The notes beneath the pieces were generated by a model. That model did not search any database. It worked only from the letters and a program-made list of their open reading frames with translations, and was not told where the DNA came from. This document shows, piece by piece, positions 1 to 64,000 of a stretch of 64,000 nt of DNA. How positions within the stretch are numbered: position 1 is the stretch's first letter; each line of letters opens with the position of its first letter. Where the stretch lies: positions 640,001-704,000 of the forward strand of contig CAWFGE010000012.1 of the NCBI GenBank assembly GCA_963815195.1, given 5' to 3'. Position numbers and translations under genes: made by a program. This DNA is from an uncultured Planctomycetaceae bacterium. Its GTDB lineage: Bacteria; Planctomycetota; Planctomycetia; Planctomycetales; Planctomycetaceae.

Positions 1-915
1 GCGGTGCGAATCCTCGGCGTACCGGCTGATGATGTGCACGGAATTGGAAATTCCCAACACCATCAACAGCATCGGCAGCACGTTGGAAATCAAGTTGAAC
101 GACTGCCCCGTCGCGGCCATCAGGCCCAAAGTCCACCCCAAGCCGATGCCCACCGCCAACAGCGGAACCAGACTGCCCGAAATCCGGCGGTAGGCCAAGA
201 CGAGCGCGATGAAATACAGAAACCCTGCGATGGGAATCAAAAACCGCTGGTCGCTTTGCAGGTTGCGGACAATATCCACCCGCAACACCGCCTGGCCCGT
301 GATGAAGGCTTCATAGCCTTGGGGCGGCGGATTCTTGCGGACGGCCGTTTGGATCGAATCGACAATCTCCCGCATCTCGTCCGAGGATTGCAGCTTCGGA
401 TCGAAAAACACAAGAATCGCCGCCACCTTGCGATCCGTGCCCACTAAGATGCCTTCCATCAGGTGCGAGTGGGTCAGAAACTCGCGCACTTCGCTTTCCG
501 TCTTCTCCGTCGCGGGGAGGTTGATCAAAGGCGTCTTCGTGAGCCCGGCGTCCCCCGACAAATGGAACCGCCGCGTGGTGATGGACCCCAGCGATTCGAC
601 CCGGAGCACATTGGGAAGATCGTCCAGGTCGTGGGCCAGCGAAACCTGCCAATCCAGCGCCTCAGGCTGGAGCACGTCCCGGTCGCCGTCGGCTTTCAAA
701 ATCACCTGAATGACGGAATCGTCGTAACCGAAGGTTTTCTTGAACTCGTCGGCGTCGGCCAGCAAATCGTTTCTTCCCTCAAAAACCGACTGCGGGGCGA
801 AGTCGAATTTGACATTGGTGGCGGACCAGGCGGAAGCGAGCGTGGTCGCCAGGAGAAACATCGCGACGCACCAGGGGTGCCGCGTAATCCAGCGAAGAAT
901 TCTTGATATAAACAT
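1..915 (-). CDS. MMPL/RND-family transporter, N-terminal part (runs off window edge)
   Basis: Manual translation from ATG 915: MFISRILRWITRHPWCVAMFLLATTLASAWSATNVKFDFAPQSVF..., then a periplasmic loop and TM helices ending VLGISNSVHIISRYAED, an RND TM4-like motif. Confidence 0.75.
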   Translation of the reverse strand, partial: MFISRILRWITRHPWCVAMFLLATTLASAWSATNVKFDFAPQSVFEGRNDLLADADEFKKTFGYDDSVIQVILKADGDRDVLQPEALDWQVSLAHDLDDLPNVLRVESLGSITTRRFHLSGDAGLTKTPLINLPATEKTESEVREFLTHSHLMEGILVGTDRKVAAILVFFDPKLQSSDEMREIVDSIQTAVRKNPPPQGYEAFITGQAVLRVDIVRNLQSDQRFLIPIAGFLYFIALVLAYRRISGSLVPLLAVGIGLGWTLGLMAATGQSFNLISNVLPMLLMVLGISNSVHIISRYAEDSHR

Positions 916-1276
916 TGGGTTTCCACCGCCTTGGGGAGGTCCCGTCCCCGAATGAGGCGAAATGGGTCAAGAGGGGGAAACAGTCCAAATTCGCTGGGCC
1001 TAGGGAAATGATAGGTCCCAAAACGAACCGGGCTGTCGCTCGCCGGGCAATCAGCCAATGATCTTCCAGCGCGAGAGGTCTCATCCCTCGAGGAGGATTG
1101 CAGGAACCCCGCATGTATTATTAGCGAGCACCGATCGGGTTTTCTACCGCTGGCGGGGTAAATATCGGTGGTTCAGGCAGGTTGGGGAGGGGGCAAAAAA
1201 CAAACCCGAAGTGCGAAAACCGAATGCACCGCGGGTTTGTGCCCGAATTCTTATCGCGTGTTTCCCGTCGTGGGCA

Positions 1277-1840
1277 TCAGGAAAACGGCAGAGGTTCGGG
1301 TTGTAACACAAACGGAAACACCCGGATGGGATGCCCATCGGGCAAGTCCTGGCGGTAGCTCAGCTGCGCGGCGCGGTCCGCGGCAAATTGCAGAATGGTA
1401 AACTCCAATCCACAATAAAAGTCCGTGCCCGCCTCGGCGGCGACATCCGCGAACACTTCCCCGGCCGACGCCGCGTGCCGGCGGACGCCGTGAATGCTTT
1501 TTTCCCGCACTTTCACGCCCGAAGCGGCCAGCTTGACCAGCCCCTTCAAAAATCGGGCGACGGTCGTGTCGGGACCGGAAGCGCGCCACAACCGATCCCA
1601 CTCGTCGTGGGCTTCCCAGTAATAGCCGTGATTAAAATAATCGATGGCCAAGAGATAACTGCGGTTGTCGGCCCAGGCGTCCGGGTCCAAGGGCTTCGTG
1701 TTGCGGTTCTTGTTTCGCCCGTAACTGTGCCCTTGCGGATCGCGCAGCGGATGGGGAGTGTCCGTCCCCGGAATAAAGGTATAACTCGGCAGATCGGTGG
1801 TTGGCAACAATCTCGGTTTTAGAGCAATGGTTTGGCTCAT
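1277..1840 (-). CDS. DUF309 domain protein
   Basis: [17 protein letters not shown] and KGLVKLAA motifs. Confidence 0.8.
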
Positions 1841-2415
1841 CCGTTCCTTTCTCCACGGTGAATGAATTGAAATTCCTCAGAATTTCCATCCCTGGAAACC
1901 AGATGAACCCTCCGTGTTCGCCCCCACCCATATCAAACTGATTCTTCAGCGTCTCGTCAAACGGAAAACACCCGCATTGCGAAAAGTTTCCAGAGTTTGA
2001 GGAAAAGTCAAGTGAACAAAAATCAGCTTCTCGTGGGCTGCAACTTCATCCGGTGCGAAATCGACGTGCATACCGAGAAAGTGCAAAGCCTGGAGAATTT
2101 GGGGGATTTTTTGGCAGGATTTTGGTGATGTTGGCCGGCGATGGACGCCGACACCTCAATTATTCTACTCAGCTCGTGGGGAGAAGTGAGGGGGCCTTCT
2201 TCGGAAAAATTCAGAAAATATGAAAATTCCCGCCCCCAAAAACCCCGGAGGCAGCCAACATAAGGCCACACATGGCTTTGTGACTCGTTCTCCCCTGACC
2301 GATTCGCCGAGCCGAATGATTATTCGCCCGAACCGCAAGCGAGGGAACGGATTTGAAGTCCCTCGCTTGCGGTTCGGGCGAATTGCGACAGAGACAGAAA
2401 TCCCTCGCTCGCTGG

Positions 2416-3147
2416 CTAGAATTCCGAGTCTTTGCGGCCGCGGAAGTTGGTGGTCGATTGCGGTACGCCGGTTTCGCTGAAGTTGCGCGCCGAGTTGCGG
2501 GAGGGATTCAAATCCCGCGCGCCGCGATAAACCCGCCGCGGATCGATGGACGTGCTGCTTTCCAGCGAGGAATCCATTTTCAACGACTGAAGGCTCGGAT
2601 TGGGACGCTTCGTCTTCATCCGCGGCGGCGGGATTTCGCGATCCCGCTTCCAGAGCCCCTTAAACCAGCCGACCACGGTCTGTTTGGGCTCCGTGGCTTC
2701 ATATTCGTAGGTCGCCGGGGTCACCGCCGTATCGCGCAAGGGGCGGCGAGGGGCCAGCATCGAATTCGACGGCACCGGCTTTGCGGAATCCGGATTGATG
2801 AGCCGCGGCTCGCGGGGCGTCAACGACTGTTCCGTCTGGGCGAAGGTCGGCGTCCGCTGGGGGGAAAGCTCCGAAATGCCGCCCGGACCCGCTTTTCGCA
2901 ACACGCCGCTCCGCGTGGTGACCTGCACAGGATCGGCTTTCGGCGCGGGGCGAGTGATGATGTTCCGCGAGAAATCCATTTTCGTCGGAGGCGGCATTTT
3001 CGGGATGGCTTGGACTTTCTCCGCGGGCTTGCGGAAGGTGAACCACGATTTGATCCGGCTGCCGAGACTCGGGCGAGTGGGCGTTTGCGCCAAGGCTTGG
3101 GACGTGAACACGAGGATCAAAACACCCGCACAAAAAGATCGCAGCAT
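2416..3147 (-). CDS. Hypothetical secreted Pro/Arg-rich protein
   Basis: Signal-peptide-like MLRSFCAGVLILVFTSQALA; the upstream ORF extension runs through a repeat and is probably non-coding. Confidence 0.55.
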   Translation of the reverse strand: MLRSFCAGVLILVFTSQALAQTPTRPSLGSRIKSWFTFRKPAEKVQAIPKMPPPTKMDFSRNIITRPAPKADPVQVTTRSGVLRKAGPGGISELSPQRTPTFAQTEQSLTPREPRLINPDSAKPVPSNSMLAPRRPLRDTAVTPATYEYEATEPKQTVVGWFKGLWKRDREIPPPRMKTKRPNPSLQSLKMDSSLESSTSIDPRRVYRGARDLNPSRNSARNFSETGVPQSTTNFRGRKDSEF

Positions 3148-3362
3148 GAGAGACTCCAGACCGCCGCGATCCACCGCAACGCGCCCGCGCTTAAGTCCGC
3201 AGGGCATCCCGTCGGAGAAATCGCAGCCAAGACAGGAAAGTTCATCGGATGAGAGAGAAGGGAGGGGCTCTATAACCAATCCCCGCCGACGTGTCGAGAG
3301 CGGATTCTCGACTTTGCACGGACGAACACGTTCCGATGAAGTGGCCAGTCGATAGCAATGCG

Positions 3363-3517
3363 GTTTTAAACGCAAAGACAGCAAAGAAAAGACGCAGAGG
3401 GCGCAAAGATTTTTGTCATCGAAAAACCGCTTACTTCGTGCGCGGCTCTTTTTTAATGACGGACTTTTTGACTTTTTGTGCCCTTTGCGCGTCTTCTCTT
3501 TGCGCCTTTGCGTTAAA
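3363..3517. repeat. Intergenic palindromic element (ACGCAAAG-type arms) with an internal CCGCTTACTTCGTGCGCGGCTC motif
   Basis: TTTAACGCAAAG...CTTTGCGTTAAA inverted arms; one arm recurs at ~6093-6146; the inner motif recurs at ~13674 and ~24990. Confidence 0.75.
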
Positions 3518-3538
3518 CCCGAGCTACCAAGTCGCGTA

Positions 3539-5913
3539 TTATTCAACGACGATTTTGGTCCACACCAGATTTTGGCGGTCGCCGCGTTCGCTGAAATCGT
3601 CCAGCATGGTTTCCAAACTGGGTTCGGGGAAGTCGTTGAACTTTCGGCTGCCGCGGAACCGCACGAACAGCCGCTTGTTGTAATCGATCAAATCCGGCGA
3701 CAGGCTGAGCACGTGCCTCTTTGCGCCGGAGTTGATGTTGATCGTTGTGTGGTCGGTGCTGCCGTCGAGGATGTCGGCTTCCAAAGTCATCGGGTGGATC
3801 CGCGTCCGTTTGCCGGTGGTGTCGATCACCACGGCTTGGAGCACGTTCGGCGGCAAGTCCTCGGCCTTGATCCAGTAAAAGCGGTTGTCGATCGGCCTTA
3901 ACACCGTGGCTTCGATTTTCTTGGGGGCCTTCACCCGCTGGAGGCGGTTCATCCAATCGAAGAGGTTGTGAATCTCTTCGTAGTAATGCTCGTAGCCGCG
4001 GCCGATGTACTCGGCGTAGATCACGTCGAACTCGTGCCCGTCAGCGCATCATCCGGCCGATGACGGCGGAATGGTCGGGGTCCAGGAGCGAATTGCGGCA
4101 GAGTTCCCCGCTGACCACATACCAGGGCACATTCTTCGCGTTTTGCCAATACCATTTGCAGTAATGCTGGGCGAGGGCGGAAATGGGAATCACGCCGGCG
4201 AACAGGTCGGGATGCGACATGCCGATGTCGAACGCCGCATCCCCGCCCATGCCGTGGCCGCTCAAAAAGATCTTGTCGGAATTGATATGGAACCGCTTGC
4301 GGGCGTCGTGAATGGCTTTGATCGTGATGTAATGCGACCGGGCGTCGAAGTCGTAAGCTTTGAGCTTCTCGTCGATATATTCGGGAGCGATGACGATGTA
4401 TCCGTGCCGCTGCGATTGGCCGGGCTGCGCGGCGGTGCCGCCCCACCAGGACAACTCCGACGCCGCCTCGCGTTCCTGCGGATGCAGCGCGACGATCAGC
4501 GGATAGGCCCGGTTGGGCGTGTATTCGTTCGGCAGCAGCACATGATAGGCGACGGGCATTTTGGGGTCGGCGTCTTCCACGTCGATTTTATGAGCCGCGC
4601 CGGAAGGACGCCCGGCGTTTCCAACACCGGCTTGAGCCAAACCAGCATCCGCGACACGGCCTCCGGCGTGACGCCTTCCATGTTCCGCATTTTGGAAAGC
4701 AATTCGCGTTTCATCGCCGAATCGTTCGTGAGCAGATACTGCTCGATCAGATGCCGGGCCTGCCAGTAGCGGAGGGTCTGATCGAGGTCTGTGATCGCAT
4801 GGGCGCTGCCCATCAGCCAGCCGGAGTAGGCCAGCGCGAGTTTCTGCTCGGGCTTGAGCGAGGCGTCGTTTTCGAACTTCAGAAACGCATCCAGGCGATC
4901 GAGGCCCACGGTGTCGATGTCGCCGCGGAGGGCCGACCGCAGGGATTCCAGCGTCGTCTGCTTGGCCTCGTCGGTGATGCTCCGCTGCAGCATCGACAGC
5001 GACAGCCCCACGCGGGCGAGTTGGTTTTGATAGTTTTTGAGTTCATCGTCGAGGTCGCGGAGTTCCTTGAGCACGGCCGCGCTCATGTTCTCTGTGGGAA
5101 ACTGGCGCAGCGCAGCGCCGCCAGCCGGTGCTGCCCGGTGTCCCGCCGCCGGCGGAGATCGGCCAAGAGCCGCTGGGCCTGGGTCGAGCGGAGTTCGGTG
5201 AGGAGTTCCTCGGCCCGCTGCTTGAGTTCGGGAAAATCGCGGACGATCGATTCCAATTCCTCGCCGGCTGCGACGTACATCCCGGCTTGAATGTAGAACA
5301 CCGCCACGCCCAGCCGCTGTTGCGGGTTGTGTGCGTCGATCGTGTTGTAGAGGATCTTCCGCAAGGTTTTTTCTTCGAGGGCGGTCGTGGAAATGCCGTG
5401 CTCCCAATCCAGTTCGGTCATCGCGGTCACGGTGACGTAGCGGGGATTGAGCTTGGTGATGCCCTGCACGATCTCCTTGGGGCCGCGGTCGGTGGGAAAG
5501 GAGACGGTCCGGCGGCCGAATTCGTCGAACTCCTTGCGAACCAGCACGCCGCCCAGGGCCTGGAGCATTTGCCGCCGGGCGCCGAACTTTTGTTTGATGG
5601 TGAATTCTTCGAGGTTCAAGACTCCGCCGGCCGCGTTGATGTTCAGGACCTGCTTGGCGGGGACGAAATAGCGTTTGAAACCCGTATGGATCATCAGGAT
5701 CGGGTAGTGATGGTTCTGGTTGGCGTGGTCGCGGTCGATCTCGGTGCGGGTCAGGGCTTGAATGGGAATCGGTTTTCCCTCGATGACGGTTCCATTTTGG
5801 AGATGGGTCTCCGCCGCCCAGGCCCCGCCGCCCGTAAGCCCGGCGACCGCCAGAATCCCTACAATCCGCAAGGAAAGGGAAAGAGAGGTTCGCGAATGCG
5901 TTCGATATTCCAT
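3539..5913 (-). CDS. Large secreted protein with C-terminal alpha/beta-hydrolase-fold domain, split by 3 frameshifts
   Basis: ORF pieces 5083-5913, ~4600-5110, 4041-~4600 and 3539-~4045 join into one protein; YHVLLPNEY..YPLIVALH and IFLSGHGMGG..HPDLFAGVIP motifs. Confidence 0.7.
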
Positions 5914-6092
5914 AATGCCACCTCGAAAAAGAGCTTCGAGATCCATCATCGCGCCCCAAGGCCAAATTGTCTAGGACAATCCGCCCCCGCCGCCCGAATG
6001 GCCGCGCGAAAAGCCGGCCTGCGCCCGTTCTACCCTACTAATGAACCCGATCGGCCCGATTGCGCGATTGTTGGGCGATTTTTTCTTCGATC

Positions 6093-6420
6093 GGTTTTAA
6101 CGCAAAGACGCGAAGGGAAGACGCAAAGGGTGCAAAGAGATTTTTCAGACGGCGGAGGGTGGCATGCTCATGGCTTTGCATGAGCATGTCCTGGGATTTG
6201 AGACCCCCCGCAGGCTCACGCAAAGCCGTGAGTATGGCACCCAGATCACACGAATCCCCAAAAGTGACAGAGAACCAGAATTTTTTCAGATGGCGGCCCG
6301 CTGTGCCGATGGATCAATCACAAAATCATGGAGCACAGAATCATGTCTTACATTCGTCGCGGCGGTGATTTGCAGCACGGTGCCGAAACAAAATGATTTT
6401 GTGCCCCATGATTTTGTTCT
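6093..6420. repeat. Cluster of intergenic palindromic repeats
   Basis: ACGCAAAG arm; GGGTGGCATGCTCATGGCTTTGC...GCAAAGCCGTGAGTATGGCACCC; ACAAAATCATGG...CCATGATTTTGT. Confidence 0.7.
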
Positions 6421-6439
6421 TCCCTTTGCGTCAAAAACT

Positions 6440-7987
6440 CTACCGCTCGCCGCTCGCCTCGAGCAGATTGCGGCCGCGGGTGCGGAGGGTTTCCAGAAGC
6501 AGATCAAGATGCGCGGGCGTGGTGAGCGGGTTGATCAGCGTGACCCTGAGCGCTCCCCGGCCGCCCGCGGTGGTGGGGACGATATAGAACTCGCCGGATT
6601 GCATCACATCCCGCCGGAGCCGAAGTTGGAATTGTCCCACTTCTTCGGGCGAGGCGTTTTTTAACGCATCGGGAACGTGGCGGAACACGACGATGTTGCA
6701 TTGGGGATCGTTGAGCGGCTCGAAGTCCGGGGCTTCGCAGAGTTTCTGATAAAGCTGCCGGCCCAGATCGAACGTCACATCGACCATATCCCCGAACAGC
6801 CCGGGACCGAACAGCGACCACACGCCCCACAACCCGAACGCCGCCGACCGCTTGGTGCACTCGACGGTCTTGAGGCCGCTGTCGAAATCCGCGAGACCCG
6901 GGGCCGAGGGATCGAACAAGTACGGGGCGTCCTGCCGGAAGGCTTCAAAACGGTGCTCGGCGTTTTTGTAAAACACGAAGGCGCAAAGCGCCGGGACGAA
7001 CAGCATTTTGTGGGCGTCCCAGATCAAGCTGTCGGCCTGCTCCAGCCCCTTGAGCAAATGCCGATGTTTCTCGCTGAAGAGCGCCGCCCCGCCGTGCGCT
7101 GCATCGACGTGCATCCACACCTCGTGCCGGCGGCAGACGTCGGCGATGTCCTCCAGCGGATCGAACGCCCCCACCGGCGTCGCGCACGCACAGGCCGCGA
7201 CCGCGACAATCGGCCGCCCCTCGGCTCGGAGTTTCGCCAACGTCTCGTCGAGCTGGTTCGGATCGATTCGCCGGCGGTCGTCCAAGCCGGCTTTGACGAC
7301 CTGATTCGTGCCCAGTCCCAAAATCCCCGCAGAACGGGCGATGCAATAATGCGCCTCCGCATGCGAGACCAGCACCGGCGGTTTGGACGCGCGCGAAGAC
7401 ACGCCTTGTTCCCAGGAATCGCCTAGCACCACATTGCGGGCGGTGAGGAGTGCGGTGAGATTCGCCAGCGAACCGCCGTGGGTAATCACACCGGCGAAGG
7501 TTTTCGGTTGCCAACCGATTCGGCGGCCGAGTTGTTCGACCATCACTTCTTCAACCGCAGAGGCCCAGGGGCCCATTTCGTAAATGGCCATTACCTGATT
7601 GGTCACGGAGCCCACGGCATCGAACAACCCCGCGAGCGGAATCGAAGCCGGCACCTGATGGCCCAGGTAACGTGGATCGTGCAGATTGTGCCCCCGCGAG
7701 AGCATCAACCCCACCAACTCCGCGAACCGCTTGCCCACCGCTGTCGGGTCCGGAGGCGAAGAATCGGCCGGCGGGCAAGCAGACAACTCGTTCGCCGCCC
7801 GTTCCACGTTCTCCCAAGGTTCGGCCCAGTTGAGCACGGATTTGCGGGAGGCTTCGACCTCCGCCAGGTGTTCGCTGAGCAGCGACACCAACCGCTCTCC
7901 GGCCGCCGCGAAGCCTTGCGGATCATAAGCCGCCCGAATCCGCTGCCGGGCTGCGTCGAGGATGTTTGTGGGCGGGTTTGTGGTCAT
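6440..7987 (-). CDS. PLP-dependent group II amino-acid decarboxylase (DABA/DOPA decarboxylase-like)
   Basis: GGSLANLTAL, WMHVDAAHGG and ADSLIWDAHKML (PLP Lys) motifs. Confidence 0.9.
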   Translation of the reverse strand: MTTNPPTNILDAARQRIRAAYDPQGFAAAGERLVSLLSEHLAEVEASRKSVLNWAEPWENVERAANELSACPPADSSPPDPTAVGKRFAELVGLMLSRGHNLHDPRYLGHQVPASIPLAGLFDAVGSVTNQVMAIYEMGPWASAVEEVMVEQLGRRIGWQPKTFAGVITHGGSLANLTALLTARNVVLGDSWEQGVSSRASKPPVLVSHAEAHYCIARSAGILGLGTNQVVKAGLDDRRRIDPNQLDETLAKLRAEGRPIVAVAACACATPVGAFDPLEDIADVCRRHEVWMHVDAAHGGAALFSEKHRHLLKGLEQADSLIWDAHKMLFVPALCAFVFYKNAEHRFEAFRQDAPYLFDPSAPGLADFDSGLKTVECTKRSAAFGLWGVWSLFGPGLFGDMVDVTFDLGRQLYQKLCEAPDFEPLNDPQCNIVVFRHVPDALKNASPEEVGQFQLRLRRDVMQSGEFYIVPTTAGGRGALRVTLINPLTTPAHLDLLLETLRTRGRNLLEASGER

Positions 7988-8072
7988 CGCGGCACTTTTT
8001 GTGGGGCAACTCAATTTGCTGAGAATGAAGAAGGGGAGAGGGGGAGAATGGGAGATCGGGAGGGAAATAAAA

Positions 8073-8822
8073 TCACGTTTCCACCGGGGGGCAGACGGTT
8101 TGGACGAGATCCCGCACGCCCAAGGTCGTGGCGCTAAAAAACATTTCGCCGGCTTCAAAACCCGCGCTCGTGCCCAGCAGTTTGTTTTGACTTTCCACGA
8201 GCCGAAACACCCGTTCCTTTGTGGGCGGGAACTGCGTTTCGTACGCGCGGATCGCTTCCAACTTCACGTCGAGGGTCTCGGAAATATCCGCCACGAACTG
8301 CCCCGGCTTCGCCAGCGATTGCAGGTTTTGAAACCCCAAGGGATACCAGACCTGTTTCGCGATCGTGTGCACCGGGAGATGATCGAAATGCTCGTCCCAT
8401 TTCGTCAAGCGGGAATAAAACACCGCCGCATCGGTGATCTGCATCGCCTGCCAATGATCGGGCGAGGCCATCGGCGTTTTATCCGCGATTCCTAGCACAA
8501 TCCGCGGCCGAAACCGCCGGAAAATCTTCGCGAGCTCGACCCGCGTCTCGAAGCTGTCGAACAGCCGGCGGTTTGGGAGGGGCAGCGTCTCGCGGTGCTG
8601 GACCCCCAAAATCCGGGCGGCGGTTTGGGCCTCTTCCAGCCGCACGTGGGGGCCCGGACTGAGGGGCGTCGGTTCGCCGTCGGTCAGATCGACGATCCCC
8701 ACGCGGTAGCCTTGCCGGACCAGCTTCGCCAGCGTCCCTCCGCAGGCGATCTCCACATCGTCGGGATGCGCGCCCACGGCGATTACGTCGAAAGGTTCGG
8801 GAAGTTCCTCGGCGTTCGCCAT
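8073..8822 (-). CDS. PIG-L/BshB1-like deacetylase
   Basis: AHPDDVE, LTDGE and PDH motifs. Confidence 0.85.
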
Positions 8823-9269
8823 AACCACTCCAACAGAGTTCCAACACGATGAGGGAAGAATTCGGAAAAGCCCGTTCTGTGATTGTCCTTCTAACAGCTT
8901 CCCCCAGGGACGACAAGAATCCCAGCCCTGCGGCCGACCGCCCGGTCCGTCTTTCCGGCGCCCGGTCTTCGAGGAGTGATTCGCCAGCGACCAAAGTGGC
9001 CGTCCTTCGTTCAACGCTTCCGGTGCGCCGATGTCGCGGAGAAATCAGGCCCTCTCTCCCTAAGCTCCTGGGAGAGTTGCAGTTGGCGAAAAGTTCGGCG
9101 TCCGCTTTTTTCGGCACGCGAATCGCAAATGATCGTCGTTGCAAGAAGCCTTCGGTGATTCAATTCTTCCGGCGAGGTTCTGCTGACCTTAGGCAAGAAA
9201 AAACCACCGGACGTTCCCCGCCGCGGTCGCGGCTTCGTTTATCTCGCTTTACTCGAAAAGGAGACAGCC

Positions 9270-9476
9270 ATGAATTGGGATCAAATCAAAGGCAACTGGA
9301 AGCAGTTGAAAGGACAAGCCCGGCAGAAGTGGGGCAAGCTCACCGATGACGACTGGGACGTGATCGACGGCAGCCGGGAAGAATTGACCGGGAAAGTTCA
9401 GGAACGCTACGGCATCGCCAAAGACGAAGCCGAAAAACAGATTCGGGAATTTGAAGGTTCCTGCCGCACCTGTTGA
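9270..9476 (+). CDS. csbD: CsbD/YjbJ family stress protein
   Basis: MNWDQIKGNWKQLKG..WGKLTDDD; AAAGGAGA RBS. Confidence 0.92.
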   Translation: MNWDQIKGNWKQLKGQARQKWGKLTDDDWDVIDGSREELTGKVQERYGIAKDEAEKQIREFEGSCRTC

Positions 9477-9586
9477 TCTCGGCCGAGTGTGAGAGTCCGC
9501 GCGTCTGGCTCTCAAAAGAAAACCCGACTTTCAACCGGGGCCTTTCCAGCGAACGGCTCCGGTTTTCATAATTCAGGAGAAATCCA

Positions 9587-9886
9587 ATGCCCAGGGGTTG
9601 GACGAAAAAAGACGAACGGCAGTACGAGCACATCAAACACAGCCAAAAGCAGCGGGGATCGTCCGAGAAGCGGGCGAAAGAAATCGCGTCCCGCACGGTC
9701 AACAAGCGCCGCAGACAAGAAGGCCGGACGCCGAACAAGACCACAAAAGGCACGGGAAACCCGCACACCGAACTGGAAGACCGCACGGTCAAAGAGCTTC
9801 GCAACATGGCCTCGGATATGAACATCAAAGGCCGCAGCAAGCTCAACAAACAAGGCCTGGTGCGGGAAATCTCCAAACGGAAATGA
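9587..9886 (+). CDS. Small basic protein with C-terminal Rho_N-like helix-extension-helix
   Basis: KDERQYEHIK...AKEIASRTVNK; TVKELRNMASDMNIKGRSKLNKQGL; AGGAGA RBS. Confidence 0.75.
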   Translation: MPRGWTKKDERQYEHIKHSQKQRGSSEKRAKEIASRTVNKRRRQEGRTPNKTTKGTGNPHTELEDRTVKELRNMASDMNIKGRSKLNKQGLVREISKRK

Positions 9887-9907
9887 CATCTGCGCGGTCC
9901 GCGATCT

Positions 9908-11199
9908 TCAGACGGCGCGGAGCACGACCGCGGCGCTTTGGCCGAGGCTTGTGCGGTTTACGCAGAGCGCGGCGGGCAGAGATTGATCGATGGGGTGCTC
10001 GTGAATGACGTTCAGCCGGCAGCGGGGATCGGGGGTTTGATAGTTCAACGTCGCCGGGATTCGCCCGTGCTTGAGTGCGAGCAAACTCCCCGCGAGTTCC
10101 ACCGCGCCGGCCCCGGCGTCGAAGTGGCCGAAGTAACTTTTGAGTGCCGTCACCGGAATGATCTCGGCGGCTTCTCCCAACGCCCGGTGATAGGCCCGGG
10201 CTTCGATCACATCGTCGCGCTCGGTGCCTTTGCCGTGGCGCGTTGATGTGCCCCAACTCGGCCGCGCGGACCTGGGTTTTCTTGAGCGCGGCTTGGATGG
10301 CGACAACCAGGCCCGTGCCCCCCGCGGCATTCGCGTAACCCTTCCCGTCCGAGCCCGCGCCGCTGCCCAAGATTTCCGCGTAAATCTCGGCACCGCGGCC
10401 GCCGGGCGTGGGAAAAACTCTCGAGGACAAACGCCGCCGCCCCTTCGCCGAGGATTGTGCCGTCCCGCTCGAAATCAAAAGGCCGGCACGGCGCGGGATC
10501 GGAGGTCCGACGGGACAAACCTTCAAACAGGCAAAACTTGGCAATATCCACCGGCTGAAGATGCGAGCCGCAGGCTCCGACGATCATGCAGTCCGCGGCG
10601 CCGCGTTCGATCACGTTGACCGCTTCCGCGAGAGCCAGAATTGCCGACGTATCCCGGTTCGTGATCGTGTTGTTCGGCCCGCGGGCGTCGAATGTGATCG
10701 AAACGTGGCAGGCCGGCATGTTCGGGAGTTGCCTGAGCAGCCACAACGGGGCGATCCGGCCCATGTCCTCTTCGCCCCACCGGGAGGCGGCAAACGGGAT
10801 TCGCTGTTCCGCGAACGGCCGCACCGCGTCGGCGAGTTCCTCAGGCGTCGTGGAGATTCGCCCCGCTCCATACACCACGCCCAAGCGGTCGGGATCCACG
10901 TCCCCGGGTTCCAAGCCGGCGTCGCCCATCGCCAAAGTCGCCGCCCCCACGCCCAGTTGAATGTCCCGCGACATCACCTTGAGGAATTTTTTCTGGGGGA
11001 GATACATCAAGGGATCGAAGTCCAAGACCTCCGCGGCGAAACGCGTGGGCAGGTTTCGCGAGTCCAAGGCGCGCAGGCGGCCGATTCCGGACCGGCCTTC
11101 CATCAGGCTCGTCCAGAAGGCCCGATTGCCGATGCCGATGGGCGACACCACGCCCACCCCGCTCACGACCGTCCGTGTCGCGGCCTCGCCTCTATTCAT
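9908..11199 (-). CDS. FabF-like beta-ketoacyl synthase homologue lacking the catalytic Cys; 2 frameshifts (~10400, ~10240)
   Basis: VVSGVGVVSPIG, PCRPFDFERDG..GEGAA, HINAHG and KSYFGH motifs across three frames. Confidence 0.85.
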
Positions 11200-11360
11200 T
11201 GCGGACCCTGTCGTTCAGTCCAGCCGGTTCCGAATGCGATCCCTTGTGGACTGCAAATCGGCGGCCGTCGCATCCTCCCGGAAGACCCCCAAAGCCGGGG
11301 GATTACACCGGATCCGCCGTTGCCTGTCAATAACGGTCCCCCGCCGAACTGATTGAATGC

Positions 11361-11561
11361 TCAGTTGTTTCGATCCCCCCGGTAATGCCGGCGGGCTTCG
11401 AGCAGGGCTTTGAGATTCGCCGCCCGGTGGGTTTTCGCCGCGGCTTCGACGGGCAGTTCGTAATCCAGCCGGGACAGGATCCCGTCCCGCAATAGCCGCT
11501 CGATGTCCCGGTCGATGCGGGTGAGGAGTTGTTCGAGGGATTCTTCGGCAGGAAGTTTCAT
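11361..11561 (-). CDS. Small hypothetical protein
   Basis: 66-aa helical ORF with GAGG RBS, co-oriented with the capsid genes. Confidence 0.5.
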   Translation of the reverse strand: MKLPAEESLEQLLTRIDRDIERLLRDGILSRLDYELPVEAAAKTHRAANLKALLEARRHYRGDRNN

Positions 11562-11630
11562 CGGCCGGCCTCAAATAAACAGCCACGGCGTGAGGATGGA
11601 AGAGGGAGGATCGAAAGTGCCGGCTATAAT

Positions 11631-11660
11631 TCCAACCTCCAACCTCCAACCTCCAACCTC
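11631..11660. repeat. Heptamer tandem repeat (TCCAACC)n
   Basis: About 4 units; the same unit recurs at ~34584-34620. Confidence 0.8.
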
Positions 11661-11689
11661 ACTCGGACGGCACCGGTTGGTTCAAGACG

Positions 11690-11822
11690 TTACGCGCCGT
11701 CGACCTTGGTGACGAACGAAGGGCGTGGTCGCCAAGATCGCCACGCCCTTCGCTGCGCAAAGGGTCGTGCCACCCGGAATTGTGCCCGATCCTTTACGCG
11801 CCATCGACCTTGGTGACGAACG
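11690..11822. repeat. 29-bp direct duplication of the capsid gene 3' end flanking a truncated REP-like element
   Basis: TTACGCGCCRTCGACCTTGGTGACGAACG at 11690-11718 and 11794-11822, 1 mismatch. Confidence 0.9.
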
Positions 11823-12989
11823 CAGTGTCCACGGCGGAGATGCCGCCGTAGTAGCGGACCTTCACTCGCAGCACCACGTCCCGCTCAAAGGCGGACGGGC
11901 TGTCGCCTCGCTGCAGGAATGTTTGGATCGGCCAGATTTCCGTCCACACAAACTGCTTCGCGAAATCGCCCAGGTACCAGTCGTTCGCCGCCTGTCCGCC
12001 TTGCTCGTCGATGAACGGCGAACTGAGCACCTCGACCAAACTGCGGACGGGGTTCGCGACGCGGGTTTGATAGTCGCCGTTGGTGATGGTGACTTCGGTC
12101 GAGTTCACAATGCTCGACGCCGTGCCGCGCAGGTTTTCCGGCACGAGCAGTTGCCGAACCGGCACGACCAGCGGCCGCGGCGTCCCATCGATGCGGTCGT
12201 CCAGAACTTCCGTGGCCCGGTAGTGCAGAACCTCTTCGACGTCGGTCCAATCGACCAGAGGCACCGCGGCATTGAAGCCCGACGAAGTCGTATTCCCCGA
12301 ACCGACCCAGTTGCGGTTCGAGCCGGCCGTGTTGTAAAGCGTCTCCCCGCTGCCGTTGGGCCGATAGACGTATTTGCCGGACGAGGCGTCGGCATCGGTG
12401 ACGCCGCGGAGGATCGTCCGCTCGCGCTCCTGGCGGAGATAATATCCCAGCGCCGCGCCCGGCGGTTGATCTCGCCGGTCTGGTCGAACACGATCAGCTC
12501 TTCGTTGATCGAGAGCACTCGGCCCTGTTTGGTTTCCTCCGTGGTGACGTATTTTTCCTCGAAGGTCGATTCCTCGTAAGGATGGCCTTCGGGAACTTCG
12601 GTCGGACCGGCGAGGGCTTTGAAGCCGGCGATCTTCTGGCTGCGAAGCCGGCTGGGCAGGATCGTCACCAGCCGGTCGCCGACGAAGCCGCGGTCGTCCT
12701 CGTAGCCGGCGATCACCTGCCGGCCGATGAGTTCGCCCGTAACCACCTGAAACAAGTTCGTGCCCACGCCGGGGTTCGATTCGCTGAGCGCGGCGGCGAG
12801 ATGAGGCAGCGGCTGCCGCAGTTCGTTCATGTGCCGGAGTCGCGGCAAAACGCCGCAGGCGTCGGCGAGTTCGTAATAGCTGAAGTCATCGCTCGCGAGC
12901 TTGCCCTCGTTGAGCAATCCGCACACGCGGTGATAAAAGCCTTCGGGACCCAAGGATTCGATGAGGTAAGCCAGATTCTGTCGGGACAT
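11794..12989 (-). CDS. Major capsid protein, HK97 fold, Mu gpT-like; one frameshift at ~12455
   Basis: EVPEGHPYEESTFEEKY..TKQGRVLSINEELIVFDQTG, QLLVPENL, WYLGDF and VVLRVKVRYYGGISAVD motifs; third gene in protease-decoration-capsid order. Confidence 0.85.
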
Positions 12990-13063
12990 GTTGCACCTTG
13001 ATAAGAGAGGTTTCGGAGAAGGACAAAATCAAAACCGGAGGCTAGCGCCTACCGCTCACGTTC

Positions 13064-13543
13064 TTAGCCGAGGGTGGCGTTGGCGTTGGCGGCACCGGGG
13101 TGATACGCCGAGGCGAACTGCACCCGCAGCGTGCTGGAGGCCGAGGCTTGATACTCCGCAGCCCGGGCGACGGCGTTCCCAGCGCTCGCGGCTTCGAGCT
13201 GCTGGTTCATCAATGCCGACGAGTTTTCATCCGGCCCGAGCGAATCCCCGACCTCGTAGGTGGCCGAGTTGACGTCGAACTCATAGACCGAGAAGGGGCT
13301 CAAGTCGACGGACACATCGTCGGTGTCGCCGTCGGCGGACTGCTGCTGGGCGACGCCCAGAAACACCGCGGCGAACTCGGATTGGGTCGTGGCGAGATCG
13401 GTGTCCCAGGTGAAGTCGGAGGCGGGCTTCACATCGTCGGTGTCGAGGAACACGAGGTCCCCCGCCTCGATCACCGTGCCGCTGTCCACGCGGAGTTTGT
13501 GCAATTGAACTTGCCCGCTGCGAAAACGAAGTTGGTTCGACAT
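13064..13543 (-). CDS. Capsid decoration/cement protein (DUF2190 / beta-tulip-like)
   Basis: VIEAGDLVFL...FLGVAQ...VYEFD...YEVGD pattern; lies between protease and capsid genes; AGGAG RBS. Confidence 0.7.
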   Translation of the reverse strand: MSNQLRFRSGQVQLHKLRVDSGTVIEAGDLVFLDTDDVKPASDFTWDTDLATTQSEFAAVFLGVAQQQSADGDTDDVSVDLSPFSVYEFDVNSATYEVGDSLGPDENSSALMNQQLEAASAGNAVARAAEYQASASSTLRVQFASAYHPGAANANATLG

Positions 13544-13589
13544 GATTGGCTCCTGAAAAGAGAGGGGAAAGGTTTTGGGAATGGGGCTC

Positions 13590-13695
13590 GGGTGGCACGC
13601 CCCTGAGCGCAGCGAAGGGCGTGGTCTCTGTGATCGCCACGCCCTTCGCTGCGCTCAGGGGCGTGCCAGCCAACCGCTTACTTCGTGCGCGGCTC
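13590..13695. repeat. REP-like palindrome doublet plus CCGCTTACTTCGTGCGCGGCTC motif
   Basis: TGGCACGCCCCTGAGCGCAGCGAAGGGCGTGG...CCACGCCCTTCGCTGCGCTCAGGGGCGTGCCA perfect arms; same family at 11717 and 20033. Confidence 0.9.
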
Positions 13696-13709
13696 TCTCG
13701 CACCTACGT

Positions 13710-14537
13710 TCAAAACCGCCGGAGGGCGGCGAGGAATTGCTCGTCCGTCACCGACGGAGCCAAGAAACCGGGATCGGGCAAACGCTCGCGGCTGAAGGGT
13801 CCGCTTTGCGAACGCGCGAGCGAATCCAGCAGGGTTTCGCGTTCGCCAATGAGCCGCCGGCGGGCTTCCGCGGACGGGGCCGCCAGCAGTTGCTCGCGAA
13901 AGACCTCCGTCACGGCGGCTTTCGGCAAGCGGGATTCTTCGAGCAGTTCCTGCACCTCGCGCTCGGTTTGCAGTTGTGCGAGTTCGGCTTTCAAGTCCGC
14001 GATTTGCGCTTTCAGCAAATCGCGCTCGCTTTCCGCGGCACTCTGCTGCTCCTGAAAGGATTGCGTGGTCGCGGGGAAGACGACGGCGTCCACGCTGACC
14101 ACGTCGTGAATCTTTTCCACCACGAGACCGTCGGCGGATTTCTCGGCGAGGATCACGTGGCTCATGCCGACCGCCGGCCCGTTGGACTCGGCCAAAGCGA
14201 GAAACGTCCGGCCGGCTTCGGTGTCGATCACACGGATGTCGCCGCGAATCCGCCCGCCTTCGTAGCGGACATTGACGACCGATCCCACCAAATCCCGCGT
14301 GCTCCGCTGATGCGGGTGCGTCCGCGAGGCGGCGTGATCGAGGAACACGGGCTTCTGCTCATACAAAGGCAGAGCCTTGGAAAGGGCCTCTTCCGAATAG
14401 CGGTAGCCGTTGCGGGATTCCAGCCCCGTCAAAGCCACGTTCTTGACGATCCGGTTTTCCGGATCGACTTGCACCTCGTGCGCAATCCAGTCGGCGATGT
14501 GTTCGGTCAGCGTTTGGCAAGTCGGAGATTCGGGCAT
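13710..14537 (-). CDS. Prohead maturation protease fused to a coiled-coil scaffold
   Basis: SRNGYRYSEEAL, VFLDH (His), VGMSH (Ser) and SVDAVVFPAT motifs of clan SH prohead proteases; Glu/Leu/Ala-rich helical C-terminus. Confidence 0.85.
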   Translation of the reverse strand: MPESPTCQTLTEHIADWIAHEVQVDPENRIVKNVALTGLESRNGYRYSEEALSKALPLYEQKPVFLDHAASRTHPHQRSTRDLVGSVVNVRYEGGRIRGDIRVIDTEAGRTFLALAESNGPAVGMSHVILAEKSADGLVVEKIHDVVSVDAVVFPATTQSFQEQQSAAESERDLLKAQIADLKAELAQLQTEREVQELLEESRLPKAAVTEVFREQLLAAPSAEARRRLIGERETLLDSLARSQSGPFSRERLPDPGFLAPSVTDEQFLAALRRF

Positions 14538-14779
14538 CGCGGCACTCCAGCAAGGGAAAGGAAGTTTTCGTTTCTTACCCTACAGGAGTTGATTGCGCCA
14601 CAAGCCGATTTTTGAGTGCAAACGCTTTGCGACAAAGACGTTGGAAAAGCTGCGCGTCCGCGTTTTGTATGAAAACAGGTCCCGCAAGCCAGCCGGAACG
14701 CGCTCGCGTCCGGTTCTTCCCGGGAACCGGGGCTCGCGCCCTGCGGCTAATGAATGCGACGACTATTGCTCGCGTGATC

Positions 14780-14986
14780 CTAAACGCCGGACATTGCGAG
14801 TTGCTCTCGGCGATGAGAACGTTTCCTGGGCCGATTGGACTTCATCAGAGATTCGAGTTCCTCCAACGGCAGGCGGCGGAAATCGATGTTGGCTTGGGCG
14901 AGCATGTCGAGAAGCTCGAATCCCAATTCGCTTTCACAGAGGACGGATTCCACTTGACGATCGTTGTGTTGAGGCAAAGTTTGCAT
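14780..14986 (-). CDS. Small hypothetical protein
   Basis: 68-aa ORF MQTLPQHNDRQ... with acidic core and basic tail, upstream of the capsid module. Confidence 0.45.
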   Translation of the reverse strand: MQTLPQHNDRQVESVLCESELGFELLDMLAQANIDFRRLPLEELESLMKSNRPRKRSHRREQLAMSGV

Positions 14987-15316
14987 GGCGTCAATCTCTT
15001 TCAGGGGGTGTATTCCGGTTGATCGCTCCGATCGAACGGACCACCCCCGTTGCAAGCCCCGTTCCCGAAGACGCGGGACGGCCGATGTAGAATTTGCAAT
15101 CGTCGCAAAAGGTTGGACAATGGGCAGGTGCGAACTTGCGTTTGCCGATTTTGTAAAGTTGACATTGCCGGCAAAGCGAAGCGATGTGTCTCACTCCCGC
15201 GACATTTGCTATCAATTTGATTGAAAGCGGAGAGCGGAACGCCGGACAAAAGGCGCTGCCATCGCGGAGCGATGGGCGACTTTCAAAAACGGAATCCAAT
15301 ACGGAGAGGACAACCC

Positions 15317-15631
15317 ATGAGCGAAACGAATCCTTCCGCGGCGGAAGCTCCCTGCCATCACGTGGTGTATCACGGCCGCGTGCAGGGCGTGGGGTTTCGG
15401 CTGACCGCCTGCCAGATCGCGCGGCGGTTTCCCGTCAGCGGCTACGTGAAGAACATGCCCAGCGGCACCGTGGAGATGGTGGTCCGCTCCGACCAGGCGG
15501 CGCTCGAGGATTTTCTCAAAGACGTCGAAGCCGCGTTCGAGGGCGACATCGACGACCGCGAAATCCGCGAAGCCACGCCCAACGAATGCTTCGACATCGA
15601 AACCCACGCCGGTTTCGAGATTCGTTATTGA
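15317..15631 (+). CDS. acyP: Acylphosphatase
   Basis: GRVQGVGFR and GYVKN..GTVE motifs. Confidence 0.92.
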   Translation: MSETNPSAAEAPCHHVVYHGRVQGVGFRLTACQIARRFPVSGYVKNMPSGTVEMVVRSDQAALEDFLKDVEAAFEGDIDDREIREATPNECFDIETHAGFEIRY

Positions 15632-15650
15632 TCCCCCGCCAAAACCGAAC

Positions 15651-15694
15651 GGATCCGGAAGCCCGTTCGCGCCACCGAACGGGCTTCCGGATCC
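15651..15694. terminator. 19-bp perfect hairpin between convergent genes
   Basis: GGATCCGGAAGCCCGTTCG-6 nt-CGAACGGGCTTCCGGATCC; no clear U-tract. Confidence 0.6.
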
Positions 15695-15722
15695 AGGTTG
15701 ACTTCGGAATCTTCGCCGGGCG

Positions 15723-16952
15723 TTAGATCATGGGACCCCCGTTTTCGTCTTGGGGGGATTTCTCCGGATTCTCGATTTTCTGTTTGGCTTCCCGCATGGC
15801 TTTGAACGTGTCTTCGGTGTCGAGCCGGGAATATTCGATCGCTTTGTCGAGGGCGGGCATCACGAACTTCGCGGCTGAGCCGATGTTGCCCAAGGAGATC
15901 GCCGCCTGCTTCCGCACCTCGCCGTCTTTGTCTTCCAGCAAGCCGGCGAGGGCCTCGATCACGTCCTTGGGCGGTTGGCCGATTTGTCCCAACCGCCGAA
16001 CGGCGAGTTCGCGAACCTGGCCCCAAGGCAACTTTGCAAGCTGCGCCAGAACGCGCACGGCAAAAGGCTTGGCATCGGTTGGGAGTGCCTCGGCCTCCAG
16101 CGTTGCCAAATAAAACGCAGCGTCCACGCGGACGTATTCGCTGGGGTGGCGGCTCAGCACGGTCAAAGGCTCGACCATGACTTGCGGGTCGGCTTGGATG
16201 GCGATCAGGGTTTCCAAAATCAGCAGCGGATCGTACGCGGGAACCGCTTGCTCCCAACCGGCCCGGCCGTCCGTGATGATCCGCGGCCTCAGCACAATGC
16301 TCGTCAAAGGCAGCCGCGGCCGGTGGAGCAATTTCAACAGCGCCGCCTCCGCGGCCTTTCGTTCGCCATCGGGAAGAGCCGGCGGCGCGGTCTTTCGCTC
16401 TATCTCGGAAAGGGCGTCGCGCACGGCCTCGGCGTCGTCGCCGATCTTTTTGAGAGCCAACACGCTCGCATGCCCGATGAGCGGCGAGGGATGATTCACG
16501 CCCCACGTCCACAAGTCCGCGTGGTCTTTGAGCGAATCGTCGGCAATTTGCGCGAGCAGGTTTGCGACGATGTTCCACCGCGCGGGCCTCGTGGCCGGGT
16601 CGGATAGAATCTGATAAAGCGACGGTTCCGGCGAGTTGGAAAAGCCGGTTCCCGCGGCTTTCAATCGGATCAATACGATTGCGGCCGAGGCGGTGCGGGC
16701 TTCGTCCTCCGTGGTTTCGACGGGGGTTTTGAGCACATCCAGAAGACGCGGAATCCCCTTGTCTCCGAGAAGGACCAACTGGTTGGCGGCGTTTTGGCGA
16801 ATCCGCGATTCGGGATGGGAAAGGGCTTTGACCAGAAGCTCGGGGTCTTCCGTCGGGGTCTCGGTTAGGGGAGGCTGCGGACACGCGGCCGGCGGTGCGG
16901 AGAGAATCCCGCAAAGGACCAATAGCCAAACTCGCCGAAAAACGCCGTTCAT
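15723..16952 (-). CDS. Secreted HEAT-repeat protein
   Basis: Signal peptide; LEDKDGEVRKQAAISLGNIG-type repeats. Confidence 0.8.
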   Translation of the reverse strand: MNGVFRRVWLLVLCGILSAPPAACPQPPLTETPTEDPELLVKALSHPESRIRQNAANQLVLLGDKGIPRLLDVLKTPVETTEDEARTASAAIVLIRLKAAGTGFSNSPEPSLYQILSDPATRPARWNIVANLLAQIADDSLKDHADLWTWGVNHPSPLIGHASVLALKKIGDDAEAVRDALSEIERKTAPPALPDGERKAAEAALLKLLHRPRLPLTSIVLRPRIITDGRAGWEQAVPAYDPLLILETLIAIQADPQVMVEPLTVLSRHPSEYVRVDAAFYLATLEAEALPTDAKPFAVRVLAQLAKLPWGQVRELAVRRLGQIGQPPKDVIEALAGLLEDKDGEVRKQAAISLGNIGSAAKFVMPALDKAIEYSRLDTEDTFKAMREAKQKIENPEKSPQDENGGPMI

Positions 16953-17191
16953 GCTGCTGCCTCGGTGGATGGGAAAAAGACGATTGCGAATCGCGACTTC
17001 CTTTCAGCCTAAACGCGCGAACCGGGCAAATGGTAGAGGGAAAATCAACTTTTTTCTCCAAGCCCCGTCCGAAGCGAAATGAAAGCACCGGCTTGGCATG
17101 GTGCCACGGTCGGAATACGCGATTGCATTTTTCCGCGCGAACCGCGACGATGAACGAGTACGATTTTCTAGAGGAAACGGAGTAAGATCCG

Positions 17192-17785
17192 GTGAACCCC
17201 GACGAAGCCCGGCCCGGCGAATCTGTGGAGTCTCCTCCCGAACTCTTCGGCGAAGAGGAGCCGTTTTTGATGCGAGATGTCCCATCTCCCGGAGGAGGAA
17301 ATCCGCCCAGGCGATCATCCGGCGGACTATTCGCGGTGCTGGGATTGCTGGTTCCGGTGGTGTTGGGCGGGGTGACGGTGTTCGGCGTTTACTTTTTGTT
17401 CGTGGGCAATTGGCGCGACAACGCGTCCCGATCCGCCCCGAACGCGGACGATGCGCCGCAGGCAAAGCCCGAGGCCGCGCCCCGATCTTCCGTCGCTGAG
17501 ACGCCGCCGCAGGCTCCGTTTTTGTCCGGCGAAGAAACTCCGCTTGCGAACCCTCCAGAGCCCGCAGCGGAACCGGATCAACTTTCTTCCGCCGACCGCG
17601 AGGCGGTAGCGAAGGCCAAACAGCAACAGGCCGCGGCGGGCAAATTGCGGCTGGCGAAAAAGCTGCTCGATCGGAATCCCTCGGCGGCGGTGAATTGGTT
17701 TCGCGACGTGGCCCGGGCGTTCCCCGGCACCCCAGCGGCCCAAGAAGCCCAAGCCTGGCTCAAAGAGCACGGTCATCAGCCGTGA
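17192..17785 (+). CDS. Hypothetical membrane-anchored protein
   Basis: One TM helix, Pro-rich linker, TPR-like C-terminus (FPGTPAAQEA); start uncertain. Confidence 0.65.
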   Translation: MNPDEARPGESVESPPELFGEEEPFLMRDVPSPGGGNPPRRSSGGLFAVLGLLVPVVLGGVTVFGVYFLFVGNWRDNASRSAPNADDAPQAKPEAAPRSSVAETPPQAPFLSGEETPLANPPEPAAEPDQLSSADREAVAKAKQQQAAAGKLRLAKKLLDRNPSAAVNWFRDVARAFPGTPAAQEAQAWLKEHGHQP

Positions 17786-17798
17786 TCGGAACCCGCCC

Positions 17799-18332
17799 AT
17801 GACGACAGAGCGCAGCCTCACGGTCTCGGCCCGGCGGTTGGCGGACGTGCTTGCGGAAAAAAAACGGCGAATCGTCTTTGCCGAAAGCTGCACGGGCGGG
17901 CTGGTGTCCAATGCGCTCACGCGGATTGCCGGAATCTCGGAATGGCTGTGCGGGTCGGCGGTGGTGTATCGGATCGAAACCAAAGCCGAGTGGCTGGGCA
18001 TCGGCCGCGACGTTCTGCAAAAGCCCGGGCCGGTCAGCCGGGTTGTGGCGACTTTGATGGCCGAGGGCGTCCTGGCCAAAACGCCCGAAGCGGACCTCGC
18101 CGCATCGGTTACGGGGCATCTGGGCCCGAACGCTCCCGCCCGGCAGGACGGGTTGATCTACGTCGGCCTTTCCCGCCGATCGAAGGAAGGCGAGCCGCCC
18201 CATACAATCGTCAAACGCCGCGTTCTCGAAGCGGGGGCGGACGGGACAACCGGCTTAAGGCTCCGCAACCGCCGGCAGCTCGCGGCGGCGGCATTCGTGT
18301 TGGATTCGGTCCTCGAAATCCTCACCAAATGA
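17799..18332 (+). CDS. CinA/PncC family NMN amidohydrolase
   Basis: AESCTGGL, GISEW..GSAVVY..K and SVTG motifs. Confidence 0.9.
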   Translation: MTTERSLTVSARRLADVLAEKKRRIVFAESCTGGLVSNALTRIAGISEWLCGSAVVYRIETKAEWLGIGRDVLQKPGPVSRVVATLMAEGVLAKTPEADLAASVTGHLGPNAPARQDGLIYVGLSRRSKEGEPPHTIVKRRVLEAGADGTTGLRLRNRRQLAAAAFVLDSVLEILTK

Positions 18333-18450
18333 TCGGCGTCGGAAAAATCCAGCCGTCTGGAAAAATCGCAATTTGCCAGACAACGGTTTCTGACCTAAAG
18401 TTTTGGACAACGGGCCATTTCCGATGCCCTCTCTCCGGAACGACATCTTT

Positions 18451-18582
18451 ATGAACACGATCTATGGCTGGGTTGATTCGCTGCTCGAAACGTGGCACAA
18501 CGCGACGCTGGTGGACTACGGCCACCTCGTCCTGGCGGTTGTCGTGCTGGGGTGGTTTATCGCGAGAACGACCTCGCGTTAG
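18451..18582 (+). CDS. 43-aa small membrane protein (below ORF-track cutoff)
   Basis: MNTIYGWVDSLLETWHNATLVDYGHLVLAVVVLGWFIARTTSR; GC-rich third codon positions, one TM helix. Confidence 0.6.
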   Translation: MNTIYGWVDSLLETWHNATLVDYGHLVLAVVVLGWFIARTTSR

Positions 18583-18603
18583 CAGATGCGGGCTGCGTCT
18601 TCC

Positions 18604-18660
18604 GTAGCGGTGGCTTCTAGCCGCCGAGATCGATCCACGGCGGCAAGATCCCGCCGCTAC
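18604..18660. repeat. REP-like palindrome
   Basis: GTAGCGGTGGCTTCTAGCCGCCG...CGGCGGCAAGATCCCGCCGCTAC. Confidence 0.7.
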
Positions 18661-18683
18661 GCTGTTTGCCTGCTGCTCTCTTT

Positions 18684-19983
18684 TCAATTCGGCGGCGGCG
18701 CTGAAGATGGGAGGCGGAGCGATCGGTGGCGGCGGCGCATCGTCGGCTTTTTCGTAGCCGGGATGCTCCGCGGTCCATTTCCGCCAGAACTCGGCGGGAT
18801 GCGTCTTCCGCCACAGCGCGAGCGCATTGCCCACGTGGCTGTAGAAGGTGTATTTGTCGTAAATGTCCGCGTCGGATTTGCTTGTCGTGTTGTCGATCAG
18901 CCAGCGGGCGGCTTTTTGCACGACCTCGCGGGGCGGATGCAATTCCGGCGGAGCGATCGCCAGCCATTCCAAATGATGCCCGGTCGCGATCACGTCCTGA
19001 AACTCCGCATCCGGCCGGGGATTCTCCACCGCGGCCCGGCCGTCGGGCCAGTTGGGCGGCCAATGCCCGTCGGGAAACTGCGACGCCCGAATCAAATCGC
19101 GGACCGTTTTCAAATACTCGAACACCGACTTGCTCGCCCGATCGGAGAGAATGTCGTACTCCTGATCGAGCCGCCATAACAGCATCAGCGAATACACCCG
19201 GTGCGTGCCGCTGCAGACGCCGATCTCCTTTTGCCCGCGCATCAGCCGGTCGGCGAGCATGTCGAACGTCACCGTGCGGCCGTCTTTCGTCCGCCAGGAT
19301 TTCATCGGCGGCAGCCACAGCGCAAAGGCCATCGTGGACCACTCGGTTTCCTGCTCTTCGAGGCGAAAGTCCCGCAGGGCTTCCTGGATCAAATCGTCCA
19401 CCGTCAAATCCCGGCCGGACGGAGCGTAAACTTTTTGATCGCGGCTCACGCCGGCTTCCGTCAGGCAGGCCAAGAGATGGTCGTGATGCACCGAGGTCTC
19501 TTGATGCTGCCCCCACCGCACCGCCACGCCGTGCGGACGATCGATGAGCAGCGGCTCGACGCCGCGGGATCGGTTGTCCGTCCAAGACGCGGCATACCGG
19601 CCGTGATCGAGAAGAAAGTCCCGCAGGTCCGCGCCGTTCATCACCGCCGGATCGTGAAATGTCGCCGAGACGCCCCACGCGCGGAGCGCGTGTTCGACGA
19701 AGTTGGGCTTCCGGCCTTTTGCGGGAAACTTCGGGCGGATCTTTTTGAGCACGGCGGCCAGGTCTGCCTCGCTGACCACGCTGGGATCGTCGTACAGCGG
19801 CGCGATCGTGAGCGGCGTGTTGCGCTCGATGGGGACTTTTGGATCAACCTCTTGCCGAAGCATGGTCTCGCGAAAGTCGCGCTCGGCCTCATCCGAAAGA
19901 CCGACATAAGCCGCCGCCACGACCGCAGCGAGCGCCAATTGCACCGCCAGGAAAACCGTCAAGGAAAGCCGCCGCTGCTTCAT
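18684..19983 (-). CDS. Hypothetical membrane-anchored periplasmic protein, probably helical barrel
   Basis: N-terminal TM helix; CSGTHRVYSL, TGHHLEWLA and YSHVGNAL motifs; true stop inferred at TGA 18684 via a frameshift in the Pro-rich tail. Confidence 0.65.
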
Positions 19984-20032
19984 GGGGATCTCGTTTGCCG
20001 AAGGATGTATTTTAAAAAGTTGGTAGGGACGT

Positions 20033-20110
20033 GGGTGGCACGCCCTGAGGAACGAAGGGCGTGGTCTCTTGATCGCCACGCCCTTCGCTGCGCTCAGGGA
20101 CGTGCCACCC
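20033..20110. repeat. REP-like palindrome doublet
   Basis: Same family as 13590-13670. Confidence 0.9.
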
Positions 20111-20154
20111 GTGCCACAAACGATCAAAGGGAAAGGCTCTCCGCTAGAACACAT

Positions 20155-20256
20155 CTTTGTGGCCTTTGCACCTTTGTGGCCTTTGCACCTTTGTGGCCTT
20201 TGCACCTTTGTGGCCTTTGCACCTTTGTGGCCTTTGCACCTTTGTGGCCTTTGCTC
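20155..20256. repeat. 17-bp tandem repeat (CTTTGTGGCCTTTGCAC) x6
   Basis: Five perfect units plus one with a single mismatch; no spacers. Confidence 0.95.
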
Positions 20257-20266
20257 CTCAACAATC

Positions 20267-21952
20267 TCAAATCGGTTGCCGCCGCGTGAAGACGACGGCG
20301 AGGTCGTCCTCGTAATCCGTCTGCCAGGGGCCGTCGCGCTGGAGCTGCTCGATGGCGTCGGGGTGCATGGATTTGCTGAGCACGATCATGTTCACGCCGT
20401 ACACATCGAGAAGCTGCTCGTAGCCGACGCGGAGGTTCACGATATCAAAATAATGCCGCCACACCGTTTGGGGGATGTAATGCACATGCGAAGTCACGAA
20501 CACCGGCAATTCCTTCGGGCCGGCCCACACCAGATAATCGCCCCATTGGTAGCTGTTGAAAACCAGGCCGGGGGGCAACGTGTTTTCCTTGGCCCGTTTG
20601 TTGAGATAGTCCGTCACGCGGACGGGCGTCAGGTTTCCGACGGCTTTGGAGAAATTCGCCTCGTCGCCATGAAGAACCTTCTGGCCGAACGGAGCAAAGG
20701 CAAACGCGATCCACAACAGCCCCAAGCACGCGACGGTGTAGAGGCTGCTGCGGCGGGCCGGCTTGGGGGCGGGCTCTTGTTTCCGGTCATTTTTGAGGAC
20801 GGCATGGCCGTGGAGCACGAGCGAATACGCCGCGATCGGCGACCACCACACGAGAACGCGGGAGTAATAAAGCGCCATGCCGCCGAAGACGGTGAGCAAC
20901 AGAACCTCGGCACTTTTCACCCGCCGGGGCGACCAGCGGTAGAGAAACAACAGCACCAGCGCCGCAAAGGCCGTCGCGATGCCTTGGTTCATCCGCAACG
21001 TCAGCGGATCCCATTCCACCAGGTTCCGGAAGTTGGGGTTATTTGAAATCTCGAACACGGTGGCATAGATTCTGAGGCCATACGGGTTCAGCAAAACCGC
21101 CGCCGCCGAGAGTTCCAACAGCAGAAAATACCGCACCGTCCACGGATCCTTGATGACCGCCCCGATGCGGCGGGTCCGGCGTTCGATGTCGATGGCTCGA
21201 CCCGCGGCAAAACAGCCGAGCATCACGAGGCCCATCAGAAACGAGCCGTGCAGATTGACCCAGACCGCGAAGATCGCGGGAATCAGAATCCAATACGCTT
21301 TCCACCATCGGCGGGAGGTCAGGCACACGAACACCGCGATAAAGCACAACCAGCCGGCGAGCTGCGGGCGGATCAACGCCGCCGGATCGTAGACGCTGGG
21401 GGCATTGACGAACATCTGTTGCCAGGCCACGCCCGCAAACGCCGCCAATCCCAACACGGTGACCAAGGCATCGCCGGTGCGGTGATAAAACCGCCACGCC
21501 AAGAGTCCGAAGCAGAGAGTCAGCGAAGCCGCGTACAGAAACTGCAGGGCCGTCACGCCGAAGGCTTCGTAGCATTGGTAGCCGATGACCTGGCTGAGCC
21601 ACGCCGTGTCCACAAAGGGCACGCCCTGGGCGACCGGCAACAAAGGTTCGTTGTCCCACAGCGCATTTAAGCCCGACTGCGAGAGTTCCCGCCCATAAGC
21701 CAGATGCCCCCACAGATCCGTATGCCACAGCGGGCGGCGGCTTAGAAACCAAAACGCAGCCGACAACAGCGCCCAAATCGCGGCCGCGGTTTTCGAAATG
21801 CGGAACCAGGCCGGCATGCGATCTTCGAGCGCGCTCGCATCGGGCAGATCCCCGCGCGGGGCCTCTGTTTCCGTCGGAGCCTCTGTTTGCGTAGGCGTTT
21901 CCGTTTCAATCGGCGGCGGGGAATCCACAAACTCTCCCTCGGGGCGTTTCAA
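20267..21952 (-). CDS. Polytopic membrane protein, GT-C glycosyltransferase-like
   Basis: TDLWGHLAYGR, RPQL, WVNLHGSF, LLNPYG and FNSYQWGDYL motifs; start uncertain. Confidence 0.7.
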   Translation of the reverse strand: MKRPEGEFVDSPPPIETETPTQTEAPTETEAPRGDLPDASALEDRMPAWFRISKTAAAIWALLSAAFWFLSRRPLWHTDLWGHLAYGRELSQSGLNALWDNEPLLPVAQGVPFVDTAWLSQVIGYQCYEAFGVTALQFLYAASLTLCFGLLAWRFYHRTGDALVTVLGLAAFAGVAWQQMFVNAPSVYDPAALIRPQLAGWLCFIAVFVCLTSRRWWKAYWILIPAIFAVWVNLHGSFLMGLVMLGCFAAGRAIDIERRTRRIGAVIKDPWTVRYFLLLELSAAAVLLNPYGLRIYATVFEISNNPNFRNLVEWDPLTLRMNQGIATAFAALVLLFLYRWSPRRVKSAEVLLLTVFGGMALYYSRVLVWWSPIAAYSLVLHGHAVLKNDRKQEPAPKPARRSSLYTVACLGLLWIAFAFAPFGQKVLHGDEANFSKAVGNLTPVRVTDYLNKRAKENTLPPGLVFNSYQWGDYLVWAGPKELPVFVTSHVHYIPQTVWRHYFDIVNLRVGYEQLLDVYGVNMIVLSKSMHPDAIEQLQRDGPWQTDYEDDLAVVFTRRQPI

Positions 21953-22071
21953 GTCGAATGCGAAATCTCACACGTTCTAAATTAGGTTCAGGAGCCCGTG
22001 CGCGGAAAGGGGAATTTGTCCCCCTCGGCGTCTTCGGGCGAATTGAAAATGTTTTTCCGGATGTGTTGACT

Positions 22072-23253
22072 TTAACGAACCTCTGTCGCATGGCTTCGCG
22101 CCAACAGCGTTGCGAACTTTCGGCCCGTCGTGGAAAGCGGATAATCCGCAAAATCCCGCACCGAAACCCAGCGGACCCGCTGCTCATCTTGGGGAGCGCC
22201 CTTCCGAAACCGTCCCTGAAAACAAAGCAGATGAATGCGATAGCGGGTGACGCCGTGGCGAATCTCCGCGAGCAACTCGCCGATCTCCGATTCGATGCCC
22301 GTCAAGTCTTTGATCTGATCCTGCAAACGGATCCTGGCGGCCTGGTGTAATTTCTGCTCCAAGAGCCGGCCGGTTTTCTGTTTGGGCGCGGAAGAGTGGA
22401 TGACCTCCTCTTGGCTCAATTCAAAGCGGGGAAAATCCCATAACCCGGCCCAGCGTTCGCCCTCGCTTCGCCTTCGCAGCAGGTACGATTCCTTCCGCCG
22501 GACGGCGATGCTGGCTTCGGTCACATCGGTCAGCGGGACGCGCTCCGCCGGGCGGGGGATGAGCGCTTGCGTTCCCTCCGCATGGGCCCGGCATTCGCGG
22601 GAAACCGGGCACGCGGAGCAATCCGGATCCTTCGGCGTGCAAACCCGTGCGCCCAACTCCATCAAGGCCTGATTGAATCGGCCTGGCGACGCGCGGGGCA
22701 AGATGTCCTCGGCGAACTTCCATAACAATCGCTGCCCCGCCGCCGAGCGCGGATCGCCCGCGTAACCCAAGAGACGGGAATAAAGCCTGAGCGTGTTCGC
22801 TTCCAAAATCGGGGCTTTGGCATCAAAGGCGAACGAGGCAATCGCCCCCGCCGTGTACCGCCCGATGCCCGGCAGCTCTTGAAGCTCCGAAACCGCCGCC
22901 GGAAATTCCCCCTCGCGTTCCAGGGCCAATCGGCGGGCCGCCTTCCAGATGTTCCGGGCCCGCGAATAATATCCCAAGCCTTCCCAGAGCCTTAACACCT
23001 GATGCTCCTCGGCGTCGGCCAGCGATTGGAGGTCGGGGTATGCTTCAAAGAACCTCTCGTAATACGGCACGACCGCGGCCACGGTGGTCTGCTGCAGCAT
23101 GATCTCGCTGATCCAGATGCGGTAAGGATCGCGAGTCTCCCGCCAAGGCAGTTTCCGGGCGGACTCGCCGTACCAGGTTTTGAGCTTCCGCCGGAACCGC
23201 TGCCGGCGGTCGGGAGGGAATTCGTCGTGTTCGTTGTCAAAATCATCCGTCAT
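22072..23253 (-). CDS. mutY: A/G-specific adenine glycosylase
   Basis: WISEIMLQQT, WEGLGYYSRARN, LPGIGRYTAGAI, 4Fe-4S CX6CX2CX5C and NUDIX-like tail. Confidence 0.96.
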   Translation of the reverse strand: MTDDFDNEHDEFPPDRRQRFRRKLKTWYGESARKLPWRETRDPYRIWISEIMLQQTTVAAVVPYYERFFEAYPDLQSLADAEEHQVLRLWEGLGYYSRARNIWKAARRLALEREGEFPAAVSELQELPGIGRYTAGAIASFAFDAKAPILEANTLRLYSRLLGYAGDPRSAAGQRLLWKFAEDILPRASPGRFNQALMELGARVCTPKDPDCSACPVSRECRAHAEGTQALIPRPAERVPLTDVTEASIAVRRKESYLLRRRSEGERWAGLWDFPRFELSQEEVIHSSAPKQKTGRLLEQKLHQAARIRLQDQIKDLTGIESEIGELLAEIRHGVTRYRIHLLCFQGRFRKGAPQDEQRVRWVSVRDFADYPLSTTGRKFATLLARSHATEVR

Positions 23254-23632
23254 ACGTTGAGCAAAGCGAATCCGCCCCGGCCTGTCAATGCCGAGCGAAA
23301 CCCCGCCGATCTCAGTGTGTGTTTCACAAAAATACGTGGATAATCTTTCGCCCGATTTTCCAGTGGATTGGGTGGCACCCAAGTCCGTACCTACTTTGAT
23401 GAAACACACACCCGATCTCACGCATTACACAACCATCTTTCACAAAAGCATAATTTTGTGAACCATGATTTTTTTTGAATCCCAACCGCCCGGCAGGAAG
23501 CGCAAAAACCACGCCCACCAGAATGCCGCGAATCCTCCGTTGGCTCGGAATCTTTACCGGGCGAGGATATAGTAAAACGCAGTTTCGTATTTGCGAATTT
23601 CCATCGGCCCGTCTGCGAAAAGAGTTTTAGAT

Positions 23633-24922
23633 ATGCCCAAATCTCTGGCGATTGGTTTGACAGTTTGGTTTCTGCTCTCGGGAACGTCTTGTGCTCGCGC
23701 GGCCGAGGTTGCCGAATCAGGCAAGGCGGAGCCCATCAACGTAGCGCGGGCGGATTGGCCCTGGTGGCGCGGGCCGAACCGCAACGGCATCGCCGACCCC
23801 GCCCAGACCCCGCCGCTCAAATGGAGCGAAACCGAAAACGTGCTCTGGAAAGCCCCGCTGCCGGGCCGCGGGCACAGTTCGCCGATCGTCGTGGGCGATC
23901 AGGTGTTTCTGACCACGGCGGACGAAGACCGCGGCGTGCAGTCCGTGCTGTGCTTCGACCAGAGCACCGGGAAGCTCGCGTGGGAAGCGATCGTCCATCG
24001 CGGCGGGATGATGACCAAAGGCAACAAAAAAGCGTCGCAGGCGTCTTCGTCCGTCGCCTGTGACGGCAAGCGGGTGTTCGTGAACTTCCTCAATGACGGG
24101 GCCGTTTACACCACGGCTCTCGACCGCAAAGGCAACCAACTCTGGCAAACAAAGATCACGGATTACACCGTGCACCAAGGCTACGGATCGTCCCCGGCCG
24201 TCGTTGGGGCTTTGGTGATCGTCTCGGCGGACAACAAGGGCGGCGGAGCGATCGCCGGGTTGGACCGCCTGACGGGTAATGTCGTCTGGAAAACGTCCCG
24301 TCCCGAAAAACCGAATTACGCTTCGCCTGTGATCCTCAAAGCCGCCGGCCGCGAGCAGTTGGTGTTTACCGGTTGCGACATGGTCTCGAGCTTTGAACCC
24401 GCCACGGGAAAGAAGCTCTGGGAGATTGAAGGAGCGACCACCGAATGCGTGACCAGCACCGTCAGCGACGGCGGCCTGGTCTTCACCAGCGGCGGTTATC
24501 CCAAGAACCACGTCTCCGCGGTGAAAGCCGACGGCTCCGGCGAAGTGGTCTGGGAGAAAAACGTCCGCGTGTATGTGCCTTCGATGCTCGCCCGCGACGG
24601 CTATTTGTACGCGGTGACCGATCGCGGCGTCGCCACCTGCTGGAAAGCCGGCACCGGCGAAGATGTCTGGCAGCACCGCTTGGGCGGGACGTTCACCGCG
24701 TCTCCGGTCTTGGTCGGGGATCATCTGTTTGCCACCAACGAAGCCGGCACGACGTTTGTGCTCAAGCTCACCGAAACCGGCGCGGAAGACGTCGCCGAGA
24801 ACCAATTGGGCGACGAAGTCTATTCCACCCCCACCCTCTGCGGCAGCCGAATCTACATGCGGGTCGCGAAGCAAATCGACGGCAAACGGCAGGAAATGCT
24901 GTATTGCCTGGGGCAGAAGTAA
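23633..24922 (+). CDS. Secreted PQQ-like beta-propeller protein
   Basis: DWPWWRGP, LPGRGHSSP and repeated SP/W blade motifs. Confidence 0.88.
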   Translation: MPKSLAIGLTVWFLLSGTSCARAAEVAESGKAEPINVARADWPWWRGPNRNGIADPAQTPPLKWSETENVLWKAPLPGRGHSSPIVVGDQVFLTTADEDRGVQSVLCFDQSTGKLAWEAIVHRGGMMTKGNKKASQASSSVACDGKRVFVNFLNDGAVYTTALDRKGNQLWQTKITDYTVHQGYGSSPAVVGALVIVSADNKGGGAIAGLDRLTGNVVWKTSRPEKPNYASPVILKAAGREQLVFTGCDMVSSFEPATGKKLWEIEGATTECVTSTVSDGGLVFTSGGYPKNHVSAVKADGSGEVVWEKNVRVYVPSMLARDGYLYAVTDRGVATCWKAGTGEDVWQHRLGGTFTASPVLVGDHLFATNEAGTTFVLKLTETGAEDVAENQLGDEVYSTPTLCGSRIYMRVAKQIDGKRQEMLYCLGQK

Positions 24923-24954
24923 CGACTCGATTCCCCACGCGAAAACGTTTTAAC

Positions 24955-25011
24955 GAGCCGCGCACGAAGTCAGCGGTTGGTTCTTGCGTCCGCTGACTTC
25001 GTGCGCGGCTC
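24955..25011. repeat. REP-like 22-bp perfect inverted repeat
   Basis: GAGCCGCGCACGAAGTCAGCGG...CCGCTGACTTCGTGCGCGGCTC. Confidence 0.9.
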
Positions 25012-25046
25012 TTATTCCTCTTTAACCTCCCACAGTTCCTCCTCCG

Positions 25047-26159
25047 ATGACACAAACCATTTCCGCTGAGACTCTCCGCAACTTTACGAATCGAATCTTC
25101 CACGCCGCGGGATTTGCCGCGGACGATGCCGAGCGGGCCACGGATGTTTTGTTGTGGGCCAGTCTCCGCGGCGTGGATACGCACGGCATCCGCAACTTGA
25201 AGCGCTATTACATCGACAGTGCCGGCGGCGTGGGACGGAGAGACGGCGTGATCATTCCCGATGCTCCGCTGACGACCGAGCACGAATCCCCCACCACGGC
25301 GGCGTTCAACGCCCACGGGGGTTTGGGGTTGTCGGTTTCGGTGCGGGCGATGGAGTTCGCGATCGCCAAGGCGGGGGAACAAGGCGTCGCCGTGGTCACG
25401 GTCCGCAACTCGACGCACTTCGGGGCGGCGGGCTATTACGCCCAGATGGCCGCCGGCCGCGACATGCTCGGCTTTGCCTCGACCGGGTATTTCTTTCCGC
25501 ACGGGCAGGAAAAAGCCGTCGTCCCCTTCGGCGGGCTATTGCCAATGCTTTCCACGAATCCGCTGGCGATGGCGTGCCCTTCGCTGAGCTTCCCCTTTCT
25601 GATGGACCTGTCCACATCGACCGTCCCGGTCAACCGGGTGGAAATGCTCGAAGAACAAGGCAAGGCAATTCCGGCAAACTGGGCATTGGGTTCCGACCAT
25701 CGGCCCACGACCGACCCGCAGGCGGTTCAGAAAATGGTCCCGCTGGGCGGGGCGACGGAATACGGCGGACACAAAGGCTACGCGCTCGCCCTCGGCGGCT
25801 GGATTTTGACGGGGCTCTTGTCGGGAGCCTGGTGCGCAAACCCGGCGCCCGACCGGGTTTTGGGCAAAACCCCCGAAACGAAGCTGGGCTTCGCCCAGGA
25901 AGGCATCGGCCACATTTTCGCCGCGGTCCGGCTGGATCAGTTCGGCGATCCCGGCACGATCAAACGCGGATTGTCCGCGATGATGGAGGCCCTCAACGAG
26001 TCCCCGCCCGCCGAGGGCTTTGAACGGGTCCTGGTTCCGGGGCAAAAAGAAGCCGAGACCCTGGCCCGGAGAGCGCGCGAGGGCATTCCGCTGTCCGACG
26101 CGACGTGGGCCGACCTCCAGAGCCTCGCCGGGCAATTCGGTGTCCCGCTCGAGGCCTGA
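25047..26159 (+). CDS. Ldh_2 family (type 2 malate/L-lactate/sulfolactate dehydrogenase-like) oxidoreductase
   Basis: LRGVDTHG, NSTHFGAAGYY, STNPLA and GHKGYAL motifs. Confidence 0.9.
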   Translation: MTQTISAETLRNFTNRIFHAAGFAADDAERATDVLLWASLRGVDTHGIRNLKRYYIDSAGGVGRRDGVIIPDAPLTTEHESPTTAAFNAHGGLGLSVSVRAMEFAIAKAGEQGVAVVTVRNSTHFGAAGYYAQMAAGRDMLGFASTGYFFPHGQEKAVVPFGGLLPMLSTNPLAMACPSLSFPFLMDLSTSTVPVNRVEMLEEQGKAIPANWALGSDHRPTTDPQAVQKMVPLGGATEYGGHKGYALALGGWILTGLLSGAWCANPAPDRVLGKTPETKLGFAQEGIGHIFAAVRLDQFGDPGTIKRGLSAMMEALNESPPAEGFERVLVPGQKEAETLARRAREGIPLSDATWADLQSLAGQFGVPLEA

Positions 26160-26261
26160 CAGACGCCGCCGCGGCCAATCTCGTCTGGACCTAACGGGGG
26201 AATCCTTGTTTAATTCGGGCAAATCCCGAATGAATCCCCTCCCCGGCAAGGATGACCGACC

Positions 26262-28406
26262 GTGAATAGTTTCACCCGGCTTGTGCCCTACATCTGGCCG
26301 CATCGCAAAAGGCTGTTCCTCTCCACGCTGTTTGCGATCCTGGTCGCCATGCTGTGGAGCCTGAACCTCTCTGCGACCTTTCCGGTGGTCAAGGTGCTGA
26401 TGGAGCAGCAAAGCCTGCCGGATTACGTCGATCAGGAAATCGCCTCGGCCGACCGGGAAGTCGACGAACGTTCCGAGACGATCGAGCGGCTCGATCAGAA
26501 AATCGAAGAGGTCGAAGCCAAAGGCGGCACGTCTGACGACACGGTGGAACTCCTCAAAGAGCACGCCCGGCAGCAATCGAAGCTCTCGCGGGCCTCCCGC
26601 AAAGAACTGGTGATGAGTTGGCTCAAGTCCAACGTCATCCCCTGGATCCCGGAAGACAAGTTCGACATGCTGGCCCTTATCCTGGGCCTCGTGTTTGTTG
26701 CGACGATCCTGAAATCCATCTGCGTGTTCGTGCAGGAGGTGCTCATCGGCAGCGTGGTGCAGCTCACCGTGATGGACATCCGCAAAGCCTCGTTCCGCCG
26801 CACGCTGCAACTGGATTACCAGACGCTATCGATCAACGGCACCTCCGATTTGATGTCGCGGTTCACCTACGACATGAACGTGCTGGCCCAGGGCCTGACG
26901 CTGATGGGCGGCAAGGTCGTCCGCGAGCCGCTCAAGGCCTTGGGTTGTTTGACGTGCGCTTTCGTGGTCAACTGGCGGCTGACGCTTCTGTCGATGCTGT
27001 TTGTCCCGCTGGTCGCCTTGGCGTTTTATCGCATCGGGCGGCTGCTCAAAGTCGCCAGCAAACGCCTGATGGAAAGCATGTCCCGCTTGTATAAAACGCT
27101 TGAGGAAACGTTCGACGCCGCGAAAATCGTGATCGCTTTCAACGGGGCGCACCGGCATCGGGCGAGATTTCACCGCGAGAACAAAGAGTTCTACGCGAAG
27201 GCGATGAAGCTCGTGAGGATCGATTCGCTCACCAGCCCCATGACGGAAATCCTGGGCGTTCTCGCCGTGCAGGTGGCCCTGCTTCCGGGGGCGTACCTGG
27301 TGCTTCGCGAAACGACCACGATTTGGGGCATTGCCCTGTCCACGAACAAAATGGACATGGCCCAGCTTTCGCTGTTGTATGTGCTCCTGGCGGGAACCAT
27401 CGACCCGGCCCGCAAACTTTCGACCACGTATGCCAAGCTCAAACGCTCGATGGCGGCCGCGGATCGGGTGTTCGGGCTGATCGATGCCAAGAGCCTCGTC
27501 AAAGAACCCGCCGAACCCCTCACGGCCCCCTGGCATAACAAATCGATCGAGTTCCGCGATGTGCGGTTTACCTATGCCCAATCCGTCGACGACAACACCC
27601 CCCGCCCGCCCGTTTTGGAAAACGTGCGCCTGGCGATCGAAGCGGGCGAAGTGATCGTGGTCGTGGGCGAGAACGGCTCCGGCAAGTCCACGCTCGTTAA
27701 TCTGCTGCCCCGGTATTACGATCCGGAACAAGGCGCGGTGTTGATCGACGGCATCGACGTTCGCGACATTCGCCTCAAGGACCTGCGGGCCCAGATCGGC
27801 GTCGTCACGCAGGAAACGCTGCTGTTCGATGAGACCATCTACGAAAACATCCGCTACGGAAAACCCGACGCGTCGGCCGAGCAAATCGAAGACGCCGCCC
27901 GGCGGGCGCACGTGACCGCGTTTTTGAAATCGCTGCCCGACGGCATTCAAACCCGCGTGGGCGACAAAGGCGGCCGGCTCTCGGGCGGGCAGCGGCAGCG
28001 CATCGCCTTGGCGCGGGCGATCCTCCGCGATCCCCCGATTCTGATTCTGGACGAAGCCACGTCGGCGATCGACGCCCAAAGCGAACGGCTGATCCATCAG
28101 ACCCTGCGGGAGTTCGCCCACGGCCGCACCGTGTTCATGATTACCCACGCCGTCCGCCAAAGCATTTTGGACTTCGTGGACCGGATCGTGGTCATGCAGG
28201 AGGGCCGACTGATCGCCGCCGGCCCGCACGAGATGCTCATGGAAGTCTGCCCGGCGTATCGCCGATTGTACCGGGCCCAGCTTCATCAGCCGGGACACAG
28301 CGAAGCCGCCGCAGCCGACCCCGGGATTCTTCCGCTCCGCCGCATCGAGCACGGCTCAAAGCCATCGGAATCCCAACCGAACCGCCCCACGGGATCGGAC
28401 GGGTAG
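26262..28406 (+). CDS. ABC exporter, fused TMD-NBD (MsbA-like)
   Basis: GENGSGKST, LSGGQRQR and ILILDEAT motifs; N-terminal TM domain. Confidence 0.93.
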   Translation: MNSFTRLVPYIWPHRKRLFLSTLFAILVAMLWSLNLSATFPVVKVLMEQQSLPDYVDQEIASADREVDERSETIERLDQKIEEVEAKGGTSDDTVELLKEHARQQSKLSRASRKELVMSWLKSNVIPWIPEDKFDMLALILGLVFVATILKSICVFVQEVLIGSVVQLTVMDIRKASFRRTLQLDYQTLSINGTSDLMSRFTYDMNVLAQGLTLMGGKVVREPLKALGCLTCAFVVNWRLTLLSMLFVPLVALAFYRIGRLLKVASKRLMESMSRLYKTLEETFDAAKIVIAFNGAHRHRARFHRENKEFYAKAMKLVRIDSLTSPMTEILGVLAVQVALLPGAYLVLRETTTIWGIALSTNKMDMAQLSLLYVLLAGTIDPARKLSTTYAKLKRSMAAADRVFGLIDAKSLVKEPAEPLTAPWHNKSIEFRDVRFTYAQSVDDNTPRPPVLENVRLAIEAGEVIVVVGENGSGKSTLVNLLPRYYDPEQGAVLIDGIDVRDIRLKDLRAQIGVVTQETLLFDETIYENIRYGKPDASAEQIEDAARRAHVTAFLKSLPDGIQTRVGDKGGRLSGGQRQRIALARAILRDPPILILDEATSAIDAQSERLIHQTLREFAHGRTVFMITHAVRQSILDFVDRIVVMQEGRLIAAGPHEMLMEVCPAYRRLYRAQLHQPGHSEAAAADPGILPLRRIEHGSKPSESQPNRPTGSDG

Positions 28407-28682
28407 GTCTCGTCGAGAGGCCTTAATGCCAAGACCGCCCAGGCAAGACGAGGCCGCAAAGAGTTTTCACGCTGGGCTTCCTTGCCGGTTTTCAAGCGAA
28501 TCCCGTCGGATGGGAACGCGCCGCATTTCCGGGTGGGAATCCTTCGGGCAGAGCAATTCGTCGAGGGATGATCTCATCATCAACCCGGATGACGAGTTCC
28601 GCATCTCCCGGCGGAATCTGTTGGGGAGTTTTGAGGATCATGAACTCCGGGGCCGCCTGGACCACCCAAGACAGTATTCTAA

Positions 28683-28793
28683 GGACCGCCAAGAAAACAA
28701 CTTCAGTTTTTGAACCATTTAACAAAACCAGGGGGCTTACGCCCCCCGCTCGCCTGTTGATCCCAAATGCTGAAGTTATATTCTTCGCGATCC
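28683..28793 (+). mobile_element. 111-bp MITE, copy A
   Basis: 24-bp imperfect TIRs (20/24), flanked by TAA/TAA; identical to the reverse complement of 34289-34399. Confidence 0.88.
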
Positions 28794-29143
28794 TAAAAGT
28801 CTTCCGGCGCGAATATCTTTTTCAAAACGAGCGATGTGCATCAGGGGAATATCCGCTTTCCCCGAACCGCGGATAACGCCGATTTTCGCCGATAACCGAG
28901 GGAGCAACGATTCAAATGGCTTTCGCCATTTACCGAGGGTGAAATCCGTCTTTTATCAGCGCTCTCCGCGTGATCGGCGGATTGAATCCATTCCCAACGA
29001 GGCGGTCCACTTGCGACAGGGGCTCGCGACGAAGCCCGAGCAAAAAAACGTAACTCTTCAGCCGAATGAAGGCGGAACGGAAGGCCGGCCGCACTCGACT
29101 GACGAGTTACGCGATTCTTATATTTCGCCGTGAAACCGGCCGC

Positions 29144-31669
29144 TCAATAGGTGGGCAAAACTTCCTGTTCCGCTTTGGCGGGGCGGATGGGTTGGGACGG
29201 ATCTTGGTTGGTTTGCAGCATCTTCAACCGGCCGATGTGGTTGGTCTCGAGTTGAATCTGCCTCGCATGCAGCCTGGTGCCGTTGGAGGTCGTGAGTTCC
29301 ACGCCGTCCGACGTCGCGCGGATGGTGAGCTGCGTCGGTTTCGATTCGGCAGCCTTCTTTTGCAGGGCGAACCACTTCATCGCCAATTGTTGGTTGACGA
29401 AGTTTTTCTTTAGATTCGCGAGCGACGTATGTTGTTCGCGGAGCTTTTTCTCCAGATCCGCTCCGGTCGCCAGATCGTCTTTCTGCATCATGCGGGCGAC
29501 TGCTTTCTCAAAGGCTTGCTCGCACGATCTGTTGGCTTTTTCCCATTGCTCATTGCCGAGCGTCAATTTCAAAGCTTCGGCGCAAAGTTTTCGTTCGATA
29601 AAGTGGTCCAGGTCCCGTTCGATCAGCAGCGCGCGGGCTTCTTCGTATTCGTCTCGTGAAAGCTTTTTCTTGGCCTCGGCCAATTGCGGGGCAAAGCGTT
29701 CCAAAATGTCCGAAGCGAGAATGGGAGAGCCGTTGACCATCGCCACCCAATCGCCGTCTTTCGGGGGGCAGACTTTGCAATCCCGGACGCCCACGGCCAA
29801 GCGAACGGCTTGGGGCGGGGCGACGGCTGAAGCCGAGGCTTCATGCGTCGTTTCTTTCTTCACGCAGGACTCGCAGTTTGCCTTTGAGCATTCTGAGCAT
29901 TTGGCCTCGGCACATTTTGCGGTTGAGCATTTGGCCTCAGTGCAGTTTCCGTTTGGGCACTGCGCCTCGGCCCCGTGGAATTGAATGTTTTGCACGCGGA
30001 CACGGCAGCGCTGGCCTTTATCGATTGTGCAATGAAAATGGACAGGATTGCCTTCTTTGGAGCAGGCTTCACAATCGGCTCCCTGACAACCCGCGCTTGT
30101 GCAGCACGGTTTAATCTTCACAAAAATATAGCCGAGATTATGGTAATACTCCTCAAGGGCATCGATGTTCTCGCGGGTTGGCGAAGGATTCGCAGCCGCG
30201 CGGTCTTTCTTGCCGCAGCATTCGCAGCTTGCCTTTGAGCATTCTGCGCATTTGGCCGCGGCACATTTTGTGGTTGCGCATTCTGCGCATTTGGCCTCGG
30301 CACATTGACCGTTTGGGCACGGGGTTTGGGTCTGGCCTACGACGCCAACAGACTGGCCTACGACGCCAACAGAGAAGTGAAACACTTGCGGTTTCGCGCT
30401 TTCCGTCACCGGGACGCCGGTGGTCTTGTAGAAACGGTTGATGTAGGGGATTTTGTTCAAGATCGGGTGGCTGATGATTCTAACCGAGGGACCGGTGGCG
30501 GGTTTCTTCGTGCCGCAGGAGCAGCTGCAGTCGCATTTGGTTTTGCAATCACACTGCTCATTGCAACACTTGGCTTTGGCGGAGGTTTCGCTGGTGCATT
30601 TGAACGGGCCATTCACGCCTGCCGCCTTCAGCGGAACACAATGGCTTGCGGAGACGGCCGGGACGGGGCGGCTGACGAGGTTGTGGGGCTTGGTCACCAC
30701 GGCGTGCAGGAATTGGGCGATCGAAGCCTGCACCGGCGGGGCGGCGCTTACGGTCAGCTCATCGCCATCGACGATGCAGCCCAACACGCCGGCACTTTGT
30801 TCCAAGATCGGTTCCAAAGCCTTGGCGGTTTCGTGGGGCACATCGTACTTCGCCCGCACGAAATGCTCGACGCTCTTCGCACCGGCAAACTCCGGAGGCA
30901 CCGGCGGCCGCCACCCTGTGGGAGCAACCGGCATGCCCACGGGAACCGGCGGGTGATAGTGGATGATCGGCGGATGCCCCGCGCGGCGGATTTCCCTCCA
31001 CATCGCTTGGCCCGTTTCCATATCGATAAAGGGCGGGGCAAACGCTTGCGGGCCGGCATGAAGCTGTTGCCAAAACGCCTTCACGGGACATTCACCCCAG
31101 GGGCATTCACCAGGGTCCGGTTGAGCGACGGGCGTCCCGGCCGGGCCGTTGGCTTTGCAGGCTTCGGTTTTGTCTTCGTTGGAGACCACCTGGAACTCGC
31201 CGCTCGCTTCGGTGTAATCGACGTGCCGAACGGCGGGCGGTTCTTCCGAGTACTCCACAACCTGGAGGGCAAATGGCGGGGGGAAGAATTGCGGCGGCCT
31301 GGAACCACGAAACTCGAATCCGGAGATAGTCGGCGGTTCGGCCGGCGGAGCGGGAAACAAAGCCGGCGCGGGAGGCGGGCAGGGAACGATCGCCACGGGC
31401 GGGCAGGAAAATATCGCCGGAAACTCCTGCGGCGGGCGCACGGCCGGCGAGAACAGATCAAACGGCGCGGGCGGCGGAACGGCCGGCGAGGCGACCATCC
31501 AGGTCGGCGAAACAGCCCGGGGGGGCAGTGACACCCGCGGCAAACGCAACAGCGGGCCCGCGGTCGTTTCAAACTCGCCCGGCACGGTAATCGCCCCGGA
31601 CGTCGGGGCTTTCTCGGGCTGCGGCGTCTCGTCCACAAACATCATCAGTAACGTCGCTAACAGCATCAT
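29144..31669 (-). CDS. Mosaic Pro/Cys-rich protein with secretin-like, POTRA-like and SurA-N-like segments
   Basis: Uninterrupted 841-aa ORF, AGGAG upstream; VAMVNGSPILASDI...LDHFIERKL (SurA-N-like) and LEEYYHNLGYIFVKI (POTRA-like). Confidence 0.65.
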   Translation of the reverse strand: MMLLATLLMMFVDETPQPEKAPTSGAITVPGEFETTAGPLLRLPRVSLPPRAVSPTWMVASPAVPPPAPFDLFSPAVRPPQEFPAIFSCPPVAIVPCPPPAPALFPAPPAEPPTISGFEFRGSRPPQFFPPPFALQVVEYSEEPPAVRHVDYTEASGEFQVVSNEDKTEACKANGPAGTPVAQPDPGECPWGECPVKAFWQQLHAGPQAFAPPFIDMETGQAMWREIRRAGHPPIIHYHPPVPVGMPVAPTGWRPPVPPEFAGAKSVEHFVRAKYDVPHETAKALEPILEQSAGVLGCIVDGDELTVSAAPPVQASIAQFLHAVVTKPHNLVSRPVPAVSASHCVPLKAAGVNGPFKCTSETSAKAKCCNEQCDCKTKCDCSCSCGTKKPATGPSVRIISHPILNKIPYINRFYKTTGVPVTESAKPQVFHFSVGVVGQSVGVVGQTQTPCPNGQCAEAKCAECATTKCAAAKCAECSKASCECCGKKDRAAANPSPTRENIDALEEYYHNLGYIFVKIKPCCTSAGCQGADCEACSKEGNPVHFHCTIDKGQRCRVRVQNIQFHGAEAQCPNGNCTEAKCSTAKCAEAKCSECSKANCESCVKKETTHEASASAVAPPQAVRLAVGVRDCKVCPPKDGDWVAMVNGSPILASDILERFAPQLAEAKKKLSRDEYEEARALLIERDLDHFIERKLCAEALKLTLGNEQWEKANRSCEQAFEKAVARMMQKDDLATGADLEKKLREQHTSLANLKKNFVNQQLAMKWFALQKKAAESKPTQLTIRATSDGVELTTSNGTRLHARQIQLETNHIGRLKMLQTNQDPSQPIRPAKAEQEVLPTY

Positions 31670-31973
31670 TCGCGTCCTGCTCCTGAAAATAGAAAATGTT
31701 CCCTAGAATCCTCGTGGGTCAGCCGCCCGATATGCAAACCGATTGCCATTGGCCGGGGCAATCGGGATTTTTCCGGGCGGAAATCGGCAACTCCTTATGA
31801 TGGCGTCGTTTCCGAAATCCGCCGCCCGCCGACGCCGGTCTCGCGGGAGCCGGAAAATTGAAACGATTACCACGCCGCTTGAAACATTTGCACGACTGGC
31901 CCCGATCGCGGAAGTTGTGTAGCTTGATGCTTCATCAACAAATCGCGAGAACATCGACCGAGGAAACCACGGC

Positions 31974-33671
31974 ATGCGAATCAATCGGCGGGACTTTCTG
32001 GGAACGGCGGCGGCGGCGAGCCTGGGGGGTGCCGCGTGGAGTGCGGAACAACGTCAATCCCGCAAAGCCCTCGGCCGGGAACTTGCGGCGGATGTGGTGA
32101 TCGTCGGCGGCAGCCTGGGCGGATGTGCGGCGGCGATCGCGGCCCTCCGGAACGGGCTTAAAGTCGTGATGACCGAGGAAACCGATTGGATCGGCGGGCA
32201 GCTCACCTCCCAAGCCGTGCCCCCGGACGAGCATGCGTCGATCGAGACCCGCGGGGCGAACCGCGCTTACCGCGAACTCAGAACCCGCATCCGGGAGTAT
32301 TACCGCCGGAATTATCCGCTCACCGCAGCCGCCCGCGGGAAACCGAACCTCAACCCGGGCAACGGCAGCGTCTCGCGATTATGTCACGAACCCCGCGTCG
32401 CGCTGGCCGTGCTCCGCGATTGGCTGGCCCCGTATCAGAGCGGCGGCCAATTGGCGCTGCTCGCCGAACACGTCCCCGTCGCCGCCGACGTGGAGCACGA
32501 CCGCATCCGGGCGGTCCGCGTGCGGTCTTTGCGTTCGGGGCGGGACATTGTTTTGCAGGCTCCCTATTATCTGGATGCGACCGAATTGGGCGATTTGCTG
32601 CCTTTGGCGAAGGCCGAGTTCGCCGTCGGTTCCGAAGCGAAATCCGAGACGAACGAACTCCACGCCGGGGAATCGGCCGACCCGGACAATCAGCAAGCCT
32701 TCACGATGTGCTTTCCCGCGGAATATGTCGCCGGCCGCGATAGCGCGATCGAGAAACCGAAGGATTACGATTTCTGGCGGAACTTCGTGCCCAAGCTCGC
32801 GCCGCCTTGGCCGGGGAAGCTCTTGGATTTGACCTACACGCATCCCCGCTCCGGGAAGCCGAAGACGTTGGGCTTCGATCCCACCGGCCGCGCGACCGCG
32901 GGCACGCTCAACCTCTGGCTCTACCGCCGGATCGCCGACCCCAAGAATTTCGAGCCGGGCACCTATCCCGGCGGCATCAGCCTCGTCAACTGGCCGCAGA
33001 ACGATTACGTGCTCGGCAACTTGATCGGCGTCACCGCGGAGGAAAAACAAAAGCACATCGACCAGGCCAAGCAGTTGAGCTTATCGCTTTTGTATTGGCT
33101 GCAAACCGAAGTGCCCCGGCCGGATGGAGGCCAGGGTTTTCCGGGGCTGAGACTTCGCGGCGATCTGGTGGGGACAGACGACGGCCTCGCCAAGTATCCC
33201 TACGTCCGCGAATCCCGCCGCCTCCGGGCGGTGTTCACGGTGCGGGAAGAACATGTCGGTGCCCAGCAGCGGTCCACGGTCACCGGCAAGTCGGGGAGAG
33301 ACCTCACCGCGGCCCCGTTTGCCGATTCCGTCGGCGTCGGTTATTACAATATCGATCTCCACCCCTCGAGCGGCGGCGACAACTATATCGACTTCTCCGC
33401 ACTCCCCTTTCAGATTCCCTTGGGGGCTTTGCTGCCACGACGGCTCACCAATCTGCTGCCGGCCTCCAAGAACATCGGCACGACGCACATCACGGGCGGC
33501 TGTTACCGGCTGCATCCCGTGGAGTGGGGCATCGGCGAAGCCGCGGGCTGCCTCGTGCAATTCGCTTTGAATCGAAACCTCACCCCCCACGCGGTCCGCG
33601 AATCCGCGAAACACCTCGCCGATTTTCAAAAACACCTGCAAGCACAAGGCGTGGAGTTGGCTTGGACGTGA
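31974..33671 (+). CDS. Tat-exported FAD-dependent oxidoreductase
   Basis: NRRDFL twin-Arg signal; IVGGSLGG, DATELGD and PYVRESRR motifs. Confidence 0.88.
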   Translation: MRINRRDFLGTAAAASLGGAAWSAEQRQSRKALGRELAADVVIVGGSLGGCAAAIAALRNGLKVVMTEETDWIGGQLTSQAVPPDEHASIETRGANRAYRELRTRIREYYRRNYPLTAAARGKPNLNPGNGSVSRLCHEPRVALAVLRDWLAPYQSGGQLALLAEHVPVAADVEHDRIRAVRVRSLRSGRDIVLQAPYYLDATELGDLLPLAKAEFAVGSEAKSETNELHAGESADPDNQQAFTMCFPAEYVAGRDSAIEKPKDYDFWRNFVPKLAPPWPGKLLDLTYTHPRSGKPKTLGFDPTGRATAGTLNLWLYRRIADPKNFEPGTYPGGISLVNWPQNDYVLGNLIGVTAEEKQKHIDQAKQLSLSLLYWLQTEVPRPDGGQGFPGLRLRGDLVGTDDGLAKYPYVRESRRLRAVFTVREEHVGAQQRSTVTGKSGRDLTAAPFADSVGVGYYNIDLHPSSGGDNYIDFSALPFQIPLGALLPRRLTNLLPASKNIGTTHITGGCYRLHPVEWGIGEAAGCLVQFALNRNLTPHAVRESAKHLADFQKHLQAQGVELAWT

Positions 33672-33680
33672 TGCAACGCA

Positions 33681-34232
33681 TCATGGGGCTGATGCCCCGC
33701 GCTCGCCGTCTTCGGAACACCAGTCCTTAAACAGCAAGCTCGGCTGGATGCCCTGGTTGTTCTGGTACTTGTTGCTCTGGTATTCGGTGTAGTCGCCTTG
33801 GATCGTGTGATAGAAAATCTGGCAGATCTCGACGCCGGGGTAGATGCGGATCGGTTGGACGGCGAACATTTCCAGGGTCCAATATCCGCAAAAGCCGACG
33901 TCGCCGAAGCCCGCGGTGATGTGCACGAACAATCCCAATCGGCCGATCGACGATCGCCCTTCGAGCATGGGCACGAAGCCGCGGGTTTCGGTGCGTTCGA
34001 GCGTCCGCCCCAAATGCAATCGGCCGGGCGAGATGACGTAACCCTCCTCGGGAATTATGATCGTCTCGCAAGCATTGGGCCTTCGCATGTCGAGCACCTC
34101 TTCGGTGTAAACGAGCAGCTCATTGTGCAGGCGGAGGTTGTAGCTGTTGGGATTGAGCTGCGATTCCTGGAAGGGATCGATAACAATCTCCGTCCCCAAC
34201 CGCGTGTGGATCTCTTTGCCGCTGAGAATCAT
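33681..34232 (-). CDS. dcd: dCTP deaminase
   Basis: EGRSSIGRLGLFVHITAGFGDVGF..TLE motif. Confidence 0.95.
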   Translation of the reverse strand: MILSGKEIHTRLGTEIVIDPFQESQLNPNSYNLRLHNELLVYTEEVLDMRRPNACETIIIPEEGYVISPGRLHLGRTLERTETRGFVPMLEGRSSIGRLGLFVHITAGFGDVGFCGYWTLEMFAVQPIRIYPGVEICQIFYHTIQGDYTEYQSNKYQNNQGIQPSLLFKDWCSEDGERGASAP

Positions 34233-34288
34233 CTCTTGCGCTCACTTTCACTGGGAACGAGGGCTTCCTGTCCAATGAAAATCCATTT

Positions 34289-34399
34289 GGATCGCGAAGA
34301 ATATAACTTCAGCATTTGGGATCAACAGGCGAGCGGGGGGCGTAAGCCCCCTGGTTTTGTTAAATGGTTCAAAAACTGAAGTTGTTTTCTTGGCGGTCC
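34289..34399 (-). mobile_element. 111-bp MITE, copy B
   Basis: Identical to copy A in opposite orientation; flanked by TTT/TTT. Confidence 0.88.
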
Positions 34400-34630
34400 T
34401 TTGCAAAGTGACTGAGGTTAGAGGTTAGGACCAATTGAGAAATAACTGTTTTGATTTCAATCCCAACGACTTGATCGGTGGACTTTTCGGTTCCTACTTC
34501 AAATGTGCATGAATGGTGGCGGTTGTATGGAAACCGGACATTAATTCCTCGATCGGTCGTTAGAGGATATAATCTGCTTCCCCTCCAACCGCCATCCGCC
34601 AACCTCCAACCTCCAACCTCAGCAACATAC

Positions 34631-35374
34631 CTAACCGGTGCTCTTCTTGCGTATGGTTTGCTTTTCAGAGGAATCCTCCAACGGCGGCAAACCGATGCGG
34701 CGGCAATCTTTGAGGAGGGTGCATTCGTGGCAGCGGGGCCGGCGGGCGATGCAGATTTTGCGGCCGTGGTGGATTACGCGGTGCGAATACTCGATCCAGC
34801 TTTTCCGGGGCAGGATTTCCTGGAGTTCGCGCTCGATGATCTCTGGGTTTTTGCTGTCGGTGAGGCCGAACAGATAGCTGATGCGTTTGACGTGCGTGTC
34901 CACCACGACGCCGCTGGGAACGCCGAACCACGTGCCGAGGACGACGTTCGCCGTCTTGCGGCCCACGCCCGGCAGCGAGACCAGGTCCTCCATGTTGTCC
35001 GGCACTTCGCCGTCGAACCGCTCCGTCAAGCCTTCCGCCATGCCGCGAATGTTCGCCGCCTTCGCCCGGAAAAAACCCAAAGGCTTGACGATCGGTTCCA
35101 CCTCGCTTTGCCCGGCTTTCGCCAAATCTTCCGGCGTGGGGAACTGGCGGAACAGCTCCGGTGTCGCGGCGTTCACGCGCTCGTCGGTGCATTGGGCCGA
35201 GAGAATCACCGCCGTCAAAAGCTGGTAGGCCGACTCGTGCTGCAGAGCGCACGGTGCTTCCGGATAGGCCTTCTCCAGCCCGCGCAACAGCCGGCGGGCC
35301 CGCTTCTTCTTGTCTTCGAGCGATTCCGGTTCCCAGTCCACGGCGGCTTCGGCGGTTTTTTTCTTCTTGGCCAC
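34631..35374 (-). CDS. nth: Endonuclease III
   Basis: [25 protein letters not shown] and CX6CX2CX5C motifs. Confidence 0.96.
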
Positions 35375-35662
35375 GACGTTTCAGGCTTTCGGAAAGACAA
35401 AGGATCGGGCAAGCGGTGACAAAACGCAACACAATGGGCGGATGCTTCGTTTTCATTCATCCGGCACCGGGGCGCTGTTCGAGTTTTTCCGGGCCGGCAA
35501 TTTTCTGGACACCCCACGGGCGAGGCTTTTAGAATCAGACGAAGGGCCGCCAGGCCGCGATGATGATAGGCGATTTCTAATGAAATCCCAATGACCAGCC
35601 CCAATGACCAAATCCGCACGCCAAACCGGGTGCTCTTTCACTCTGCGACTCGTTGACTTTCC

Positions 35663-36055
35663 ATGGAATACCCCGCCCTGTATCTCGAAGGCATCCGGCT
35701 GTTTAACGAGCGGGAGTTTTTTGCCTGCCACGATGTCTTGGAGGAGCTGTGGACCGACACGCTCGGACCGGAGCGGGCGTTTTATCAAGGCTTGATTCAC
35801 GCGGCGGTGTCGCTGTTTCACTTCGAGGAAGGAAATCTGGGCGGGGCGCGGAAGATGTATGACTCCACCAACCGCTATCTGTCGCCTTTTGCACCGGTCT
35901 ATCTGGGTCTCGATCTGGAAGCGTTTTTGAGAGATTACCAAACCTGTTTTAGGCCCCTGTTGGATGCGGGTTCCTCGTGGCCGGCCGGGGTCGTGCTGGA
36001 TCCGGACGCCGTCCCCAATCTTCGCTGGAAAGCCGACGCCGAACATGATGTCTGA
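35663..36055 (+). CDS. DUF309 domain protein
   Basis: FNEREFFACHDVLEELW and YQGLIHAAV motifs. Confidence 0.88.
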   Translation: MEYPALYLEGIRLFNEREFFACHDVLEELWTDTLGPERAFYQGLIHAAVSLFHFEEGNLGGARKMYDSTNRYLSPFAPVYLGLDLEAFLRDYQTCFRPLLDAGSSWPAGVVLDPDAVPNLRWKADAEHDV

Positions 36056-36743
36056 GAATTTCGACCTGAGGGCGGAGCTTGCCGAGTTTTCGGGTTCCGC
36101 CGCGCTGTTCCCTTTGCCGAACGCGGTGTTCTTTCCGCGGACGTTGTTTCCTTTGCACATTTTCGAGCCGCGGTATCGCCGAATGACGGCGGATGCGTTG
36201 GAAGAGAACCGCTTGATCGCGATGGCGCTATTAAGGCCGGGCTGGGAAATGCTCCCGGACGGCCAGGTGCCGCCGATTTATGAAACGGTCTGCTTGAGCA
36301 AGATCGCGGCGGAGGAAAAACTGCCCGACGGCGGGTACTATTTGGTGATGCAGGGTCTTTGCCGCGCGCGCATTGTCGCGGAGACTGAGGGGGACTTGCC
36401 CTACCGCATCGGGGAACTGGAGCTTTGCCCCGACGAGGAAATCTCCGCCGGCCCCGAAGAGCAAATCCTGCGGGAGGAACTGCTGCGCAGCCTGCAAAGC
36501 CTGCAACCGGGGTTGGCGGTGAGTTCAATGTTTGCGCCTGCGCTCGACGCCGAATTGCCCTTGGGCGCGTTTTGCGACGTGCTGGCCCATGCCCTCCGCT
36601 TGCCGCCCGGAGACTGCCAGAGCATTCTCGAAGAGCAAAACATCTCCCGCCGCGGCCGACTGGTTTTGAAGGCCATCCGCGCGGCCGCCCGGCAGCGAGA
36701 AATCGTTCCCGCACACTTCCCGCCCAAATTCAGCCGGAATTAG
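36045..36743 (+). CDS. Stand-alone LON substrate-binding (N-terminal) domain protein
   Basis: LFPLPNAVFFP..PLHIFEPRYRRM motif. Confidence 0.88.
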   Translation: MMSENFDLRAELAEFSGSAALFPLPNAVFFPRTLFPLHIFEPRYRRMTADALEENRLIAMALLRPGWEMLPDGQVPPIYETVCLSKIAAEEKLPDGGYYLVMQGLCRARIVAETEGDLPYRIGELELCPDEEISAGPEEQILREELLRSLQSLQPGLAVSSMFAPALDAELPLGAFCDVLAHALRLPPGDCQSILEEQNISRRGRLVLKAIRAAARQREIVPAHFPPKFSRN

Positions 36744-36948
36744 CAACCCCATGGGATACGCTTCCCATGACTCATGTGGTAAAAAGGGATTGCTCACTTT
36801 CTTCGCCAATCCGCGGGCGTTCCCCCGTTCCAATCCCGAAAGAACCTCATTATGCCAAACCGTCCGTCCGGGTCGGGAGTTCTTTTGGTTCTTCCGGCGA
36901 ATGAGGGGGGGGCAACTGCGACGGTGTTAAAGAATATCTTGTGTGCTC

Positions 36949-36974
36949 TTTCACCTCCCCTTGGGGAGGTGAAA
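36949..36974. other. Perfect 12-bp inverted repeat, core of a longer predicted hairpin
   Basis: TTTCACCTCCCC-TT-GGGGAGGTGAAA. Confidence 0.7.
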
Positions 36975-37168
36975 TCCATCATTCATTGATTGATCATCAC
37001 ACAAAAAGATCATCCACGCCGTTCTTCTACTGGTCGTTTTGGGGTTACTGCCTTGTTCTTTTCTTTTTCAATCCCGCGGCGGGGATTCGGAAACTCGCGA
37101 TGAGCCGGTTTGCCGGTGCAACCGGCAAGCAAGAACGCCGCTGAAATTGCCCGAGGAAAAATCGACCC

Positions 37169-37900
37169 GTGGATGCCTTCAAACCCTTGGCTGAGAAAAT
37201 CGCGCTCGTCACCGGCGGGACCGGGGGCATCGGCGGCGCGATTGCGATCGCCCTTGCGGACGCCGGTTGCGAAGTCGCCGCCACCGGCTGCACCCAGGCG
37301 GAAACCGACCGCTTCGATTCCCAAGGCCGAGCCATCACCCGCCGAGTGCTCGATGTGACCGACTCCGCTCAAATCGCGAAGCTCGTCGCGGAGTTTTCGC
37401 GGTTGGACGTTCTGGTGAACGCGGCCGGGATCCTCTTGCGGGACGACCGCGAGCATCGGCCCGAGGACTTCGCCCGCGTCGTGGATGTCAATCTCACCGG
37501 CACGATGCGGATGTGTGCCGGGTGTCGCGATTTGCTCGCCAAGGGAGGCGGAGCGATTTTGAATCTGGCTTCGATGCTCAGCTACTTCGGCAGCGGGTTT
37601 GTGCCCGCCTACAGTGCCAGCAAAGGCGGCATCGTGCAGCTCACAAAATCCTTGGCGATCGCCTGGGCGAAAGACGGCATTCGCGTGAACGCCATCGCCC
37701 CCGGCTGGATCGAAACCCCGCTCACCCAGGCTCTGCGGGACAATCCCCAGCGGAGCGAGGAAATCTTGAACCGCACCCCGCTGGGCCGCTGGGGCCGGCC
37801 GGACGATCTCGCGGGAGCCGCGGTGTTTTTGTGCTCCCCCGCCGCCAATTTCATCACGGGCGCGACGCTGCCCGTGGACGGCGGCTATTCCATTGCCTGA
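37169..37900 (+). CDS. SDR family oxidoreductase (KduD-like)
   Basis: TGGTGGIG, YSASKGG, NAIAPG and VDGG motifs. Confidence 0.92.
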   Translation: MDAFKPLAEKIALVTGGTGGIGGAIAIALADAGCEVAATGCTQAETDRFDSQGRAITRRVLDVTDSAQIAKLVAEFSRLDVLVNAAGILLRDDREHRPEDFARVVDVNLTGTMRMCAGCRDLLAKGGGAILNLASMLSYFGSGFVPAYSASKGGIVQLTKSLAIAWAKDGIRVNAIAPGWIETPLTQALRDNPQRSEEILNRTPLGRWGRPDDLAGAAVFLCSPAANFITGATLPVDGGYSIA

Positions 37901-38224
37901 TCAGCCGGCGGGCGTTAGCGAAACGACGTCGAACTTGGTGTTCAATTTCGTGACCTCGAGCACCGTGAGCACATCTTCGGACGGGTTGGCGATGCGAACG
38001 GGAATCCCGCGCTGCCGAATCGTCAGCAACAGGCCCAGCATGGTGCTGGGGATAATCGCGACCCCTTCCAGATCGAAGGTGAACGCTTCGCAGGGATTGT
38101 TCTCCAGATACGTTTCGAGATAGCACCGGCAGTGTTCCACCAGGCTATCGTGGGGAAACTCCACGGAGCGAAACCGAGCCACGGCTTCGCTGCCGTTTTG
38201 CGTGACGTCAAATCGGTGGGACAT
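37901..38224 (-). CDS. STAS domain protein (anti-sigma-factor antagonist-like)
   Basis: FDLEGVAIIPSTMLGLL and NPSEDVLTVLEVTKL motifs. Confidence 0.8.
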   Translation of the reverse strand: MSHRFDVTQNGSEAVARFRSVEFPHDSLVEHCRCYLETYLENNPCEAFTFDLEGVAIIPSTMLGLLLTIRQRGIPVRIANPSEDVLTVLEVTKLNTKFDVVSLTPAG

Positions 38225-38760
38225 GTGCGTTGGCCTCTTTCACAAGTCGGGCTGGGCAGGTTTTCCTTGAGTGTGCGATGGATTTCCAAGGTTAACCTAC
38301 GTCGCCGGGTCGGAAACACAAGCGGAAACTCCTTATTCCTGAACGGGATTCAACGAGAGAAAGCCCGGAGATGCGCTGAGCGATTACTCAGCCTTGTCTT
38401 TACAGATCGCAAAATCGAACCGATTTTCCCAAAAAATTGTCCGCTAATTCCCAGAAACGTCGTTTTGCCGGCATTTACCCGCCGCGAATCCCCCTCGGCC
38501 GCTGAACACAAAAGCCTCGGATGCGGGTACAAATTCTCAGGCACTCGGCACACTTTTGGCGACAAATCATCAGACTTCTCCAGATCCGAGTAAAATCCCT
38601 AGGTTTTTTCGATTGCACCGCCTAAAGACATTGACTTCCGTATCCTGTCCGTGTCTACTGCAAACTTTACGCTGGTTTCCTGGCTTCTCCAATTTCATCG
38701 CGTCTGCCGCGGCCCCGGCCGCTTTCTCAACCCGCCGCCCCCATAGCCCAGACTGAGATC

Positions 38761-41700
38761 ATGATTTTGAATTGGCTCGCTGCGTGGAAACGGACTGGAC
38801 ATCTTGTGACATCGAAACGGCGTCCGCGACAACGACGGGATGTAAACGTTTCGCGTCAAGTCGAACTTCTCGAGGACAGGCTGCTGCTATCGACATTTTA
38901 CGTCGATAATGCCGGCGATTTTCTCATCACCAACGATCAGGGGGCCGCGGGGCTGGACGCGGGCGACACCGTGACGTGGGATACCTCCGCCACGCATCCG
39001 GCCGGTCCCGTGTCCGACTTGATCTTCGGCAGCGGCGCCTTTTCGACGATTCAAGACGCCGCGGACGCCGCCGCCGCGAATGGAACGCGGCTCGGATACA
39101 ATCGACGTCGCCGCGGGCACATACGCCGAAAACGTCTCGATCAACACCAACGTGGACATCACCGGCACCGCGGGGGCGATCGCGGACGGCGGCGCCGCCG
39201 GCTCGGTGATCACCATCGCCACTGGTAGCACGGTCACACTCGATTCACTGACCATCCAAAACGGCAGTGCAACCAACGGCGGCGGGATCAATAACGCGGG
39301 CACGCTGACGCTGACCAACAGCGTGGTTCAAAACAACACGGCCGGCCAGGACGGAGGCGGGATCCATAACTCCGGCACGCTGACGATCGGGGCTGGTTCG
39401 ACGATCACATCAAACTCCGCCTCAAGAGACGGCGGCGGGATCGATTTCGTCGGCGGCACGCTCAACATGACCGAAACGACCATCGACGGCAACACCGCCA
39501 GCGGCGACTCCCAGACCAACGGTGGCGGCGGGATCTTCGTCGGCAGCCACTTGTCGCTTTCCCTCGATGATACCGTCAGCGTCACGAACAACGTCGTGGA
39601 CGGCACGAACGGCACAGGGGGCGGCATTTTGGTTGCTTCGTGCGCCTCGCTGAACTTGACCGGCGCGACGATCGCCGGCAACGCCGCCTCTGGCAACGGC
39701 GGCGGGATTTTCAATCACGGCACGTTGACCGTTGACGACTCGACGATCAGCGGCAACTCCGCCAGAACCGGCGGCGGCATCTTTAACTTTGGCACGGCCA
39801 CAATCCAAGGCGGTTCAACGATCACAGCCAACTCGGCTCACTTCAGCGGCGGCGGGATTTATGACATCAACACCACCACGCTCACCGTGGATGCCTCCAT
39901 CATCAGCAGCAACTCCGCCCAGGCTGGCGGCGGAATCTGGAACAGCGGCACGGCGACGATCGGAGGCGGATCGACGATCACCGGCAACTCTGCCACAAAC
40001 GACGGGGGCGGGATCGACAATAACGGCGGTGGCACGCTGACCGTGGATGCCTCCACCATCAGCAGCAACACCGCCAACTCTGGTGGCGGGATCTGGAATA
40101 GCGGCGGCAGCGCGGCCATGATTCAAGGCGGGTCGGTGATCTCCTCAAACTCCGCCACGCATGGGGGCGGCGGGATCCTCAATTTCGGATCCGACGACCT
40201 GACCGTGGACGGCTCTTACATTGTCTCGAACACCGCGGCCGACGGCGGCGGCATCAAAAACGAAAATGGGTTCGGAAACACAAATGGTGGCACGCTGACA
40301 ATCGAAGGCGGATCGACGATCAACGGCAACTCCGCCTCAAACGACGGCGGCGGGATCTACAATGACTCCATGGCCACGCTCGATGTGATCGGCTCCTCGG
40401 TCATTTCCAACAACACCGCCGGTGGCAATTCAGCTACCGACGGCGGCGGCGGGATCTACAATGACGGCGGCACGGTGACGGTCGAGGATTCCTCCACCAT
40501 CAACAATAACGCCGCGACCGGCACCAGCGGTTCGGGCGGCGGGATCTTCAACAACACCGGCGGCAGTCTGAACTTTGCCGACTCGACCCTGTCCGGCAAT
40601 TCCGCCACTACTGGCGGCGGCATCCTCAATAACGCGGATTTGACCTTTTCCGGCGCGAACACCACGCTCGACATCAATGATCCAGACACCATTTCCGGCG
40701 ACGGCAACCTGACCAGTTCCCCCACGGGCACCGTGAACTTCGCCACCGGAACCACCTCCACCTACACCGGCACGACGACCCTGACCTCCGGCACCACGCT
40801 CGTCAACGGCACGCTGGATAACGTCGGCGGCACCGTCACCGTCCACAGCGGAGCCAACTTGGGCGGAACCGGCACCATCGACCGGGCCGTCACCGTCGAG
40901 AACGGCGGCACCATTGCGCCCGGAATCAGCCCCGGGATTTTGAGCGTGGGCAACACCACCTTGATGGCGGGCGCGAACTTCAACGTGGAAGTCAATGGCA
41001 TCGCCACCGCTGGGACTGATTACGATCAACTCAACGTCACAGGCACCGTGGACATCACCGGGGCCGTGCTCAACACGTCCGGCACCGTCGCCGGGACGTT
41101 AGGCGGCGATGTCGTCATTATCAACAACGACGGCACCGACCCCATCCTCGGGCAATTCGCCGGCTTGGCAAACGGCGCCCCGGTGTCGATCAATGGCGAG
41201 ACACTTCATATTTCCTACAACGGCGGCGACGGCAACGATGTGGTTCTCGCCTCGCCCGTTTACGTCAACGATGACTTCACCGGGGCCGACGGCACGATGA
41301 TCGCCGACGCTGACCCCAACACGCCCGGCAATCAAGCCGCCGTCATCGGCACGAATGCGTTCAACACCATCCAAGAAGGCGTGGACGTGGTGGCTTCCGG
41401 CGGGAGCGTGCTGATTACCGACGACCTGGACACCGATGGCCCGGGGACCTACACCGAGAACGTCACGATCGATAAAGACGTGACGATTGGAGCCACCGAA
41501 GGCGACCCATCCGCCGTCATCGTAGACGGCAACGCCGCGGACAGCGTGTTCACGATTGCGAGTACCAGCAGCACTACGGTCACCTTCAATTTCCTGACCA
41601 TCCAAAATGGGATCGCGATCAACGGCGGCGGCATCAATAACGCGGGCACGCTGACGCTGACCAACAGCGTCGTTCAAAACAACTCGGCGACCAACGGCGC

Positions 41701-44700
41701 GGGAATGTATAACAGCGGCACGACGACGATCGAGGGCGACTCGACGATCACCGGCAACTCCGCCTCGAATGGCGGCGGCGGGATCCACAACTCCGGCACG
41801 CTGACCGTGGACGGCGCCACCATCGGCACCAACACCGCACGCACCGGCGGCGGGATTTACACCACCGGCACGGTGACGGTTCAAGGCGGTTCCCAGATCG
41901 CCGCCAACGCCGCCAATTTCGGCGGCGGGATCTCCAACGTCGGCACGGCGACGAATCCTGCGACGGTGACGATTCAAGACGGTTCGACGATCACCGGCAA
42001 CTCCGCCCAATTCAAGGGCGGCGGGATCGTCAACACCCTCGGCGGCACGTTGACCGTGGACGACTCCACCATCAGCACGAACACCGCCTCCCACGGCGGC
42101 GGGATCAACAACAACCGCGGCGGAACACTGACCCTGGACAACTCCAACATCGGCACCAACACCGCCGATGTTGGCGGCGGCATCTGGAACGGCGGCAGCA
42201 CGGTGACGGTCGGGGGCGGCTCGATGATTATGGGCAACTCCGCTTCAGCGGACGGCGGCGGGATCTATAATGGGCTCTTCAATGCCAATGCCTCCCCAGG
42301 CACAGTCGACGTGACAGGCTCCTCGGTCATCTCCAACAACACCGCCGGTGGTGATTCGGCCACTGATGGCGGCGGCGGGATCTACAATGACGGCGGCACG
42401 GTGACGATCGAGGATTCCTCCACCATCAACAACAACGCCGCGACCGGCACCAGCGGTTCCGGCGGTGGGATCTTTAACAGCACTGGCGGCACGCTGACGG
42501 TTGATGGCTCTACCGTCGGAACCAACGCAGCCCTAACGGGGGGAGGGATCTACAACGACGGCAACTCTGCGATGATTGTAAGTTCGACGATTTCTTCAAA
42601 CTCCGCAGTGGCATTCGGCGGCGGAGTTTTTAACAGTAGCGGCACGCTAAGCGTGGACAACTCCACAATCGGCGGTAATACGGCGATCGATGGTGGAGGG
42701 ATCTACAACGACGGCGGTTCGGCAGCGATCGGGGGCACCTCGATCATCACCGGCAACACGGCCGCAAGCCACGGTGGTGGAATCTATAACCACGGCACCC
42801 TGATTGTGGACAACTCCACGATTGACTCCAACACCGCAAACGGGGGCGGGCTCGGGGGCGGTGGAGTCTACAACTTCTCTGGCACCACCACAATCCAAGG
42901 GGGATCGATGATCACAGGAAACTCCTCCGCACGCAACGGCGGCGGGATCTACAACGACCGCGGCACCTTGACGGTTGACGCCTCCACCATCGGCTCGAAC
43001 ACCGCCGGTACGGGCGGAGGAATCTCCAACTCCGGCACGCTGACCTTGGACGGTGCCACCATCGACGCAAACACCGCCAATGCCGGCGGTGGAATCTACG
43101 ATTTTGACACAGCGACAATTCAAGGGGGATCGACGATCAGCGGCAACGTTTCCAGAGGCGGCGGCGGCGGGATCGGGGTCGGCAATGTCGGTACGGTGAA
43201 TCTCTCTAACAGCACCGTCACTGCCAACTATGCGAGTGGCGATGGTGGAGGAATCTCCAACGGGGGCACCCTCACCGTGACCGCGAGTACGATTGATTCC
43301 AACACCGCCGGCGTCGCCGGTGATGGCGGCGGGATTTGGAATAGCAATGCGCTGACTTTGACTAACACCACGGTGAGCGGCAACACGGTCGGCAGGAACG
43401 GCGGCGGGATCTTCACTGGCTTTCCCACCGGGACCGTGGAGATCAATAACTCCACCATCGCCGACAACCGCGCGGACTCCGGCGGTACGAGTCCCGGCAC
43501 CGGCGGCGGGATCCATCAAGAGGACACCGGCACCGTCACGTTGACCAGCACGATTGTCGCCGACAACTTCGTAGGCACCGGCACCGGCAGGGACGATGTC
43601 AGCGGGACCGTGGACGGCACGTTTAATCTCATCGGCGTGGACACCGGAATGTCCGGGCTGACTAACGGCGTGGATGGGAATATCGTCGGTACGGCCGACG
43701 CTCCGGTTGATCCGCGATTGCAACCGCTCGCCGACAACGGCGGTCCCACCATGACGCAGGCCATCCTGCCCGATAGCCCCGCGCTCAACGCCGGTTTCAA
43801 TCCGCTCAGCTTGACGACCGATCAGCGCGGCGGGGCGTACGTCCGCAGCTTCGGCAGCCAGACCGACATTGGGGCCTATGAACTTCAGGCCGCGGGCGGC
43901 GGCGGAAACGACATCGCCGCCTACGCTCCCGGACCGGGAAGGCCCGGCATCGTCGAGGTCGTCAATGCGATCACCCAAGACGAACTGTTTAACTTTGAGC
44001 CGTACCCCGGTTTCAACGGCGGCGTGCGGGTGGCGGTGGGCGATGTCACGGGCGACGGCGTTGCGGATGTCATCACCGGAGCCGGTCCCGGAGGCGGGTC
44101 GCGGATCATCGTGACCGATGGAGACACGCAGGAAGAAAAGTTCGACTTCTATGCGTTTCCCGGATTCTTCGGCGGCGTGTTCGTGGCTGCGGCGGATGTC
44201 ACCGGCGACAACCACGCGGACATCATCGTGAGTGCGGATGCGGGCGGCGGCCCCCATGTCAAAGTCTTCAGCGGGGACGACCTGACCGAACTGTTCAGCT
44301 TCTACGCCTATGATGCGAACTTCCACGGCGGCGTCCGCGTGGCGGCGGGCGACATCACCGGCGACGGCACGCCCGACATCATCGCCGGAGCCGGTCCCGG
44401 CGGCGGGCCGAACGTCCGCGTGTTCGACGGCAGTCTGCCGCTCATCGGGGATTCGGGGGTCGCGGACATTTCCGTGTCGATGGACAATCCGCTGGGCAAT
44501 TTCTACGCCTACGCTGCGGACTTTACCGGCGGCGTGTTCGTGGCGGCGGGCGATGTGGACGGCGATGGGCGGATCGATCTCGTCACCGGACCCGGCGCCG
44601 GCGGCGGACCGAACGTCAAGGTCTTTAGCGGAGCCGCCGCAGCGCTGCTCCCGCAGCCGATCGGCAGCTTTTATGCCTATGACTCGAACTTCACCGGCGG

Positions 44701-44986
44701 CGTTCGCGTGGCCGTCGCCGACATCACGGGCGACGGCAAAGCCGACGTGATCACCGCAGCGGGCGAAGGCGGCGGCCCCGACATTCGAGCCTTCAACGCG
44801 GCGAGCCCAGGCGAGTTGCCCGAACCGATCCGAGATGTTTATTCTCCCGGCGATGCCAACTTCACCGGCGGCGTGTTTGTCGCCGCCGGCACCCGCCTGG
44901 AAAGTTTGCCGCCGCTGTCGTCGGGCGAATCGGACGCTTTGGACAATCTCTTCGCCAACCCGGCCTTGGGAGACTTGCTCGGATAA
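38761..44986 (+). CDS. Large surface protein/adhesin: planctomycete secretion motif, GGGI beta-helix repeats, choice-of-anchor-Q-like domain, FG-GAP repeats; frameshift at ~39090
   Basis: VELLEDRLLLS; many N-A-x-x-GGGIxN repeats; LADNGGPT..SPALNAG..DQRG..DIGAYE; GGVRVAxGDVTGDG repeats. Confidence 0.88.
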
Positions 44987-45142
44987 ACTCGCCGGCTGCT
45001 AAAAATGACCGGCCGGAAGAATAGAAAATCCCCCGCTTCAAAACGCGGCCTCATTCCGATGGGACCCGAGCGGCTGCTTGGCTACGATCGACGAGATGGG
45101 CCTTTTCCCCAGGATGCGAGTCGAGACGACAGGAGCAGCGGC

Positions 45143-46153
45143 ATGAAGTTTTTCAGCGCGATCAAACAGGCCGGCGTGGATTTCTCGGATGACGAATGCA
45201 TGACCAGCGGCGCGGCGCTCGCCTATTATACGATCTTTTCGCTTCCCCCCTTGTTGGTGATCGTGTTTGCCGTCGCCGGTTGGACCGGAGTCGAATCCTC
45301 GAAAATCGATTCGATGGTCAAGCGGCAGCTTGGCATTCCCATCACCGAAGTGCCGACGGCCGGTGCCGGAAGCCAAGTCGCATCATCCGGCAAAACGAGC
45401 CGATCTCAAGGAAATGCCGGGCCGGTGTCGAACATTGCCGGCTTGGGCTGGGCTTCGCAGGTCATCGGGATCGCTATTCTGGTTTTCTCCGCCACGGGCC
45501 TGTTCGCCCAATTTCAGTTTGCCCTGAACCGGGCGTGGGAAGTCGAACCCGACCCCGAGCAGGGCGGCGTCATGAGTTTCGCCGTCAAGCGGCTGTTGTC
45601 GCTGGGGATGGTCGCGATCATTGCCTTTCTGCTACTTGTCTCGTTTGTGCTGACCACGCTGGTCAACGAAGCGGTGGAGTGGCTTCAAGGTCCAAGTCCC
45701 GGCACGTTCGCCACGGCGATCGCCATTGTCCTCAACGATTTCGTCACGCTGGTGATCGCGACATTGCTGTTCGCCGCGATGTTCAAAGTCCTCCCGGATG
45801 CCAAGACAAGCTGGCGGGATCTGTTTCTCGGGTCGGCCGTCACGGCGCTCCTGTTCGTCATCGGCAAATCGCTGATCGGATGGTATTTGCAGAATTCCAA
45901 CGTGGGCTCCCGGTGGGGAAGTGCCGCCTCGTCGATGGTGGCGGTCCTGGTCTGGGTTTATTACTCCTCGCTGATCGTGTTGTTCGGGGCGGAGCTGACC
46001 CAGGTCTGGGCCAGCCGATATGGACGAGGCATTCAACCCGCCGAAGGGGCCGTCCGCATTATCGAAGAAAAACGGCACATCCGCGAGGAGACGCCCCGCA
46101 GCCGCAAGCCTAGGGAAAGAATTGAGAGCCGGACCTTTGGTCCTTTTCCATAA
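45143..46153 (+). CDS. YihY/BrkB family membrane protein
   Basis: GAALAYYTIFSLPPLL, ALNRAW and WVYYSSLIVLFGAE motifs. Confidence 0.92.
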   Translation: MKFFSAIKQAGVDFSDDECMTSGAALAYYTIFSLPPLLVIVFAVAGWTGVESSKIDSMVKRQLGIPITEVPTAGAGSQVASSGKTSRSQGNAGPVSNIAGLGWASQVIGIAILVFSATGLFAQFQFALNRAWEVEPDPEQGGVMSFAVKRLLSLGMVAIIAFLLLVSFVLTTLVNEAVEWLQGPSPGTFATAIAIVLNDFVTLVIATLLFAAMFKVLPDAKTSWRDLFLGSAVTALLFVIGKSLIGWYLQNSNVGSRWGSAASSMVAVLVWVYYSSLIVLFGAELTQVWASRYGRGIQPAEGAVRIIEEKRHIREETPRSRKPRERIESRTFGPFP

Positions 46154-46302
46154 TTTGGAACGACTGAGATTCGGGTTTCGGTTTTTCGGCGAGGCATCAC
46201 GCAAAATCGCGCATGCTGATTGAGTGAGGGGTTCGCCGGACACAACTAATCTCTTTCTGGATGCGTTCCAGAGCTTTCTGAGCGGCCTGGCGGACGTGGG
46301 GT

Positions 46303-47508
46303 TCAGGGTGTTTGAGTAATGCCTCGAGCGGTTTGCGGGCGGGCGCGGCTTCGGGGCCAAGTTCCGTCGTCAAGCGTGCGAAACGCCTGCATCCGCAATT
46401 GCCTGTCGGAGGATTTCAGCGTCTCCACAAACACCGCGAGCGCGCGGTCCGCGGTTCCGGTGATTTGCCAGATCGCTCGCGCGGCGGTGTAGCGGACATG
46501 CGGGTCGGGATCGCCCAAGCGTTCTTCTAAGGGTGCGACCGCCGGCTTCGCTTGGGCTTTCATCTGGCCGAGGCTGCCCGCGGCCCGCCGGCGAAGTTCC
46601 GCTTCCTGGTCGTCCAGAAGATGTACGAGCGCGGGCACGGCGGGTGTTCCGATTTCCGCGAGGGCTGTTTCCGCCGCATCGCGGACGGCGTGGGATTCGT
46701 CAAACGCGAGCGATTCCATCAGCGAAGGAATCGCCAACTGGGCCGCAGGACCGATCCGCCCGAGCGCCATCGCCGTTTTCCGCCGCATCGGTTCGCGGGG
46801 ATCGCCCAAGGATCGGAGCAGCACCGGCACCGCGATCGCGGCGTCTTTCCCCACGAGGGCGATCGATTCCACCGCGAGTTCGCGAAGCGTGTCGGCGTCT
46901 TCTTTGGCGGCGGCGGTTTGCTCGGCGGGTTTGAGATTCAACGTCTCCACCAAAGCCGGGATCGCCCGCGGATGGGCTCCGCCGATTTGGGCCAAGGCCT
47001 CGATCGCTCCCTGCCGTTCGGCCACGGGGAGTCCGGTGTCTTTAAGGATGGCCACAAGCGGGGGCGCGGCCGCGCGGGCTTCGGGGCCGAACAGCGAAAT
47101 CGCCTTGGTCGCCCAGATCCGCGGTGCGTGCTCTAGGGTGGGATCTTCATCCAAAAGCTCGATGAGCACCGGCACCGCCTCCCGCGCGTTTTTGCCGAAC
47201 CGTCCCAGCGTGTTTGCCATCTGCCTCCGCGTGTACCACGGCACATCGCGGTCTTTGAGAATGGCAATCAATGCCGGCACCGCCGACTTGCTGGCCGGGT
47301 TGTCGGGCGAGAGATTTTTGACCGCTTCCCGCCACTCGTCCAGAGTCTTTCCGCCGTAGCTTTTGGGCGCGGCGGCCTTGATTTCGGGAGTCTTCGAGGC
47401 CGCGGGATCCTCCGCCCGCAGCGACTGCGAGGAAAGACACAACAAGGCCCCAACGAAAATCACAAAAGGCTTGATCACCGGAAATCTTTGGAAGAACGAT
47501 CCTGGCAT
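46303..47508 (-). CDS. Secreted HEAT-repeat protein; last repeat continues past a frameshift at ~46375
   Basis: YGGKTLDEW and repeated AVPALI..L.D....R..AA..LG; ELGPEAAPARKPLEALLKHPEPHVRQAA in another frame. Confidence 0.85.
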   Translation of the reverse strand: MPGSFFQRFPVIKPFVIFVGALLCLSSQSLRAEDPAASKTPEIKAAAPKSYGGKTLDEWREAVKNLSPDNPASKSAVPALIAILKDRDVPWYTRRQMANTLGRFGKNAREAVPVLIELLDEDPTLEHAPRIWATKAISLFGPEARAAAPPLVAILKDTGLPVAERQGAIEALAQIGGAHPRAIPALVETLNLKPAEQTAAAKEDADTLRELAVESIALVGKDAAIAVPVLLRSLGDPREPMRRKTAMALGRIGPAAQLAIPSLMESLAFDESHAVRDAAETALAEIGTPAVPALVHLLDDQEAELRRRAAGSLGQMKAQAKPAVAPLEERLGDPDPHVRYTAARAIWQITGTADRALAVFVETLKSSDRQLRMQAFRTLDDGTWPRSRARPQTARGITQTP

Positions 47509-47601
47509 AGAAAAACCCGGCCCCTCAGAGAGAAAGCCGGGTCGTGACTTCCTTTCAATCTTATCCGCCGACGCCCGCACTCGGCAAGACCTTCACCCGT
47601 G

Positions 47602-48915
47602 TTACGCCGAATCCGCCGGCCGGAGCAGCTCGAACCACTCCGGCTGCATGCCTTCGTGAACGAGATCGAGGGTGCTGACAATTTCGAATTGGCATTGCTC
47701 GGAGATTTCTTTCGTAAACGCGGAGCTTTGAAAGCAGCGGGCGATGATCTTGGCATGGGGATACTTCTGCGACAACCACAGGGCCGTGCGGATGTTGACG
47801 CCATCGTCCCCGCTACTGAGGATGAACACCGGCTCGTTGACGGCGTGGATCACGGTGGGTTCGATTTGCTGCCAGGTCCGCGGGTGGCGAAGGTCGGCTT
47901 CGAGCACCTCGTGCTCGTATTGTTTCCCGAAGCCCACCTGCTGATCGAACACCATCGACATGAGGTCCGCCTCGCGGTCGATGATCGCGACTTTGGACAA
48001 ACTGTCGGCGGCGTGCCGTTGGAGTTCGTCCAAAAGGCTCTGGCCGAACCGCCCGAAGCCCGCCAGCACGACAACGTCGGCGTATTCGGATTTCTGAAAA
48101 TGCGGCAACAGGGATTCGGTGACCAAGTACCGCGCGGCCCGGTGGTTCGAGTTGAATTTGACCGCGCCGGCCGGCAGTCCCGCTCCCGGTTCGACCAGCC
48201 GGAACAGCCGGATGTCGGAAATGTGCACCAGCGTCGCCGAGGCCAGGCGCGGCGCGATGTGGGCCGCGCGGGAGGCGGCGGAGAGGTTCACATAGTCGTC
48301 TCCGGTCAGCAGCACCAGCCGGGCGGCCCGGTTCAGATTTAGGGTGTGCATCACGGCTTCGCTGTCGATGTCGCCGGTGATGACGTGGGCATGAAACCGC
48401 CGGCGGGCGATTTGGGCGCTGGCCTTATGGGCCTCTTTTTCCACAATCACCACGCGCAGGTTGGGATGCATTTTGTGCAGCCGGTCCAGATACAAAATCG
48501 CCAGCCGCCCGCAGCCGCCGACGACGACGTGATCGTGCAGATGCCGGAGTTGAAACCGGTCCCAGCCCACCGCCCGGAGGATGCCTTCCGCGATCGCGGA
48601 GGTGGTCACGGCGGGGGCGGCAAAATACACGAGCCACAGCATGGCCCGCGTCCAAAGCGGCCCGCCCACGGGCATGCCCAAATCCAATCCGCCGAACAGG
48701 AACAGGCCGAGCGTGTAGTAGATCTTCGTCATAAAGTCGGCGTCGGGAACCCCCCGGCGGTCGGTGACATCCACGCCGTTGCAAAACGCGATCAGCCCGC
48801 AGGCAAACACCGCCACAAGAACCAGCCCCCGCCAGCGAAACCACCGCCACCCGCCGCGCACAATCTCCGCCGGCGTCGGCTCGGAGAGTCCCATGTTGAT
48901 GTTGAGCTCGTTCAT
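47602..48915 (-). CDS. Membrane protein with two TrkA-N/RCK domains (K+ channel-like)
   Basis: TM-pore-TM-like N-terminus; HVVVGGCGRLA and VVLAGFGRFG Rossmann motifs. Confidence 0.75.
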   Translation of the reverse strand: MNELNINMGLSEPTPAEIVRGGWRWFRWRGLVLVAVFACGLIAFCNGVDVTDRRGVPDADFMTKIYYTLGLFLFGGLDLGMPVGGPLWTRAMLWLVYFAAPAVTTSAIAEGILRAVGWDRFQLRHLHDHVVVGGCGRLAILYLDRLHKMHPNLRVVIVEKEAHKASAQIARRRFHAHVITGDIDSEAVMHTLNLNRAARLVLLTGDDYVNLSAASRAAHIAPRLASATLVHISDIRLFRLVEPGAGLPAGAVKFNSNHRAARYLVTESLLPHFQKSEYADVVVLAGFGRFGQSLLDELQRHAADSLSKVAIIDREADLMSMVFDQQVGFGKQYEHEVLEADLRHPRTWQQIEPTVIHAVNEPVFILSSGDDGVNIRTALWLSQKYPHAKIIARCFQSSAFTKEISEQCQFEIVSTLDLVHEGMQPEWFELLRPADSA

Positions 48916-48989
48916 AACGGCCACCGGGTCCGCAAACGGAGCGGTATTTTTGTCCGTCAGGAGAAGAATGTCAGGCGGAACCTCCGTGT

Positions 48990-50108
48990 TTACTTCGGGC
49001 CTTGTTTCGCGAGTTTTCTCAGCACTTCCGCGCCGCGTTTGAGGGTGTCGTCCGTCGCGGCGTAGGACAGGCGGAAGTGGGTGTCTTTGGCGCTGAACAC
49101 GTTTCCCGGGATGATCAGCAGGTTGTGTTTGATGGCTTCGGTGACGAACTGGGTGCCCGTGCCCCAGGGGGTTTTCAAAAACAGATAAAACGCCCCGCCT
49201 GCGCCGTGGATTTCAAAATCCTCGGCGAGTTCCGCGCGGATCAGATCGCGTTTGGCCTTGTACTCGGCCACGCGGTCGGAGATGTCGTAATCCCACGCCG
49301 CCAGGCCGGCCCATTGCACGGGATGCGGGGCGCAGACGAACGTGAACTGCTGGAGTTTGATCATCTGCTGAATGATCGCCTGCGGGCCGTGCACGTAGCC
49401 CAGCCTGAGGCCGGTCATCGAATGCGATTTGCTGAAGCCGTCGATGACGAGAGTCTGGTCGTTAAAGCGGGCGGGGCTGATGAAGTCGCTGTCGTAGCAG
49501 AAGGCTTTGTAGATCTCATCGCTGATCAGCGCGACGTCTTTTTCGCGGGCAAGTTCCGCGAGAGCTTTGAGCTCGTCCTCGCTCGCGACGTGGCCCGTGG
49601 GATTCGAGGGGCTGTTACAGAGGATGACTTTCGTCCGGTCGGTGATCGTGGCGGCGACTTTGTCCACGGGAACCCGAAAATCGGGATAGGTGTCGATCAA
49701 AACAACCTTCCCGCCCGCGAGCGTGGTGAGGTGCTTATACATCACGAACCAGGGATCGAAGCAGATGACCTCGTCGCCGGGATTGACGAGCGTGGACAGC
49801 GCGAGCATCAGCCCACCGCTGGTGCCGCTGGTGACGAAAGCTGTGCGGTCGGCGTGGCCGAAGGTCTCATCGACGTGCGATTGGATTTTTTCGATCAAGG
49901 GAGCGATGCCCTGCGATTGGCTGTAGGCGTTTTTGCCTGCGTTGACCGCTTTGCAGAGGGCGTCCTTGATCGGTTGCGGCGTGTCGAAATGCGGCTGGCC
50001 GATGCTGAGGTTGATCGGGTTCTCCATCGTCGCGGCCAGGTCGAACACCTTGCGAATGCCCGAAGCATCGATCCGGTGCATGCGGTCGGCGATCCAATCT
50101 TCGATCAT
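48990..50108 (-). CDS. Class I/II PLP aminotransferase
   Basis: NSPSNPTG, ISDEIY and GFSKSHSMTGLRLG motifs. Confidence 0.93.
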   Translation of the reverse strand: MIEDWIADRMHRIDASGIRKVFDLAATMENPINLSIGQPHFDTPQPIKDALCKAVNAGKNAYSQSQGIAPLIEKIQSHVDETFGHADRTAFVTSGTSGGLMLALSTLVNPGDEVICFDPWFVMYKHLTTLAGGKVVLIDTYPDFRVPVDKVAATITDRTKVILCNSPSNPTGHVASEDELKALAELAREKDVALISDEIYKAFCYDSDFISPARFNDQTLVIDGFSKSHSMTGLRLGYVHGPQAIIQQMIKLQQFTFVCAPHPVQWAGLAAWDYDISDRVAEYKAKRDLIRAELAEDFEIHGAGGAFYLFLKTPWGTGTQFVTEAIKHNLLIIPGNVFSAKDTHFRLSYAATDDTLKRGAEVLRKLAKQGPK

Positions 50109-50243
50109 GAGTTTTCACCCGTTGGAGTTCACGCGTTCTTCAATTCACGAAACAAACCATGGTGTCGCGAGTCCGGTCCGACTGTCAATGCCGACATCCG
50201 GCCACTTGTGCCACTGGCTCTGCCGGTGCTTTTTATCGATTTT

Positions 50244-50352
50244 GGATCGTTAAGGAAATAATACAGAATTCCGAACGACTCAACATAACCAGGGGGCTTA
50301 CGCCTCCGCTCGCCTGTTTGCCCCCATGTTGACGTTATTTTCTTGATGTTCC
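50244..50352 (+). mobile_element. Degenerate relative of the 111-bp MITE
   Basis: GGATCG...TTCC ends, 109 bp, shared core AACCAGGGGGCTTACGCCTCCGCTCGCCTGTT; no matching TSD. Confidence 0.7.
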
Positions 50353-50414
50353 TAGGCTCGAATGCCTGGCACACACTTTTCCCTGAATTTACATCAACGA
50401 ACAAGGGAGCAAAA

Positions 50415-51812
50415 TCACATTGGGGCGATCCGCCTTGTGCCCACGTCCACGGTGAGCAGCATGCTCGCATCGAAGCTGGCTTGGAGCAGGTTGCACTTGA
50501 GGGCTTGATGGGCGGGGTCGTCCCAGAGGTTGTCGAATTCCCACGGATCGTGCTCCAGATCGAACAACTCGCCCAGGTTGTGGCCGTGATAGACGACCAG
50601 CTTGTACCGCCGATTGCGGTACATGGTGGCGTAGGAGGAATCGCCGTTGACGAACGAGGTGTCGAGGGCATCGTAATACTCGCTCCGCGCGAACGCCCGG
50701 TGATAGTCCGCCGGCGATTCGCCCCGCAGGAGGGGCAGGAGGCTTTTGCCCTGAAAATACTCCGGGACCGGCACGCCGCCCAGGTCCAAGAGCGTCGCAC
50801 TCAGGTCCAAGAGTTCCACCAGGGCCTCGCTTACGAGGCCTTCGGCGATTTGGCCCGGCCAGGAGAAGATCAAAGGCACCCGCACCAGGCCTTCGTAAAA
50901 CCGGCAGCCTTTATAAAGCAGCCCATGATCGCCGAGCATCTCCCCGTGATCGCTGGTAAACACGATCACCGTGTTCTCGCGCTGCCCGGTCTGCTCCAAG
51001 TATTCCCACAGCCTGGCAAACTGGTCGTCGATCTGGGCGATCATCGCGTAGTACAAACTCTGCTGGAGCCGGCCGTCGAACTCGTCGGGATGCCGGGCCG
51101 GCGTTTGGAAGTCGATGTGCTTTAAGCGGCGTTGATGCTCCAAGTCGCTGTCTTTGAAGTAAGGCCCCGGCATCATCTGCGGATCGAACCGCTCGGCATA
51201 GGCTTTGGGCGGGATGAACGGCGGATGCGGATCGTACGGGTTCAATGTCAAAAACCACGGGCGGTCGCGGTGCTCGTCCAAAAACTCCAGCGCGCACTCG
51301 GTCGTCCAGGTCGTTTGATGGAGTTCCGGCGGCACGTGCTCTTCGCTTTGCCGGAGGGCGTCCAGATCGCCGCCCCGCGCACGGACCCAGTCGGCATAAT
51401 CGTGGCCGTGCTCCCAATCATCCCGCGGCGCATGGCTGAACCGCCAGAAGCGGTAGCCGTCATCGAGCCGAGGCTCCGTGCGATGCCCCGAGCTTTGCAG
51501 ATGAAACTTGCCCGCCATCCCGCAGTCATAACCGGCTTCGTTCAGTTGCTTCGAGATCAACGGCGGATGGTGGGGGAACGATTCGTTGCCGTTGCGGCAG
51601 TTGTGGACCCGGCTGGGATACAGGCCGGTCATAAAGCTCGCCCGGCTCGGCGTGCAGATGGGGCTTTGGCAATAGGCGTGCGTGAACGCCGTGCCCTCCG
51701 TGACGAGCCGATCGAGCGCCGGCGTCTGCACAAAGGGATTCCCCAGGGCCGCGATCGTGTCAAACCGCTGCTGATCGGTGCAATACCAGAGGATATTCGG
51801 ACGCTCGGCCAT
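50415..51812 (-). CDS. Cys-type sulfatase
   Basis: RPNIL..DQQR, CTPSRASFMTG, GKFH, PHPP and TSDHG motifs. Confidence 0.93.
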   Translation of the reverse strand: MAERPNILWYCTDQQRFDTIAALGNPFVQTPALDRLVTEGTAFTHAYCQSPICTPSRASFMTGLYPSRVHNCRNGNESFPHHPPLISKQLNEAGYDCGMAGKFHLQSSGHRTEPRLDDGYRFWRFSHAPRDDWEHGHDYADWVRARGGDLDALRQSEEHVPPELHQTTWTTECALEFLDEHRDRPWFLTLNPYDPHPPFIPPKAYAERFDPQMMPGPYFKDSDLEHQRRLKHIDFQTPARHPDEFDGRLQQSLYYAMIAQIDDQFARLWEYLEQTGQRENTVIVFTSDHGEMLGDHGLLYKGCRFYEGLVRVPLIFSWPGQIAEGLVSEALVELLDLSATLLDLGGVPVPEYFQGKSLLPLLRGESPADYHRAFARSEYYDALDTSFVNGDSSYATMYRNRRYKLVVYHGHNLGELFDLEHDPWEFDNLWDDPAHQALKCNLLQASFDASMLLTVDVGTRRIAPM

Positions 51813-52051
51813 GAGTCTTACAGAATCTCAAAACCCAGGAAGCAAATCCTCACCATAGTGGATTTCCGAGATTCAAAACAGTGACCAGGATCACCAAGCC
51901 GGAATTGTGTGTGTTTTACAAAAGTAGGTAGGAACTTGGGCGTGCTATCCAATCCACTTGAAAATAGGGTAAAAGATAATCCCCCGACTTTTGTGAGATA
52001 CCGTCGGAATCCTCGCTGGGGAATTCGTTTCGGTTGGGAATCTCCCCGCGG

Positions 52052-52606
52052 TCACCAGGGCATTTCCATTTTGTTGACGATGTCGCGGGCGACGCGATCG
52101 ACGACCTGCTGATTGGCCGAGGCCAGGGATTGGCCGACTTCCGGGGCGAACGAGGCGTTGGACGTGAGGGCGAGCGCCTCCGGCGGCAAAGCGATTTCCT
52201 GCTGTCTGAGAATTTCGCCCGTGCGGAGATCCTCCCAGGTGACCATCACCACCAGCGAGAGTTGGAGTTGGCGGGGATCGTCTTGCGCCGACTCGCTCAC
52301 CTTGAACTTGCGGTAGGACACAATCTGCCCGGACAGCCGGGTTTGGGCGTAAGGCTCTTTAGCGACTTGCAGGCCGCGGAGCTTGAGTTCCTTCTGCACG
52401 GCTTCCGTAAGCTGGAATTCAATCCCGCGTCGAAAGAGTTGGGATTTAAAAATCGGCACCGCCACCGTGCGGACGCCGGGCGAAAACGCCGGCCCGACGG
52501 TGTACCCGCAGCCCCCGCCTACCAGTCCCGCAAGGAGACAAACCAGGCTAAGTGCAAAACGAGCCAGGCGGGATTTTTCTCTGGGCATCAGACAGTCCAA
52601 CATCAC
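52052..52606 (-). CDS. lptE: LPS assembly lipoprotein LptE-like
   Basis: GGCGY lipobox, VRTVAVPIF motif; downstream of the bamD-like gene. Confidence 0.8.
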   Translation of the reverse strand: MMLDCLMPREKSRLARFALSLVCLLAGLVGGGCGYTVGPAFSPGVRTVAVPIFKSQLFRRGIEFQLTEAVQKELKLRGLQVAKEPYAQTRLSGQIVSYRKFKVSESAQDDPRQLQLSLVVMVTWEDLRTGEILRQQEIALPPEALALTSNASFAPEVGQSLASANQQVVDRVARDIVNKMEMPW

Positions 52607-52711
52607 GTTTTTGGCGAGCGGCCGGCGTCAGCCGGCTGATCATTTACGAATTCGCAATTTGCTGAGCTTCTTCGTTTTTTTGCATTCGCGCCACTGAAAA
52701 ACTCCACATCA

Positions 52712-54088
52712 TCATGGGGCGGACGCGGGCACCGACCCCGGGCCGGTCCGCTCGCCTTCATAGGGCCGCTCGTCTGGTTTTTGTTGCGGTTCCTGTTGCG
52801 CTTTGGGCTGTTTCGCTTTGGCCTGTTCTTCCATCTTCGCCAGGATCTCGCGGGATTTCGCGGCGTAGGTCGAGTTGGGATACAATCGGATCACCTCCCG
52901 GCAACAGGTCGCCACCGCGAGCGGCTTGTTCTTCTTCTGCCAGAACAGGACGTTGGCCCATTCGCGCTCCGCCTTGGCTTCTTCCATCTGGCGGATGTTG
53001 TCCAGCAGGCGTTCGCGCTCGGGGTGCTTCGGATACAGCCGCAGCGTGCTCTCCGCAAGGTTATGGGCCGCTTGGAGCGAATCCCCTTCATACAAAGGTC
53101 CTTGATAGGACATCAACTTCACGTGCGAACCCAGCACGAACGCGTTTTCCAGGTGCGGGCTTTTGGGATATTGCTCCCGCAGGATCGAATAGTTCCGGTC
53201 GGCCTCCAGGTAGTTCCCTTTGCGAAGGTGATATGACGCGGTCAGCATGATCGCATCATCCGCGAGCGGTCCCGTCGGATCGTTCAGCCAGATCGCCCGC
53301 AGCGCTTCCAAGGCCCGCCCGTCGGTGTCGAACACCGGCCGGGTGCGGTCGAAGACGTTGGGGAAGATTGGAATCAGCCGCGAGGGATCTTTGCTCCGCG
53401 GATGCGGCGGCTCGGGCGGCGGGGTGGATTTGGGATCCTCCAGGCTCACCGTTTGCACTTCGCTGGAATTGACAAGCTGCGGAAACTCCAGCCAATGCTG
53501 GGCGATCGCGAACAGCCGTTTGGTCACCTTGTCCAGATCCCGCGGCGACGGGTATTTCTTGAGCAGCTTTCCGTAGCTGTCCTGGGCATACCCATACCGC
53601 TTGGTCGCGAATTGGCACTCGCCCAGCATAAACAACGAGTCCTCCTCGATGGGAGAGTCCTTGTAGTCTTTGGCGAGTTTCTTGAAGCGTTTCTCGGCGG
53701 CGGCGTAATCGCCTTTGTCATAGAGGGCCTTGGCCTCGTCAAATTCCGGAGCGCCTTCGAGCGGGGCCAGAGAATCCTCCCGTTGCTTGCGGCGGGCCCG
53801 GTCGCCCAGAATGCGTTCGAGCGGTCCCTTGATGCCCGCCGTGCTGGTCAGGTCCTCGTCGGACCGGCGGCGATCCCAGAACTTGAACCGGGACCAGTCC
53901 ATTCCGCGCTTTTTGGCTGCCGAGTCGTCTTCCGCTCTGAGCGGCGGCAATCCGGCATCGGCCCCTGGAGACAGATCGGGAGACTGGCAGCCCATCCCCC
54001 AACCAGAGAGCACCAACGCCAGCACCCACCCCGCCCGCCGATGGGCGGTGGGAATCCGGTCTCTCGTTTCGTCGTTCTGCATCGTCAT
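52712..54088 (-). CDS. bamD: TPR lipoprotein, BamD-like
   Basis: Lipobox-like GMGC, TPRs with YPS/YPKS/YPNS motifs; recO-bamD-lptE order. Confidence 0.7.
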   Translation of the reverse strand: MTMQNDETRDRIPTAHRRAGWVLALVLSGWGMGCQSPDLSPGADAGLPPLRAEDDSAAKKRGMDWSRFKFWDRRRSDEDLTSTAGIKGPLERILGDRARRKQREDSLAPLEGAPEFDEAKALYDKGDYAAAEKRFKKLAKDYKDSPIEEDSLFMLGECQFATKRYGYAQDSYGKLLKKYPSPRDLDKVTKRLFAIAQHWLEFPQLVNSSEVQTVSLEDPKSTPPPEPPHPRSKDPSRLIPIFPNVFDRTRPVFDTDGRALEALRAIWLNDPTGPLADDAIMLTASYHLRKGNYLEADRNYSILREQYPKSPHLENAFVLGSHVKLMSYQGPLYEGDSLQAAHNLAESTLRLYPKHPERERLLDNIRQMEEAKAEREWANVLFWQKKNKPLAVATCCREVIRLYPNSTYAAKSREILAKMEEQAKAKQPKAQQEPQQKPDERPYEGERTGPGSVPASAP

Positions 54089-54120
54089 CCGTGACCGATA
54101 GCGAAGAAGGGTTTTCTGAG

Positions 54121-54268
54121 AAAATCCGAAATTCGAATCTCGAAATCCGAAACAAAATAAAAACTCCGATGACCCAATGTCTCAAACCGGCCTGAAAACA
54201 GGTTTGGAACATTCGGATTTCTCGATTTGAATTTGTTTCGGATTTCCGATTCCGTGCTTCGGATTTTC
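54121..54268. repeat. Inverted array of (AAATCCG/AAATTCG)-type heptamers
   Basis: AAAATCCGAAATTCGAATCTCGAAATCCGAAACAAA...TTTGTTTCGGATTTCCGATTCCGTGCTTCGGATTTT; half-copy at ~63408-63456. Confidence 0.75.
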
Positions 54269-54273
54269 TCCCG

Positions 54274-55017
54274 TTAGTATTTCAGGTATCGAATCATCTT
54301 GGGTCGACGTCCCAGGACGTGGCTGACCGCGGAGTTGACGACTTGCCGCATCTCTCTGAGCTGCCCGTCGGACACCGCCAGGCGGGACAGGTCGGTCTCC
54401 GGTTGGGAAAGCCGCCGGAGCACGGCCACCGTGCCGGCGGGGATTCGGTTCTGTCGGTATTCCTCGTGTTGGCAGTTTCGGCAAATGATGCCCCCCTGCG
54501 ACAGCCACAGGGCATAAGACGACTCCGGGGCAACCGGCTGGTTGCAAACCACGCAGTGGTCAAAGGCCGGCAGTTGGCCGATTTCGCGGAGGACCGTGAG
54601 TTCAAATCGCAGAAGGGTCAGCCGGGGCAGTCGGCCCTCGGCCAGATGATTCAACGTGGAAACGGCTTCTTCATACAGGATGGGATGCGGGTCGTAGGGT
54701 TCGGTGAGATGGGATAAAAGCTCGGCGACGTAATACCCGGCGTACAAGGTCTCCAAATCCCGCCCGTGCGGTTTGAAGCGGGAAATGAGTTGGCATTCCG
54801 TCAAAATGTCCAGGCCTTCGGACGATTTGCGGATGAAGACTATCTGACATTCGGTCAACAGGTCAAGAGCGATTTCAAATGGCCCTTTCAGCCGCTTGGC
54901 GCCCTTGGCGACCGTGGAAATCTGTCCAAAATCGCGGGTGAAAAACGTCACGACCCGGCTGGATTCGCTCCAATCCGCCATTCGAATCACCAGCGCATCG
55001 GTCTTCTCGGTGGACAT
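54274..55017 (-). CDS. recO: DNA repair protein RecO
   Basis: DWSESSRVVTFFTRDFGQISTVAKGAKR motif; CxxC..CxxC zinc finger. Confidence 0.95.
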   Translation of the reverse strand: MSTEKTDALVIRMADWSESSRVVTFFTRDFGQISTVAKGAKRLKGPFEIALDLLTECQIVFIRKSSEGLDILTECQLISRFKPHGRDLETLYAGYYVAELLSHLTEPYDPHPILYEEAVSTLNHLAEGRLPRLTLLRFELTVLREIGQLPAFDHCVVCNQPVAPESSYALWLSQGGIICRNCQHEEYRQNRIPAGTVAVLRRLSQPETDLSRLAVSDGQLREMRQVVNSAVSHVLGRRPKMIRYLKY

Positions 55018-55294
55018 GTCGGTGTTGTCAATCCGTAACAGGTGATGTTGCCTGGGGGGATCATCTCAGGAAACAGCCGTCTCCCAAAACGGCCGATCGC
55101 CCGCCGCCCGGGTCCGTCTGGCGGCGAGATTCCTGCAATTCATCGGAAAGTCCGGCGGAATAATCCGCACAATTCCTGCAATTTTCTTCAATTCCCCGGT
55201 TTTCCCAAATCATCAAGCGGGAAATAATCCAAAGTGAATCGGATTTGCAATGCTCTCCCCGACGTTCTGTCCTTTGACACCGGGAGGGAATTTG

Positions 55295-55528
55295 ATGTTG
55301 GTACTCAGCCGACAAGTTGACGAAAAGATCATCATTGGCGAAGACATTGTGATCACCGTGGTGGAAATCCGCCGGGGCCTGGTCCGGCTGGGGATCGACG
55401 CCCCGCGGAATGTCACTGTGCACCGCGAAGAAGTGTACAACGCCATCAAAGCCTCGCAAGAGGCCGAACAAGCCAGTCCGCCCGCCCCGCAATCCCAACC
55501 CAACGGCAACGACGCCGGCGAGAGCTGA
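55295..55528 (+). CDS. csrA: Carbon storage regulator
   Basis: MLVLSR...VRLGIDAP...VHREEV; GGAGG RBS. Confidence 0.96.
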   Translation: MLVLSRQVDEKIIIGEDIVITVVEIRRGLVRLGIDAPRNVTVHREEVYNAIKASQEAEQASPPAPQSQPNGNDAGES

Positions 55529-55604
55529 CCGCCCGGACGACGGAATTATACGCCCGCGGCCATCCGCCGGACAACACGCGGTTCACGATCGCCACTTGAG
55601 TTCC

Positions 55605-56225
55605 TCAGCGGTCGAAGGGGTTCCCGCCGAGGAGCATGTTTCGCCGTCGCAGGTGGGCGATGAGCGTTTGTGTGTCGATATAGACTTCCGCCTGCAACCC
55701 GAACCCGCGGGCCCGCTCGACGTTCTCCACAATGTCATCCGTGAAAAAGCACTCCTGCGGATCGCATTGGATCGCTTCGAGCGCGGCTTCGTAAATCGGC
55801 GGTTCGGGCTTCATGGCCCCCACCTCGTACGAGAACACGCAGTCGTCGAACCGCGAGAGCACGTCAAATTTCTGTTTGATGAAACTCACATGGGCGATGT
55901 TCGTGTTCGAAAGCAAGACGAGCCGGACGCCCGCGGTCTTAAGCTGGTCGAGCACCGGGACGATGGAGGCGTTGGGCCAGAAGATGTTCGAGACCGCCCG
56001 CATCAGACGCCTGCTGTCGACCTGAGCGCCCGTCAGCGTTTCAAACTGGCGGTGAAACGCGGGGCGGTTGAGCCGACCGGATTCAAAATCGAGCAGGCTG
56101 CCCAACATCAAGTCGCGGATGTCCTCGCCCGATTTGCCGCACAGGGCCCCCATTTGCTCGAACATGCGTTCGTGTGAGAAATACAAAAGAACATTTCCCA
56201 GATCAAACATGACCGTGCGGAGCAT
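55605..56225 (-). CDS. HAD family phosphatase (YihX-like)
   Basis: FDLGNV, LSNT, KPEP and TDD motifs. Confidence 0.9.
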   Translation of the reverse strand: MLRTVMFDLGNVLLYFSHERMFEQMGALCGKSGEDIRDLMLGSLLDFESGRLNRPAFHRQFETLTGAQVDSRRLMRAVSNIFWPNASIVPVLDQLKTAGVRLVLLSNTNIAHVSFIKQKFDVLSRFDDCVFSYEVGAMKPEPPIYEAALEAIQCDPQECFFTDDIVENVERARGFGLQAEVYIDTQTLIAHLRRRNMLLGGNPFDR

Positions 56226-56477
56226 CGCAACGTTCCGGGGATAAGTAAGAGTTGATGAAAAGACAATCAGACAGATTTCTTACGGGTAACGGGACCGGGA
56301 AAATCCCCCTGTCTTGGATATGACAGCGATCGACATACCATATTCGTTTGAAGTTGGAAAGGGTACGCAGCGAAGAAGCAGGGGAAGACAGAACTTCCCC
56401 TTTGCGCTGGTTCGGGGAATCGCTAACCTAAAAGGACGTGATTTCGCGCTGTTTTCTCTTTCCCCGATGGCGATGCG

Positions 56478-56984
56478 ATGTCTATGAGTTTCGGCGGCGA
56501 TGCCGTCAAAGAACCCGCCACGATGCGCGGCCGCGACTGGCCTTGCCTGCGTCAGTTCGGCGTGTTTCTGGAAAACCGCGTGGGCCGTCTGCACGATTTG
56601 CTCCGGCATCTCGAACGCCAGGACTTGCGGATCATGGCGCTGTCCATCGTGGATTCCGTGGACTGCGCCGTTGTGCGGTTGATGCTGAACAACTACGAGC
56701 GCGGCCGCGAACTGTTCCAGTTGTCGAACTTCACGGTCTTTGAAACGGATCTCATCGGGGTCCTTTTGCCCGAAGATCCGCAGCCGTATCTCAGCGTGTG
56801 CACAGCGCTCCTTCAGGCGGAAGTCAATCTGCACTACACCTATCCGCTCTTGTTCCGCCGCAAGGGCCAAGGGGCGATTGCGATGTACGTGGACGACATC
56901 GACCTGGGGCTCAAAATCCTCAAGGACAAAGGGCTCACGATCATCACCGAAAACGATTTGCTCGAAGATGACGAGTTCCTTTGA
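56478..56984 (+). CDS. Tandem ACT-domain protein
   Basis: [13 protein letters not shown] and EVNLHYTY motifs. Confidence 0.8.
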
Positions 56985-57020
56985 GCCGAGTTTCCCAGCG
57001 AGCACCGTGCCGCTCATTCT

Positions 57021-57641
57021 TCAACCCGCCTGGCCGTTCCAGGTTTCGAGGCCGCGGAAGATCATCTCGACGGCAAACGTCCCCGTGACGAGCGCCATGA
57101 TCCGCCCGATCACATCCAGGTAGCGGGTGACGACGGCTTCATTCCGCTGGCGGGCCACATCGTAAATCCGCTTGAGCACGATCACCGCGACGACCGAACC
57201 GGCGACGGGAATCAACACCGCCGCGACCGCGAGGCCGGCGGGCAGGCGATGCCCGGCCCACACGCTCGCGCTGACCGTGCCCGGCCCGATCATAAACGGC
57301 ATCGCAATCGAGCCGGCCGCGAAATCGGGATCGCCGCGAAGTTCCCGCAACGCCTCGGCCCCGATAAAGAAATACCGCAGGCTGACGACGATAAAGAGCA
57401 ATCCGCCGAAGAGCAGAAACGACGCGAACCGTACCTGGAGCACGTCGGTGAAGATCGTCTCGCCCGCCAAGGCGAACGTCACGAACACCACGCTGCTGAT
57501 CGCGGCTCCCTTGAGCAGCACGGCCGCGAACGCCGTCCAGGCCATGTCCTGAATCAGGTCGAGCAAATACACGCTGATGAAGAACGGGTTCAAAAGCACA
57601 AACAGCAACATGGCCGACTTGACGAATTCTTTACTTTGCAT
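57021..57641 (-). CDS. MarC family membrane protein
   Basis: LFVLLNPF, AMPFMIGPGT and IGRIM motifs. Confidence 0.88.
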   Translation of the reverse strand: MQSKEFVKSAMLLFVLLNPFFISVYLLDLIQDMAWTAFAAVLLKGAAISSVVFVTFALAGETIFTDVLQVRFASFLLFGGLLFIVVSLRYFFIGAEALRELRGDPDFAAGSIAMPFMIGPGTVSASVWAGHRLPAGLAVAAVLIPVAGSVVAVIVLKRIYDVARQRNEAVVTRYLDVIGRIMALVTGTFAVEMIFRGLETWNGQAG

Positions 57642-60468
57642 GGTTTGATCCTTCCGAGGATTTGCGGCGGTTCCACGCCTTGTGGATTTCGACCGCCCAA
57701 AACACGACCGCGCTCAGACCCAGGCAAATCAGCAGGTCCGGCAGGTCGAGCGCGGTCGTATGAAACAGCCCCTGCAGCGGAGGAATATACACGAGGGCGA
57801 ATTGCAGCACGAACGTCAGCGTCACCGCTCCGACCATAAGCGGGTTCGAAAAAAATCCGATGCGAAACAGCGAATCGGTGAGCGAGCGAATCGCGAGCAC
57901 GTTTCCCATTTGGGAAAGTGTAATCACCACGAAGATCATCGTCCGCCACCGGCGGATTTTTTCGTCCGAATCCAAGAGGCCGGACATATCGGGATCCCAA
58001 TGGATCAGCCCCGCGGCGAACGACACGACGCCCATCAAAAACCCGAATCCCACAATCCGCCACGCCATCCCGCGGCCGAAAAAACTTTCGCCCGGCGGAT
58101 AGGGATCGCGGCGCATGGTGTTGCTTTCCGCGGGTTCGAGTGCCAAAGCCAGGCCGGGCAACCCGTCGGTAACCAGGTTGACCCACAGAATCTGGATCGG
58201 TAGCAAAGGCAGCGGAAAATCCCCGAACACGGACGTGACCAGCGACAAAATCGCGGGGAACAACATCACCCAGATCTCGCCCGAGTTGCTCGTCATCGTG
58301 TAGAGGATGAACTTGCGGATGTTGTCGTAAACAATCCGGCCTTCTTCCACCGCGCCCACGATGGAGCTGAAGTTGTCATCGACGAGAACCATCTCGGCGG
58401 CTTCCTTGGAGACATCGGTGCCGGTGATGCCCATCGCCACGCCGATGTCCGCCCGCTTGAGGGCGGGGGCATCGTTCACGCCGTCGCCCGTCATCGCCGC
58501 GATGTGCCCCTGGTTTTGGAGGGCTTCCACAATCCGCAGCTTGTGCTCCGGCGAGACCCGCGCGAACACGGCCGCTGTCCGCACGGTCTGCTCCAGTTCC
58601 GCCGGGGACATCTTCGCCAACTCCCGCCCCGTGACGGCGGGATGCTCATTGCCGATGCCCAAATCGGCCGCGATGGATTGGGCGGTCAGCGGATGATCGC
58701 CGGTAATCATCATCGGCCGAATCCCCGCCGACTTGCAGCGGGCGACGGCATCGGCGACCTCGGCCCGCGGCGGATCGATCATCCCGCACAGGCCGAGGAA
58801 AATCAAATTCCGCTCCAGCCCTTCCGTGTTGATCGGGGAACCGTTTTCGGAGCCTGCGGGTTTCAGATCTTCTGGGGACAAAGCCCGCGCCGCCATCCCC
58901 AATACCCGCACGCCGCGGGCCGCGAGTTCATCATTGGCGGCCAGGATTTTTTCGCGGTTCGCGGGATCGAGCGCGCGAATCCCCTCCTTCGTCCACACAC
59001 GGTCGGCGACTTCCAACAGTTGGTCGACCGCGCCTTTGGTCAACACCACACGCGCGGGTTCGGCGTCCTTGACGATTTGGGCGATCGCATTGCGGACAGA
59101 ATTTGATTCCTTTTTCGGCGGGCCGGTCAGTTCGTGGACGGTGCTCATCCGCTTGCGGTCGGAATCGAACGGCAGCTCGGCGATGCGGGGCAAAATCTTT
59201 TCTAACGCCGACTTGTTTAAGCCCGTCTCCGCCGCGGCACTCACCAAGGCCGTTTCCGTGGGATCGCCGACGATTTTCGTTGGCTCTTCCTCGTCGCCCG
59301 CCGTTTCCTCGCCGAGGATCGCATCGTTGCACAGGCTGCTCACGCTGAGCAGCAACGTCAAGGCGGGGCGGTCTTCGTTCAACGACTTGGCCCGGCCGGA
59401 TCGCACCGCTGCCGCGAGATCGATGCGTTCGCCGGCGGATTCCAAGTCCTGGACGACCATCCGGTTTTCGGTGAGCGTGCCCGTTTTGTCCGAGCAAATC
59501 ACCGTGACCGATCCCAAAGTCTCCACGGCGGGCAACCGGCGAATCAGGGCATGGCGGCGGAGCATCCTCCGCGCCCCGATGGCGAGGGTCACGGTGGCCA
59601 CCGCGGGAAGACCTTCCGGAACCGCCGCCACCGCCAGGCTGATCGCGGTGAGAAACATTTTCTGAACGTCCTTGCCGCCCAAAAGCCCCAGGCCAAAGAC
59701 GACCGCGACAATCCCGATCGTGGCGACGGTGAGCTGTTTGCCCAACAAGGCCAGCCGGCGCTGGAGCGGAGTTGGCTCGCTCTCGACCGATTGCAGCATG
59801 TCGGCGATGTGGCCCAGTTCGGTCTGCATGCCGGTCTCGGTGACCACGATCTGGCCGCGGCCGTAGGTCACCGTCGTGCCCATGAACACCAGGTTCCGCC
59901 GATCCCCCACAGGCAGATCCTGCTCGTCGAGCGTCCTTGCGGTTTTCTCGACGGGCACGGATTCCCCGGTGAGAGCGGCTTCCTGGACTTTGAGGTTCTG
60001 GCACTCGAAGAGCCGCCCGTCCGCCGGGACGATGTTCCCCGCTTCCAACAGCACCACATCGCCGGGCACGAGATCCTTTGCGGAAATCTCCAGGGCATGC
60101 CCGCCACGCCGCACGCGAACATGCGGAACCGCCATCTGCTTGAGCGCGGCCATCGCCTTTTCCGCGCGGTAATCCTGAAAGAACCCCAAGACGGCGTTCA
60201 AGACCACAATCGCCAGAATCACGAGGGCATCGTGGATTTCATTGAGGAACACCGAAACCCCCGCCGCCACGAGCAGCAGGATCACCATCGGCCCGCTGAT
60301 TTGCTCCCAGAGAATCTGCCAAGGCCGCCGGCCGCCGGTCTCGATCAGTTCGTTCGGCCCGAATTCCTCCCGCCGCCGGGCGATCCGATCTTCGGAAAGC
60401 CCGGCGTCGGCTTTGGTTTCAAAATGCGATAAAACGGCCGCGACATCCTGCTGATACCAGTGACTCAC
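57631..60468 (-). CDS. P-type ATPase, type IIA (Ca2+-translocating-like)
   Basis: TGES, PEGL, DKTGTLT, TGDGVND and WVNLVTDG motifs; GTG start after GGAG. Confidence 0.95.
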   Translation of the reverse strand: MSHWYQQDVAAVLSHFETKADAGLSEDRIARRREEFGPNELIETGGRRPWQILWEQISGPMVILLLVAAGVSVFLNEIHDALVILAIVVLNAVLGFFQDYRAEKAMAALKQMAVPHVRVRRGGHALEISAKDLVPGDVVLLEAGNIVPADGRLFECQNLKVQEAALTGESVPVEKTARTLDEQDLPVGDRRNLVFMGTTVTYGRGQIVVTETGMQTELGHIADMLQSVESEPTPLQRRLALLGKQLTVATIGIVAVVFGLGLLGGKDVQKMFLTAISLAVAAVPEGLPAVATVTLAIGARRMLRRHALIRRLPAVETLGSVTVICSDKTGTLTENRMVVQDLESAGERIDLAAAVRSGRAKSLNEDRPALTLLLSVSSLCNDAILGEETAGDEEEPTKIVGDPTETALVSAAAETGLNKSALEKILPRIAELPFDSDRKRMSTVHELTGPPKKESNSVRNAIAQIVKDAEPARVVLTKGAVDQLLEVADRVWTKEGIRALDPANREKILAANDELAARGVRVLGMAARALSPEDLKPAGSENGSPINTEGLERNLIFLGLCGMIDPPRAEVADAVARCKSAGIRPMMITGDHPLTAQSIAADLGIGNEHPAVTGRELAKMSPAELEQTVRTAAVFARVSPEHKLRIVEALQNQGHIAAMTGDGVNDAPALKRADIGVAMGITGTDVSKEAAEMVLVDDNFSSIVGAVEEGRIVYDNIRKFILYTMTSNSGEIWVMLFPAILSLVTSVFGDFPLPLLPIQILWVNLVTDGLPGLALALEPAESNTMRRDPYPPGESFFGRGMAWRIVGFGFLMGVVSFAAGLIHWDPDMSGLLDSDEKIRRWRTMIFVVITLSQMGNVLAIRSLTDSLFRIGFFSNPLMVGAVTLTFVLQFALVYIPPLQGLFHTTALDLPDLLICLGLSAVVFWAVEIHKAWNRRKSSEGSNHAK

Positions 60469-60607
60469 AATGGCTCCCAAAGAGTTGGATTTCCGGGGCG
60501 CTAAGCGGCCTCATCATAGTGATTTCCGCAGCCAGACGGCAGAGCGCAGCAGGCAGCCGCAGCCAGACGGCAAAGCGCAACAGGAACCGGCCGGTCGGCA
60601 GATTCGA

Positions 60608-60795
60608 TACGCCGAAGGCGTTACATAAAAAAGCCCAGGGTCAGCGGCGCAGCCCTGGGTCTCTGTGCAATAAAGTGCTATACGCCGAAGGCGTTATACA
60701 AGCCGATCGTATAACGCCTTCGGCGTATTGGGATATTCGGGATCAACTTCACCCAGAGTGCGCTTCGCGGACTCTGAGCTTCGTGGTTAAACCGC
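60608..60795. repeat. REP-like element with TACGCCGAAGGCGTTA units
   Basis: Two direct and one inverted copy of the unit. Confidence 0.8.
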
Positions 60796-60808
60796 GAGTG
60801 AGCTTACC

Positions 60809-62020
60809 TTACGGTCGTGGAGGTGAATGGAGAACGGGCAACGATGTTGCTTTACCGCGCTCGGCGGCCGTGCGTTTTTGGAGCATCTCGGTCGTGATGA
60901 CGCAGCGGAAACCGGTGTGAAAGGCGCCGGTGTCCTGTTCCATGGGCATGCGGGCGGAATTGCGGTAGGAGATGCAATAGTTGTCGCTGCACGCAAACGA
61001 GCCGCCCCGCTGCACGCGTTTGATGACGTTCGGCTCGCGGGGATCAAAACTTTCCACCGGGCCCTCTGGATTCTTGCGGGGGCTGTTGGCGTAGTAATCG
61101 GGACGGTAATAGTCGGCCACCATTTCCCAGACGTTGCCGGACATATCGTAAAGCCCGTAACCATTAGGCGAAAAAGACGCGACCGGAGCGGTTGTGCGAT
61201 AGCCGTCGTCTTCTGTGTTCTCCCGCGGAAAATCCCCCTGCCAGATATTGTGCAGCCACTTCTTTTCGGGATTGCGTTCGTTGCCCCAGGGATACTTTTT
61301 GCGGTTCATGCCGGCGCGGGCGGCGTATTCCCATTGGGCTTCGGTGGGCAGTTTCTTCCCGGCCCAATCGCAATACGCCTGGGCATCCATCCAGGAAACG
61401 TGCACCACGGGGTGATCCATGCGGTCTTTGATGGAAGACCCCGGCCCTTCGGGATGCCGCCAGCTCGCGCCGTTGATGTATTGCCACCAATTCATAATGC
61501 CTTTTTCGGGATCGAACACGGCGTTTTTTTTCAAATTCGGATTCAAACACAGAGATCCCCGCTTGCCGATGGGGCTGTCTTCGGGAATTTCGATCTTGGC
61601 GGTCAGGCCGGTCTCCGGTTTCAGGCTTCGCAGTTCCGGTTTGCGTTCGGGCAGCGTGACGTAACCGGTGGCTTCCACGAACTTCAAAAAGTCGGCGTTG
61701 GTGACTTCGGTTTTGTCCATGTAGAACCCGTCGAGTTCCACCGGGTGCACCGGCCGTTCGTCCGGCCGGGCTTGTTCGTCCGACTCATCCGCGCCCATGT
61801 CGAACACGCCGCCGGGAATCCACACCATCCCCTCAGGGACCGGATAGTCGCTCGGATCGAACGCGGCGGTTTCGACCGGCTGGTTCTCCGTGGCCTTGGT
61901 GGCTTCCGTCGGCGGATCGCCGGACGATGTGGCCATCGACGTCGCGCGATCCGCGCAGCCGCTCAACAGTCCGAGCAAAACACCGGAGACCAAACACGAA
62001 GATAGGAGAAAGCGAGACAT
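60809..62020 (-). CDS. Formylglycine-generating enzyme family lipoprotein
   Basis: LLSGC lipobox; LPTEAQWEYAAR, GLYDMSGNVWE and RGGSFACSDNYC motifs. Confidence 0.92.
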   Translation of the reverse strand: MSRFLLSSCLVSGVLLGLLSGCADRATSMATSSGDPPTEATKATENQPVETAAFDPSDYPVPEGMVWIPGGVFDMGADESDEQARPDERPVHPVELDGFYMDKTEVTNADFLKFVEATGYVTLPERKPELRSLKPETGLTAKIEIPEDSPIGKRGSLCLNPNLKKNAVFDPEKGIMNWWQYINGASWRHPEGPGSSIKDRMDHPVVHVSWMDAQAYCDWAGKKLPTEAQWEYAARAGMNRKKYPWGNERNPEKKWLHNIWQGDFPRENTEDDGYRTTAPVASFSPNGYGLYDMSGNVWEMVADYYRPDYYANSPRKNPEGPVESFDPREPNVIKRVQRGGSFACSDNYCISYRNSARMPMEQDTGAFHTGFRCVITTEMLQKRTAAERGKATSLPVLHSPPRP

Positions 62021-62155
62021 CGGCACGTTCTGCGTTCGAGGTGGGGAAATCGGGGGAATGGGTCTTTTTGTTCTACGTGTTATTGTAGCCGCGCGTGGGA
62101 AGAACAATCAAATCCCTCGGCGAATCTCGGGAAGAGCGGCGTGTGGCAAATCCTT

Positions 62156-62236
62156 GAGCGGAACGGCGCTAGCCGCCGGTGCTCTTTACGAAATGCCCGC
62201 GATCCACAAACCGGCGGCTAACGCCCAGCCGCTCAC
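62156..62236. repeat. REP-like inverted pair
   Basis: GAGCGGAACGGCGCTAGCCGCCGGT...ACCGGCGGCTAACGCCCAGCCGCTCA; a single arm lies at ~13033-13059. Confidence 0.7.
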
Positions 62237-62278
62237 AATCCCGATCACACCGACGGGCGCGGGTGATGGCAAAACGGA

Positions 62279-62812
62279 TCAGCGATTCCGCTCGGCGTCC
62301 GTTAGCGGGTGGACCTCCACGCCCTCGCGGCCTTCGAGCTTTTCGCCGAGGGCCTCTCCCACGGGCGTTTCCGCGGATTTTTCGCGGAGGTGCTTGCGGA
62401 TCTGTTCCCAGGTGGGCACCATTTGGGGGTCGCGGATTTTGGTGATTTTCCAATAGCCGGTGCCGGACTTTTCGAGATCGAAATCGGACCAGATATCGAA
62501 CCCGGACACTTTCCAGAGCACGCGGACCTGGGCGATGCTCCGCCCCACGCGGACATCGCGGACCTGGCAGGTTGCACCGGGAATGGGGGCCGTGAACTCG
62601 GCCTGCTCGCGGGGGCTTTTGGCGAGATAGTTTTCGAGGGCGGGGCCCGCCATTTGCTCGAGGAGGGTCTCGGCGTCGCCTTGAATCATCGCCGACGTAA
62701 ACACGTTGACGCAGCGTTCCACCGACCGCCGGACCGACCACGTCCACGCCCCGTACGCGACCATGCCGAGCACCAAAAGCCCCATCAGCCAAACCGCCCA
62801 GCGTTGTCGCAT
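62279..62812 (-). CDS. Hypothetical membrane-anchored protein (NTF2-like domain possible)
   Basis: N-terminal TM helix, GYWKITKI ending; AAGGGGG RBS. Confidence 0.65.
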   Translation of the reverse strand: MRQRWAVWLMGLLVLGMVAYGAWTWSVRRSVERCVNVFTSAMIQGDAETLLEQMAGPALENYLAKSPREQAEFTAPIPGATCQVRDVRVGRSIAQVRVLWKVSGFDIWSDFDLEKSGTGYWKITKIRDPQMVPTWEQIRKHLREKSAETPVGEALGEKLEGREGVEVHPLTDAERNR

Positions 62813-62913
62813 GTTGCCCCCTTCGGGCGAGGCGTAAGAGTTAAACGAACAAACGCCCTTTGGCGGCCAAAGGACGTTGTCGCGGGTGAAACGAGCCGAT
62901 CCGAAGCGCGGCG

Positions 62914-63132
62914 TCAGGCGGTGGGACGAAGTTGCCAATACGCGCAAAGGACTTCATACAGGTCGGGCGAGATTTGAATTTCCTCGTCCTCGAAATCGCC
63001 GAGCCAGGTTCGGTCGTGGGCCACGGCATCCCGCAGGATTTGCGTCACGTCACCCAACCGCACCGTGACGGGCGGCGGCTCGGGGAGGGAATGTTCCAGT
63101 TCTCCGTTGAACAGTCTCAGGCGCGGTCGCAT
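62914..63132 (-). CDS. Small hypothetical protein
   Basis: VTVRLGDVTQILRDA...WLGDFEDEEIQISPDLYEVL; AAGGA upstream. Confidence 0.7.
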   Translation of the reverse strand: MRPRLRLFNGELEHSLPEPPPVTVRLGDVTQILRDAVAHDRTWLGDFEDEEIQISPDLYEVLCAYWQLRPTA

Positions 63133-63633
63133 GCGAGTTCCTTCCTTGAGCCGATCCGGTAATGATGATCGCCGCGGGCTGGGCCGCCGCAAATCACCGT
63201 TTGACATTCCAGTTATCGGCCAGCTCTTAAACCGGCCTTCATCTTAAAGCCCTCTTGACACGCAAAACCCCACCGGCCAAAACTGCCGAATCGAACCAAA
63301 TCCCCAACCGCCTTGATGTTAAAGCCGAGAGGACCACGAATCGCACGAATGGAGCGAATCGAAACCAGATTAATTCCCACAACGAGCCTCGGGGACATTG
63401 AGGTGACAAATCCGAAATCCGAATCCCGAAATCCAAATCAAATTCCAAATTCAAAAACAGAATGAGCCAAACTTTGCAAATATAAGCGGCCGGGCACGCT
63501 CTGGGTGGCTGGCCGCAAACGCGGTCTGACATACGTTTGCTCAATTCGGCGGATTCGATAGGATAAACCTCACCGAAAATTGGCGTGCCGAATCATTGGG
63601 AAAATGCTGAAGTTTGTAGGAATGGAAATCGGT

Positions 63634-64000
63634 ATGGACGATGTGATCGTACTGGATTTTGGCAAGATCGCTCAGGAACTTGGTTTGCGAGCCGAGCAGG
63701 TCGCGGGCGTGACGGCTCTGTTGGACGAAGGCAACACGGTGCCCTTCATCACCCGCTACCGCAAGGAGCGCACGGGCAATCTCGACGAGGAGCAAATCCG
63801 CCAAATCCAGTCCCGCGTGGAATCGCTTCGCCAGTTGAACGATCGCGCAAACGATCCTGCGATTGATCGAGTCCCAGGGAAATCTCACCGCGCAGCTCAA
63901 GGCGGACATCCTCGCGGCGGATTCGCTCAAGCGGCTCGAAGACTTATATCTGCCCTTCCGCCCCAAACGCCGCTCCCGCGCGACCCAGGCCAAAGAGCGC
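63634..64000 (+). CDS. tex: Tex family RNA-binding transcription accessory protein, N-terminal part; frameshift at ~63850
   Basis: LLDEGNTVPFITRYRKERTGNLDE and LEDLYLPFRPKRRSRA motifs. Confidence 0.93.
   Translation, partial: MDDVIVLDFGKIAQELGLRAEQVAGVTALLDEGNTVPFITRYRKERTGNLDEEQIRQIQSRVESLRQLNDRANDPAIDRVPGKSHRAAQGGHPRGGFAQAARRLISALPPQTPLPRDPGQRA

What the first reader, a model, noticed from the sequence alone, without database searches (positions are those of the whole stretch)
11794..14537. Stand-alone phage head module (protease/scaffold, decoration protein, Mu-like capsid): candidate domesticated capsid system
Seen: three co-oriented, full-length genes in head-gene order, flanked by a FabF-like gene and acylphosphatase. 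I recognise no portal, terminase, tail, integrase, repressor or lysis gene anywhere in the 64 kb, and no decayed phage ORFs at the flanks. Known: tailed-phage HK97-fold heads need a portal and terminase to package DNA, gene transfer agents can have their genes split over several loci, and encapsulins are HK97-fold shells without a prohead protease. Inference: keeping exactly the shell-assembly genes suggests a host-retained particle. It could be a dispersed GTA-like system, a portal-less nanocompartment or a capsid-interference anti-phage module.
Basis: partly seen in the sequence, partly recalled or inferred. Interest (0 to 1): 0.88.

Follow-up and report, generated by a model that had tools for sequence, protein, structure and literature searches.

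The report
Tailless domesticated phage head, split locus
These genes are the shell-building piece of an old virus-derived particle kit that many Planctomycetaceae bacteria inherit like their own genes; this genus keeps the shell and, far away on the chromosome, the DNA-packing motor, but has lost the tail, so it probably makes tailless DNA-filled particles for a purpose of its own.

Summary
The three head genes are real (T4-gp21-like protease/scaffold, cement protein, HK97-fold capsid), plus a missed fourth, a shortened gpW-like adaptor. The capsid is broken by one base, most likely an assembly error. The module is not portal-less: terminase and portal lie about 450 kb away on the same contig, beside the ThiF gene that flanks the cluster across the family. 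Capsid orthologs occur in 76 of 151 family genomes (74 with terminase) and in none of 276 other Planctomycetota genomes at E<=1e-40. They are mostly vertically inherited and under purifying selection (dN/dS 0.06-0.16 for capsid, terminase, portal). Complete copies have a short tape measure, like gene transfer agents. This genus lacks the tail genes; tail loss recurs in at least five lineages, in graded steps. Best reading: a domesticated GTA-like system reduced here to tailless DNA-filled heads; particles, cargo and purpose are untested. Closest precedent: tail-less GTA clusters of alphaproteobacterial endosymbionts, a separate lineage. Not found in ten literature searches. This scan reported the same system before on other DNA (e1-4197691, e1-3157537; possibly e1-7821297).

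The parts
14780..14986 (-). 68-aa ORF of unknown function, co-oriented upstream of the protease; found only in the four genomes of this genus
   Evidence: tblastn hits in G001, G002, G003 loci at 61-80% identity and in no other fetched locus; no Pfam or PHROG hit
13710..14537 (-). Prohead protease (residues 1-160) fused to a coiled-coil scaffold-like C-terminal part, 275 aa
   Evidence: AlphaFold model pLDDT 82; Foldseek best hit T4 gp21 5jbl, E 9e-7, next hit E 0.02; H68, S126, D150 invariant in 21 of 21 aligned sequences (their reading as the catalytic triad is inference from recalled gp21 chemistry)
13064..13543 (-). Capsid cement/decoration protein, 159 aa
   Evidence: PF09956 Phage_cement_2, 25.6 bits, cut-off 24; dN/dS 0.10-0.21 in the genus
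11794..12989 (-). Major capsid protein, HK97 fold, 398 aa in intact relatives; one-base gap near 12453 in this assembly
   Evidence: PF25209; model of the 94%-identical G001 ortholog pLDDT 80 matches HK97 1ohg E 1e-9 and RcGTA capsid 6tb9 E 4e-9 at 10-13% identity; single gap vs G001
11361..11561 (-). N-terminally shortened gpW-like head-completion (adaptor) protein, 66 aa vs about 90 aa in tailed relatives; relaxed selection
   Evidence: Family alignment; Atlas feature hit of a full-length ortholog to a gpW cluster, score 0.93, PF02831 on 70% of members; dN/dS 0.15-0.65 in the genus vs 0.03-0.23 in tailed pairs
13581..13685 (.). Genome-wide palindromic repeat between protease and cement genes; other intergenic repeats at 11716-11780 and 14686-14765; host repeats, not att sites
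   Evidence: 105, 75 and 112 matching places in G000
10207..11199 (-). Flanking host gene, FabF-like ketoacyl synthase (frameshifted C-terminus); not part of the module
   Evidence: PF00109; not beside the head genes in relatives
15221..15631 (+). Flanking host gene, acylphosphatase; beside the module only in G001
   Evidence: PF00708

Best explanation
The genes are the head-assembly locus of a single, ancient, host-domesticated tailed-phage module of Planctomycetaceae that works like a gene transfer agent. The ancestral cluster (ParB-like, ABC/GNAT, TerS, TerL, portal, X, protease, cement, capsid, tail chaperone, gpW-like adaptor, stopper, neck, terminator, tube, short tape measure, two putative tail-tip genes, glycosyltransferases) has broken into two loci in this genus and lost everything downstream of the adaptor. 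Shown: gene identities and folds, the second locus, inheritance, selection, tail absence. Inferred: the protease-scaffold nucleates capsid on the portal ring and cuts itself out; TerS/TerL pump host DNA through the portal; cement stabilises the expanded shell; the result is a tailless DNA-filled head. Most likely use (inferred, about half of this reading's weight): a subpopulation releases protected chromosomal DNA that kin take up without injection, via ComEC-type uptake.
For: Packaging genes on the same contig at C12:1,104,240-1,112,191, next to ThiF as in 24 of 32 loci, 20 of 28 genomes. Capsid ortholog in 76 of 151 family genomes, TerL in 74 of these; none of 276 genomes of other families at E<=1e-40. 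Head+portal tree shares 7 of 10 splits with RpoBC (13 genomes) and 9 of 25 (28 genomes); shuffles reach at most 3. dN/dS in the genus: capsid 0.06-0.10, TerL 0.10-0.14, portal 0.10-0.16, with dS close to that of RpoB/C; on G000's own branch pN/pS 0.15, 0.11, 0.15 vs RpoB 0.04. TerL Walker A/B and nuclease motifs kept in 37 of 37, 38 of 38, 37 of 37 sequences. No integrase, repressor, replication or lysis family among 55 flanking ORFs of G015, G022 and G000, only an IS481 transposase. Gene after the tube is mostly 223-342 aa in chromosomal copies vs 822-1022 aa in four viral contigs. Tail genes not found in G000 by 8 profile searches nor in G001-G003. ComEC present in G000.
Against: No particle, cargo or expression data. 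The G000 capsid and portal are each broken by one base as assembled. Without tube, stopper and tip there is no known way to inject DNA, and the adaptor is shortened and relaxed, so the head may not be sealed. Capsid dN/dS in this genus is 2-4 times that of tailed pairs (0.02-0.03). Tree congruence is partial; strong conflicts involve G061 and neighbours. ComEC is also in G070, which lacks the cluster, so it does not discriminate. No lysis gene was identified. G000 is 94.6% complete; divergent tail genes could be missed.
Confidence: 0.55

Rival explanations
1. Anti-phage device: the host keeps head and motor to interfere with incoming phages (mis-sized or tailless heads that trap phage DNA, or a terminase that shreds DNA in an infected cell). 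The tail is then irrelevant.
For: Explains why head and motor outlast the tail in at least five lineages and why TerL persists without a capsid match in 5 genomes, two of them 97-100% complete. Related capsids exist in free viral contigs at up to 53% identity.
Against: Defence genes usually turn over fast and sit in islands (general knowledge); this cluster is slow-evolving and site-fixed. Tail genes are under purifying selection where present (dN/dS 0.02-0.26), which fits an infective particle.
Confidence: 0.17
2. Slow decay: a once-functional GTA-like system is being lost in stages (tube, tip, adaptor, head, motor); residual conservation reflects lag or selection against misfolded products, not a function.
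For: Nested loss series: 45 complete, 11 without tube, 20 without tube and hub-like gene among 76; 75 of 151 genomes lack the ortholog; adaptor relaxed; IS481 between portal and gene X; two breaks in G000.
Against: Head and motor stayed open and constrained over dS near 1 in this genus and in a second tailless genus (capsid dN/dS 0.03-0.06). Breaks match the assembly's background: 24 of 147 host genes are broken, RpoC five times, 30 breaks in 188 kb; two breaks where about one is expected, P 0.25.
Confidence: 0.13
3. Tail piracy: DNA-filled tailless heads are released and capture tails made by phages or by tailed relatives, as capsid-forming PICIs do.
For: The gene set resembles the cf-PICI packaging module (10.1101/2025.02.11.637232, abstract and passages); the adaptor is kept in 9 of 20 tailless genomes; G001 and G002 carry unrelated tape-measure genes elsewhere.
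Against: cf-PICIs need adaptor and connector; the stopper/connector is not found in G000, the adaptor is degenerating, and 11 of 20 tailless genomes lack it. No integrase or replication module.
Confidence: 0.08
4. Encapsulin-like protein nanocompartment with no DNA role.
For: HK97 fold shared with encapsulins; head genes sit apart from the motor.
Against: Portal and terminase are present and constrained; 19 of 20 tailless genomes keep TerL; an apparently active maturation protease is retained; no conserved cargo gene beside the capsid.
Confidence: 0.05
5. Remnant of an ordinary, recently integrated prophage.
For: IMG/VR lists four close copies as viral contigs.
Against: Those four have the host-cluster gene order and nest among chromosomal copies; other viral capsids (<=53%) fall outside the chromosomal clade, support 0.897; no GenBank phage match; fixed site, single copy, host-like dS.
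Confidence: 0.02

Closest known systems
Tail-less GTA clusters of Rickettsiales and Holosporaceae endosymbionts (George et al. 2022, PMC9254644; parts 1-3 of 4 read, the whole main text)
   Same: Capsid, portal, protease and terminase kept under purifying selection, tail genes missing or relaxed, terminase at another locus, function unknown, no particles seen.
   Different: Those are RcGTA homologs in reduced endosymbiont genomes. This is a separate phage lineage (lambda-type portal PF05136, PF25209 capsid, gp21-like protease) in 4-9 Mb genomes, with tailed, tube-less and head-only forms side by side in one family.
RcGTA of Rhodobacter capsulatus (multilocus genome: Hynes et al. 2016, PMC5026251, abstract read)
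   Same: Host-kept head-tail genes over several loci, no replication or integration genes, short tape measure (RcGTA length recalled, about 220 aa).
   Different: No sequence homology (capsid structural match at 10-12% identity); no tail in this genus; random DNA packaging and transfer not shown.
Capsid-forming PICIs (He et al. 2025, 10.1101/2025.02.11.637232; abstract and passages read)
   Same: Own capsid, protease, portal and terminase but no tail; tailless heads.
   Different: cf-PICIs are mobile 10-18 kb islands with integrase, replication genes, adaptor and connector. This module is split, immobile, vertically inherited and lacks the connector.
Encapsulins (Andreas and Giessen 2021, PMC8346489; passages read)
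   Same: Host-encoded HK97-fold shell.
   Different: This system keeps portal, terminase, protease and cement; capsid family PF25209; the paper's only Planctomycetes passage concerns anammox cytochrome-fused encapsulins.

Membership tests
Gene transfer agents (functional class) | Phage-derived head and DNA-packaging genes in the host chromosome | tested here: met
Gene transfer agents (functional class) | No integrase, replication or repressor module at the cluster | tested here: met
   55 flanking ORFs of G015, G022, G000; 59 window ORFs
Gene transfer agents (functional class) | Vertical inheritance and purifying selection | tested here: met
   congruence partial (9 of 25 splits in the larger set)
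Gene transfer agents (functional class) | Tail for DNA delivery | tested here: not met
   Not found in G000-G003; tube present in 45 of 76 family copies
Gene transfer agents (functional class) | Particles package random host DNA pieces too small to carry their own genes | not testable with these tools
   Needs particle purification and sequencing
Gene transfer agents (functional class) | Heritable gene transfer to recipients; host-regulated expression | not testable with these tools
   Needs a bioassay and transcript data
RcGTA lineage | Homology to RcGTA head genes (PF05065 capsid) | tested here: not met
   Capsid is PF25209, no PF05065 hit; 10-12% identity to RcGTA capsid structures
Capsid-forming PICI | Integrase and replication module in one island with the packaging genes | tested here: not met
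Capsid-forming PICI | Head-tail adaptor and connector both present | tested here: not met
   Shortened adaptor only; stopper/connector profile finds nothing in G000
Encapsulin | HK97-fold shell protein | tested here: met
   (model of the G001 ortholog)
Encapsulin | No portal, terminase or maturation protease; cargo enzyme gene adjacent | tested here: not met
Active prophage | Contiguous genome with integration, replication, lysis and tail genes; patchy, variable sites | tested here: not met

The most novel reading that the evidence does not exclude
Free-living planctomycetes have repeatedly turned a domesticated tailed particle into a tailless DNA-packaging capsid that is useful without injection: a terminase-loaded DNA compartment that delivers genes by uptake, or traps phage DNA. 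The family would show a natural series (tailed, tube-less, head-only) of one particle, with the function residing in head and motor.
Probability: 0.35. Interest if true: 0.9.

Novelty: new variant of a known kind. Interest (0 to 1): 0.72.

Why it matters
No GTA-like system for Planctomycetota turned up in ten literature searches, and its origin is independent of RcGTA. The open question raised for endosymbiont GTAs, why heads and motors are kept when tails are lost, could not be tested in those hosts. Here the same pattern arose several times in free-living bacteria, and named isolates carry the capsid (Planctopirus hydrillae, Thalassoglobus neptunius, Planctomicrobium spp., Maioricimonas sp.), so particles, cargo and knock-outs can be studied. 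It also matters for annotation: copies are listed as viruses in IMG/VR.

Tried and rejected
Complex prediction of portal (2 copies) with the shortened adaptor, G001 sequences: no verdict, score 0.00; no evidence either way. Sequencing runs: no RNA holder listed. Contigs of four DNA runs were laid on the region: one 151-base contig at depth 2.3 crosses the capsid break with two letters left out, but has under 31 letters on one side, so it does not count as bridging. PDB sequence searches with the tube, adaptor and hub-like alignments found nothing; 'hub' (c13) and 'distal tail' (c14) are positional labels, with only one weak PHROG tail hit, E 0.003 in 1 of 10 members. No sigma-70 promoter or excess terminators near the module. 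No GenBank phage match. The 136-aa plus-strand ORF at 14612-15022 was rejected as the shadow of the conserved minus-strand 68-aa ORF. Capsid-only trees are poorly resolved (2 of 10 splits). G003 RpoB/C dN values are inflated by frameshifts and were not used as baseline. The ABC/GNAT break was first counted as an error and then removed from that count, because it sits on a conserved A-run. Literature; none describes this cluster. PMC12673574 (review of the phylum, passages): no 'gene transfer agent' or 'prophage'. PMC13092639 (one passage) calls tail and head genes in Brakhagea prophage regions; whether that is this cluster was not checked. PMC11588811, PMC13626063, PMC9425974: passages only, nothing on it. 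No supplements were read; most subscription journals are not in the library.

Full report
Observation. The minus strand carries a 275-aa gene (14537-13710), a 159-aa gene (13543-13064) and a capsid gene (12989-11794) read in two frames. The 159-aa protein passes Pfam PF09956 (cement) and the capsid passes PF25209; the Mu gpT match is only E 0.13. The AlphaFold model of the first protein matches T4 prohead protease gp21 (E 9e-7), with His68, Ser126 and Asp150 invariant in 21 of 21 sequences and a coiled-coil C-terminal half. The intact, 94% identical capsid of G001 folds as HK97. A fourth gene at 11561-11361 belongs to a family that follows the capsid in relatives and resembles gpW adaptors. 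No other phage family was found among 59 window ORFs.

The capsid break. It is one missing base against G001. In this assembly 24 of 147 conserved host genes are broken, RpoC five times. Two error-type breaks (capsid, portal) in about 6 kb is within that rate (P 0.25). G001 and G002 have open capsids; G001-G003 have open portals. Public contigs could not settle it. I read the breaks as assembly errors; that is inference.

The missing half. Searching the own genome with proteins of a complete relative found ParB-like, ABC/GNAT, TerS, TerL, portal and gene X in cluster order at C12:1,104,240-1,112,191, about 450 kb from the window. TerL is open (507 aa) with conserved ATPase and nuclease motifs (motif names recalled). 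The locus adjoins a ThiF gene, as it does in 24 of 32 loci, 20 of 28 genomes. So the head genes moved away from the ancestral site; the system is split, not portal-less. Splits are common: in closed genome G008 capsid, terminase and portal/tail lie at 0.11, 3.51 and 3.69-3.72 Mb.

The family-wide cluster. In complete copies such as G015 the order runs from ParB-like gene through terminase, lambda-type portal (PF05136), head genes, neck, tube, tape measure and putative tip genes to glycosyltransferases. Flanks are ordinary host genes, with no integrase, repressor, replication or lysis family among 55 ORFs. Of 151 family genomes (>=90% complete, G000 included), 87 match the capsid; I set aside 11 with only a distant type (about 30% identity), leaving 76 orthologs (59-100%), essentially single copy. 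TerL is in 74 of the 76. In a phylum sample, 15 of 24 family genomes and none of 276 others match at E<=1e-40. The family is Planctomycetaceae by the record titles of the closest loci. The gene after the tube is mostly 223-342 aa, against 822-1022 aa in the nearest viral contigs, the short tail typical of GTAs.

Inheritance and selection. A head+portal tree shares 7 of 10 splits with RpoBC (13 genomes); with 28 genomes and TerL added, 9 of 25, and 9 of 18 well-supported host splits (shuffles at most 3), with real conflicts around G061. Chromosomal capsids form one clade (support 0.897) that includes four IMG/VR records with host-cluster gene order; other viral capsids are at most 53% identical and outside. 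Within the window's genus dN/dS is 0.06-0.10 for capsid, 0.10-0.14 TerL, 0.10-0.16 portal, 0.10-0.21 cement, 0.11-0.21 protease domain; dS for G000-G001 is 0.37-0.46 against 0.31-0.35 for RpoB/C. On G000's terminal branch pN/pS is 0.11-0.16 for capsid, cement, TerL and portal, 0.34 for the protease (few changes), 0.48 for the adaptor, 0.04 for RpoB.

The tail is what is gone. Eight tail-gene profiles find nothing in G000; tube, hub-like gene, chaperone and neck are not found in G001-G003; generic neck, tape-measure and sheath families do not ring in G000. Of the 76 genomes, 45 have the tube, 11 lack it but keep the hub-like gene, 20 lack both; 19 of these 20 keep TerL and 9 keep the adaptor. 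Some absences may be assembly gaps, but whole genera agree (g1 3 of 3 in this sample plus G003, g9 3 of 3 with one closed genome, g38 4 of 4, g45 3 of 3, g42 2 of 2). On the host tree the head-only state falls in at least five places, and the sister of this genus is a tube-less form. Where tails exist they are constrained (dN/dS 0.02-0.26, four pairs). In tailless g38 the capsid is as constrained as ever (0.03-0.06); in g9 it is 0.24.

How it most likely works. Shown: parts, folds, second locus, inheritance, selection, tail loss. Inferred from HK97/lambda/T4 head assembly: scaffold-protease and portal nucleate a procapsid, the protease matures it, TerS/TerL fill it with DNA, cement stabilises it. 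With no phage genome to replicate, the DNA should be host DNA. In tailed relatives this is a GTA-like particle; here it would be a tailless DNA-filled head (confidence 0.55). Its use is open: protected DNA for uptake by kin is my first choice (ComEC is present, but not diagnostic), then phage interference (0.17), staged decay (0.13), tail piracy (0.08), protein compartment (0.05), recent prophage (0.02). Against function: no expression data, a degenerating adaptor, capsid dN/dS 2-4 times that of tailed pairs, and motor-only genomes that could be the next step of loss.

Comparison and novelty. It works like a GTA by genomic criteria, but membership is unproven (packaging and transfer untested, tail absent here) and it is not of the RcGTA lineage. 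The nearest precedent is the tail-less GTA gene set of Rickettsiales and Holosporaceae (PMC9254644, main text read). It fails cf-PICI and encapsulin tests. Ten searches found no description. Earlier scan notes describe the same family system from other genomes (e1-4197691, e1-3157537) and tailless planctomycete head clusters that may or may not be the same (e1-7821297, e1-7821474; sequence look-ups found no overlap). I reached the split-cluster reading before seeing them; the A-run lead came from e1-3157537. What this window adds is the head-only state under selection and the graded, repeated tail loss. Verdict: new variant of a known kind, interest 0.72.

Noticed in passing
L054:12838-14070 (G000:C12 about 1,109,800-1,111,070): The ABC-ATPase/GNAT gene before the terminase changes frame at a run of nine A; runs of 8-9 A stand there in 27 of 38 rows (some rows repeat a genome), so it looks programmed. 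Lead from e1-3157537.
   Followed up: yes
L054:7755-8918: An IS481-family transposase sits between the portal and the next cluster gene in G000 only; not in G001-G003.
   Followed up: partly
L057:9543-10391 and L058:8634-9938: Two more PF25209-type capsid genes in G000 with no portal, terminase or tail hit among the neighbouring ORFs scanned; distant from the domesticated capsid.
   Followed up: partly
L055:7980-9170: Orphan terminase-large-subunit-like gene (phrog_38, E 9e-25) beside a transposase in G000.
   Followed up: no
L233:7059-19449: The island that e1-7815898 calls a capsid-only satellite; I saw an integrase fragment and a phrog_731 hit. Whether it could use the domesticated portal and terminase is untested.
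   Followed up: partly
L214:7192-11194, L230:7316-11407, L231:7025-10274: G140, G101 and G056 (97-100% complete) keep the terminase operon with no capsid match; a motor-only state.
   Followed up: partly
L183, L186, L188, L189: Tube-less forms: chaperone, neck, tube and tape measure are gone while genes on both sides remain in order. G085, of this type, is sister to the window's genus in both trees.
   Followed up: yes
L044:17609-19401, L040:17044-19733: Tailed clusters end in an MptE-like gene and one or two glycosyltransferases; possible particle glycosylation.
   Followed up: no
L049, L050, L051, L052: A distant capsid type (about 30% identity) with its own portal-protease-capsid order occurs in other families and is the only type in 11 family genomes, e.g. 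4 of 4 of genus g3; possibly a second domesticated lineage.
   Followed up: no
G000 genome-wide: The assembly carries about 0.16 frameshifts per kb of conserved coding sequence, RpoC included; broken genes in it should not be read as pseudogenes.
   Followed up: yes
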